Made by a program: the position numbers and the translations under genes | In this document: piece after piece, positions 1 to 37,443 of the stretch | How the letters are laid out: every line of letters begins with the position of its first letter | How positions within the stretch are numbered: position 1 is the stretch's first letter | Notes under the pieces: generated by a model | Told to the model about the DNA's origin: nothing | Seen by the model: the letters and a program-made list of their open reading frames with translations, nothing else | The model's database searches: none | DNA from: Candidatus Daviesbacteria bacterium | GTDB taxonomy: Bacteria > Patescibacteriota > Microgenomatia > Daviesbacterales > UBA10151 | Direction of reading: 5' to 3' | Assembly (NCBI GenBank): GCA_016186985.1 | Contig: JACPKO010000061.1 | Coordinates: forward strand, 1 to 37,443 | Length of the DNA stretch: 37,443 bases

Positions 1-438
1 AGAATCAAGAATTATGGATCCCGACTGAGTCGAGGCTCGCCAAAGGCGGCAAGAGTCAAGGAAAAGCAGGAAACAAGTGAGCTTGTTATTGATAAGTTGA
101 TTGAAAAGTTAAAGCGCAAAGGTCTTATTAATGATTTGGAATTTGCAAAAGCCTGGGTTGAGTCAAGAAGTAAGAAAAAAGGGACTATCGCTTTAAAATC
201 GGAATTATTCCAAAAGGGGATTGATAGGGAAATTGTTGAAGAGGTTATTAGTTCATGGTTTACGGTTCATGGTCAAGAGCAAACTGCAAAAACACTACTG
301 GAAAAAAGAATAGAGCGCTGGAAAAATTTACCGGAAAAAGAAATTAAGCAAAAAGCTTTAAGGTTTTTGCAAAGTAGAGGATTTGATTATGATACTTCAA
401 AAGAGGTTATTGAAAATATACTAGAAGAAGGAGTATAA
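1..438 (+). CDS. recX: Regulatory protein RecX, 5' end cut by the window edge
   Basis: Frame 1 is open from base 1, so the TTG at 97 in the ORF track is probably internal. Helical-repeat pattern typical of RecX: LINDLEFAKAWVESR, LKSELFQKGID, ALRFLQSRGFDYD. Confidence 0.75.
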   Translation, partial: RIKNYGSRLSRGSPKAARVKEKQETSELVIDKLIEKLKRKGLINDLEFAKAWVESRSKKKGTIALKSELFQKGIDREIVEEVISSWFTVHGQEQTAKTLLEKRIERWKNLPEKEIKQKALRFLQSRGFDYDTSKEVIENILEEGV

Positions 439-658
439 TTACCTTATAGTAGTAAAGAAGAGCCTGAAAATGGTAATTACTAATTTGAACTATCTTCAAA
501 TTTAAATTTTAACGCCTTGGGCGTCTTCTTTGCGAATTTAATTTTCAAAAAATAAGAACCTGCTTCGTGCTTCGGTATGAAAAATTATACCTCGCACTTA
601 CAGAACCTTGCTTTTTTAAATCTTCGGATTTATAAAGGCAATAGAAAGATTTAAAAAA

Positions 659-2032
659 GTGAAAAGAACATTCGGATCACCAAACCAACCTTATCAGTCT
701 TCTTCCTCCGAGCCCAGAGCTGATGTATCTTCTGAAACTGAACACTTCGACGAGCTCAGTGCAAGGCTTGCAAAGCGCGAGGGAATACTGGAAGAGCGTG
801 AAAGGCTAATTGCAGAAAAACTGAAATCAGTTGATGAAAAACTGGAATCTTTAGAAAAAATAAGAAAAGATTTAGTCACAAAACTTGAAAAGTCTGCAGA
901 GATGGATGCAGAGGAGGCCAAAAAAATCCTTCTGGAGAATGTTGAAAAAGATTTAGCTTCAGATATCAGTAAAAAAATTAAAGAAGCAGAGGACGAAATT
1001 AAATTTACCGTTGATGAAAAAGCCAAAAGAGTTTTGGCAGAAAGCATGTATCATGGCGTAACCGATTATATTTCCGAGTACACAACCTCGACTATTAAAT
1101 TACCTGATGAAGAAATGAAGGGTCGGATCATAGGTAAAGAAGGACGCAATATAAAGGCTTTTGAACAATCAACAGGTGTCGATGTGGTAATGGATGATGA
1201 ACTTCCGGATACTTTAATCTTATCCTCATTCGATCCAGTTAGACGCGAAATAGCTAAGGTTTCTTTGGAAAGACTTATGGCAGACGGAAGGATTCAACCC
1301 CAAAGGATCGAGGAGATTGTTGAAAAAACCCGCGAAGATATCGAAAAAATCATGTACCAGGCAGGTGAAAAGCTTTGCTACGATGCGGGGGTTTTTAATC
1401 TGCAGAAAGAAGTTATCGCCATGCTGGGAAGGTTTAAGTACCGCTTCTCGTTCGGCCAAAACTTAATCCAGCATTCTCTTGAGCTTGTAAAAGTCGGTAC
1501 GGCTATAGCGAGAGAACTAGGGGCGGACGTAAATATTGTACGTTTAGGGTGCCTGCTTCATGATATCGGTAAAGTTGTAACAGATGGAGACGAAGGGACG
1601 CATGTTGAAAAGGGGGTTATATTTGCACGCAAGCATGCAATACCTGAAAAAGTTATTGATTGTATTGCCCAGCACCACGAAGACGAGCCATTTTCATTGG
1701 TTGAATCAATAATAGTAGCAATTGCGGATGGCGTCTCGGGAGGCAGGCCAGGTGCAAGGCACGAAAATGTTCAGGATTACTTTAAAAGATTAAACGATAT
1801 CGAAAGGATTGCAACTTCCTTTGACGGGGTTGATAAAGCGTTTGCAGTTCAGGCCGGACGCGAAGTAAGAGTTATTGTTATGCCGGATAGAGTTTCCGAT
1901 GACGAGCTTCCTAAGTTAGTCCGCGATATTGGTGTTCAAATCCAAAAGGAAGTTATGGTGCCGGGAGCGGTTAAAATAACCGCAGTCCGGGAAACCCGCG
2001 CCCAAGAATCATTCTTGACTTCAGGCAGCTAG
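659..2032 (+). CDS. rny: Ribonuclease Y (KH + HD domains), GTG start, no N-terminal membrane helix
   Basis: KH motif GRIIGKEGRNIKAFEQSTGVDV. HD domain LLHDIGK...AQHHE...IADGVSGGRPGAR. N-terminal coiled-coil region. In-frame stop at 617-619 closes the frame upstream. Confidence 0.9.
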   Translation: MKRTFGSPNQPYQSSSSEPRADVSSETEHFDELSARLAKREGILEERERLIAEKLKSVDEKLESLEKIRKDLVTKLEKSAEMDAEEAKKILLENVEKDLASDISKKIKEAEDEIKFTVDEKAKRVLAESMYHGVTDYISEYTTSTIKLPDEEMKGRIIGKEGRNIKAFEQSTGVDVVMDDELPDTLILSSFDPVRREIAKVSLERLMADGRIQPQRIEEIVEKTREDIEKIMYQAGEKLCYDAGVFNLQKEVIAMLGRFKYRFSFGQNLIQHSLELVKVGTAIARELGADVNIVRLGCLLHDIGKVVTDGDEGTHVEKGVIFARKHAIPEKVIDCIAQHHEDEPFSLVESIIVAIADGVSGGRPGARHENVQDYFKRLNDIERIATSFDGVDKAFAVQAGREVRVIVMPDRVSDDELPKLVRDIGVQIQKEVMVPGAVKITAVRETRAQESFLTSGS

Positions 2033-3432
2033 TTAACTCTCCTTTTAAAGATATGTAAACTTTTTTCTTGATGGATTTCTTGCCAGGCTTGATCCTGTTT
2101 TAGGTCTGCCAATCTTTGTTGTAATTCCCCGGGTCCCATAAAGTAATAGGCTAAGCTTGTATCAACAACAATATACTCAGAATCGAGGATTTCCGGATAC
2201 AAATAAATTTTTTCCCTATTTATAAGATGCGGCACAATAGGAGATTGGGCGGAAACCGGGCTATTTTTAGGGATTATCTTCAAACCGTTATTTATATAGT
2301 TAAAGCGGGATAGATCAGGAGGCTTTGATTGTAGGGTTGAAATGATCAAACTGTTAGGCGCAAGGCCTGAGGTAAACAAGAAAAATAATAGCAGGATGAT
2401 TACTGGTTTGTGCGGAATATTAAACGATTTAATCCCGAATATGGCGCTATACGCTAAAAATGGTTCTAAATTAATATTGTGATGGAATTCGGTACCCCAC
2501 ATTTGAATATAACTTGAGGTAAATCTTAGGTATAAATAAGGAAATACTGCTAACCAGCTAAAAGGTGAAAGTATCGGCATAAAGGCAAATCCTTTGTAAA
2601 GGGCAAAAAAAGTCCCGAGTTTAACCTGACTGTTAAAAAGTTGATCTAAAAATATTCCCGGCCTGATGATCAAGAGGTAAATTAGTTCTAACGGACTGGT
2701 AAGAGGGAGAATAGAGGTCGATATATAAGCTTGGTCAGCGCCTTCCCAAATTAGAGGCATAAGAAAAAACTTAATAAAAATAAAAGAAATTACAGAAAAA
2801 ATTAATGTTGATATCCCTGCAAGCCTTTGTTTTTTTAACAGCTGGAATAACCCCAAACCAAAAATGAAAATTGGGATATCCTCTTTAAACAATAAACTAA
2901 AAACCAGGGTTATCCAGTAAAATTTCCACCTCTTAAAATGCCAAAAGTAGACAATTAACGATAAGGGCAAAACTGAGATTGTGGCAAGATGGAAATCGAA
3001 ATTAATAGCGGTAAGGACACCTATTGAGGTCAGATACGAAAGACTAACCAGGAAACTAAGCAATTTATTTTTTAACAGGTTAAGGGAAACCAGATATATC
3101 GGTATAGAAGCCAGGCTAACAAAAAGGGCCTGTATTATTAACAAAGTAACAGGGGATGGAAAGATTCTGTATAAGGGCGCAAAAAAAATTAAAATGGGTC
3201 CAAAATGGTCTCCCAGCAAGTTCATATGTTTTAGCGTGTTATAAAAAATACCCTGTCCGTAAAGGTAGGTGGATTGGGTATAAATTCCTAAATCAAAGGC
3301 ATGGGAATCATATTGAAGATGTTTTTTTAAGGAATGATAGGTATAAAACAGGAAAAAGAATAAGTTTAAAATCAGCAGAACGATATAATTTTTGCTAAAA
3401 AAATTCCTGAAGTTATACAAAAAATACTTCAT
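2029..3432 (-). CDS. DUF2079-family polytopic membrane protein (GT-C-like putative glycosyltransferase)
   Basis: Multi-TM protein with AFDLGIYTQ and GDHFGPILIFFAPLY motifs, which I recognise from DUF2079. Confidence 0.6.
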   Translation of the reverse strand: MKYFLYNFRNFFSKNYIVLLILNLFFFLFYTYHSLKKHLQYDSHAFDLGIYTQSTYLYGQGIFYNTLKHMNLLGDHFGPILIFFAPLYRIFPSPVTLLIIQALFVSLASIPIYLVSLNLLKNKLLSFLVSLSYLTSIGVLTAINFDFHLATISVLPLSLIVYFWHFKRWKFYWITLVFSLLFKEDIPIFIFGLGLFQLLKKQRLAGISTLIFSVISFIFIKFFLMPLIWEGADQAYISTSILPLTSPLELIYLLIIRPGIFLDQLFNSQVKLGTFFALYKGFAFMPILSPFSWLAVFPYLYLRFTSSYIQMWGTEFHHNINLEPFLAYSAIFGIKSFNIPHKPVIILLLFFLFTSGLAPNSLIISTLQSKPPDLSRFNYINNGLKIIPKNSPVSAQSPIVPHLINREKIYLYPEILDSEYIVVDTSLAYYFMGPGELQQRLADLKQDQAWQEIHQEKSLHIFKRRVN

Positions 3433-3457
3433 GAAAGTAGGTATTTAAAGAGAAGTC

Positions 3458-3487
3458 TTTACAACTAGATAGTTTATTTGTTATAAC
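3458..3487 (+). promoter_or_regulatory. Sigma70-like promoter for hup
   Basis: TTTACA (3458-3463), 17-18 nt spacer, then TTATAA/TATAAC (3481-3487), about 14 nt upstream of the hup ATG. Confidence 0.35.
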
Positions 3488-3500
3488 ATAACCCAATCAT

Positions 3501-3773
3501 ATGACAAAGAATCAACTTATCGAGAAAGTCGCAAAGAAATCACATCTTACCAAAAGGGCAGCTGCGGATGCTGTCAATTCTGTTTTTGCTTTAATTAGAG
3601 ATAATTTAGTCAGGGGAGAAAAAACAATCATAACCGGGTTTGGTACATTCCTGGTTCGCCAAAGAGCAGCAAGGCGGGGCAGAAACCCGCAGACTGGCCA
3701 AGCGATCCAGATCCCTTCCAAAAAACTCCCGTCGTTCGTTGCAGGGAAGACCATCAAACGTCACGTAAGATAA
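3501..3773 (+). CDS. hup: HU-family DNA-binding protein
   Basis: 90 aa. Motifs GFGTFLVRQRAARRGRNPQTGQAIQIPSKKLPSF are diagnostic of HU/IHF. Confidence 0.92.
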   Translation: MTKNQLIEKVAKKSHLTKRAAADAVNSVFALIRDNLVRGEKTIITGFGTFLVRQRAARRGRNPQTGQAIQIPSKKLPSFVAGKTIKRHVR

Positions 3774-3788
3774 TTTGCCAAAATATTC

Positions 3789-5084
3789 TTACGGGGCAAA
3801 TGGATTTTTTGCAAGATTGGTATCAAAAAATTTTACAAAAATTTCTTTTGGTAAAGGTATTCCTGTAAGAATTGGATAAACTAATAAAAATCCAAGCAGA
3901 ATTAAAATTAAGATTATTATCCCCAGCCATTTTGAATTTGTTTGCTCCTTTATCAAACTGATTTGATAGCCTAACGACAGAGATAAAAATGGGACTGAAG
4001 GGCTGTAGTGGTATAAAAACATAATCCTAGGAGAGAAAATCCACGGCAGCCAAAAAACAAAAAAACCAAGTAAAATAATCAAGTATTTGTCCCTCGGGTT
4101 TAAATGAAGCTTATGATATTCATGTTCAGTATATTTTGTTCGTAGGGTCAATATGAAATCATAAACTGTTATTAAAACTGCACCAACCCCAAGCCAGAAA
4201 AGGATCGGATTACCGGAAGCAAAAATATTACTGATAAGTCCGTTTTTGTGATACTCAACAAAATACCAGACAGGGTAAAGGTTAAGAGGCCAGGACCAGG
4301 CCGGTGAGGCGTAGTCATGAGTGGCCTTTAGATTGGAATGATACCACCAGATTTGTTTTTGCAATTCGATGAATTGATCTGTTGAATGCCCCAAAATAAA
4401 AAAAGGCAAATAAGTTATTAAGTAAATTACCGGTGCGAAAATGAGGATATACAAAAAGGCTTTGGCAACTTCTTTGAGGCTAAACCTTCCTGTTATAAAA
4501 AAGTAAAAGAGTATTATGGAGTTTAAGCCCAATAGGTAAGCGGCAGACCATTTGCTGGCAAAAGCAAACCCCAAAAAAATCGCTGAAAAAAAGAACCTTT
4601 TATTCAAAAGAAATAAAAAACTGGCTAGAGAAAATGTCACCAAATAAATATCGTTCATACCGGTTCTGGACTGGACAAAATTTAACCCGTCCAGCGAAAA
4701 GATAAATGCAGAAATAAGCCCGGTGTTTTTGCCAAAAATCCTTTCACCAATTTTATAAACTAAAAAAACGCTTATAATTCCTAAAATTGCCCCTGGTAAT
4801 CTCCAGCCCCAAGCATCTGTGGATGAAACCAAAAACATTGAAGCTGTCATTGCCTCTTTTGCAAGAGGCGGGTGGGTCCACTCAAATGCAACACCGGGAG
4901 GGGGAGTTGTCCACCACTCCCAAGCTTCTTTTGAACCCTTCAAATATTCTTTAGCGGTAAATCCGTGATAAACCTCATCAAAAACATAAGCGTTGGGATA
5001 ATCAAGCCTGAAAAGCCGGAGAAAAAGGCTAAGAAGTAAAATTAGAATCAGTATTCTATTAGATTTTAAAAACCTAGTGACCAT
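3789..5084 (-). CDS. Phospholipid-carrier-dependent glycosyltransferase, PMT/GT39 family
   Basis: N-terminal TM followed by loop-1 FDEVYH(G)FTAKEYL and HPPLAK motifs, then more than 8 TM helices. Confidence 0.75.
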   Translation of the reverse strand: MVTRFLKSNRILILILLLSLFLRLFRLDYPNAYVFDEVYHGFTAKEYLKGSKEAWEWWTTPPPGVAFEWTHPPLAKEAMTASMFLVSSTDAWGWRLPGAILGIISVFLVYKIGERIFGKNTGLISAFIFSLDGLNFVQSRTGMNDIYLVTFSLASFLFLLNKRFFFSAIFLGFAFASKWSAAYLLGLNSIILFYFFITGRFSLKEVAKAFLYILIFAPVIYLITYLPFFILGHSTDQFIELQKQIWWYHSNLKATHDYASPAWSWPLNLYPVWYFVEYHKNGLISNIFASGNPILFWLGVGAVLITVYDFILTLRTKYTEHEYHKLHLNPRDKYLIILLGFFVFWLPWIFSPRIMFLYHYSPSVPFLSLSLGYQISLIKEQTNSKWLGIIILILILLGFLLVYPILTGIPLPKEIFVKFFDTNLAKNPFAP

Positions 5085-6315
5085 GTTTTCTACTTATGAC
5101 AATTCTTGATATGGTAATGGTTATCAGCAAAAAAAGTAAGGTGGATATTGCCGACATAAATTTACCTTGGGTTTCCAAGAATTCATAAAGTTGAGGTATA
5201 TACAACACTTTAGGTAGTTTTAAATAAAATTCGTTATAGTAAACATAAACATAATACAAATTAATTAAATGTAAAGCGCTTAAAATTATTGTAGATATGA
5301 TTAAAAATTTAGATTTAAACTGTAAAGAGATTAAAATTAAAAACGGTATTGCTGAAAAAAGATACCGTTCGTGAACGCGGGTAGGTAGAAAAAAGAAAGC
5401 AAAAAATGCTAAAGTCGATAAAGTGAAAGCGTCAAATTTTCTTTTAAAAAACAGCAAATAAAAGAAAATCCAAAAAACAGAAAGCAAAATTAAGCCCCAA
5501 ATTCTGTAAGAAAGAAATGCTATCTTTACTGAGTCATCTATCCAAAATCCAAATATTCCCCATGTGTTATATGCAAATAATGAATTACCTTTATAATCTT
5601 GGGCCATGTTTATAAAAAGATTGAAAAATCCAAAAATCGGGTCGTTTGGGAAATACGGTAAAGATAAAACTACCAAGGTAAAGAGTGTGGGTATCGAAAT
5701 TTTTAAAACATTGGAAATAGAAAAGTTTTTTAAAACAAATAAACCGAAAACAGGAACAATAGCTATTGCCTGAGGCTTGATTAGTAACGCTATTGCAAAA
5801 TAAACCGAGGAGGAAATAAGTTTTTTTTGGGCAAGATAATATATAGAAAGAAAAAGAAATAATGTTAATAATCCGTCAAATGCCCCCCAGATGCTTGCAT
5901 TAAAAACTAGAACGGGATTAAAAATACAAAAGATTAAACCATAAAAGGCAATCTTTCTGGAAGATGTCGTAAGTAGCTGTTTGTAAATGAAATAAGAAAG
6001 AACTAAATCCGCGATAATGGATGGAATTTTAAGTAAATAGTAAAACTGCTCCCCATCCAAAGATAAAATCTTTCTGAGGATTCCCAGAAAGTAAAAAACA
6101 TAGATCATACCGGGCGTATAGCTGGTCCATATATCAGGAGAGTAAAAGTTCGAAAAACCCTCTTGAACTATCCTAATGCTCCAGGCAAAAAAAGTGTCGG
6201 TATCAACGTGGAAACCAGGAAAGGTCGCGAAAATCAACCGTATCAGGAAACCTGACAGCAATAAATAATAAAGTATTAAATTTTTCCTTAAGTTATTTAT
6301 GATTTTTGTAAACAT
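5074..6315 (-). CDS. GT-C fold membrane glycosyl/mannosyltransferase (ArnT/PMT/Gpi18-like)
   Basis: Polytopic protein. First extracytoplasmic loop has HVDTDTFFAWS (acidic DxD-like motif). Overlaps its neighbours by 11 and 23 nt, which suggests one operon. Confidence 0.5.
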   Translation of the reverse strand: MFTKIINNLRKNLILYYLLLSGFLIRLIFATFPGFHVDTDTFFAWSIRIVQEGFSNFYSPDIWTSYTPGMIYVFYFLGILRKILSLDGEQFYYLLKIPSIIADLVLSYFIYKQLLTTSSRKIAFYGLIFCIFNPVLVFNASIWGAFDGLLTLFLFLSIYYLAQKKLISSSVYFAIALLIKPQAIAIVPVFGLFVLKNFSISNVLKISIPTLFTLVVLSLPYFPNDPIFGFFNLFINMAQDYKGNSLFAYNTWGIFGFWIDDSVKIAFLSYRIWGLILLSVFWIFFYLLFFKRKFDAFTLSTLAFFAFFFLPTRVHERYLFSAIPFLILISLQFKSKFLIISTIILSALHLINLYYVYVYYNEFYLKLPKVLYIPQLYEFLETQGKFMSAISTLLFLLITITISRIVISRKHGH

Positions 6316-7528
6316 CTACTCCTATCCTTATCCCGAGGACGATTAACAGAAAGTTAGAAATCAAAACTGTCCAAAGTAACAATAAATCAATATTGCCTGT
6401 ATTTAATACAGCCAGCCAGCCCGAATAGTTTAGTGGATAAATAAATGTATGTAAAATCGTTGTAACGATTATTAAGAAAATACTAATAATCCACCCTTTT
6501 CTAAGAAGTATTTTCAAATCGATGAGAGGTACCATAAATAAAAACCAGGCTAAATACTGATTGGATAAAACTTTTGAAAGTAATAAAAATACTAAAAGGA
6601 TGAATGTCAAAAATCTGTAATCTATTTTTTCCCATGACTTGTTTTTTATAAAGTATAAAAGATTAAAAATTCCAAAAGGTAAAACCCAAAAGTAATTAAA
6701 AAATTGTATTGAAGGATAGATAGAAGCCCGCGCTATGGCATTGATTCCGTAAGCACTTTCCATTCCCGGCAAATTTTGACCTGATACAAAATGGAAAAAA
6801 TAAATTAAAGAAGCCCAAATACTTTCTGTTGCAACAGATTTTAAACTGTGAAAGTTATAGCTTGCCCAGGTATCGAATAAGTTGATTTGCAGAAAATATG
6901 TATATTCTAAAAGGTATATTAAAAAGGCTGCAAGAAAAGTTAAGAATAAATAAAGTGGTTCCAGTTTTTTCCCTTGTTTAAAACTTTGAAACAATAAATA
7001 TGGCAAGAAAATAATTGGATATACTTTAGTAATAACTGCAAAGGCAAGGACGATCATAGCAATTTCTTTTCTTTTCTTTTCCCAGAGATAAAAACTGAAA
7101 ACCGTCAAAAGAATCACCAAAAAATCAAAACGGAATAAAAGGATAGGACCTAAGAATATAAGGAAAAGAGACATTAAAAAAACCCCGGAGGTTTTATGCA
7201 TTTTTATTAAAAGGAGGGCATATAAAATAAAAAAAATCGAATTGGCGAAAAATAGTGCCCATTTAAAAGCCTCAACGGATTTCTCAATCAAAAATACCGG
7301 GGTCAAAGTTATAAAAAAAGTAATAGCGCCAGGTTGGTATTCGTTGTAGCCTAAATTTTTTAGCGTCTGGTGGTCCCAGAAAAAACTTGCCCGGTCAAAA
7401 AAAGCAAAAACATCAGGGTAAAGATGCATGTAGTATGCAGGGTGCATTCCCTGAAAAATAATATAGATTATTGAGATTGTAAGTGAGAGAATGCTTAAAA
7501 GTTTCACAAAGAATAAATTGTTAGTCAT
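6293..7528 (-). CDS. GT-C-like membrane protein (DUF2029/GT87-like)
   Basis: Polytopic. YPDVFAFFDRASFFW loop and KVYPIIFLPYLL motif. Start set at MTNNLFF (7528) instead of 7552 to reduce overlap with divergent miaA. Confidence 0.45.
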   Translation of the reverse strand: MTNNLFFVKLLSILSLTISIIYIIFQGMHPAYYMHLYPDVFAFFDRASFFWDHQTLKNLGYNEYQPGAITFFITLTPVFLIEKSVEAFKWALFFANSIFFILYALLLIKMHKTSGVFLMSLFLIFLGPILLFRFDFLVILLTVFSFYLWEKKRKEIAMIVLAFAVITKVYPIIFLPYLLFQSFKQGKKLEPLYLFLTFLAAFLIYLLEYTYFLQINLFDTWASYNFHSLKSVATESIWASLIYFFHFVSGQNLPGMESAYGINAIARASIYPSIQFFNYFWVLPFGIFNLLYFIKNKSWEKIDYRFLTFILLVFLLLSKVLSNQYLAWFLFMVPLIDLKILLRKGWIISIFLIIVTTILHTFIYPLNYSGWLAVLNTGNIDLLLLWTVLISNFLLIVLGIRIGVDVYKNHK

Positions 7529-8456
7529 TTTAGGACCAACCTCAACAGGCAAAACCGATTTAGCTATTTCTATTGCAGAAAAACTAAATGGAGAGATAGT
7601 ATCAGCGGACTCTAGACAAGTTTATAAATATTTAAACATTGGAACTGGCAAACTGCCGATTAACGAGGTGGATGTCAAAAAGAAAAATGGCTTTTGGATA
7701 ATGAATGGTATTAAAGTTTGGTTGTATGATCTATTAGATCCGCAACTTCAATTCAATCTGTACGAATATATCCTTGAGGCGAAGGATGTTATAAAAAAAA
7801 TTTCAGAATCTGGCAAATTTCCAATCCTGGTTGGCGGTACAGGCCTCTACATCCGATCTCTTTTAGAGGGAGTTTCGGATTTTGGAACTGAAAAAAAAAC
7901 TGATCTAAGAAAGGAACTAGAAGGTCTAGATATTCAAGAAATTATAAATAGAATTCTCCTATTAAATCCTAAAATTCTGGAAAATCTGAATAATTCAGAG
8001 GCTAAGAACGCAAGACGACTTATTAGAATTTTTGAGAAATTAAGCAGTCCTTCAGAAACTAAAAGAACATTTTTTGGAATCCGAAAACACTTTAATGTTT
8101 TAAAAGTAGGATTAAAAGTAGACAGAAAAATCTTAAGAGAAAAAATAAGGCAACGGGTTTTATTAAGGATTGATCAAGGTATGCTAGAGGAATCTGAAAA
8201 TTTAATAACCCGCGAAATATTGACCTATGAAAGAATGGAGGAGCTAGGCCTGGAGTATAAATATATTGCTAAATTCCTAAAAGGAGAGATAAAAAGTGAA
8301 AAAGAATTAGTTGAAATTCTTAGTTTAAAAATTGGACAGTTTGCCAAACGCCAAATGACCTGGTTTAAAAGGGAAAAGGGAGTTTTCTGGTTTGATATCT
8401 CTGAAAAAAATTTTATGGAAAAAGTGGAAAAGAAAGTTAGGGATTGGTACAATTAG
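7491..8456 (+). CDS. miaA: tRNA dimethylallyltransferase
   Basis: P-loop ILGPTSTGKTDLAI, SADSRQVYKYLNIGTGK and GGTGLYIRSLLEG. Confidence 0.9.
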   Translation: MLKSFTKNKLLVILGPTSTGKTDLAISIAEKLNGEIVSADSRQVYKYLNIGTGKLPINEVDVKKKNGFWIMNGIKVWLYDLLDPQLQFNLYEYILEAKDVIKKISESGKFPILVGGTGLYIRSLLEGVSDFGTEKKTDLRKELEGLDIQEIINRILLLNPKILENLNNSEAKNARRLIRIFEKLSSPSETKRTFFGIRKHFNVLKVGLKVDRKILREKIRQRVLLRIDQGMLEESENLITREILTYERMEELGLEYKYIAKFLKGEIKSEKELVEILSLKIGQFAKRQMTWFKREKGVFWFDISEKNFMEKVEKKVRDWYN

Positions 8457-8477
8457 AAGAGACCGATTGCTAGAAGT

Positions 8478-9479
8478 ATGAATAGAAAAATCGACATATC
8501 CCATAAAACAATATTCTTTATTGCGGCTTTTCTGGCCTTGCTTTGGGCGATTTTTCTAATTAAAGACGTAATTATCTTACTTTTTATTGCCGTAATTTTT
8601 ATGTCAGCCCTTTCACCGGCAGTAAATAGGCTGGAGAGGTTAAAGGTTCCTAAATCACTGGCGATTGCTTTAGTTTATGTCGTGATTATAGCAATTGCCA
8701 GTTCGCTCATTTCTTTTGTGGTTACTCCCCTAGCAGAACAAACAACCAATCTTTTAACTAACTTTCCGCGATACTTAAATACGATTATTCCGGAAACCGG
8801 GTTTATCGACAGGACAGTGCTCCAGCAGGAATTCGGCAATTTTTCAAAAAATGCAATTGAAGTCAGCTTCACAATATTTAGCAATATGTTGGCCTTTATT
8901 TCGATCGCTGTTTTAACTTTTTACATGCTTTTAGAAAGGGACAAGCTTGATAAGATGTTGGCGCAATTCTTTTTGGGAAAGGAAGAAAGAATTAAAAAAA
9001 CCACCAAAAGGATTGAGGAAAAATTAGGTTCCTGGATGCGGGGACAACTCGTTTTAACCTTGATTATTGGAACTACTTCTTTTATTGGACTGACAGTTTT
9101 AGGTGTGCCATACGCTTTACCTCTGGCAATACTTGCCGGAATTTTAGAAATTATTCCGGTTATCGGACCGATCATTTCTGCTATACCCGCGGTTATGATT
9201 GCCTATTTAATCTCTCCGTTTATGGCTCTAACTGTAGGTTTACTTTATCTTATTATTCAGCAGCTGGAAAATCATCTGATAGTCCCCCAGGTTATGAAAA
9301 AAGCCGTTGGGTTAAACCCACTCGCAGTAATAATCGCAGTAGCTATCGGAGGACGTCTTTTAGGTATTTCGGGCGCGCTTTTGGCTGTACCAATAACAGT
9401 AGTTGTGCAGATTATCATGGAAGATTTAATAACTCCGAATGAGGTAGAAGAGGCAGAAAAAAAGATAATTGACGGTTAA
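8478..9479 (+). CDS. AI-2E family transporter (PerM/UPF0118)
   Basis: 8-TM architecture. C-terminal IPVIGPIISAIPAV and LENHLIVPQVM motifs. Confidence 0.85.
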   Translation: MNRKIDISHKTIFFIAAFLALLWAIFLIKDVIILLFIAVIFMSALSPAVNRLERLKVPKSLAIALVYVVIIAIASSLISFVVTPLAEQTTNLLTNFPRYLNTIIPETGFIDRTVLQQEFGNFSKNAIEVSFTIFSNMLAFISIAVLTFYMLLERDKLDKMLAQFFLGKEERIKKTTKRIEEKLGSWMRGQLVLTLIIGTTSFIGLTVLGVPYALPLAILAGILEIIPVIGPIISAIPAVMIAYLISPFMALTVGLLYLIIQQLENHLIVPQVMKKAVGLNPLAVIIAVAIGGRLLGISGALLAVPITVVVQIIMEDLITPNEVEEAEKKIIDG

Positions 9480-9484
9480 AAATT

Positions 9485-9894
9485 TGCCTGGGAAAATAGT
9501 AAGCCAGATTCTGTTTCCGCCAGCTGGCGGACGATGATAATTTATCTGTAAGAGAGGTTTAACCTCATCTGTAAGAGAGGTTTAACCTCATCTGTAAGAG
9601 AGGCTTAGCCTCATCTAGTGCTCCTGATTTCGACTAAGTGGCGAGCAGCCAAGCCGGTTCTAGGATTGCAGCGGGGAGGATTGCCCTTCGACTTCGCTCA
9701 GGACTGTAGCCCTAAACTAATCGAATACCCATAAGCTTGATCGTTTCACTGGACGCAACTCCAATCGTCACTGTTACTCTAACTAGGCCTTACGGCTGTC
9801 CGCTTGCGCGGACCACCCTGCTCTGCGCTGTCTGGACTTTCCTCTCCGATGTCGTCTTACGACTCATCGGAGTAATCATCCATCTTCCCAGGCA
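9485..9894 (-). ncRNA. rnpB: RNase P RNA, bacterial type A-like, with inserted tandem hairpins
   Basis: On the minus strand, GAGGAAAGUCCAGAC (complement of 9830-9844) and ACAGAAUCUGGCUUAC (complement of 9499-9514) form P4. It has the conserved bulged U and covaries with E. coli (CCAGA/UCUGG here, CCGGG/CCCGG there). P1 is UGCCUGGGAA/UUCCCAGGCA at the two ends. P3 hairpin CCGAUGAGUCG-UAAGA-CGACAUCGG. CUAGAUGA J-region. The region is GC-richer than its flanks. Confidence 0.9.
9544..9618. repeat. 23-nt direct tandem repeat, 3 full copies plus a 6-nt partial, inside rnpB
   Basis: Plus-strand units ATCTGTAAGAGAGGTTTAACCTC at 9544-9566 and 9567-9589, then ATCTGTAAGAGAGGCTTAGCCTC at 9590-9612, then ATCTAG. 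Each unit contains a GAGGYT-A-ARCCTC hairpin. Confidence 0.95.
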
Positions 9895-9899
9895 CTCTA

Positions 9900-9929
9900 A
9901 TTATATCGTAAAATCGCCAAAATATCCAA
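9900..9929 (-). promoter_or_regulatory. Promoter of rnpB
   Basis: Minus strand: TTGGAT (9929-9924), 18 nt, TATAAT (9905-9900). This puts the start site about 6-7 nt downstream, at the predicted P1 5' end (about 9894). Confidence 0.45.
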
Positions 9930-9948
9930 AATCTGCAATAATTAATTA

Positions 9949-11469
9949 ATGCTAGTTAAGGCTTTGGCCGGGGTTAATGTAGGGTTAAGTCCGCTCCTTG
10001 TATCTGTTGAAGTTGACGTAGCCTCTTATGGATTACCTTCCTTTACTATAGTCGGGCTTCCTGATAAAGCAATTGATGAGGCTAAAGATCGGGTCAGGAC
10101 TGCAATTAGAAACAGCGGTTTTGATTTTCCTCCCAAAAAAATCACTGTCAATTTAGCCCCCGCGGATTTACCCAAAGAAGGGCCGCATTTTGATTTGCCG
10201 ATTGCTTTAGGGATTTTAATTGCTTCAGGGCAAGTGGACTTGAGCCTGGAGGACTTAATGATTTTAGGCGAGCTTTCACTGGATGGATCTTTGCGTAGGA
10301 CTCATGGAGTTTTACCTTTGACAATTCTGGCTCAAAAAAAGAAATTTCAAAGAATTTTGATTCCTTTAGAAAATGGATCAGAAGCAGCAATTGTTTCAGG
10401 AATTGAAGTTTATGCTTTAAAAAATTTAACCGAGGCAGTCCAATTTTTGGCGAAAGAAATTGAAATAAAACCTCTACCTAAAGTTGATTTCTCAAGTTTT
10501 GAAGACAGAGCAGAGTATGATTATGATTTTGCACAAGTCAGGGGTCAGGAGCAGGCTAAAAGAGCTTTAGAGATTTCTGCCACCGGTGCCCATAATGTTC
10601 TAATGAAGGGTCCTCCTGGATCGGGAAAAACAATGCTTGCCCGTTCTTTCCCTTCAATCTTGCCGCCTCTTACTGAAGATGAATCAATTGAACTGACTCA
10701 AATTTATTCAATTACCGGCAACTTAACTGAAGATAAACCAATTGTCATAACCCGCCCGTTCCGCTCGCCTCATCATACAGCTTCCTACGTTGGACTTATT
10801 GGAGGAGGGAATAATATCAGGCCGGGTGAAATTTCCCTGGCTCATCGTGGAGTCCTGTTTTTGGACGAATTACCGGAATTCCCCCGCTCTGTCTTAGAAG
10901 CTTTAAGACAGCCTTTAGAAGATAAAAAAGTCACTATCTCCAGAGCAAATGGAACTCATTCATATCCTACACAGTTTATACTGCTTGCTGCCTGTAATCC
11001 CTGTCCCTGCGGATATCTAAATACGCCGGGAAAAAATTGTGTTTGCCTTCCAGGTCAAATCTCAAAATATACAAAAAAACTTTCCGGCCCGTTTTTAGAT
11101 AGGGTTGATATTCATCTGGATGTCCCGAATTTACCTGCTGAGAAATTAACTAACGAAGCAATTGCTGAGGATTCTAAAACTATTAGAAAAAGGGTAGTAA
11201 AGGCCAGAAAAATTCAGAAAGAAAGGTTTAAGTCCAAAGGAATTTTAACTAATTCTGAAATGAGTAATGCGTTAATTAAGCAATTCTGCCAACCCGACAA
11301 AGAAGGTTTGGAACTTTTAAAAATGGCAATTTCAAAGCTTAATTTATCCGCCCGATCTTATTACCGGGTGTTAAAGCTAGCGCGTACGATAGCTGATTTA
11401 GATGATTCGGAAACCATTGTCTATAAACATTTAGCCGAAAGCCTGCAATACCGACCAAAACAGCTTTAA
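9949..11469 (+). CDS. comM: YifB/ComM family Mg-chelatase-like AAA+ ATPase
   Basis: N-terminal Lon-protease-like domain (GLPSFTIVGLPDKAIDEAKDRV). Walker A GPPGSGKTM. Walker B GVLFLDELPEF. C-terminal SARSYYRVLKLARTIADL. Confidence 0.9.
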   Translation: MLVKALAGVNVGLSPLLVSVEVDVASYGLPSFTIVGLPDKAIDEAKDRVRTAIRNSGFDFPPKKITVNLAPADLPKEGPHFDLPIALGILIASGQVDLSLEDLMILGELSLDGSLRRTHGVLPLTILAQKKKFQRILIPLENGSEAAIVSGIEVYALKNLTEAVQFLAKEIEIKPLPKVDFSSFEDRAEYDYDFAQVRGQEQAKRALEISATGAHNVLMKGPPGSGKTMLARSFPSILPPLTEDESIELTQIYSITGNLTEDKPIVITRPFRSPHHTASYVGLIGGGNNIRPGEISLAHRGVLFLDELPEFPRSVLEALRQPLEDKKVTISRANGTHSYPTQFILLAACNPCPCGYLNTPGKNCVCLPGQISKYTKKLSGPFLDRVDIHLDVPNLPAEKLTNEAIAEDSKTIRKRVVKARKIQKERFKSKGILTNSEMSNALIKQFCQPDKEGLELLKMAISKLNLSARSYYRVLKLARTIADLDDSETIVYKHLAESLQYRPKQL

Positions 11470-11470
11470 A

Positions 11471-11516
11471 AAATCCCCCTCATAAGGAAGGGGATTTTTA
11501 TGGCGCTTAAGCGCCA
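11471..11516. terminator. Bidirectional terminator region between convergent comM and the DUF5679 gene
   Basis: Stem AAATCCCC (11471-11478) / GGGGATTT (11490-11497) flanked by A and T runs, then the perfect palindrome TGGCGCTTAAGCGCCA (11501-11516). Confidence 0.5.
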
Positions 11517-11536
11517 GGTTCTCTTAGAAAAGCAAC

Positions 11537-11683
11537 TTATGCAGGTGCTGCTCCAATTCTATACATTCCAGTTCCACAGACAGGACACTCGCCTTTTGAA
11601 GCTGGTTTACCGTTTTTCATGGTGACCTGCTGGACATTTTTTGCGTCCCTTTTTGTACGACATTTAACACAATACATTTGCAT
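11537..11683 (-). CDS. DUF5679-like zinc-ribbon mini-protein (48 aa), absent from the ORF track
   Basis: Translation MQMYCVKCRTKRDAKNVQQVTMKNGKPASKGECPVCGTGMYRIGAAPA has CxxC...CxxC. A strong SD, GAGGAGGTG, sits 8 nt upstream of the ATG at 11683. Confidence 0.7.
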   Translation of the reverse strand: MQMYCVKCRTKRDAKNVQQVTMKNGKPASKGECPVCGTGMYRIGAAPA

Positions 11684-11710
11684 TTAGAGATCACCTCCTC
11701 TCAAATCAAA

Positions 11711-12073
11711 TTAGCGGAATAGGTTAATTAAACCTTGCTTGGTTGCAAAAAATAGGGCAAGCTGGACAGTGAGAGCCAAAAATGAAAAGATAATAATTTT
11801 AGTTATGTCCGATTTTAAAGAGATTGGATCTGCTAAATCTGTTGAGTATGGAGGTTGTTTTGAATTTGGAGAAACCTTTATGGTCTGTAAATTAGTTGAT
11901 AGCCGCCGCCTTTGGCGAGCCTCGCTTGCCTCGTTGATTCGTCGAAGCGGGTTTTCAGCGGGTATTTTGGGTTTTGGAAGTTGTGAAGATAACGGTTGCT
12001 CCTTACCGAAAAGCTGCTGCTTTAACTGTTTTAACCTTTTCTCTTCGAGGGTTATACTAGCCATGCTTGTCAT
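11711..12073 (-). CDS. Hypothetical tail-anchored protein (coiled/disordered N-terminus, C-terminal TM)
   Basis: The ORF is open to a GTG at 12109. ATG starts at 12073 and 12064 are more plausible. C-terminal helix IIIFSFLALTVQLALFFA. It lies directly upstream of the DUF5679 gene. The antisense ORF 11739-12185 looks non-coding (Cys-rich, no motifs). Confidence 0.4.
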   Translation of the reverse strand: MTSMASITLEEKRLKQLKQQLFGKEQPLSSQLPKPKIPAENPLRRINEASEARQRRRLSTNLQTIKVSPNSKQPPYSTDLADPISLKSDITKIIIFSFLALTVQLALFFATKQGLINLFR

Positions 12074-12113
12074 TGAGCCTAGCACGCACGAAGTGTGCTT
12101 GTCAAGCACGAAA

Positions 12114-12143
12114 TTGACAATTACTAAAAAAACCTTGTATAGT
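12114..12143 (+). promoter_or_regulatory. Sigma70-like promoter of the DUF4446 operon
   Basis: TTGACA (12114-12119), 18 nt, TATAGT (12138-12143), 14 nt before the ATG at 12158. Confidence 0.45.
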
Positions 12144-12157
12144 TTAAAAACGAACTT

Positions 12158-12616
12158 ATGTATCCGGTGTGGGCAGTCGCCGTAACAGGGGCTTTTTTTA
12201 TCTGGCTCCTGATATTGACATTTCTAACATTAAAACAGAAAAATTTCTTAAAGTCATTATTTCCTAAGGATCAAAGAAGGGATATTAGAAATAAGTTTCA
12301 AGAAGTTTTAGAAGTAATTTCAGGGTTTGAAAAAACCATCCAAATACTGGAGAATAGATTAACGGGTTTTAAAAGGGATAGTTTGGGTAACATACAAAAA
12401 CTGGCGGTTTTAAGGTACAACCCGTACAATGATACAGGAGGGGAGCAGAGTTTTTCTTTAGTACTTTTAGATGGTAAGATGAATGGAGTGCTTATTACCA
12501 GTCTCCACTCAAGGGCAGGAACCAGGATATATTTAAAAAATATTCTTCTGGGTAAAAGCGAACTGGAATTGTCAAAAGAGGAGGATCGGGCACTAAGGAG
12601 AGCAATTGAGAAATGA
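12158..12616 (+). CDS. DUF4446 family protein
   Basis: N-terminal TM and a coiled segment. LAVLRYNPYNDTGGEQSFSLVLLD...GVLITSLHSR matches the DUF4446 core as I remember it. Confidence 0.75.
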   Translation: MYPVWAVAVTGAFFIWLLILTFLTLKQKNFLKSLFPKDQRRDIRNKFQEVLEVISGFEKTIQILENRLTGFKRDSLGNIQKLAVLRYNPYNDTGGEQSFSLVLLDGKMNGVLITSLHSRAGTRIYLKNILLGKSELELSKEEDRALRRAIEK

Positions 12617-12622
12617 AAAAAT

Positions 12623-13831
12623 ATGAAGATTGTTAATTTTTTTGAAAATCTAACTAAAGTACAAAAGATACTTGTGCTTATTATAATGTCGGTAATTTTG
12701 TATTTTGTGTCTTCGGGGGTTTCTTATTCTATTTTTTCTGCAACAATGGGTAGCTCTTCTAAATTTACTGCCGTTACTAATAAGTCTATTATTCCGGGCG
12801 CTCCGGGAATAGAGGAAGAGGATCCATCGTTACCAAGAACAGAAAGCTGTCCGTTAAACGGCAATCTGCATACAAAACCTGCTAAAGAAGCCTGGGAGAA
12901 AAGACGGCCTTTGGCTATCATGATAGAGAATCATCAGGAAGCCAGGCCTCAATCTGGCTTATCATCGGCTGACGTGATCTACGAAGCAGTAGCTGAGGGG
13001 GGGATTACGAGGTTTATGGCGATATACCTTTGTGCTTTTGGGGATACTCAGGTTGGTCCGATACGAAGTGCAAGGACTTACTTTTTGGATTGGCTTTCCG
13101 AGTACGATCCTCTTTACGCCCATGTTGGAGGTGCTAACACACCTGGTCCTGCTAATGCCTTGGGTCAGATTATTGATTACAAAATCAAAGACTTAAACCA
13201 ATTCGGTATTGGATATCCGACTTACTGGAGGGATTATCAAAGATTAGGCCGTCCTGTTGCAACAGAGCATACCATGTATTCAACAATCAAAAAGCTTTGG
13301 GACATTGGTGAGAAAAAAGGCTGGGGGGTTGCGGATGCCTCGGGCGTCAGGTGGGATAAAAACTTTGTTCCCTGGAAATTTTTAAAAAGCGGTGAAACAG
13401 TGAAAACCGGAGATGCGGCAAGCAAAGTTAATGTAACTTTTTGGGAATCCCAGAATAACTATAAAGTTGAGTGGAATTACGACCAGGAATGCAATTGTTA
13501 TAAAAGGAAAAACGGCGGCTCAGACCACACAGATTTAAATAACAAAAAGCAATTGTCCCCAAATACAGTTATAATCCAGTTCCAAAAAGAGTCAAGGGCT
13601 AATGATGGATATGAAGGTAACGTACATTTGCTCTACGCCAACAAAGGACCTCAGGCCCCTTCAGGCAAGGCCTTGATTTTTGGCAGCGGTAAGGTTATAA
13701 AAGGCACATGGAATAAGGCTAATCGGCTCTCGCGAGAGAAATTCCTTGACGAGGCCGGTAAAGAGATTTCTTTTGTTCCAGGCCAAATCTGGATCCAGAC
13801 TGTCCCCGAAGGAAGCTCGGTTACCTATTAA
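12623..13831 (+). CDS. DUF3048 domain protein (YerB-like, membrane-anchored, extracytoplasmic)
   Basis: Signal anchor followed by RPLAIMIENHQEARPQSGLSSADVIYEAVAEGGITRFMAIY...GPIRSARTYF. Confidence 0.8.
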   Translation: MKIVNFFENLTKVQKILVLIIMSVILYFVSSGVSYSIFSATMGSSSKFTAVTNKSIIPGAPGIEEEDPSLPRTESCPLNGNLHTKPAKEAWEKRRPLAIMIENHQEARPQSGLSSADVIYEAVAEGGITRFMAIYLCAFGDTQVGPIRSARTYFLDWLSEYDPLYAHVGGANTPGPANALGQIIDYKIKDLNQFGIGYPTYWRDYQRLGRPVATEHTMYSTIKKLWDIGEKKGWGVADASGVRWDKNFVPWKFLKSGETVKTGDAASKVNVTFWESQNNYKVEWNYDQECNCYKRKNGGSDHTDLNNKKQLSPNTVIIQFQKESRANDGYEGNVHLLYANKGPQAPSGKALIFGSGKVIKGTWNKANRLSREKFLDEAGKEISFVPGQIWIQTVPEGSSVTY

Positions 13832-13861
13832 AGATAAAACTGTCCGGGAAAGGGGAGCGTT

Positions 13862-14446
13862 ATGGAAGAACTCTTTGTTTCTAAAGTTAGAGTAAAAATC
13901 CTGCAGCTTTTTTTGACCTCAAAAGACGACATTTTACATGTCCGGGAAATTGTAAGAAGAGTTGATGAAGAAATTAATGCCGTCAGGCGCGAGTTGGCGC
14001 GTATGGAAAAATTCGGGATGGTATCTTCTGAGTGGAGGGCTAACAGAAGGTTTTATCACTTCAGAAAAGATCACCGGTTTTACCCTGAACTTCTTGCACT
14101 TGTCACCAAATCAACAGGATTAGGTGGCGGGATAATTAAAAATAAAGCATCCTTAGGCCGGATTAAATACGCATTAATGGCGGTAAGGTTTGCTCAAAAC
14201 ACCCTATCAGGTCCTGAAGATGTCGATCTTTTGGTCGTTGGCCAGATTGTTTTACCTGGACTGCAGTCGTTAGTTGCAGATGAACAATCAAGGCGGGAAA
14301 GAGAAATTAATTATTCATACATGGACGAAGCGGAGTTTAATTTTCGTGTTAAAAGGCGGGATCCGTTTATTTTTCGGATTCTAACCCAGCCGAGGATAAT
14401 GCTTTTGGGTGACGAAACTTCGCTGATGGAAAATGTGATTGTATAA
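13862..14446 (+). CDS. Winged-helix (ArsR-like) DNA-binding protein with a C-terminal nucleotidyltransferase-like domain
   Basis: N-terminal VRVKILQLFL...LHVREIVRRVDEEINAVRRELARMEKFGM. Central DVDLLVVG motif. SD AGGGGAG upstream. Confidence 0.45.
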   Translation: MEELFVSKVRVKILQLFLTSKDDILHVREIVRRVDEEINAVRRELARMEKFGMVSSEWRANRRFYHFRKDHRFYPELLALVTKSTGLGGGIIKNKASLGRIKYALMAVRFAQNTLSGPEDVDLLVVGQIVLPGLQSLVADEQSRREREINYSYMDEAEFNFRVKRRDPFIFRILTQPRIMLLGDETSLMENVIV

Positions 14447-14468
14447 TTTAGGATGGAAAGCAACAAGT

Positions 14469-15752
14469 ATGAGGATCAGAATCTGGCTTATTTTTATACT
14501 AATAATTTTGGCGAGCTTTGCCATATCCCCTGGAATTAATCTATCCCAAAGTTTTAAAGTCCCTTTTTTAAATAAAGAAATTGATTCGCTGGCCGGAAAT
14601 TTCCCTATTAAACTGGGACTTGATCTCCAGGGTGGCGCCCAACTTGTTTTAGAAACAAAAATGGATCAAATCCCAGCTGGTGACCGGGAAGCGGCTTTAG
14701 AATCGGCAAAGGAAATTATTGAAAGGCGGGTTAATTTATTCGGTGTTTCCGAGGCGATTGTTCAGACTTCTAAAATTGGAGAAACAAGAAGAATCTTAGT
14801 TGATTTACCTGGTATCAAAGATGCTTCTGATGCAGCTAACTTAGTTGGTAAAACTGCCCAGCTTGAGTTTAGGGAATTGGCAGCAGAGGCATCTCAGTCA
14901 GGTACGATTGATATACCAACCGGTTTGACAGGAGCGGACTTGAAAAGAGCCCAGGTAGTTTTCTCACAAGGAGGTGGGGATACCGGGCCGCAAGTTTCAA
15001 TTGAGTTTAATCCTGAGGGGGCAACTAAATTTGCCGAAATAACCAAAAGGAATATTGGTAAGCCGCTGGCGATATTTTTAGACAATCAGTTTATTTCAGC
15101 TCCTACAGTCCAGCAAGAGATAGTAGGCGGTAATGCTGTAATCTCTGGAAATTTTTCAACCGACGAAGCAAAAGCATTATCGATCCAGCTAAACGCCGGA
15201 GCCTTGCCTGTGCCAATTGAAATTATTGAGCAGCGCTTAATTGGACCCTCGCTAGGCGCAGAATCGGTTAAAGCCAGTATTATTGCTGGAGTAATAGGGC
15301 TTTTGACTGTTATTTTATACATGGCCTTTTATTACAGAGTGTTGGGTATTATTGCTGATGTGGCCTTGGTAATTTATACTGTATTTGTTTTGGCAATTTT
15401 TCAGACAGGATTGTTTTTGATCCCTCCCGTAACTCTGACTCTACCGGGGATTGCCGGATTTATCCTCTCAATAGGGATGGCAGTTGATGCAAATATTTTA
15501 ATTTTTGAAAGAATGAAAGAGGAAATCAGATGGGGTAGATCCCGCAAACTGGCGCTGGATTTTGGATTTAACAGAGCATGGGTCTCAATTAGGGATTCAA
15601 ACATCTCATCCCTAATTACAGCCGGAATACTTTACTCAATGGGTACAGGATTGATAAAAGGATTTGCAATCACCTTGGCAATCGGTGTTTTGGTTTCAAT
15701 GTTTACTGCAATTTTCGTTACAAAAACCATACTTAAGCTTTTCATTAAATAA
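14469..15752 (+). CDS. secD: Protein translocase subunit SecD
   Basis: LGLDLQGG, VNLFGVSEAIVQ, LEFR, and a C-terminal 6-TM RND-like domain with AVDANILIFERMKEE. The start is likely MRIRIW at 14469, although the ORF opens at 14439. Confidence 0.9.
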   Translation: MRIRIWLIFILIILASFAISPGINLSQSFKVPFLNKEIDSLAGNFPIKLGLDLQGGAQLVLETKMDQIPAGDREAALESAKEIIERRVNLFGVSEAIVQTSKIGETRRILVDLPGIKDASDAANLVGKTAQLEFRELAAEASQSGTIDIPTGLTGADLKRAQVVFSQGGGDTGPQVSIEFNPEGATKFAEITKRNIGKPLAIFLDNQFISAPTVQQEIVGGNAVISGNFSTDEAKALSIQLNAGALPVPIEIIEQRLIGPSLGAESVKASIIAGVIGLLTVILYMAFYYRVLGIIADVALVIYTVFVLAIFQTGLFLIPPVTLTLPGIAGFILSIGMAVDANILIFERMKEEIRWGRSRKLALDFGFNRAWVSIRDSNISSLITAGILYSMGTGLIKGFAITLAIGVLVSMFTAIFVTKTILKLFIK

Positions 15753-15788
15753 GCAAAGCTTGCTTTCTCGCAAGCTCGAAAATAAGCT

Positions 15789-16664
15789 ATGAATTTATTC
15801 AAATCTAAAAGCCCGAAATTTGAACACTTACGCAAAAAGTGGGTAGCCCGCCACAAAGAAACCAGCCAAAATTTTATAGAGAAACACGCTAGGCATATCG
15901 CGGCCACATCTTTGGGTGGATTAATGTTGATGTCCACTCCCGGCATGTCAGTTTCGACTCATTCTGCAAATACACTAACTCAAGAGGAGGGAAAAATTTT
16001 AGCTTCAAGCAGCAAAAATGCGTTGCTTGCTTCAGAGCTTGTAGATAAATTGCCAAAAGATGTTGCTAAACTCACACCCGAGCAGGATGAAATAATAGTT
16101 GGTTTAATAAAAAAAGATTTGGGGATTGAGGTAAAAGCTGAAATTGACAGCAAGCGTTTAAATAGGACATTTGGTGTAATTGGGGGAGAGCAACACCTCT
16201 ACCGTTATCCGGGAGATACTGTTAATACTCATGCCAGGGATGCGCAGGATTGGGCTATGTACGGTTCATCCGGTATTGCACCGGGGTTAGGTGCTTGGGG
16301 ATATTTCGCACCGAGTAAAGAGGCTATGACGCAGGATTTAGAGCAGCGCGAAAGGTATTATTTGGCGGTACAGACTTTTTTATCGCCGGGATTTGCCGAA
16401 AAGGTCGGGGAGTACCGTGATTTTTATAAATTCAGGAAAATGCTGGTGATAAATCCGAAAACTGGCCAGGCTGTTGTCGCAGTAATAGGAGATGCCGGCC
16501 CGGCGGAGTGGACGGGTAAGCATTTAGGGGGCAGCCCTGAAGTAATGCACGAACTTGGATTGGCAGAAGGCCCCAGAAAAGGGCCGGTGTTATACTACTT
16601 TGTTGATGATCCGGAAAATAAAGTTCCTTTAGGACCAGTTAAGCTTACAGAAGAAGCAATATGA
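15789..16664 (+). CDS. Hypothetical exported protein; C-terminus possibly RlpA-like double-psi beta-barrel
   Basis: Weak signal anchor IAATSLGGLMLMSTPG. The C-terminal pattern VINPKTGQAVVAVIGDAGPAEW...GGSPEVMHELGL resembles the RlpA/expansin DPBB signature. This is recollection only. Confidence 0.35.
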   Translation: MNLFKSKSPKFEHLRKKWVARHKETSQNFIEKHARHIAATSLGGLMLMSTPGMSVSTHSANTLTQEEGKILASSSKNALLASELVDKLPKDVAKLTPEQDEIIVGLIKKDLGIEVKAEIDSKRLNRTFGVIGGEQHLYRYPGDTVNTHARDAQDWAMYGSSGIAPGLGAWGYFAPSKEAMTQDLEQRERYYLAVQTFLSPGFAEKVGEYRDFYKFRKMLVINPKTGQAVVAVIGDAGPAEWTGKHLGGSPEVMHELGLAEGPRKGPVLYYFVDDPENKVPLGPVKLTEEAI

Positions 16665-16984
16665 AGAAATTTTACAGCCATTTAATAGAAATAGAATCTC
16701 TAACTTTTGAATTAGATCAGTTTGAGCTAGCTTATCATGAAAAGCACGAACTGGCTAAACTGATAGATTCAAATATTCATAACGTGGTAATGGATACTAT
16801 ATTTTCGAAACTTTCAGATAAAGATAAAGAAAACTTTGCCAAAATCGTCTCATCCGAGGATCATAAAAAAATCTGGGATTTTTTAAAGTCCAAAACTGAA
16901 GATATTGAGGACGAAATAAAAAAGGCTGCGCTTGATATTAAAAAAAAACTTCACGAAGACATTAAGGAGGCAAAGAAAAAATGA
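16661..16984 (+). CDS. Hypothetical small Lys/Glu-rich helical protein
   Basis: ATGA start/stop overlap with the upstream ORF suggests translational coupling. No recognisable motif. Confidence 0.4.
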   Translation: MKKFYSHLIEIESLTFELDQFELAYHEKHELAKLIDSNIHNVVMDTIFSKLSDKDKENFAKIVSSEDHKKIWDFLKSKTEDIEDEIKKAALDIKKKLHEDIKEAKKK

Positions 16985-17039
16985 TTCAAGTGATGAAGTA
17001 TGAGCAAGCTCTATCTAATCAGAGAGAGGATTTAAACAT

Positions 17040-17903
17040 ATGATGAGTCTGATGAGATATAAAGTCTGGTTTTTTGTGATGTCGACCTTGATAATTTTGC
17101 CGGGTTTGTTTTTTGTTTTTACCGGAGGTTTAAAATTTGGAATTGATTTTACTGGTGGTGCGCTGCTTGAGTATAAATTTGATAACCTTGTTCAAAAGGA
17201 AAGCCTTGAAGAATTTGGGACAGTTGTCCCTTCCGGAGACAATACTTATATGATTCGTACCCAGACAGTTTCGTTTGAACAGCTTCAGGATTTGAAAAAA
17301 CGAATTAATGAAAAGACCGGCAATTTTACTGTTCGCCGTGAAGAGAATGTTGGTCCGGTTATCGGCAAGGAGTTGGAAAGAAAAGCCGGGATTGCATTGG
17401 TATTCTCTTGCGTAATGATAGTTTTATATATCGCTTTTGCATTTAGGAAAGTTCCAAAGCCTGCATCATCATTCCGTTTTGGGGTCTGCGCAATAGCGGC
17501 ATTAATTCATGATGTACTACTCGTTATCGGTGCATTTGCAATATTCGGATACTTCTTAGGGATTGAAATTGATACCCTTTTTGTCACAGCTCTTCTTACA
17601 ATAATTGGTTTTTCAGTCCATGATACTATTGTTGTGTTTGACCGGATTAGGGAAAATCTGCCAAAACACTTATCAAAGAAGTTTGAAACAGTTGTTGATA
17701 TTTCAATAACTCAAACTTTAGCCCGTTCCTTAAATACATCCCTTACTGTTGTTTTTGTTTTAACTGCGCTTCTTCTATTTGGAGGGACAACAATTAAATG
17801 GTTTGTTGTAGCACTTTTGATAGGAATAATTTCAGGAACTTATTCTTCGATCTTTAATGCATCTGCGATCCTTAGCTGGTGGGAAGAAAAATTAGGGCAC
17901 TAA
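17040..17903 (+). CDS. secF: Protein translocase subunit SecF
   Basis: GIDFTGGALLEY, IHDVLLVIGAF and FSVHDTIVVFDRIREN motifs. 6 TM helices. Confidence 0.9.
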   Translation: MMSLMRYKVWFFVMSTLIILPGLFFVFTGGLKFGIDFTGGALLEYKFDNLVQKESLEEFGTVVPSGDNTYMIRTQTVSFEQLQDLKKRINEKTGNFTVRREENVGPVIGKELERKAGIALVFSCVMIVLYIAFAFRKVPKPASSFRFGVCAIAALIHDVLLVIGAFAIFGYFLGIEIDTLFVTALLTIIGFSVHDTIVVFDRIRENLPKHLSKKFETVVDISITQTLARSLNTSLTVVFVLTALLLFGGTTIKWFVVALLIGIISGTYSSIFNASAILSWWEEKLGH

Positions 17904-17928
17904 ATTAGGGGCTAGGATTTAGGAGATA

Positions 17929-17950
17929 GAATCAAGGATTTCCTTGATTC
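17929..17950. terminator. Bidirectional hairpin between convergent secF and cca
   Basis: Perfect inverted repeat GAATCAAGGA-TT-TCCTTGATTC, immediately after the cca stop (17952-17954). Confidence 0.5.
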
Positions 17951-17951
17951 A

Positions 17952-19288
17952 TTATTCTAGCTTCTTGATTCTATTTAAAAGATACTCCCGATTATTTTTT
18001 GAAGCATCCTCTAAAACTTCTTTAAAAAGTTTATTCAAAATTTCACCAATTTTTGGTCCGGGTTTGATTTGCAAAACTTCCATAACATCAGACCCGTTAA
18101 TTTTTAAATCGGAAATAGAAAAAGGTTTTTTTAAAACTTCTTTGATGCGTTTTTTAAATTCTTCCATTCTCCATGACGTTTCAGTTGCCGTTCCTCCACC
18201 CAAACGGTCGGCAATTCGAAGCGCCATCATATCCTCAACATTTTCCAGTCCGATATTCTTTATAAAACGACGAACTGCCGAGTCTCAGATTCGGCTTTTG
18301 ATAACCTGAGTCTCCCGGAAACCTTTTTGGATAAATTAGCTCCGACTGTTTCATGTCCGTAAAAAGTAACATTACCATTTTCGTCTTTCTTAAAAGTTTG
18401 AACTTTACCAATGTCATGAATTAAAGCTGCAAATCTAACTAAAGGGTTTTTGCTGGGGCAAAATTTTAAAGACAAAAATAAATGCTCGCCAATATCATAA
18501 ATTCTGTCATGTCTTGGTCCTTCCTGAACAATCCCAAAACATTCTGTCACCTCAGGCAAAATTATTTCCAGAAGTCCTGTATCTTTTAACTTGATTAGCC
18601 CATCGTAAGCGTTGTCTGATTCTAAAATTTTAAACAACTCATCGCGTATTCTTTCCCAGGAAATGTTTTTGATCAAAAAAGCATTTTTTTTGAGAGATTC
18701 AAAAGTACTTGCCTCGATTTTGAAATTTAGTTGAGCTGCTAATCGGAGTGCCCGCATGAGTCTTAAGGCGTCTTCTGCAAATCTCACATCAGGATCGCCG
18801 ACGGCGCGGATTAATTTTAAGTTAAGGTCTGGCTGTCCTTTAAAGGGGTCAATAATTTTGGGATAGGAATTTTTGCTTATCTCAAGCGCGATTGCATTTA
18901 TTGTAAAATCGCGTCTTGCTAGATCTTTGTTAATATCATCAGTCCATGAAACTTCTTCCGGGTGGCGGGAATCTTTATAATCGCTTTCACTCCGCATTGT
19001 CGTTATCTCTATAATAGGAAAGCGATTAGAGGCGAGCGATTTGCGAGACTCATAATCCCCAGTTGTTTTCATGGGTACTCCCACTGTACCGAATTTATTA
19101 TTATAAAATCCCTCAGGAAACAATTTTAGAATTTCCCCGGGTTTTGCATCGGTTGTAAGATCCCAGTCTTTTGCTTCCCTTTTCATTAAAATATCACGCA
19201 CACCTCCTCCTACTAAATAGGCTTTAAATCCACTGCTCAAAAATTTGTTTATAACCTTATATACATCTTCTGGTAAAATGATTTCCAT
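17952..19288 (-). pseudogene. cca: CCA-adding enzyme (class II tRNA nucleotidyltransferase + HD domain), reading frame interrupted near 18260-18290
   Basis: ORF 18260-19288 has YLVGGGVRD...DWDLTT (NTase head), ERIRDE (body), and HD-domain start LIHDIGK...FYGHE, then stops at 18260-18262. The remaining HD-domain/C-terminal part (DSAVRRFIKNIGLENVEDMMALRIADRLGGG...SISDLKINGSDVM) continues in another frame that is open over 17952-18284. Confidence 0.7.
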
Positions 19289-19371
19289 TATAGAATTGTA
19301 CTATAGATCCTGTTTTTATTAGATGAAATTAATGTAGGATCTATTAACATCACTTAAGTGACTTTTATAAA

Positions 19372-20967
19372 ATGACTAAGGTTTGGAAAATCAAGAAGAA
19401 ACTAAGCGAAGATATATTGGAACAGCTTTTAATCAATCGTAGATTAACCTCCGAAATAGATAAAGAAAACTTCTTTAATCCAAAAATTGAAGATTACCAA
19501 AAAGATCTGGAAATTCCGGGAATTGAAAAATCCCTAAGAAGAATTAAGGAGGCTATCGAAAAAGAGGAGTTAATGGTGGTATTTGGAGATTATGATGTGG
19601 ATGGAATATCGGCTTGCGCAATTTTGTACAAAGCCTTAACTTCCCTGGGAGCAAAAGTTTTGCCTTACATTCCCCATCGGGAAAAAGAGGGATATGGTTT
19701 ATCAAAGTTGGGCCTGGAATTTGCCAGGGATTCGGATGCGGGAGTCGTAATTACGGTTGACAACGGTATTGTGGCACTTGAGGAGGCTGAATTTGCAAAA
19801 TCCATGGGGCTTGATTTAATCATTACAGATCACCATGCTCCGGGGGATAAAAAGCCTGAGGCGTTTTCGATTATCCACTCAACCAAAATGTGCGGGGCGG
19901 CAGTTGCATGGTGTTTAATACAGGGGATAGTGAAAAGTGAATTAAGGGAAGAGTTATTAGAGCTTGTTGCGGTTGCAACTATTGCGGATATGATGCCTCT
20001 TTTGGGTTTAAACAGGGCTTTTGTTGTTGAAGGGCTAAAACATCTCAATAAAACAACGAATTTGGGACTTCTTGCCTTATTAAATGAGAGCGGGATTGAA
20101 AAGGGTCAGGTTAAATCTTTTGAGGTTGGGCATATAATTGCGCCAAGAATTAATGCGATAGGAAGATTAGAACACGCAATTGATGCACTGAGGCTTCTTT
20201 GCACAAATGATCAGGTGAAGGCAAAAAGACTTGCAAAACTTTTATCTGAAACAAATTCAAAAAGACAGGATTTAACTATGAAAGCTTATGAAGAAGCTCT
20301 CGTGCTGGCCGAAAAAAATACAGGCAAAAAAATCCAGGTTTTATATTCCAGGGATTGGCATCAAGGTATTATCGGGCTTGTTGCCTCAAGAATTACAGAT
20401 CAATATTTTATGCCAACTATCGCAATATCGATAAACAAAGAGGTTTCCAAAGGTTCGGCAAGAAGTATTGAGGGGATTAATATAACTGAAGTTTTAAGAA
20501 GCTGTTCGGATTTTCTGGTTGACGTTGGCGGCCATGCGGGAGCTGCGGGCTTTAGTATTAAGACAGAGTCTGTTCAGGTTTTTAAAAAAAGAATTGAACA
20601 GTTAGTTGAGGAACTTGGTTCTGAAGTTTCAGAAAAGTTTTTAACAATTGAGGCAGAACTACCGTTTAGTAAAATTAATAAGACTTTAGTTAAAAAACTT
20701 GGGGATTTCGAGCCCTTTGGTCTCGAAAATCCTCAACCGGTTTTTGCCTCGTTTAACGCAAAACTTACTGATATTAGGACCGTTGGTAACGGCAAGCACT
20801 TGAAGTTTAGGGCCGAAGGAATTGATGCTATTGCTTTTAATATGGGGGAGCTGGAATCTTTTTTGCAGCCCGGGCAGCTCATAAACTTGGCATATATCCT
20901 GGAAATAAATCAATTTAACGGTAGCGAGACTTTGCAGCTTAAGGTTAAAGATATACAACTGGCTTAG
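19372..20967 (+). CDS. recJ: Single-stranded-DNA-specific exonuclease RecJ
   Basis: DHH motifs VFGDYDVDGISA, VDNGI, ITDHH. DHHA1 motif GGHAGAAGF. Confidence 0.9.
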   Translation: MTKVWKIKKKLSEDILEQLLINRRLTSEIDKENFFNPKIEDYQKDLEIPGIEKSLRRIKEAIEKEELMVVFGDYDVDGISACAILYKALTSLGAKVLPYIPHREKEGYGLSKLGLEFARDSDAGVVITVDNGIVALEEAEFAKSMGLDLIITDHHAPGDKKPEAFSIIHSTKMCGAAVAWCLIQGIVKSELREELLELVAVATIADMMPLLGLNRAFVVEGLKHLNKTTNLGLLALLNESGIEKGQVKSFEVGHIIAPRINAIGRLEHAIDALRLLCTNDQVKAKRLAKLLSETNSKRQDLTMKAYEEALVLAEKNTGKKIQVLYSRDWHQGIIGLVASRITDQYFMPTIAISINKEVSKGSARSIEGINITEVLRSCSDFLVDVGGHAGAAGFSIKTESVQVFKKRIEQLVEELGSEVSEKFLTIEAELPFSKINKTLVKKLGDFEPFGLENPQPVFASFNAKLTDIRTVGNGKHLKFRAEGIDAIAFNMGELESFLQPGQLINLAYILEINQFNGSETLQLKVKDIQLA

Positions 20968-20972
20968 AATGC

Positions 20973-21000
20973 TGGACATTTTCTTATTTAGTGATATACT
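20973..21000 (+). promoter_or_regulatory. Extended -10 promoter of the aro operon leader
   Basis: TGGACA (20973-20978), 16 nt, TG-A-TATACT (20992-21000). The predicted start site at about 21007-21008 coincides with the leader ATG. Confidence 0.45.
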
Positions 21001-21007
21001 TATCTTA

Positions 21008-21076
21008 ATGGATCGCAAAATCTCGAAATGGTTTAGTTATTTTAGCTTTTACTTCCGCAAGGAGGGGGTTTTTTAA
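21008..21076 (+). CDS. Candidate attenuator leader peptide MDRKISKWFSYFSFYFRKEGVF (22 aa), absent from the ORF track
   Basis: ATG at 21008, TAA at 21074-21076. Residues 8-16 (WFSYFSFYF) are 7 of 9 aromatic: TGG, TTT x3, TTC, TAT, TAC. The ORF overlaps alternative RNA helices and lies upstream of the aromatic-amino-acid operon. Confidence 0.55.
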   Translation: MDRKISKWFSYFSFYFRKEGVF

Positions 21077-21127
21077 TGCTTTAAAAAAGCATTAAAGTAA
21101 TAAGCCCCCGAGAGGGGGATTTTTTTT
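21052..21127 (+). promoter_or_regulatory. Attenuator RNA with 1:2, 2:3 (antiterminator) and 3:4 (terminator) alternative pairings
   Basis: 1:2 is CUUCC (21052-56) / GGAGG (21061-65) with a GCAA loop. 2:3 is GGGGGUUUUUUA (21064-75) / UAAUAAGCCCCC (21098-21109). 3:4 is CCCCC (21105-09)-GAGA-GGGGG (21114-18). An extra hairpin AATGCTTT/AAAGCATT sits at 21075-21093. Confidence 0.5.
21105..21127 (+). terminator. Intrinsic terminator (attenuator 3:4 helix)
   Basis: 5-bp all-GC stem with a GAGA tetraloop, followed by A plus T8 (21120-21127). Confidence 0.65.
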
Positions 21128-21140
21128 GGTTTTTTAGTAT

Positions 21141-22058
21141 TTGAAAAAATATATGAAAAATAAAAGAATCACAAAATTTACATTAGATAAGCAAAGCTTT
21201 CTTTCAGATAAGCAAAGCTTTCTTTCAGATAAAATAATAATAGCAGGGCCTTGTGCTGCGGAAACGCGAGAGCAGGTGATAAAAAGCGCTAAAGAGGCAA
21301 AGAAACGGGGTGTTAAAATATTGAGAGCATCTTTGTGGAAACCCCGTACTGAGCCTGGATTTGACGGAGTAAAAGAAAAAGGAATTCCGTGGCTTATAGA
21401 GGTTGCAAAAATGGGCATAACCCCTGGTACTGAGGTTTTAAATGCGCGCAATACAAAAGCAGTACTTAATGCTATCGCAAAAAATGTATCTAAGCCCTCC
21501 GCACTAATTTGGATTGGTGCCAGAAACCAAAACCATGATGAGCAGATCGCTATTGCAAAAGTTGTAAACAGATACCCTTGGGCCCGCTTTATGTTTAAAA
21601 ACCAGCCATGGAGGCACGAAAGGCACTGGAGAGGGATTCTAAAGCACATTTTAAACAGTAAAATCGGGAAGGATAAGGTTATCTTAAGTCATAGGGGATT
21701 TGATCCAGGAACCGACGAACCCCGCGATCCAAAATCACTGCGCAATGTGCCTGATTACAAGATGGCTATGAGGATTAAAACCGAAGAGGATGTTGAAATG
21801 ATCATTGACCCTTCTCATATGGGAGGTACTGTTGAAAACGTAATTAAAATTACCAAAGAAGCGATGCGTTATGGTGAAAATGGTGCTTCATTTGATGGGT
21901 TTATTTTTGAAGTTCATCCGAACCCTTCGGTTGCGTGGACTGATGCCAAACAGCAATTAACGTGGGAGCAGTTTGATGAATTAATGGAGGAATATCAAAA
22001 ATTGCAATCCGAACTTTCTATTAAACCTGGACACACATCCGCCCAAGTTTCGTTCTGA
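21141..22058 (+). CDS. aroF: 3-deoxy-7-phosphoheptulonate (DAHP) synthase, type I-beta
   Basis: IAGPCAAETREQ, LRASLWKPRT, IGARNQNH, LSHRGF, IDPSHMGG, FEVHPNP...AWTDAKQQL. The ORF opens at TTG 21141 and the first ATG is at 21153. Confidence 0.85.
   Translation: MKKYMKNKRITKFTLDKQSFLSDKQSFLSDKIIIAGPCAAETREQVIKSAKEAKKRGVKILRASLWKPRTEPGFDGVKEKGIPWLIEVAKMGITPGTEVLNARNTKAVLNAIAKNVSKPSALIWIGARNQNHDEQIAIAKVVNRYPWARFMFKNQPWRHERHWRGILKHILNSKIGKDKVILSHRGFDPGTDEPRDPKSLRNVPDYKMAMRIKTEEDVEMIIDPSHMGGTVENVIKITKEAMRYGENGASFDGFIFEVHPNPSVAWTDAKQQLTWEQFDELMEEYQKLQSELSIKPGHTSAQVSF
21186..21232. repeat. 21-bp in-frame tandem duplication (2 copies plus 5 nt) in the aroF N-terminal extension
   Basis: GATAAGCAAAGCTTTCTTTCA at 21186-21206 and 21207-21227, then GATAA. 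Encodes DKQSFLS-DKQSFLS-DK. Confidence 0.95.
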
Positions 22059-23686
22059 TGCTAGATTCTAATTCAAAAATCCATATAGTCGGAGGTACAG
22101 GAGTCATGGGTTTGTGGCTTAGGAATTTTTTGGAATCCCTCGGTATTCATGTCACGATTAGTGATGAAAAAATTAAGCCAGGGTTAAATTTACAACAATC
22201 TGACTTTATTTTTATTTCTGTTCCTATTGCAGTAGCTCCCAAAGTTATCTTAGAAACTGCAAAAAAAGCAGATAAAGCTTGCTTGATTATTGACCTCTCA
22301 TCAGTAAAATCAGAAACAGCAAAAGCTTTAAAGGAATGTAAAAGAAATAGTTTATCCTTACATTTTCTTTTTGGACCTTCCATCAGTTCGATTAAAAATC
22401 AAAGGATAATTTATCAAACTTTCGGGTCAAAGGAAAAATCCAACTGGATTTTAAAATTATTTGAAAACGAAGGAGCCCAGATTATTGAGTTAAATTCAAA
22501 GGCGCATGACTTTTTAATGGCGCATATACAATCGTTAACGCATTTTATTAACCTGACTTTTGCCCAAATATTAATGGACGATAAAATCGGCTTAAAAGGG
22601 AATGTTTCTACGCCGGTGCACCTTTCCCAATTATCAGCAGCAATGCGGGTTTTGTCTCAAAATCCAAAACTTCTAGGCGAAATTCAGGTTTTAAATCCGG
22701 AATTTTTATCCGTTTTGGAAAATTTTTTAAAAATCCAAAAGAAATTAATTCAGAAAATCAAAGGTAAAAAGATTTTAGAAATTGAAGAGCAATTTATGAA
22801 CTTGAGAAAAAGTATGGAATCCGTTTCTGTTAAAATCGTTAAGAACCCGGAAATACATAAAACAGAAAAAAGCCTGATAAACGACTTAAATATTGGCTAT
22901 TTAGGCCCGAAAGGAACATTCTCTAACCAGGCGGTTTTGAAAATGTTTTCTGATACAAAAAACACCCTGATACCCGCAGGGAATATTTACGATATGTTTG
23001 AAGATCTAGATAAAGATAAAGCTGATCTTATAGTAGCCCCGGCAGAAAATACAATTGAGGGGACAGTAAGGGAAACGCTAGATTTGTTATTTGACTACAA
23101 CGCAAAAATAATCGGAAAAATTGATTTGGAAATCTCACAGTGTTTGCTTTCAAAGGGGAGAAGTTTAAAAGAGATAAAAAAAGTGATATCCCACCCCCAA
23201 GCTTTAAACCAATCCAGGGATTTTCTTAATGAATATATGCCAGGTGTTATTCTTGAGTCGAGCCCTTCGACAATCGCTTCGGTAGCGGAATTAAAAAATC
23301 CCGAAGTTGCGATAATCGGGCCGGAACTTGCAGCTAAAATTTATAACTTAAATGTTTTAAAAAAAGATATCCAAAATTCTAAGAACAACACCACAAGGTT
23401 TTATGTAATTTCAAAAAAGGATATCCTGAATCTAAAAAATAGGACAAAAAGTTTACTATTTTTATCAGTGTTTAACAGAGTCGGTATTTTAAGGGATATC
23501 CTTTCGATATTTGCTGACTTATCAATAAATTTAAATAAAATCGAATCCCGGCCGAGTAAGGAAAAAAATTGGGATTATTACTTTTTTATAGAAATTGAAC
23601 TTACAGATGATGATCCCAGATTCAATCAGGCATTAAACATATTAAAGCAATATTGCCCTACGATATTGGTTTTAGGTAAGCTGTAA
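22058..23686 (+). CDS. Bifunctional prephenate dehydrogenase (N) / prephenate dehydratase + ACT domain (C)
   Basis: N-terminal half: Rossmann IHIVGGTGVMG, ISVPI, DLSSVK, HFLFGP, AHDFLMAHIQSLTHF (TyrA). C-terminal half, from about 22890: IGYLGPKGTFSNQA, TRFYVIS, ESRPSK...WDYYFFIE (PheA catalytic + ACT). Confidence 0.85.
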   Translation: MLDSNSKIHIVGGTGVMGLWLRNFLESLGIHVTISDEKIKPGLNLQQSDFIFISVPIAVAPKVILETAKKADKACLIIDLSSVKSETAKALKECKRNSLSLHFLFGPSISSIKNQRIIYQTFGSKEKSNWILKLFENEGAQIIELNSKAHDFLMAHIQSLTHFINLTFAQILMDDKIGLKGNVSTPVHLSQLSAAMRVLSQNPKLLGEIQVLNPEFLSVLENFLKIQKKLIQKIKGKKILEIEEQFMNLRKSMESVSVKIVKNPEIHKTEKSLINDLNIGYLGPKGTFSNQAVLKMFSDTKNTLIPAGNIYDMFEDLDKDKADLIVAPAENTIEGTVRETLDLLFDYNAKIIGKIDLEISQCLLSKGRSLKEIKKVISHPQALNQSRDFLNEYMPGVILESSPSTIASVAELKNPEVAIIGPELAAKIYNLNVLKKDIQNSKNNTTRFYVISKKDILNLKNRTKSLLFLSVFNRVGILRDILSIFADLSINLNKIESRPSKEKNWDYYFFIEIELTDDDPRFNQALNILKQYCPTILVLGKL

Positions 23687-23688
23687 TT

Positions 23689-23967
23689 ATGAATGAAATT
23701 ACTAAATTACGTGCGCAAATAGATAAAATCGATGAAGAGCTGCTGGATCTTATTGCCGGGAGGGTTGAACTTGTAAGGCAGATCGGAATTGAAAAAAAGA
23801 AAGATGGGATCGGAGTAGTTGATGAAGATCGGGAGAGGAAAATTCTAAACGAATTAATGCTTAAGGCCGGGGAAAAAGGTATCAATCCGGAAATAGTTAA
23901 AAAAGTATGGAAAGTTTTAATTGATATATCTTATGAAATAGAGGGGGCTAAAAATGGAAATAGTTAA
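23689..23967 (+). CDS. aroQ: Chorismate mutase, AroQ class
   Basis: 92 aa. LRAQIDKIDEELLDLIAGRVELVRQIG and DEDRERKIL are typical of CM_2. Confidence 0.8.
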   Translation: MNEITKLRAQIDKIDEELLDLIAGRVELVRQIGIEKKKDGIGVVDEDRERKILNELMLKAGEKGINPEIVKKVWKVLIDISYEIEGAKNGNS

Positions 23968-24994
23968 TGTTTTTGACAGATATAATGTATATATAGGTTC
24001 CGGAATTTTAGGAAATATTAACGGGATTATAAATTTAGATAACTTCAGTAAAGTTATTGTTATTACGGATGAGAATATTCCTGCAAATTACCTAAAACAA
24101 TTTGAAAAAATTACTGTTCCGCCCGGGGAAAAATCTAAAAATATAGAAACCGTTAAATTGATTTGGGAAAAGATGCTGGAACTTGGATGCGACCGCAAAT
24201 CTTTGATAATTAATTTAGGGGGAGGGGTTATAGGTGATATGGGAGGATTTGCTGCTAGCTGCTATATGAGGGGGGTAAAATTTTTGCAGGTTTCAACCAC
24301 ATTACTCTCTTCAGTTGATGCTAGTGTTGGAGGAAAAGTTGGAATAGATTTTAACGGCGTAAAAAATTTAATTGGCACTTTTAACCAGCCAATCGGAGTT
24401 GTAATTGATATCGACACATTTAACAGCTTGTCAGATAGGGAATTTATCTCCGGTTTCGCAGAGATAATTAAACACGGGATAATAGCAGACACGGAATATT
24501 TTAAAAATGTTACTTCTAAAAAACCAGGGGAATTTTCAAAAGAAGAATTGATAGAAATTATTAAAAGATCCTGCGAGATAAAAGCGCAAATAATTTCAGA
24601 TGATGAAAAGGAAGCGGGCAATCGGAAATTATTAAACTTTGGTCATACAGTTGGGCATGCAATTGAAGGAATTTCTTTAGAAACAGACGATCCTTTACTA
24701 CATGGTGAAGCAGTCAGCATAGGTATGGTTGCTGAAGCAAAAATATCAAAAGAATTAGGCTTGATTGACGGTGTAACGGCTGAAAAAATTAAGGAAAGCC
24801 TAATGTTCGTGGGATTGCCTGTATCGTACAGCGTAGAAGATTTTGAAAAATTCTCCAGTCTTATCGGAAAAGATAAAAAAACGGAATCAGGGAAAATTAG
24901 ATGGACTCTGGTTAAAGGATTCGGGGAAGCCGCAATAAATCAGGAAGTCCCTGAGGATGTGATTAAAAAATCTCTTGCCTATATTTCCCAATAA
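23954..24994 (+). CDS. aroB: 3-dehydroquinate synthase
   Basis: GGGVIGDMGGFAASCYMRGVKFLQVSTTLLSSVDASVGGKVGI, LNFGHTVGHAIE and HGEAVSIGM. Confidence 0.9.
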   Translation: MEIVNVFDRYNVYIGSGILGNINGIINLDNFSKVIVITDENIPANYLKQFEKITVPPGEKSKNIETVKLIWEKMLELGCDRKSLIINLGGGVIGDMGGFAASCYMRGVKFLQVSTTLLSSVDASVGGKVGIDFNGVKNLIGTFNQPIGVVIDIDTFNSLSDREFISGFAEIIKHGIIADTEYFKNVTSKKPGEFSKEELIEIIKRSCEIKAQIISDDEKEAGNRKLLNFGHTVGHAIEGISLETDDPLLHGEAVSIGMVAEAKISKELGLIDGVTAEKIKESLMFVGLPVSYSVEDFEKFSSLIGKDKKTESGKIRWTLVKGFGEAAINQEVPEDVIKKSLAYISQ

Positions 24995-24999
24995 CTGCT

Positions 25000-26277
25000 A
25001 TGAAAAAATTTAAAATTGTTACTCCAGGTGAAATTTCAGGTGAGGTGTTAATTCCTCCCTCAAAAAGCTTAACCAACAGAGCTTTGGTTATTGCCTCTTT
25101 AATAAGGGGAGAGGTCAAAATTAAAAATCCACTGCAGTCAGGTGATACAAGGGCAATGATTGATTGCTTAAAAGAGCTGGGGATAAAGATCGAAGAGGAC
25201 CTTGGGGAAATTAGGGTGGTTGGGGATATTAGGGATATAAGGGAAAAGAAGTATCAACTAAACGCGAAACTTTCAGGGACAACAATCAGGTTTTTACTTG
25301 CACTAAGTTGTATCATCCCCGGAAAAAAAACAATTTTTGGCGAAGAATCTTTAAATAACAGACCGATTGGAGAATTAGCAGGAGCATTAAAAGACTTGGG
25401 GGCTGAAATTGAGTATTTGGAAAAACCCGGATACCCTCCTTTGTTGGTGAAATCCCCAAAGCTAACTGAGAAGAGGACAATACTTCATGGAGATATTTCC
25501 AGCCAATTTTTTTCAGCCTTACTGATGATAGGGCCTGTTATTGATGGTATTGAGATTTCCGTAATGGGGAAACAAATATCAAAGCCATATATAGATATGA
25601 CAATAGATTTAATGAATTACTTCGGTGTTAAAGTCGAGAATCAGGATTATAAAAGGTACGTAGTTGCGGTCGGGCAAAGATATATATGCAAAGATTATAA
25701 AGTAGAGGGTGATTATTCTTCAGCCGGTTATTTTCTTGCAATCGCCGCCCTGACTAAAACAACCTTGATACTGAAAAATTTAAATCCCAATTCAAGGCAA
25801 GCAGATAAAAACTTTATTGGAATAATTACACAATTAGGAAGTGAAATTAAATTTGAGGGAAATGATTTAATCATAACCGGAAATGGAATTAAAACTTTAA
25901 ATGTTGATATGGAAAATTGTCCTGACCAGGCTCAAACCTTAGCAGTGTTGCTAGCTTTTGCCAAGGGCAGATCAACAATTATGGGAATCAGGTCCTTAAG
26001 GGTTAAAGAAACAGAAAGAGTGCTCGCTTTGCAGACGGAGCTGTTAAAAATGGGGATTAAAACTGAATCAACTATTGATAGCCTGACGATCTTTGGTGGC
26101 GATCCGAAATCAGCGGAGATAGATACCTATAATGATCACAGGATGGCAATGGCTTTTGCGCTTGCAGGGACAGTTTTAGATGGAATGGTTATAAACAATC
26201 CGGAAGTTGTCACAAAAACTTTTCCTGATTTCTGGGAGAAGTTAGAAAGAGTTGGAGTGAAACATGAAGAAATTTAG
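25000..26277 (+). CDS. aroA: 3-phosphoshikimate 1-carboxyvinyltransferase (EPSP synthase)
   Basis: PPSKSLTNRALVIASL, LSGTTIRFL, LRVKETERV, DHRMAMAFALAG. Confidence 0.9.
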   Translation: MKKFKIVTPGEISGEVLIPPSKSLTNRALVIASLIRGEVKIKNPLQSGDTRAMIDCLKELGIKIEEDLGEIRVVGDIRDIREKKYQLNAKLSGTTIRFLLALSCIIPGKKTIFGEESLNNRPIGELAGALKDLGAEIEYLEKPGYPPLLVKSPKLTEKRTILHGDISSQFFSALLMIGPVIDGIEISVMGKQISKPYIDMTIDLMNYFGVKVENQDYKRYVVAVGQRYICKDYKVEGDYSSAGYFLAIAALTKTTLILKNLNPNSRQADKNFIGIITQLGSEIKFEGNDLIITGNGIKTLNVDMENCPDQAQTLAVLLAFAKGRSTIMGIRSLRVKETERVLALQTELLKMGIKTESTIDSLTIFGGDPKSAEIDTYNDHRMAMAFALAGTVLDGMVINNPEVVTKTFPDFWEKLERVGVKHEEI

Positions 26278-26878
26278 CAGAATATTTTTAGTAGGATTTA
26301 GAGCAACCGGCAAATCAACATTGGGTAAACTTTTAGCTGACAAATTAGGTTGGTCCTTTATGGATTTGGATTTTTTGATTACTCAGCAAGAGGGGGAAGA
26401 TGTTGGAAAAATAACAAAAAATGGAACAGACTGGCGCAGATTTCGGGAGATTGAAAATGAGGCTTTGAAAGAAATGTCGGTTTTAAAAAATGTGGTGATT
26501 AGCTGCGGCGGGGGAGTTGGGGTTAATGATATCCCGGGTTACGAATCAGGTAAAACTTATGGAGATTTAAATGCTCAAATTTTTAAAAACTCAAATAATA
26601 GTTTAGTTGTGCTTTTAAAAACTGATGAAAAAATAATAGAAGAACGTTTAAGGGTGCAGTATAAAAATAAAAAACTTATGCCTTTTTTAAGTGCAACTGA
26701 AGCAAAAAATTCAGAGGGTTTAGATTTGGATGATCTTATTGAAAAACTGGTTAAAGATTCAATGCAGGCTTTGAAAAAAAGAGAACCGTTGTATGAAAAA
26801 TTAACTGAAATTAAAATAGATACAAGCGGGAAAACAAATGAAAAAATTGCACAGGAGGTTTTAAATTATGTCAGATAG
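26264..26878 (+). CDS. aroK: Shikimate kinase
   Basis: P-loop LVGFRATGKSTLGKLLA, DLDFLI, FREIENEAL, GGGVG. Confidence 0.8.
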   Translation: MKKFSRIFLVGFRATGKSTLGKLLADKLGWSFMDLDFLITQQEGEDVGKITKNGTDWRRFREIENEALKEMSVLKNVVISCGGGVGVNDIPGYESGKTYGDLNAQIFKNSNNSLVVLLKTDEKIIEERLRVQYKNKKLMPFLSATEAKNSEGLDLDDLIEKLVKDSMQALKKREPLYEKLTEIKIDTSGKTNEKIAQEVLNYVR

Positions 26879-27689
26879 TGAGCTTACCAAAATTTGTATG
26901 AGTATCGGTTACCCGATTAAAAGCTCCAAATCGCCCTCACTCCATACGGTCGGTTACAAGGCTTTAGGGATTGAGGACAGGTATGTTTATCTTAGAGCAG
27001 AGGTAAAACCGGAAAATCTTAAAATGGCTGTAGATGGGATTAGAGGTTTGGGGATAAGGGGAGTGAGCGTAACCATGCCTCACAAACAGGAAGTTATGAA
27101 GTATTTAGATAAAATAGATGATACCGCGAAAAAAATCGGAGCTGTGAATACAATTGTAAATGAATCCGGAAAATTAATTGGTTATAACACAGACTGGATT
27201 GGAGCTGTTGATGCGCTAAAACAAAAAACGAAAATTAAAGGCAAAAAAATTGCGGTAATAGGAGCGGGAGGTGCTGCAAGAGCAATTGTTTTTGGAATAA
27301 TTAAAGAAGGCGGACGAGTTAAAATATTCAACAGAACTAAAGAAAAAGCTGAGGAGATAGCCAAATCTTTTGGATGTGAATTTGGAAACCTGGATGAAAT
27401 TTCCGAAATTAAAGACTTCGATATTATTATCAATTCAACTTCGATAGGAATGGGAAATCCGGATGAAAGCCCGGTTGATAAAAAATTAATAGGGAAAAAC
27501 CAAATTGTTTTTGATGTTGTTTACAATCCGAAAGAAACAAAACTTTTAAGACATGCAAAAGAAAAAGGGGCAGAAATAATTTTTGGCGCTGACATGCTTT
27601 TATATCAGGGCGCTGAGCAATTTAAACTTTACACCGGGCTGGATGCGCCGATTGAAGCGATGAAAAAATTTATGGAAATAGGAAAATGA
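26868..27689 (+). CDS. aroE: Shikimate 5-dehydrogenase
   Basis: SKSPSLHTVGYKALG, VTMPHKQEV, GAVNTIV, GYNTDWIG, GAGGAARA. Confidence 0.9.
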   Translation: MSDSELTKICMSIGYPIKSSKSPSLHTVGYKALGIEDRYVYLRAEVKPENLKMAVDGIRGLGIRGVSVTMPHKQEVMKYLDKIDDTAKKIGAVNTIVNESGKLIGYNTDWIGAVDALKQKTKIKGKKIAVIGAGGAARAIVFGIIKEGGRVKIFNRTKEKAEEIAKSFGCEFGNLDEISEIKDFDIIINSTSIGMGNPDESPVDKKLIGKNQIVFDVVYNPKETKLLRHAKEKGAEIIFGADMLLYQGAEQFKLYTGLDAPIEAMKKFMEIGK

Positions 27690-28372
27690 TGAAAATTAAA
27701 TATTGTTTGCCAATCCGGAAAAATAAAAAAGATGAAGTTTTAAAAATCATCGCAGAAAACCCTGAATATGATTTTTATGAAATCTGGCTCGATTACATAG
27801 AAGATTTGGATGCTGAATTTGTTAAAATTTTGCTCACAGAATATGACCAAAAACTAATTTTTGTCTTTAGGAGAAATAATCTGGAAGAAGAAAACATGGA
27901 CTTTGCTAACCGGAAAAAATACATTGAAATGCTAAATGGCTCAAAAGCATATCTGGATTTGGACATTGAAGCCCAAAAGGATGAAGTAAAGTTTTTAACA
28001 GATGAAAAATTAAATGTAAGTTTAATTGCTTCTTACCATAATTATGAAGAGACTCCGGAGTACGAAAAGCTTGATAAGATCGTTACTAAAATGATGGAGA
28101 TTAATCCGGCAGTTTACAAAATTTCAACATACTGCAACAGCCAGGAAGACGCTCTAGCTTTGCTTAAGGTTTTGCTCGCTTTAAACAAAGAAGAAGTCAA
28201 AAAAATTATTTTAGGAATGGGCGAAAATGGACTTATTACTAGGATTTTTGGTACACTATGGGATAATGAAATGGTTTTTGCCCCTTTGAAAGCTGAGGAA
28301 GCTTCTGCAGAAGGCCAAATGACCAAAAGAGATTTAGAAACAATTTTTGAAAGGATTGAAAATGCCGGGTAA
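27686..28372 (+). CDS. aroD: 3-dehydroquinate dehydratase, type I
   Basis: [17 protein letters not shown] and YKIST (Schiff-base Lys context). About 228 aa. Confidence 0.75.
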
Positions 28373-29444
28373 CAGTTTTGGACAACTATTTAGAATTACA
28401 ACATTCGGAGAGTCGCACGGCGGCTGTGTGGGATGCGTGGTTGACGGATGCCCTCCTGGGATTGAAATTACTGAAACTGAAATCCAAAAGGAATTAGACA
28501 GAAGAAAACCCGGACAGTCCTCAATCACAACCCCTCGAAAAGAGGAAGACGAAGTTAAAATTTTATCCGGAATTTTTCAGGGAAAAACTACAGGTACTCC
28601 GATTTTAATGCTTGCATACAACAAAGATATCCGTCCTGAAGATTATCAGGAAATGAAAGATTTATTTAGACCAGGGCATGCAGATTTTACCTATACTAAA
28701 AAATATGGCTTTAGAGATTGGCATGGGTCCGGGAGGGCATCTGCCAGAGAAACTTTAGCCAGAGTTGCAGCCGGCGCAATCGCAAAAAAATATTTAAAAG
28801 AAAAATTAGGAATTGAAATTTTATCCTACGTTGAGCAGGTAGGGGATATTAAAACTGATGCAGATTTTAATTCTGTTACCCCGGATCAGATAGAATCTAA
28901 TATCGTCCGATGCCCTGATACTGAAATTGCCAAAAAAATGATTTCAAAAATTGAGGAAGTACAAGCGGAGGGGGATTCTATCGGAGGGGTTATCAGGGGA
29001 GTAATCAAAAATGTTCCTGTAGGTTTAGGGGAGCCGGTGTTTGATAAATTAAATGCCGATCTTGGAAAAGGAATGCTGTCTGTTAACGCTGTTAAAGGTT
29101 TTGAGATCGGTTCGGGATTTGAGGGAGTAAAAATGCAGGGATCGGCGCATAATGATGAATTTATTTCGGAGGGAGGGAAAGTTAAAACTAAATCAAATAA
29201 TGCCGGTGGAACACTGGGTGGAATTTCAAATGGGGAAACAATTTATTTTAGGGTTGCGTTTAAGCCTGTTTCAACAATTTCAAAAAAACAAAAAACTGTC
29301 ACCCTAAAAGGTGAGGAAGCTGAGCTAGAAGCAGCAGGACGTCATGATCCCTGTGTTTTACCGCGGGCAGTCCCGATTGTAGATGCAATGTCTGCGCTTG
29401 TTATTATGGACCACTACCTCCGCCATAAAGCCCAGAATTTATAA
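28362..29444 (+). CDS. aroC: Chorismate synthase
   Basis: [37 protein letters not shown]-like [17 protein letters not shown] at 28362 with AAGGA SD. The ORF-track TTG at 28347 is unlikely to be the start. Confidence 0.93.
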
Positions 29445-29495
29445 GCAATATATAAGATTGTAAGCCAGCCTCGAGTTTGATATCATTTCCACATT

Positions 29496-30815
29496 ATGCC
29501 GCGGACATTAATTTTAGAGTGTAATAACAAAGTTGGCGAAACAGTAACTGTCTCCGGATGGGTTCATGTCAGGCGTGATCACGGGAAAATCGGATTCCTG
29601 GATGTTTATGACAGGACCGGAACAATCCAGGTTTTTTGCACCGGTGATAAACTCGGGGATATCAGGCCGCAGGATGTTGTGGAAATTTCAGGAATTGTTG
29701 CGCAGCGGCCCGAGAAATTAATCAATCCAAATATCCCTACAGGTAAAATTGAACTCCAAGCAGAAACTGTAAAAGGTATCAGTAAAGCCCATGAACTTCC
29801 TTTTGATATGGGAGGCAAAGATTTAGATTTGCAGCTCCCTACCCTGCTGGATTTTAGATCTTTGACCCTTAGACATCCAAAAGTTAAATCCATTTTTAAA
29901 GTCCAGGCAGCTTTGATGGAAGGGTTTAGAAAAGCTGCAACCGAACTTGATTGCGTGGAAATTTTTGTTCCGACAATTGCAGCATCTTCTACTGAGGGCG
30001 GAGCAGAAGTTTTTAAAGTTGATTATTACGGGCACAAAGCATTTATGACCCAATCCCCCCAGCTTTATAAACAAATGTTAATCCCGGTATATGAGCGGGT
30101 TTTTACAATTGCCCATGCATACCGCGCAGAACCCTCAGTTACAACAAGACATTTATCCGAATCAATCCAACTTGACTGCGAATTTGGATTTGTTGATTTT
30201 AACGAGCTTTTGGATTTACTTGAAGAGGTTGCAGTAAAAATGCTAAAACATGTTGAAGAAAAATGTGAAGAAATTTTTAAAGAATTTAACTTGGAAAAAA
30301 TCCATTTTGGAGAAATTCCAAGATTCACTTTGAGGGAAGCACAGGAAATAATTTTTAAAGAATTTGGGCGGGATAACAGAAAGGAAAAGGATTTAACTCC
30401 TCAGGATGAAATAGATATTTGTAAATATGCCTTAGAAAAATTTGACAGCGATTTTGTGACAATTACTAAATTTCCCGCCATAGCAAAACCTTTTTATACC
30501 ATGCCCGATCCGGAAAATCCCGAGTACAGTTTAAGTTATGATTTGTTATTCAGGGGAGTTGAAGTTTTGTCGGGTTCTCAAAGGGTGAGTGATTATGAAC
30601 AGTTGGTAGAAGCGATAAAATCGCGGGGTTTGGATACGAAGAGTTTTGAAATGTATTTGCAGGCATTTAAATACGGTATGCCTCCTGAGGGAGGGTTTTC
30701 ATTCGGGCTTGAGAGGCTAACAATGCATATTTTAAACCTTGCAAACGTACGGCAAGCTAGTCTTTTTCCCCGTGACATGGAAAGGGTTGACGTAAGGTTA
30801 TCCACTTTAAAATGA
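29496..30815 (+). CDS. aspS: Aspartate--tRNA ligase, archaeal/eukaryal-type (class IIb, about 440 aa)
   Basis: N-terminal OB fold VSGWVHVRRDHGKIGFLDV. Motif 2 FRAE-like YRAEPSVTTRHLSE. Motif 3 GGFSFGLERL. AsnRS cannot be fully excluded by eye. Confidence 0.8.
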   Translation: MPRTLILECNNKVGETVTVSGWVHVRRDHGKIGFLDVYDRTGTIQVFCTGDKLGDIRPQDVVEISGIVAQRPEKLINPNIPTGKIELQAETVKGISKAHELPFDMGGKDLDLQLPTLLDFRSLTLRHPKVKSIFKVQAALMEGFRKAATELDCVEIFVPTIAASSTEGGAEVFKVDYYGHKAFMTQSPQLYKQMLIPVYERVFTIAHAYRAEPSVTTRHLSESIQLDCEFGFVDFNELLDLLEEVAVKMLKHVEEKCEEIFKEFNLEKIHFGEIPRFTLREAQEIIFKEFGRDNRKEKDLTPQDEIDICKYALEKFDSDFVTITKFPAIAKPFYTMPDPENPEYSLSYDLLFRGVEVLSGSQRVSDYEQLVEAIKSRGLDTKSFEMYLQAFKYGMPPEGGFSFGLERLTMHILNLANVRQASLFPRDMERVDVRLSTLK

Positions 30816-30819
30816 TTTT

Positions 30820-31806
30820 ATGAAACTGCCGCTTAATTTAAAGATAAAATCTAACCAAAAAAACCTGAGGATTATTGCTATCTCGACCCTTTTAGTTTTG
30901 GGCTCGATACTTTTTTTACTGACCGGACCGGAAGTGTTTAACCTTGTTGAAAGTAAGGTAAGTTCTGGAAACCTGGAAGAAGCGGTAAATTTTACAAGTT
31001 CAGTTTTAGCCGAAACAACCCCTCCGGTACAAACCCCAAAAATTCAAATTGTAAGCAGCAATATTGAAGCACCTAAGATTAGCGCGGTATCGGCTTTAGC
31101 TTTTGATGTTGAAACAAACCAGCTGCTTTTTCAGAAAAACATCAATCAAAGGCTCGCTCTAGCCTCTACTACTAAAATAATGACTGCTATTATTGCTTCA
31201 GAGCATTTCACGAGCGCTGATATATTGACAGTACCAACAGAGGCGATTGTTGGCGGCTCATCAATGGAATTGTCAGGGGGCGAACGGTTAACATTTCGGA
31301 GTTTGCTTTACGGGATGATGTTAAATTCAGGGAATGATGCTGCATTCACAATAGCAATGAATTACCCAGGCGGATACGATGCTTTTGTTTCAAAGATGAA
31401 TGGAAGGGTTTTAGAAATGGGCTTAAAGGATACCCACTTTGATAATCCGGCCGGATTTGATAGTCCAACGAATTATTCCTCAGCCTACGATTTATTACAA
31501 ATTGGTATAGCCTCGATGCAAAATGTTAAGCTGGGAAGAGTTTTTTCAACCAAAGAAACTTCGGTCACATCGATTGATAAAACGCAAATTCATGTTTTAA
31601 AAAACCTCAATAAATTATTAAGTCAGGAGGGTGTGGTAGGTATTAAGACCGGAACAACTGAAAAAGCAGGAGAAAGTTTCGTGGGGTTGGTTGAAAAAAA
31701 CAGCCACACAATTTTAATTGTTGTGTTAAACAGTAACGACCGGTTTGGTGAAACTAAAGAATTAATTGATTGGATTTTCACAAACTATAGTTGGCAGGTG
31801 AATTAA
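30820..31806 (+). CDS. D-alanyl-D-alanine carboxypeptidase (S11, PBP5/DacB-like)
   Basis: Signal anchor. SxxK = ASTTK, SxN = SGND, KTG = KTGTT. Confidence 0.85.
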   Translation: MKLPLNLKIKSNQKNLRIIAISTLLVLGSILFLLTGPEVFNLVESKVSSGNLEEAVNFTSSVLAETTPPVQTPKIQIVSSNIEAPKISAVSALAFDVETNQLLFQKNINQRLALASTTKIMTAIIASEHFTSADILTVPTEAIVGGSSMELSGGERLTFRSLLYGMMLNSGNDAAFTIAMNYPGGYDAFVSKMNGRVLEMGLKDTHFDNPAGFDSPTNYSSAYDLLQIGIASMQNVKLGRVFSTKETSVTSIDKTQIHVLKNLNKLLSQEGVVGIKTGTTEKAGESFVGLVEKNSHTILIVVLNSNDRFGETKELIDWIFTNYSWQVN

Positions 31807-31811
31807 AAAAA

Positions 31812-32846
31812 TCAATCAGATTTTTCTACGAATTCATTTTTGACAGCCTGCACGATAGATGCAAACCCGGATCCTTCAAACACATATACAGGTTGTAAGT
31901 AATTTGTATATTCTTCAGATAAATAATAAGCTAAGTATATTTTAGATATTGAAACGTTTCCTCTTAATGGTTCAATCGCAATAAAACCCTCCCCGTTTTT
32001 TAATTCTTCAAAAGCCTCGTCAACCTTTTTTATTGGATATGTTCCAAAATTGTTCAAATCAATTGGCCAGAAAATATAATCCATAGAAATGTATTTCTTA
32101 TTAAGGTTCTGATTATTTATGGAAATTGTTTTGATCAATCCCTCATTAAATTTAGGGGTTACGATGGGAATATCTTCGACATTCTCCTGCCATAGATTTA
32201 TTGTGGCCTGTGTGCTGTCTTTTTTGACAGGGTTATTGTAAGTAACTCGCGTCCGGCCATTTTTTAATTGGTCTTTTAATAATTCCCTCGAGGACAAAAA
32301 ATTCTTAAATGACTGGCTTTGCTTATCTTCATTGATAAAATCTTCAATCCTTTCAAAATTATCTCCGCTGCTTGTGGCATAATTTTTTCTGAATTTAAAA
32401 TTACCGGTATCCAAATCAACAATTAACTCTCCTCCGCTTATATCGTCGAGAAATTTATACTGAGTCGGCGAAATAGCCTCAGGATTTTTATTAAACTCAA
32501 GTGCGCCGGCCAAATTTTTTGCCCTGTCTAGAGCTAAAAGGTCGGTCGCAAGCTGGGCGATGGAGTAAACTTTAAAAAGCTCAGGAAGCTTTTCCGGCAA
32601 AGCCCCGGTCTCGGTATCTAGAGAGTAGGAGAAATTGGATGAGGCGACAGTAGGGTCCGGAAATTTTAATTTGGGAAGTGGTCCAAAAGCCAGAGTTGGT
32701 TTTTCAACAACCGGCGGAAGGCCCGGTAAATAAATATAATTGTAGTAATAATGCCAGATACCCCAAGTTGCAAGAGCTATAAATATGGTAATTGCTGTGA
32801 CGATCAAGCCCTTCTTGGTTAATGCAGAGGCTTCAGTTAAAGTCAT
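31812..32846 (-). CDS. Hypothetical membrane-anchored extracytoplasmic protein
   Basis: A single N-terminal TM (LIVTAITIFIALATWGIW). No catalytic motif recognised. Confidence 0.4.
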   Translation of the reverse strand: MTLTEASALTKKGLIVTAITIFIALATWGIWHYYYNYIYLPGLPPVVEKPTLAFGPLPKLKFPDPTVASSNFSYSLDTETGALPEKLPELFKVYSIAQLATDLLALDRAKNLAGALEFNKNPEAISPTQYKFLDDISGGELIVDLDTGNFKFRKNYATSSGDNFERIEDFINEDKQSQSFKNFLSSRELLKDQLKNGRTRVTYNNPVKKDSTQATINLWQENVEDIPIVTPKFNEGLIKTISINNQNLNKKYISMDYIFWPIDLNNFGTYPIKKVDEAFEELKNGEGFIAIEPLRGNVSISKIYLAYYLSEEYTNYLQPVYVFEGSGFASIVQAVKNEFVEKSD

Positions 32847-32869
32847 GTATATATTATACTTCAGAAAAT

Positions 32870-34192
32870 ATGGATATACGCACTAGAATCGCACCTTCTC
32901 CAACAGGCTCGCCCCATATCGGTACAGCCTGGCAAGCTCTTTTTGATTTTGTATTTGCAAGGAAAAATAACGGAAAATTTATATTAAGGCTCGAGGACAC
33001 TGACAAAGTCAGGTTCGTGCCTGAGAGCGCCAAACAAATCGATGAAACGCTGGAATGGTTGGGTTTTGAAGTTGACGAAAGCCCCAGCAAAGGTGGGAAT
33101 TTTGGCCCTTATATTCAATCTGAGAGACTGGATGTGTACAGAAAATACGCAGACGAACTTTTGGAAAAAGGTCTGGCCTACAATGATGAAGGTGCTGTAA
33201 AATTTAAAATGAACAAAGAGGGGAGCACCGCTTATCATGATTTAGTTGGCGGTGAGCAAAGCTCCCGAGGCGGTAAAGATATTAGTATTGAAAATTCCAC
33301 ACAGGATGATTTTGTAATGATAAAATCGGATGGGTTTCCCACATACAATTTTGCAAATGTTATTGATGACCACTTAATGGAAATTTCGCATGTAATCCGC
33401 GGGAATGAATATATTTCCTCGATGCCCAAATATATCCAGCTTTATAAAAGTTTTGGCTGGACACCTCCCCAATTTGCCCACCTCCCCCTTCTAGTAGGTT
33501 CAGATCGCGCTAAGCTCTCAAAAAGACATGGAGCAAAAGGCGCATTGGAATATAAACGCGACGGGTTTTTAAAGGAGGCAATTATTAATTTTTTGGCGCT
33601 TTTGGGATGGTCTCATCCTCAAGGAAAGGAGATTTTTTCACTTGAGGATATGATAAAAGTTTTTGATTTCAAAAATTTTAACCCGGCTTCCGCTTATTTT
33701 GATGAAACAAAACTTGAATGGATGAATGGGGAATATATAAGAAGGATGCCGGATGAGGAGCTCACAAAAAGATTGCAGGACTATTTAGTTGATCATCCCG
33801 CAAAAGAGAAAATCGCACCAATCGTCCCCTTAATAAAAGAGCGTATAAAAAAGTTGTCTGATTTTATTCCGCTCACGGATTTTCTTTTTGAAAAGCCTGA
33901 ATACGATATGGAGGTGTTTAATAAACTAAAGATCAGAGATATAAAATCAGCGGTTGGCAAAATTTTGGAAAAAGTGAAACAGCTGAAGAGTCCGTGGGAT
34001 GCAAAAGAATTTGAAGGAACTTTTAAAGAATTGGCAACAGAACTTAAAATTTCAAATTTGGATATGTTTCAATTAATCAGGGCTGCTGTTTCCGGACAAC
34101 TTGTTACTCCCCCGCTTTTTGAGTCAATCCAAATTTTAGGCGAGGAAGAAACTAAAAATCGAATTAAAGAGGCTCAGGAATTTGCTAGCTGA
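32870..34192 (+). CDS. gltX: Glutamate--tRNA ligase
   Basis: RTRIAPSPTGSPHIGTA (HIGH) and KLSKRH (KMSKS). Starting at ATG 32870 (MDIRTR) removes the overlap with the divergent gene. Confidence 0.9.
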   Translation: MDIRTRIAPSPTGSPHIGTAWQALFDFVFARKNNGKFILRLEDTDKVRFVPESAKQIDETLEWLGFEVDESPSKGGNFGPYIQSERLDVYRKYADELLEKGLAYNDEGAVKFKMNKEGSTAYHDLVGGEQSSRGGKDISIENSTQDDFVMIKSDGFPTYNFANVIDDHLMEISHVIRGNEYISSMPKYIQLYKSFGWTPPQFAHLPLLVGSDRAKLSKRHGAKGALEYKRDGFLKEAIINFLALLGWSHPQGKEIFSLEDMIKVFDFKNFNPASAYFDETKLEWMNGEYIRRMPDEELTKRLQDYLVDHPAKEKIAPIVPLIKERIKKLSDFIPLTDFLFEKPEYDMEVFNKLKIRDIKSAVGKILEKVKQLKSPWDAKEFEGTFKELATELKISNLDMFQLIRAAVSGQLVTPPLFESIQILGEEETKNRIKEAQEFAS

Positions 34193-34229
34193 TTAACTTT
34201 AGCTGCCATGATAAGCAGAGCTTGTCCTG

Positions 34230-34553
34230 TCAGCTTAGATTGTTAATCTTCGCTGCCATGATGAAATCATTTTCCGTTAACCCTTTTGCTTCGTGAGTAT
34301 ATAAACTTAAATTAACTTTATTGTAAAAAATGTAAATATCCGGATGATGTCCTTCGGACTCTGCAATTCCCGCGACTTTATTTACAAAATCCATTGACTC
34401 TTTAAAGCTTTTAAATTTAAAATCCCTTTTAATTTCTTCCCCTATTAAAAACCAGCCCGGAACAACGGGCAAATATTCCTTAATTTTACCGATTGATAAT
34501 TTACCTTCGCCGTTTTCGCAGGGGACACAGTGTTTTTTTGTTAAATCATTCAT
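34230..34553 (-). CDS. 4a-hydroxytetrahydrobiopterin dehydratase (PCD/DCoH family)
   Basis: W...F.F..F..A..F...VA core with [17 protein letters not shown] and [13 protein letters not shown]. Confidence 0.85.
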
Positions 34554-34944
34554 GTTTTTTGAAAGTTAATGCGCATGAATTTATGCAATATCTCTGTCCG
34601 TTTTCGGTAGGTCCGTCATCAAAAAGATGCCCTAAGTGTGCCCCGCAATTTTTGCAAATTACCTCTGTCCGGTTCATACCAAGGGAGTTATCTTCTTTAA
34701 GTTCAATATGTTCCAAATTGACCGGATTATCAAAGGATGGCCAACCGGTTCCTGAATCAAACTTCGTATCTGATGAAAATAACGCTTCCCCGCAAGCAAC
34801 GCATTCATACATCCCTTTATCATGGTTATTCCAAAATTCACCGGTAAAAGGCTCTTCAGTGCCTTTCATACGGGTAACTTCATACTGTGCTGGAGTTAGT
34901 TTCTTTTTCCAATAATCTTCACTCATGTTCTTCATATTTTTCAT
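34546..34944 (-). CDS. msrB: Peptide-methionine (R)-S-oxide reductase
   Basis: [40 protein letters not shown] and RYCINS (catalytic Cys). Confidence 0.92.
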
Positions 34945-34965
34945 AGTGCAATATTACCATAAAAA

Positions 34966-36207
34966 CTAAATGCTAAACTTCGGAGATTTGTAGTTACGGA
35001 GTTTTGGTACCTTAAAGGCTATGAGAATCGTAAGCAGCACCGTTATTATGCCTCCGGATACAACCGAAAAAGGAGCGCCGAAAAATTGAGCCACGAAACC
35101 AGCTTCAGCCTCCCCTGCCATTGGCCCGCCCTGAACAAAAATTGTGTTAACCGCAACCATTCTCCCCTTTAAATGGTCTGGGGTTAAAATCTGGCGGATT
35201 GTATTTCGGAGGACTGTAGAAATTATATCCCCTACTCCGACTAAACTTAAGAAAACTAGAGCAAGGATAAACGAACTGGACAATCCAAAAGCTGCAGTAG
35301 CAGCGCCATATAATAGAACCCCTCCCAAAATCGCTTTACCCTGGTTTTTAATATTGGAAACAGTCGCCAAAATAAGTCCTGCAATGGTTGAGCCAATTGC
35401 CGGAGCGCTGTAGAGAAGTCCTAATCCCTTTGGTCCTGTCTGGAAAATATCTTTTGCAAAAATCGGAAGCAAGGTTGCAGCAGATGAGAAAAAATTAGCG
35501 ATAAAATCCAAGACCATCGTATAAATTAATATCTGGCTTGATAAAACAAATCTGACACCTTCCCAGAGCGATTCAAATGAATATGAAACCTCGGAAGCTT
35601 TTACGTGGGGTTTTATATGGATAGGAAGCAGGGTAAATACATAAATAACGAATGTTACCGCATTAAAAAGATAAATGTTTCCAACTCCGGAAAATTCAAT
35701 TACAAACCCTGCAATTGCGGGTCCTATCATTAAAGACATTTGCCTGCTCATTGTCTGCAAAGAAAAAGCATTAAGATAAAAAGGTTTCGTAACAAGCAGG
35801 GGAATTATTGCCTGTCTTGCAGGACCCTGAAAAGTTCTTGCAGCAAAGCTTAAAAATACCAAAACATAAATAGCGAGAGGATCTATTGATTTAGAAAAAG
35901 TCATAGCAGTTAGAATAAGAGCAATTACTGCTGGGAAGATTTGGGAATATAATAAAACTTTTTTTCTGTCGAGTTTGTCTACAATAAGACCGGAAGGCAA
36001 GGCGAAAATTAGAATTGCCAGAAGGCCCGAGAGTCCAACAAGGCCTAAAGAAGCAGGAGAATTAGTCAGCTCATAAACCTGCCAGTTTATTGCAACAATC
36101 TGCATCTGCGACCCGATTTCAGAAAAAAGGGTGCCGAAATAATAAAGCCTAAAGTCCCTAAATTTTAAGGAACTAAATGTTTTGAGGTTTTTGACCATAA
36201 CGGTCAA
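34966..36207 (-). CDS. MFS transporter (MFS_3/EntS-like)
   Basis: 12 TM helices. Loop 2-3 motif GLIVDKLDRKKVLL. Confidence 0.8.
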   Translation of the reverse strand: MTVMVKNLKTFSSLKFRDFRLYYFGTLFSEIGSQMQIVAINWQVYELTNSPASLGLVGLSGLLAILIFALPSGLIVDKLDRKKVLLYSQIFPAVIALILTAMTFSKSIDPLAIYVLVFLSFAARTFQGPARQAIIPLLVTKPFYLNAFSLQTMSRQMSLMIGPAIAGFVIEFSGVGNIYLFNAVTFVIYVFTLLPIHIKPHVKASEVSYSFESLWEGVRFVLSSQILIYTMVLDFIANFFSSAATLLPIFAKDIFQTGPKGLGLLYSAPAIGSTIAGLILATVSNIKNQGKAILGGVLLYGAATAAFGLSSSFILALVFLSLVGVGDIISTVLRNTIRQILTPDHLKGRMVAVNTIFVQGGPMAGEAEAGFVAQFFGAPFSVVSGGIITVLLTILIAFKVPKLRNYKSPKFSI

Positions 36208-36258
36208 ATTTTAACAGAAATATTTAAACCAAGGGTGGTTTAGTTTACAATTAAATTC

Positions 36259-36963
36259 ATGAGACCGCTTAACTTACTTTTTACTTTAGCTTCGATAAAT
36301 GTTTTAGTAATAACCATTGAAAGATTCTCTTTTACTACGGGAATTCTACTCGAGCCGTTTCAATTCATCCGGCTGCATGAACTTTTGCAAGGGCCGGTAT
36401 TTTTAACAATTTCAGTGGTTTTGTCTTTTTTAACCCTAAAAATTGTTTCCGATAATTTTAAAGGATTAAATACCAAAACGGGTTTAATTCTAGGTTCATT
36501 ATTTGTAGCTGGTATATATCTCTACGGAATGGGAGAAGGTTGGCATGAGATTGCAAGTTTTACTTTCAATCAATATTGCGACACCAAGAATTTTTCTGAT
36601 AATCTCTGCGGAGGGCTATTTATAAATGATTATTATACCGGAAATATTTTATTTTTTATCGGCGGAATACTGATGAACGGATCACTTATTTTTCTTGAGA
36701 TGATGAATCCGTCGAAAGTTTTTGGAAACAAAGACATGTCTATTCTTTTTGTTAACAGCTTCGTTTACGCTTTTACCTTTTTTGCTTACGCCGGGTTTGA
36801 TCGGGTTTTGGTGGGACTTTATTCAACATTAATATTGATGATAATTGCCCTTTACGCTTTCGCAAAGATAAAAGACAAATTCCGCAATTATCCATATATA
36901 ACTTACTCTGCACTGTCTTATACTCTGGCCTCAATTGCTTCAATTATTGTAAGGCTTAGGTAG
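36259..36963 (+). CDS. Hypothetical polytopic membrane protein
   Basis: About 6 predicted TM helices. No recognisable motif. Confidence 0.4.
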   Translation: MRPLNLLFTLASINVLVITIERFSFTTGILLEPFQFIRLHELLQGPVFLTISVVLSFLTLKIVSDNFKGLNTKTGLILGSLFVAGIYLYGMGEGWHEIASFTFNQYCDTKNFSDNLCGGLFINDYYTGNILFFIGGILMNGSLIFLEMMNPSKVFGNKDMSILFVNSFVYAFTFFAYAGFDRVLVGLYSTLILMIIALYAFAKIKDKFRNYPYITYSALSYTLASIASIIVRLR

Positions 36964-37064
36964 TTAAACTAGAGTCTAAAGCTTCTTCAGCGCTATAGTT
37001 CTGTGATACCAGGATCAAATAGTACCATTTCTTGCCTTTTCTTCACTCAAAAAGTAAGCACAGC

Positions 37065-37093
37065 TTGCCTGTTTGCTGCGCAAAAGGTAAAAT
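37065..37093 (+). promoter_or_regulatory. Promoter of tRNA-Gln
   Basis: TTGCCT (37065-37070), 17 nt, TAAAAT (37088-37093), 10 nt before the tRNA 5' end. Confidence 0.4.
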
Positions 37094-37103
37094 TTACGCA
37101 TAC

Positions 37104-37174
37104 TGCGGGATCGTCTAATGGTAGGACGACAGAATCTGGATCTGTCTATTGGGGTTCGAATCCCTGTCCCGCAG
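37104..37174 (+). tRNA. tRNA-Gln (anticodon CUG), no encoded CCA
   Basis: Hand-folded cloverleaf. Acceptor UGCGGGA/UCCCGCA with U1-A72 and G73 (Gln identity features). D stem GUCU/GGAC. Anticodon stem ACAGA/UCUGU with loop AU-CUG-GA. T arm UGGGG-UUCGAAU-CCCUG. The 3' flank is CTC. Confidence 0.9.
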
Positions 37175-37176
37175 CT

Positions 37177-37215
37177 CGATACAAAATCCCGCCTTGTGCG
37201 GGAATTTTTGTATCG
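37177..37215 (+). terminator. Long imperfect hairpin directly after tRNA-Gln
   Basis: CGATACAAAATCCCGC-CTTGT-GCGGGAATTTTTGTATCG. The arms contain acceptor-stem-like TCCCGC/GCGGGA. Confidence 0.45.
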
Positions 37216-37283
37216 AAGTGGGCGGAAGGATTCTAATCAAATCTTTGATTTGGTTCGGCCGCGTCAGACGCGGGGGTAAATTT

Positions 37284-37299
37284 AATCCCTGTCCCGCAG
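37284..37299 (+). repeat. Exact 16-nt copy of the tRNA-Gln 3' end (AATCCCTGTCCCGCAG)
   Basis: Identical to 37159-37174, offset by 125 nt. Confidence 0.9.
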
Positions 37300-37389
37300 C
37301 CCAAAAAGGAGAGATGTGAAGCTAGTTCAAAAGGAAGGTGGTTTAGTAGCACGTAGTTTTGTTACAAATACCAGAGTATAATTTACAAA

Positions 37390-37443
37390 ATGGACCAGAA
37401 GATAATTATAGACTTAATAGGATACATAGCAGTAATTATTGGA
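37390..37443 (+). CDS. Start of a membrane protein (possibly PQ-loop/SemiSWEET-like), truncated by the window end
   Basis: ATG at 37390 lies 8 nt after TATAAT (37377-37382), so the mRNA may be leaderless. MDQKIIIDLIGYIAVIIG resembles SemiSWEET N-termini. Only 18 codons are visible. Confidence 0.3.
   Translation, partial: MDQKIIIDLIGYIAVIIG

Follow-up and report, generated by a model that had tools for sequence, protein, structure and literature searches.

In the 37,443-nt stretch of Candidatus Daviesbacteria DNA that was analysed (hereafter the window), an element was found upstream of an aromatic amino-acid operon that very likely represents a ribosome-mediated, i.e., leader-peptide, transcription attenuator. 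This reading had originally been proposed from the window alone and is supported computationally by conservation, covariation, and folding energetics.

Leader ORF, promoter, and genomic context

The element with all of its proposed parts is located on the forward strand between recJ, whose stop codon TAG occupies positions 20965-20967, and a DAHP synthase gene. The original prediction gave the gap between both genes as 173 nt. The spacer is indeed present, but its size is approximately 185 nt with ATG 21153 as the DAHP synthase start, which the gene starts in relatives suggest rather than the in-frame TTG 21141. According to a Pfam scan, the operon presumably under control (21153-29444, forward strand) encodes, in this order, DAHP synthase, a prephenate dehydrogenase-prephenate dehydratase-ACT fusion, chorismate mutase, DHQ synthase, EPSP synthase, shikimate kinase, shikimate dehydrogenase, DHQ dehydratase I, and chorismate synthase.

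Every element of the proposed promoter was found at its predicted position on the forward strand: the -35-like hexamer TGGACA (20973-20978), which has a conserved form in relatives, and, with a 16-nt spacer after it, the extended -10 motif TGaTATACT (20992-21000). In a region of 16 kb, the top score is a match to the promoter consensus at 10 of 12 positions, which five sequences reach; the promoter of the window is one of them and the only one with an upstream TG. Of 15 scored leaders, 13 have TGGACA, TGGACT, TAGACA, or TTGACA/T at 16-18 nt before the -10 box, if at least 4 matches out of 6 are required for the -35 hexamer. The -10 box itself is conserved among relatives as TATACT, TATAAT, or TAAGAT, often with an upstream TG.

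Seven nt separate the -10 box of the window from ATG 21008, in agreement with the short distance originally described. This ATG opens the leader ORF MDRKISKWFSYFSFYFRKEGVF followed by TAA (21008-21076, forward strand; 22 sense codons, stop at 21074-76). Codons 8-16 form the regulatory run W-F-S-Y-F-S-F-Y-F (21029-21055, forward strand), in which seven of nine codons are aromatic (1 Trp, 4 Phe, and 2 Tyr), exactly as predicted. In the close clade, 6-10 nt separate the end of the -10 box from the leader ATG. Such a spacing suggests leaderless initiation, and the transcript of the window is probably leaderless. In distant relatives this distance is 7-17 nt, so that the term leaderless does not apply uniformly. 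The leader ORF is not preceded by a Shine-Dalgarno sequence; such motifs are rarely used in this genome, with similar sequences in about 7 of the 32 window genes.

Two further ORFs were considered and rejected. A 35-codon ORF from the in-frame ATG 20969 starts inside the promoter and lacks conservation in relatives. A two-codon mini-ORF (AUG-NCU-UAA) behind an AAGGAGG string occurs in only four of seven close-clade sequences and was judged incidental.

For comparison, 16 distinct lineages of Daviesbacteria, Levybacteria, and related Microgenomates were collected (single-protein scans: five loci in metagenomes and four in genomes), with DAHP synthases 49-89% identical to that of the window. The same architecture was observed directly upstream of the DAHP synthase gene in all 16 lineages, i.e., a short ATG-initiated ORF with an aromatic run, RNA segments 1-4 (see below), and a tract of six to eight U residues. 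The homologous ORFs comprise 16-25 codons with 5-8 aromatic codons in each of the 16 lineages; their ATG adjoins the promoter and their stop codon falls within segment 2 or shortly ahead of it. As a check on the original prediction, it had been proposed to look for compensatory changes and for conservation of this ORF together with its aromatic run and stop position; all 16 lineages keep both the ORF and the three-helix geometry.

Upstream of the element, at least eight different contexts were found, namely recJ, ilvE, rplT, trpA, a transaldolase gene, tyrA, a transposase fragment, and a divergent gene. These contexts bear on a doubt that accompanied the original prediction, namely that the terminator belongs to recJ, and on the wider reading of the element as an ordinary recJ terminator and a chance ORF in a T-rich spacer, without regulatory function. 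The terminator indeed follows the recJ stop at a distance of 138 nt, TTT and TAT codons arise readily in T-rich spacers, and promoter consensus matches in the 16-kb region are no commoner than in shuffles (47 found vs. 44.7 expected). We regard this explanation as extremely improbable. As the element follows at least eight different upstream genes and in L023 recJ is located elsewhere on the other strand, the terminator is not that of recJ. Furthermore, the DAHP synthase ATG follows the U-tract after only 25 nt, so that any promoter of the operon must be upstream of the terminator, and in nearly every lineage a promoter occurs between the upstream gene and the leader ORF. A chance origin of the ORF is rejected by shuffling: an ATG-initiated ORF with at least five aromatic codons in seven was obtained in 9 of 2000 dinucleotide-preserving shuffles of the window leader, and in 0-14 of 2000 per sequence for 13 relatives.

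The aromatic runs read WFSYFSFYF, WFSFFNFYFTF, WFSFFYFYF, WFSFTYFYF, WFSFYYFTF, WFNYFSFYYF, WFSFTYFNF, and WFNFFYF, as well as SFYFYF (twice), YFWFYF (twice), WFYFYF, YFWFTYF, and FWFYF (twice); the conserved forms can be summarised as WFSFFxFYF, YFWFYF, WFYFYF, or SFYFYF. Aromatic identity is maintained by swaps between F and Y and by synonymous TTT/TTC and TAT/TAC changes, whereas N-terminal residues and those behind the run vary between clades. For the C-terminal part, the peptide sequence is not conserved; the RNA pairing encoded by it is, with compensatory changes.

This pattern is relevant to nascent-peptide arrest in the manner of TnaC, in which a W/F peptide would sense free aromatic amino acids in the exit tunnel and stall the ribosome when they are abundant. 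A Trp adjoining Phe is conserved in 13 of 16 lineages and the stop codon lies near the regulatory structure, which speaks for such an arrest. Nevertheless, we consider it highly improbable. A biosynthetic operon would be turned on amid plentiful products, which is the wrong logic, and W, F, and Y occur in varying order, with Trp missing from L014 and L024. Arrest peptides require a fixed spacing to the peptidyl-transferase centre, while here the run is followed by 2 to 7 residues of variable sequence (RKEGVF, SLNGR, TRREVS, or nothing after FTS).

Alternative RNA helices and their covariation

All RNA segments of the element are located on the forward strand. Segment 1, CUUCC (21052-21056), pairs with GGAGG (21061-65) to form helix 1:2, a weak putative anti-antiterminator. 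Segment 2, GGAGGGGGUUUUUUAAUGCUUU (21061-21082), is the 5' half of the antiterminator and contains the leader stop codon as well as GGGGG (21064-68). Segment 3 (21086-21109) is the 3' half, of which the last 5 nt, CCCCC (21105-09), also serve as 5' arm of the intrinsic terminator CCCCC-GAGA-GGGGG-A-U8 (helix 3:4; 21105-21127), with GGGGG at 21114-18 and the U8 tract at 21120-27. Thus, the sequences originally given for helices 1:2 and 3:4 were recovered in place. In case of helix 2:3, the G-run and C-run are those predicted, but the proposed continuous helix of 12 bp is not preferred by RNAfold, which instead yields a bipartite antiterminator with 21064-71 paired to 21102-09 and 21072-82 paired to 21086-96.

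The terminator hairpin of the window amounts to -9.9 kcal/mol. In per-sequence folds, antiterminators range from -14.9 to -25.5 kcal/mol vs. -7.7 to -11.8 kcal/mol for terminators; in the energy comparison proposed with the original prediction, helix 2:3 is accordingly favoured over 3:4 after 2:3 has formed. The minimum-free-energy fold of the full-length window leader is the antiterminator, and an untranslated leader might therefore read through rather than terminate. Helix 1:2 was found in most leaders, at -4.4 to -13 kcal/mol. Its weakness, conceded from the outset, is real in the window (-7.4 kcal/mol), but relatives have stronger versions. Local folds of L003, L009, and L010 favour a rival hairpin within segment 2 over helix 1:2. 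In the window, helices 1:2 and 2:3 share only 2 nt and the minimum-free-energy fold holds both, while in L014 and L017 they overlap completely.

Helix 2:3 was evaluated on an alignment that had not been fitted to the structure. In this alignment, 80% of the helix cells are paired compared to 73.7% in shuffles, and the covariation score is 0.313 compared to 0.195; for either measure, none of 500 shuffles reached the observed value. Slid controls gave 62% pairing at most, and four pairs are altered on both sides. Similar covariation was obtained with 16 sequences, two of which were outside model building; over both analyses, the number of pairs altered on both sides is four to five. Due to the relatedness of the sequences, part of this signal may reflect shared ancestry. 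Cognate antiterminator halves pair with -19.3 kcal/mol vs. -12.8 +/- 0.9 kcal/mol for swapped partners (0 of 20000 permutations).

Segments 2, 3, and 4 covary jointly, e.g., GGGGG/CCCCC/GGGGG vs. GGGAGG/CCUCCC/GGGAGG. In all relatives, the terminator stem is GC-rich, comprises 5-7 bp, and leads into six to eight U residues. As loop lengths differ, MAFFT alignments place the terminator arms out of register; support for helix 3:4 is based on per-sequence folds and on three stem types, each fully complementary (CCCCC/GGGGG, CCUCCC/GGGAGG, and CCCCGC/GCGGGG). Helix 1:2 lacks positional homology between clades and was left out of the covariation scoring.

Proposed attenuation by the translating ribosome

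In the proposed mechanism, transcription would start from the TGGACA/TGaTATACT promoter at or a few nt from the leader AUG, and the 22-codon leader would be translated by a ribosome close behind the RNA polymerase. If charged tRNA-Trp, tRNA-Phe, or tRNA-Tyr were scarce, this ribosome would stall on the W/F/Y run with its footprint over segment 1, leaving segment 2 free to pair with the emerging segment 3. The C-run of the terminator would thereby be sequestered and transcription would proceed into the DAHP synthase gene. If aromatic aminoacyl-tRNAs were plentiful, the ribosome would reach the UAA inside segment 2 and mask this segment, whereupon the CCCCC/GGGGG hairpin with its U8 tract would form and transcription would end at approximately position 21127. 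Both the response to tRNA charging and the coupling of translation to transcription are inferred here. The codon content of the run further points to a multivalent control, for which starvation for any one of Trp, Phe, and Tyr should suffice. Such a control fits this operon, which yields chorismate as the common precursor and comprises the Phe and Tyr branches.

Ribosome positions were simulated for 14 sequences with a footprint masking the RNA up to 12 nt downstream, counted from the first base of the codon in the A site. As long as the A site is on the aromatic run, up to its penultimate codon, the nascent RNA keeps segment 3 paired; at the last aromatic codon, about half of the sequences have already lost part of this pairing. 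With the A site one or two codons further on, and also with a ribosome at the stop codon, segment 3 is freed in 14 of 14 sequences. Hence, in each of them, the simulated switch from antiterminator to terminator coincides with the 3' end of the aromatic run. For five of the 14 leaders (L002, L003, L009, L010, and L019), the equilibrium fold favours the terminator despite a masked segment 1. Equilibrium folding does not reproduce the switch in these five, in which only the kinetic view of the nascent RNA does, and we conclude that their switch relies on co-transcriptional kinetics.

Alternative helices and covariation alone do not identify the sensor. The switch could be real and yet respond to a TRAP- or PyrR-like RNA-binding protein, to uncharged tRNA as in a T-box, or to a small molecule, with the ORF being incidental; the lack of a Shine-Dalgarno sequence would fit such a reading. 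In addition, the trp operon leader of L023 contains a terminator and an antiterminator together with the T-box-like string GGUGGCACCGC; a Trp-rich leader was sought before trpE in this lineage and not found, and the T-box-like appearance is without Rfam confirmation. These organisms thus seem to use other attenuation sensors too.

For the element upstream of DAHP synthase, a non-ribosomal sensor is nevertheless unlikely. It would not require a switch point at the end of the aromatic run, nor would it account for 16 lineages in which the ORF starts with an ATG beside the promoter, stays open, contains the aromatic run, and stops within or shortly before segment 2. Within the run, codon identity (F/Y/W with swaps) rather than a fixed RNA sequence is conserved. 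The region 5' of segment 1 comprises only about 45-55 nt, is predicted to be mostly unstructured, and shows neither a conserved unpaired motif nor an extra structured domain.

Searches for known RNA families point in the same direction. At Rfam gathering thresholds, the window and six relatives yielded nothing but one tRNA, and neither T-box nor PyrR nor any other family reaches its threshold in the element. T-box RF00230 has no match in 20900-21250 even at E <= 10, and the approximately 45 nt upstream of segment 1 are too short for Stem I, for which reason a T-box riboswitch was rejected. TRAP-like (G/U)AG repeats occur only twice in the window and not at all in distant relatives, and two UAG triplets are too few for a TRAP site. 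The best sub-threshold matches (E-value mode) were Phe_leader RF01859 (24.0 bits vs. a gathering score of 55) and Trp_leader RF00513 (18.3 bits vs. 41). Since the opposite strand scores almost equally (22.3 bits), the Phe_leader match carries little weight.

Significance and relation to known attenuators

CPR/Patescibacteria are uncultured bacteria with tiny genomes, and the usual description is that they lack amino-acid biosynthesis. To our knowledge, almost nothing is known about their gene regulation, and a literature search retrieved no description of attenuation in the CPR. Both as a regulatory RNA and as evidence of translation-coupled transcription attenuation, the element would likely be the first in this group, representing a conserved family in the Microgenomates (Daviesbacteria and Levybacteria) that jointly senses the charging of Trp, Phe, and Tyr tRNAs from a leaderless or near-leaderless mini-gene and controls de novo aromatic synthesis. 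If true, supposedly auxotrophic, host-dependent cells would produce aromatic amino acids on demand, and a conserved starvation-sensing attenuator before a complete shikimate/Phe/Tyr operon argues for regulated use of this operon in some Microgenomates. Working attenuation would imply that in these cells the ribosome follows the RNA polymerase closely enough and that initiation without Shine-Dalgarno sequence, probably leaderless, is good enough for a sensor. The RNA family defined here is missing from Rfam; it can be used for the annotation of CPR genomes and to seek short and readthrough transcripts in existing groundwater metatranscriptomes.

In L024, a second copy of the element is located before tyrA, and L023 contains a similar element rich in Leu/Val/Ile. 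The element may thus belong to a set of paralogous attenuators.

The four-segment geometry is shared with pheL-pheA and trpL-trpE of E. coli, including regulatory codons that lie in segment 1 or ahead of it, the masking of segment 2 by a ribosome terminating at the stop codon, and a GC-rich 3:4 hairpin with a U-tract. In contrast to these leaders, which contain codons for one amino acid, codons for three different amino acids occur here, and the element lacks a Shine-Dalgarno sequence and is probably leaderless. While the terminator exceeds all other helices of trpL in stability, the antiterminator of this element is a long bipartite hairpin far more stable than the terminator. Multivalent attenuators are known from the thr (Thr and Ile) and ilvGMEDA (Ile/Leu/Val) operons of E. 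coli, in which a single leader likewise has codons for several amino acids that a branched pathway yields as end products.

A Phe-Tyr-Phe leader peptide precedes the DAHP synthase gene in the aroR-aroF attenuator of C. glutamicum (Neshat et al. 2014 as cited in PMC11802643; Mentz et al. 2013, PMC4046766), which according to PMC11802643 responds to Phe and not to Tyr. This system resembles the element in its mixed aromatic leader directly before the DAHP synthase gene, in its ribosome-mediated switch between terminator and antiterminator, and in a host that commonly uses leaderless mRNAs; the likeness is one of architecture. It differs by its occurrence in the Actinobacteria and by three aromatic codons without Trp, compared to 5-8, usually including one Trp, in the lineages analysed here, where the operon moreover covers the whole shikimate pathway and the Phe and Tyr branches. 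Furthermore, the ilvL leader peptide of C. glutamicum ilvBNC is translated from a leaderless mRNA and belongs to a three-hairpin attenuator (PMC11857589; Morbach 2000 as cited in PMC4046766). Together with thr and ilvGMEDA, ilvL serves another pathway with other amino acids and is unrelated in sequence.

Given aroR-aroF and ilvL as experimentally supported cases of the mechanism, neither a mixed aromatic leader nor a leaderless leader peptide is new. From the novelty originally claimed, the phylum and the inclusion of Trp stand, whereas the mixed aromatic leader and the leaderless leader have precedents in C. glutamicum. The element extends a textbook mechanism and adds no new one.

Leader parts in the window and the downstream operon

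All elements listed in the original prediction of a ribosome-mediated attenuator between the recJ stop codon (TAG 20965-67) and the DAHP synthase gene were found at the predicted positions on the forward strand, namely a promoter (TGGACA 20973-78, 16 nt, TGaTATACT 20992-21000), the leader ORF MDRKISKWFSYFSFYFRKEGVF (ATG 21008 to TAA 21074-76), helix 1:2 (CUUCC 21052-56 with GGAGG 21061-65), the G-run of segment 2 (21064-68), and a terminator (CCCCC-GAGA-GGGGG 21105-18, followed by A and U8 to 21127). Five promoter matches in 16 kb reach the top score of 10 of 12, and among these only the present one has a TG upstream; hairpin and U-tract together rank among the cleanest terminator matches. An in-frame ATG at 20969 is located inside the promoter and is not conserved in the relatives. 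After a perfect SD-like AAGGAGG within the leader ORF come a stop codon overlapping a start codon (UAAUG) and a mini-ORF of two codons, AUG-CUU-UAA (21060-21084). Due to its presence in four of seven close-clade sequences and its absence from L003, L009, and L010 (L-numbers denote loci from related genomes), this mini-ORF is probably incidental.

The nine-gene operon downstream of the leader (21153-29444) encodes, in this order, DAHP synthase, a prephenate dehydrogenase-prephenate dehydratase-ACT fusion, chorismate mutase, DHQ synthase, EPSP synthase, shikimate kinase, shikimate dehydrogenase, DHQ dehydratase I, and chorismate synthase. Considering the gene starts of the relatives, ATG 21153 is more likely the DAHP synthase start than the in-frame TTG 21141. 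The nearest DAHP synthases are 71-91% identical to that of the window, with a larger set at about 50-58%, and originate from Candidatus Daviesbacteria, Levybacteria, and 'Patescibacteria group' MAGs. By these identities, the window belongs to a Microgenomates member of the CPR, probably a Daviesbacterium. Near the 5' end of the window gene, a 21-nt exact in-frame tandem duplication (AGATAAGCAAAGCTTTCTTTC, twice; 21186-21227) gives an extra 7-residue repeat; the protein comprises 301 aa, compared to 283-292 aa in most close relatives. L003 (CAYNRM010000002.1) and L004 (CAYOSW010000013.1), MAG contigs labelled 'uncultured Gammaproteobacteria', have the same recJ-leader-DAHP synthase order and a protein 82-84% identical to that of the Daviesbacteria-type window; they are probably mis-binned or mislabelled CPR contigs.

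Conservation and predicted translation of the leader ORF

DNA upstream of DAHP synthase was compared from all reachable relatives, giving 16 distinct lineages. The same element occurs in all 16, each with a sigma-70-like promoter, an ATG ORF of 16-25 codons, an aromatic run of 5-8 codons, four complementary segments, and a U6-8 tract directly ahead of the DAHP synthase gene; the proposed small ORF and its aromatic run are thus retained throughout. The leader peptides of the relatives are MSDRRISKWFSFFNFYFTFRKEGAV (L001), MDRKTSKWFSFFYFYFRKEEAS (L002), MKKHSNWFSFTYFYFRKEEAS (L003), MINKSINWFSFYYFTFRKEGAV (L004), MDMKRSKWFNYFSFYYFRKEEAS (L009), MIKKTLNWFSFTYFNFRKEAIS (L010), MTTKSNNWFNFFYFTS (L013), MKLHLANSFYFYFTSLNGR (L014), MNIQSQVNYFWFYFATRREVS (L015), MSSAQAWFYFYFTSLTGR (L017), MNISQVNYFWFTYFTPLREAS (L019), MKQFNNRKITFWFYFTS (L020), MNKVQTNYFWFYFTTIMGVG (L022), MNCILSFYFYFTIPNGR (L024), and MKQSNNNTIVFWFYFTS (L025). 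The conserved feature of the run is aromatic identity, with F/Y exchanges and alternation of TTT/TTC and TAT/TAC, and one TGG is usually present. N-terminal residues vary from clade to clade, as do those following the run (RKEGVF, SLNGR, TRREVS, or none), with pairing still kept by the nucleotides coding for the variable C-terminal residues. Against the caveat that T-rich spacer DNA easily yields TTT and TAT codons, only 0-14 of 2000 dinucleotide-preserving shuffles per leader contained an equally aromatic ATG-ORF.

recJ is the upstream gene in the close clade only. Elsewhere this position is taken by ilvE (L013), rplT (L017, L020, and L025), trpA (L019), a transaldolase gene (L022), tyrA (L024), a transposase fragment (L015), or a divergent gene (L014). 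That the terminator simply belongs to recJ, as the close-clade arrangement would allow, is ruled out by these changing neighbours and by L023, in which recJ is located on the other strand, 9 kb off. Due to the different upstream genes outside the close clade, gene order assigns the element to the aro operon, not to recJ.

Between the -10 box and the leader ATG lie 6-10 nt in close-clade leaders (7 nt for the window) and 7-17 nt in distant relatives, and this ATG lacks a preceding Shine-Dalgarno sequence. Because of both, the leader mRNA is predicted to be leaderless or to have a very short leader; the essentially leaderless transcript originally proposed agrees with the spacing in the window and less so with the 17 nt reached in distant relatives. 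Since an SD-like motif within 20 nt of the start was found for only about 7 of 32 predicted window genes, an SD-less leader ORF is not odd for this genome. In some window genes, the ATG is closely preceded by a -10-like box, only a few bases away, e.g., TATAAT located 6 nt ahead of the minus-strand gene 31812-32846. This suggests that initiation without an SD or on leaderless mRNA is widespread in this genome.

Predicted alternative helices and modelled ribosome position

Folded separately, every leader yields both an antiterminator 2:3 (-14.9 to -25.5 kcal/mol) and a terminator 3:4 (-7.7 to -11.8 kcal/mol), and most leaders also a 1:2 hairpin; by these energies, 2:3 could compete with 3:4. 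Helix 1:2 is weak in the window, as had been cautioned. According to RNAfold, 2:3 of the window is a long bipartite hairpin (21064-71/21102-09 and 21072-82/21086-96), with a folding energy of -36.6 kcal/mol (z = -2.4) for the 140-nt region. Since the full-length minimum-free-energy fold of the window leader is the antiterminator, this particular leader, if untranslated, may read through rather than terminate.

RNAalifold recovered 2:3 unaided from a plain MAFFT alignment of the leaders (A1). In this helix, 80% of cells are paired compared to 73.7% in shuffles and at most 62% in slid controls, and the covariation score is 0.313 compared to 0.195 in shuffles (each reached by 0 of 500 shuffles), shuffle-based measures being inflated by the kinship of the leaders. 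The compensatory changes anticipated for 2:3 and the terminator arms are present: both sides are changed at four pairs, and segments 2, 3, and 4 switch jointly between GGGGG/CCCCC/GGGGG and GGGAGG/CCUCCC/GGGAGG, with a third terminator type, CCCCGC/GCGGGG, in L025. Antiterminator halves pair with their own partner at a mean of -19.3 kcal/mol, compared to -12.8 ± 0.9 kcal/mol for swapped partners (0 of 20000 permutations). A covariance model built from A1 detected L024 and L025, both outside the model, and a 16-row alignment including them gave the same picture for 2:3. In Levybacteria L017 (1480-1503) and L018, the terminator 3' arm GGGAGG is located 7 nt before the DAHP synthase ATG and could also serve as its Shine-Dalgarno sequence, which is not so in the window; in that case, terminator formation might also block translation.

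To model the ribosome footprint, RNA was masked as far as 12 nt beyond the A-site codon's first base, and the remainder ahead of segment 4 was folded. With the A site on a codon of the aromatic run, segment 3 remained paired in 14 of 14 computed leaders, pairing being partly lost already on the last run codon in about half of them; with the A site one or two codons past the run or on the stop, segment 3 was freed in all 14. In case of the window, 5/5 segment-3 bases are paired for codons 8-15, 3/5 for codon 16, and 0/5 from codon 17 onward. The computed footprints reproduce the geometry proposed for stalled and terminating ribosomes, a relation which, as modelled, is the defining one of a trp/pheA-type attenuator. 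Since the equilibrium fold of five relatives favours the terminator even with segment 1 masked, their switch must, under this model, be kinetic.

Related leaders and known attenuators

In L023, a related Daviesbacteria contig, the aro leader is immediately preceded by a trpEGDCFBA operon. The leader of this trp operon (360 nt; L023:3091-3450) contains a terminator (GGCCCUUGCAAG...UUUGCAAGGGU6) with an alternative upstream partner, UGCAAGG, and a T-box-like string, AAGGUGGCACCGCC, whose UGGC would match the GCCA end of a tRNA; neither a Trp-rich small ORF nor, even at E ≤ 1, an Rfam T-box match was found in it. A divergent T-box is one possibility for this leader, an attenuator of a different kind another. 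The covariance model matched a second element in L023 (18570-18765; 36.6 bits, E about 1e-4), in which a promoter and a 35-codon ORF rich in Leu, Val, and Ile (MMSKMIAIDLQRVESLVVLLITLLLGAFLGGLFRF*) are combined with the same four-segment geometry (UCCUCC/GGGAGG/CCUCCC/GGGAGG-U7; z = -3.9) and followed by an unknown 73-aa gene. Possible readings are a branched-chain-type attenuator and simply a small membrane-protein gene that carries its own terminator. A second antiterminator/terminator copy in L024 (1-55; 24.6 bits), is cut by the locus end, with the leader ORF outside the visible part; downstream of it come an unknown 175-aa gene and tyrA, which encodes prephenate dehydrogenase. Predicted targets of the main leader in the same contig are a fusion of DAHP synthase with chorismate mutase and, after it, pheS and pheT.

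The computed working principle of the aro element is that of classical leader-peptide attenuators, and we consider it quite probable that the element is a ribosome-mediated attenuator. It matters mainly for what it would imply about CPR, namely that their synthesis of aromatic amino acids is regulated and their transcription coupled to translation. In the window, the element stays below the Rfam gathering scores of Phe_leader (24 bits, gathering score 55) and Trp_leader (18.3 bits, gathering score 41); no other Rfam 15 family includes it, as judged from the window and six relatives. Precedents for multivalent leaders are E. coli thr and ilv. As to the presumed novelty, full-text searches found no paper linking CPR/Patescibacteria to leader peptides or attenuation, but mixed aromatic and leaderless leaders are both known from C. 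glutamicum. There, leaderless translation is known for the ilvL leader peptide (PMC11857589; Morbach 2000, as cited in PMC4046766). The aro element represents a conserved, Rfam-absent family of probable attenuators in Microgenomates, not a new mechanism. In function, it most resembles the C. glutamicum aroR-aroF attenuator, in which a Phe-Tyr-Phe leader likewise precedes a DAHP synthase gene (PMC11802643; PMC4046766; PMC3890552).
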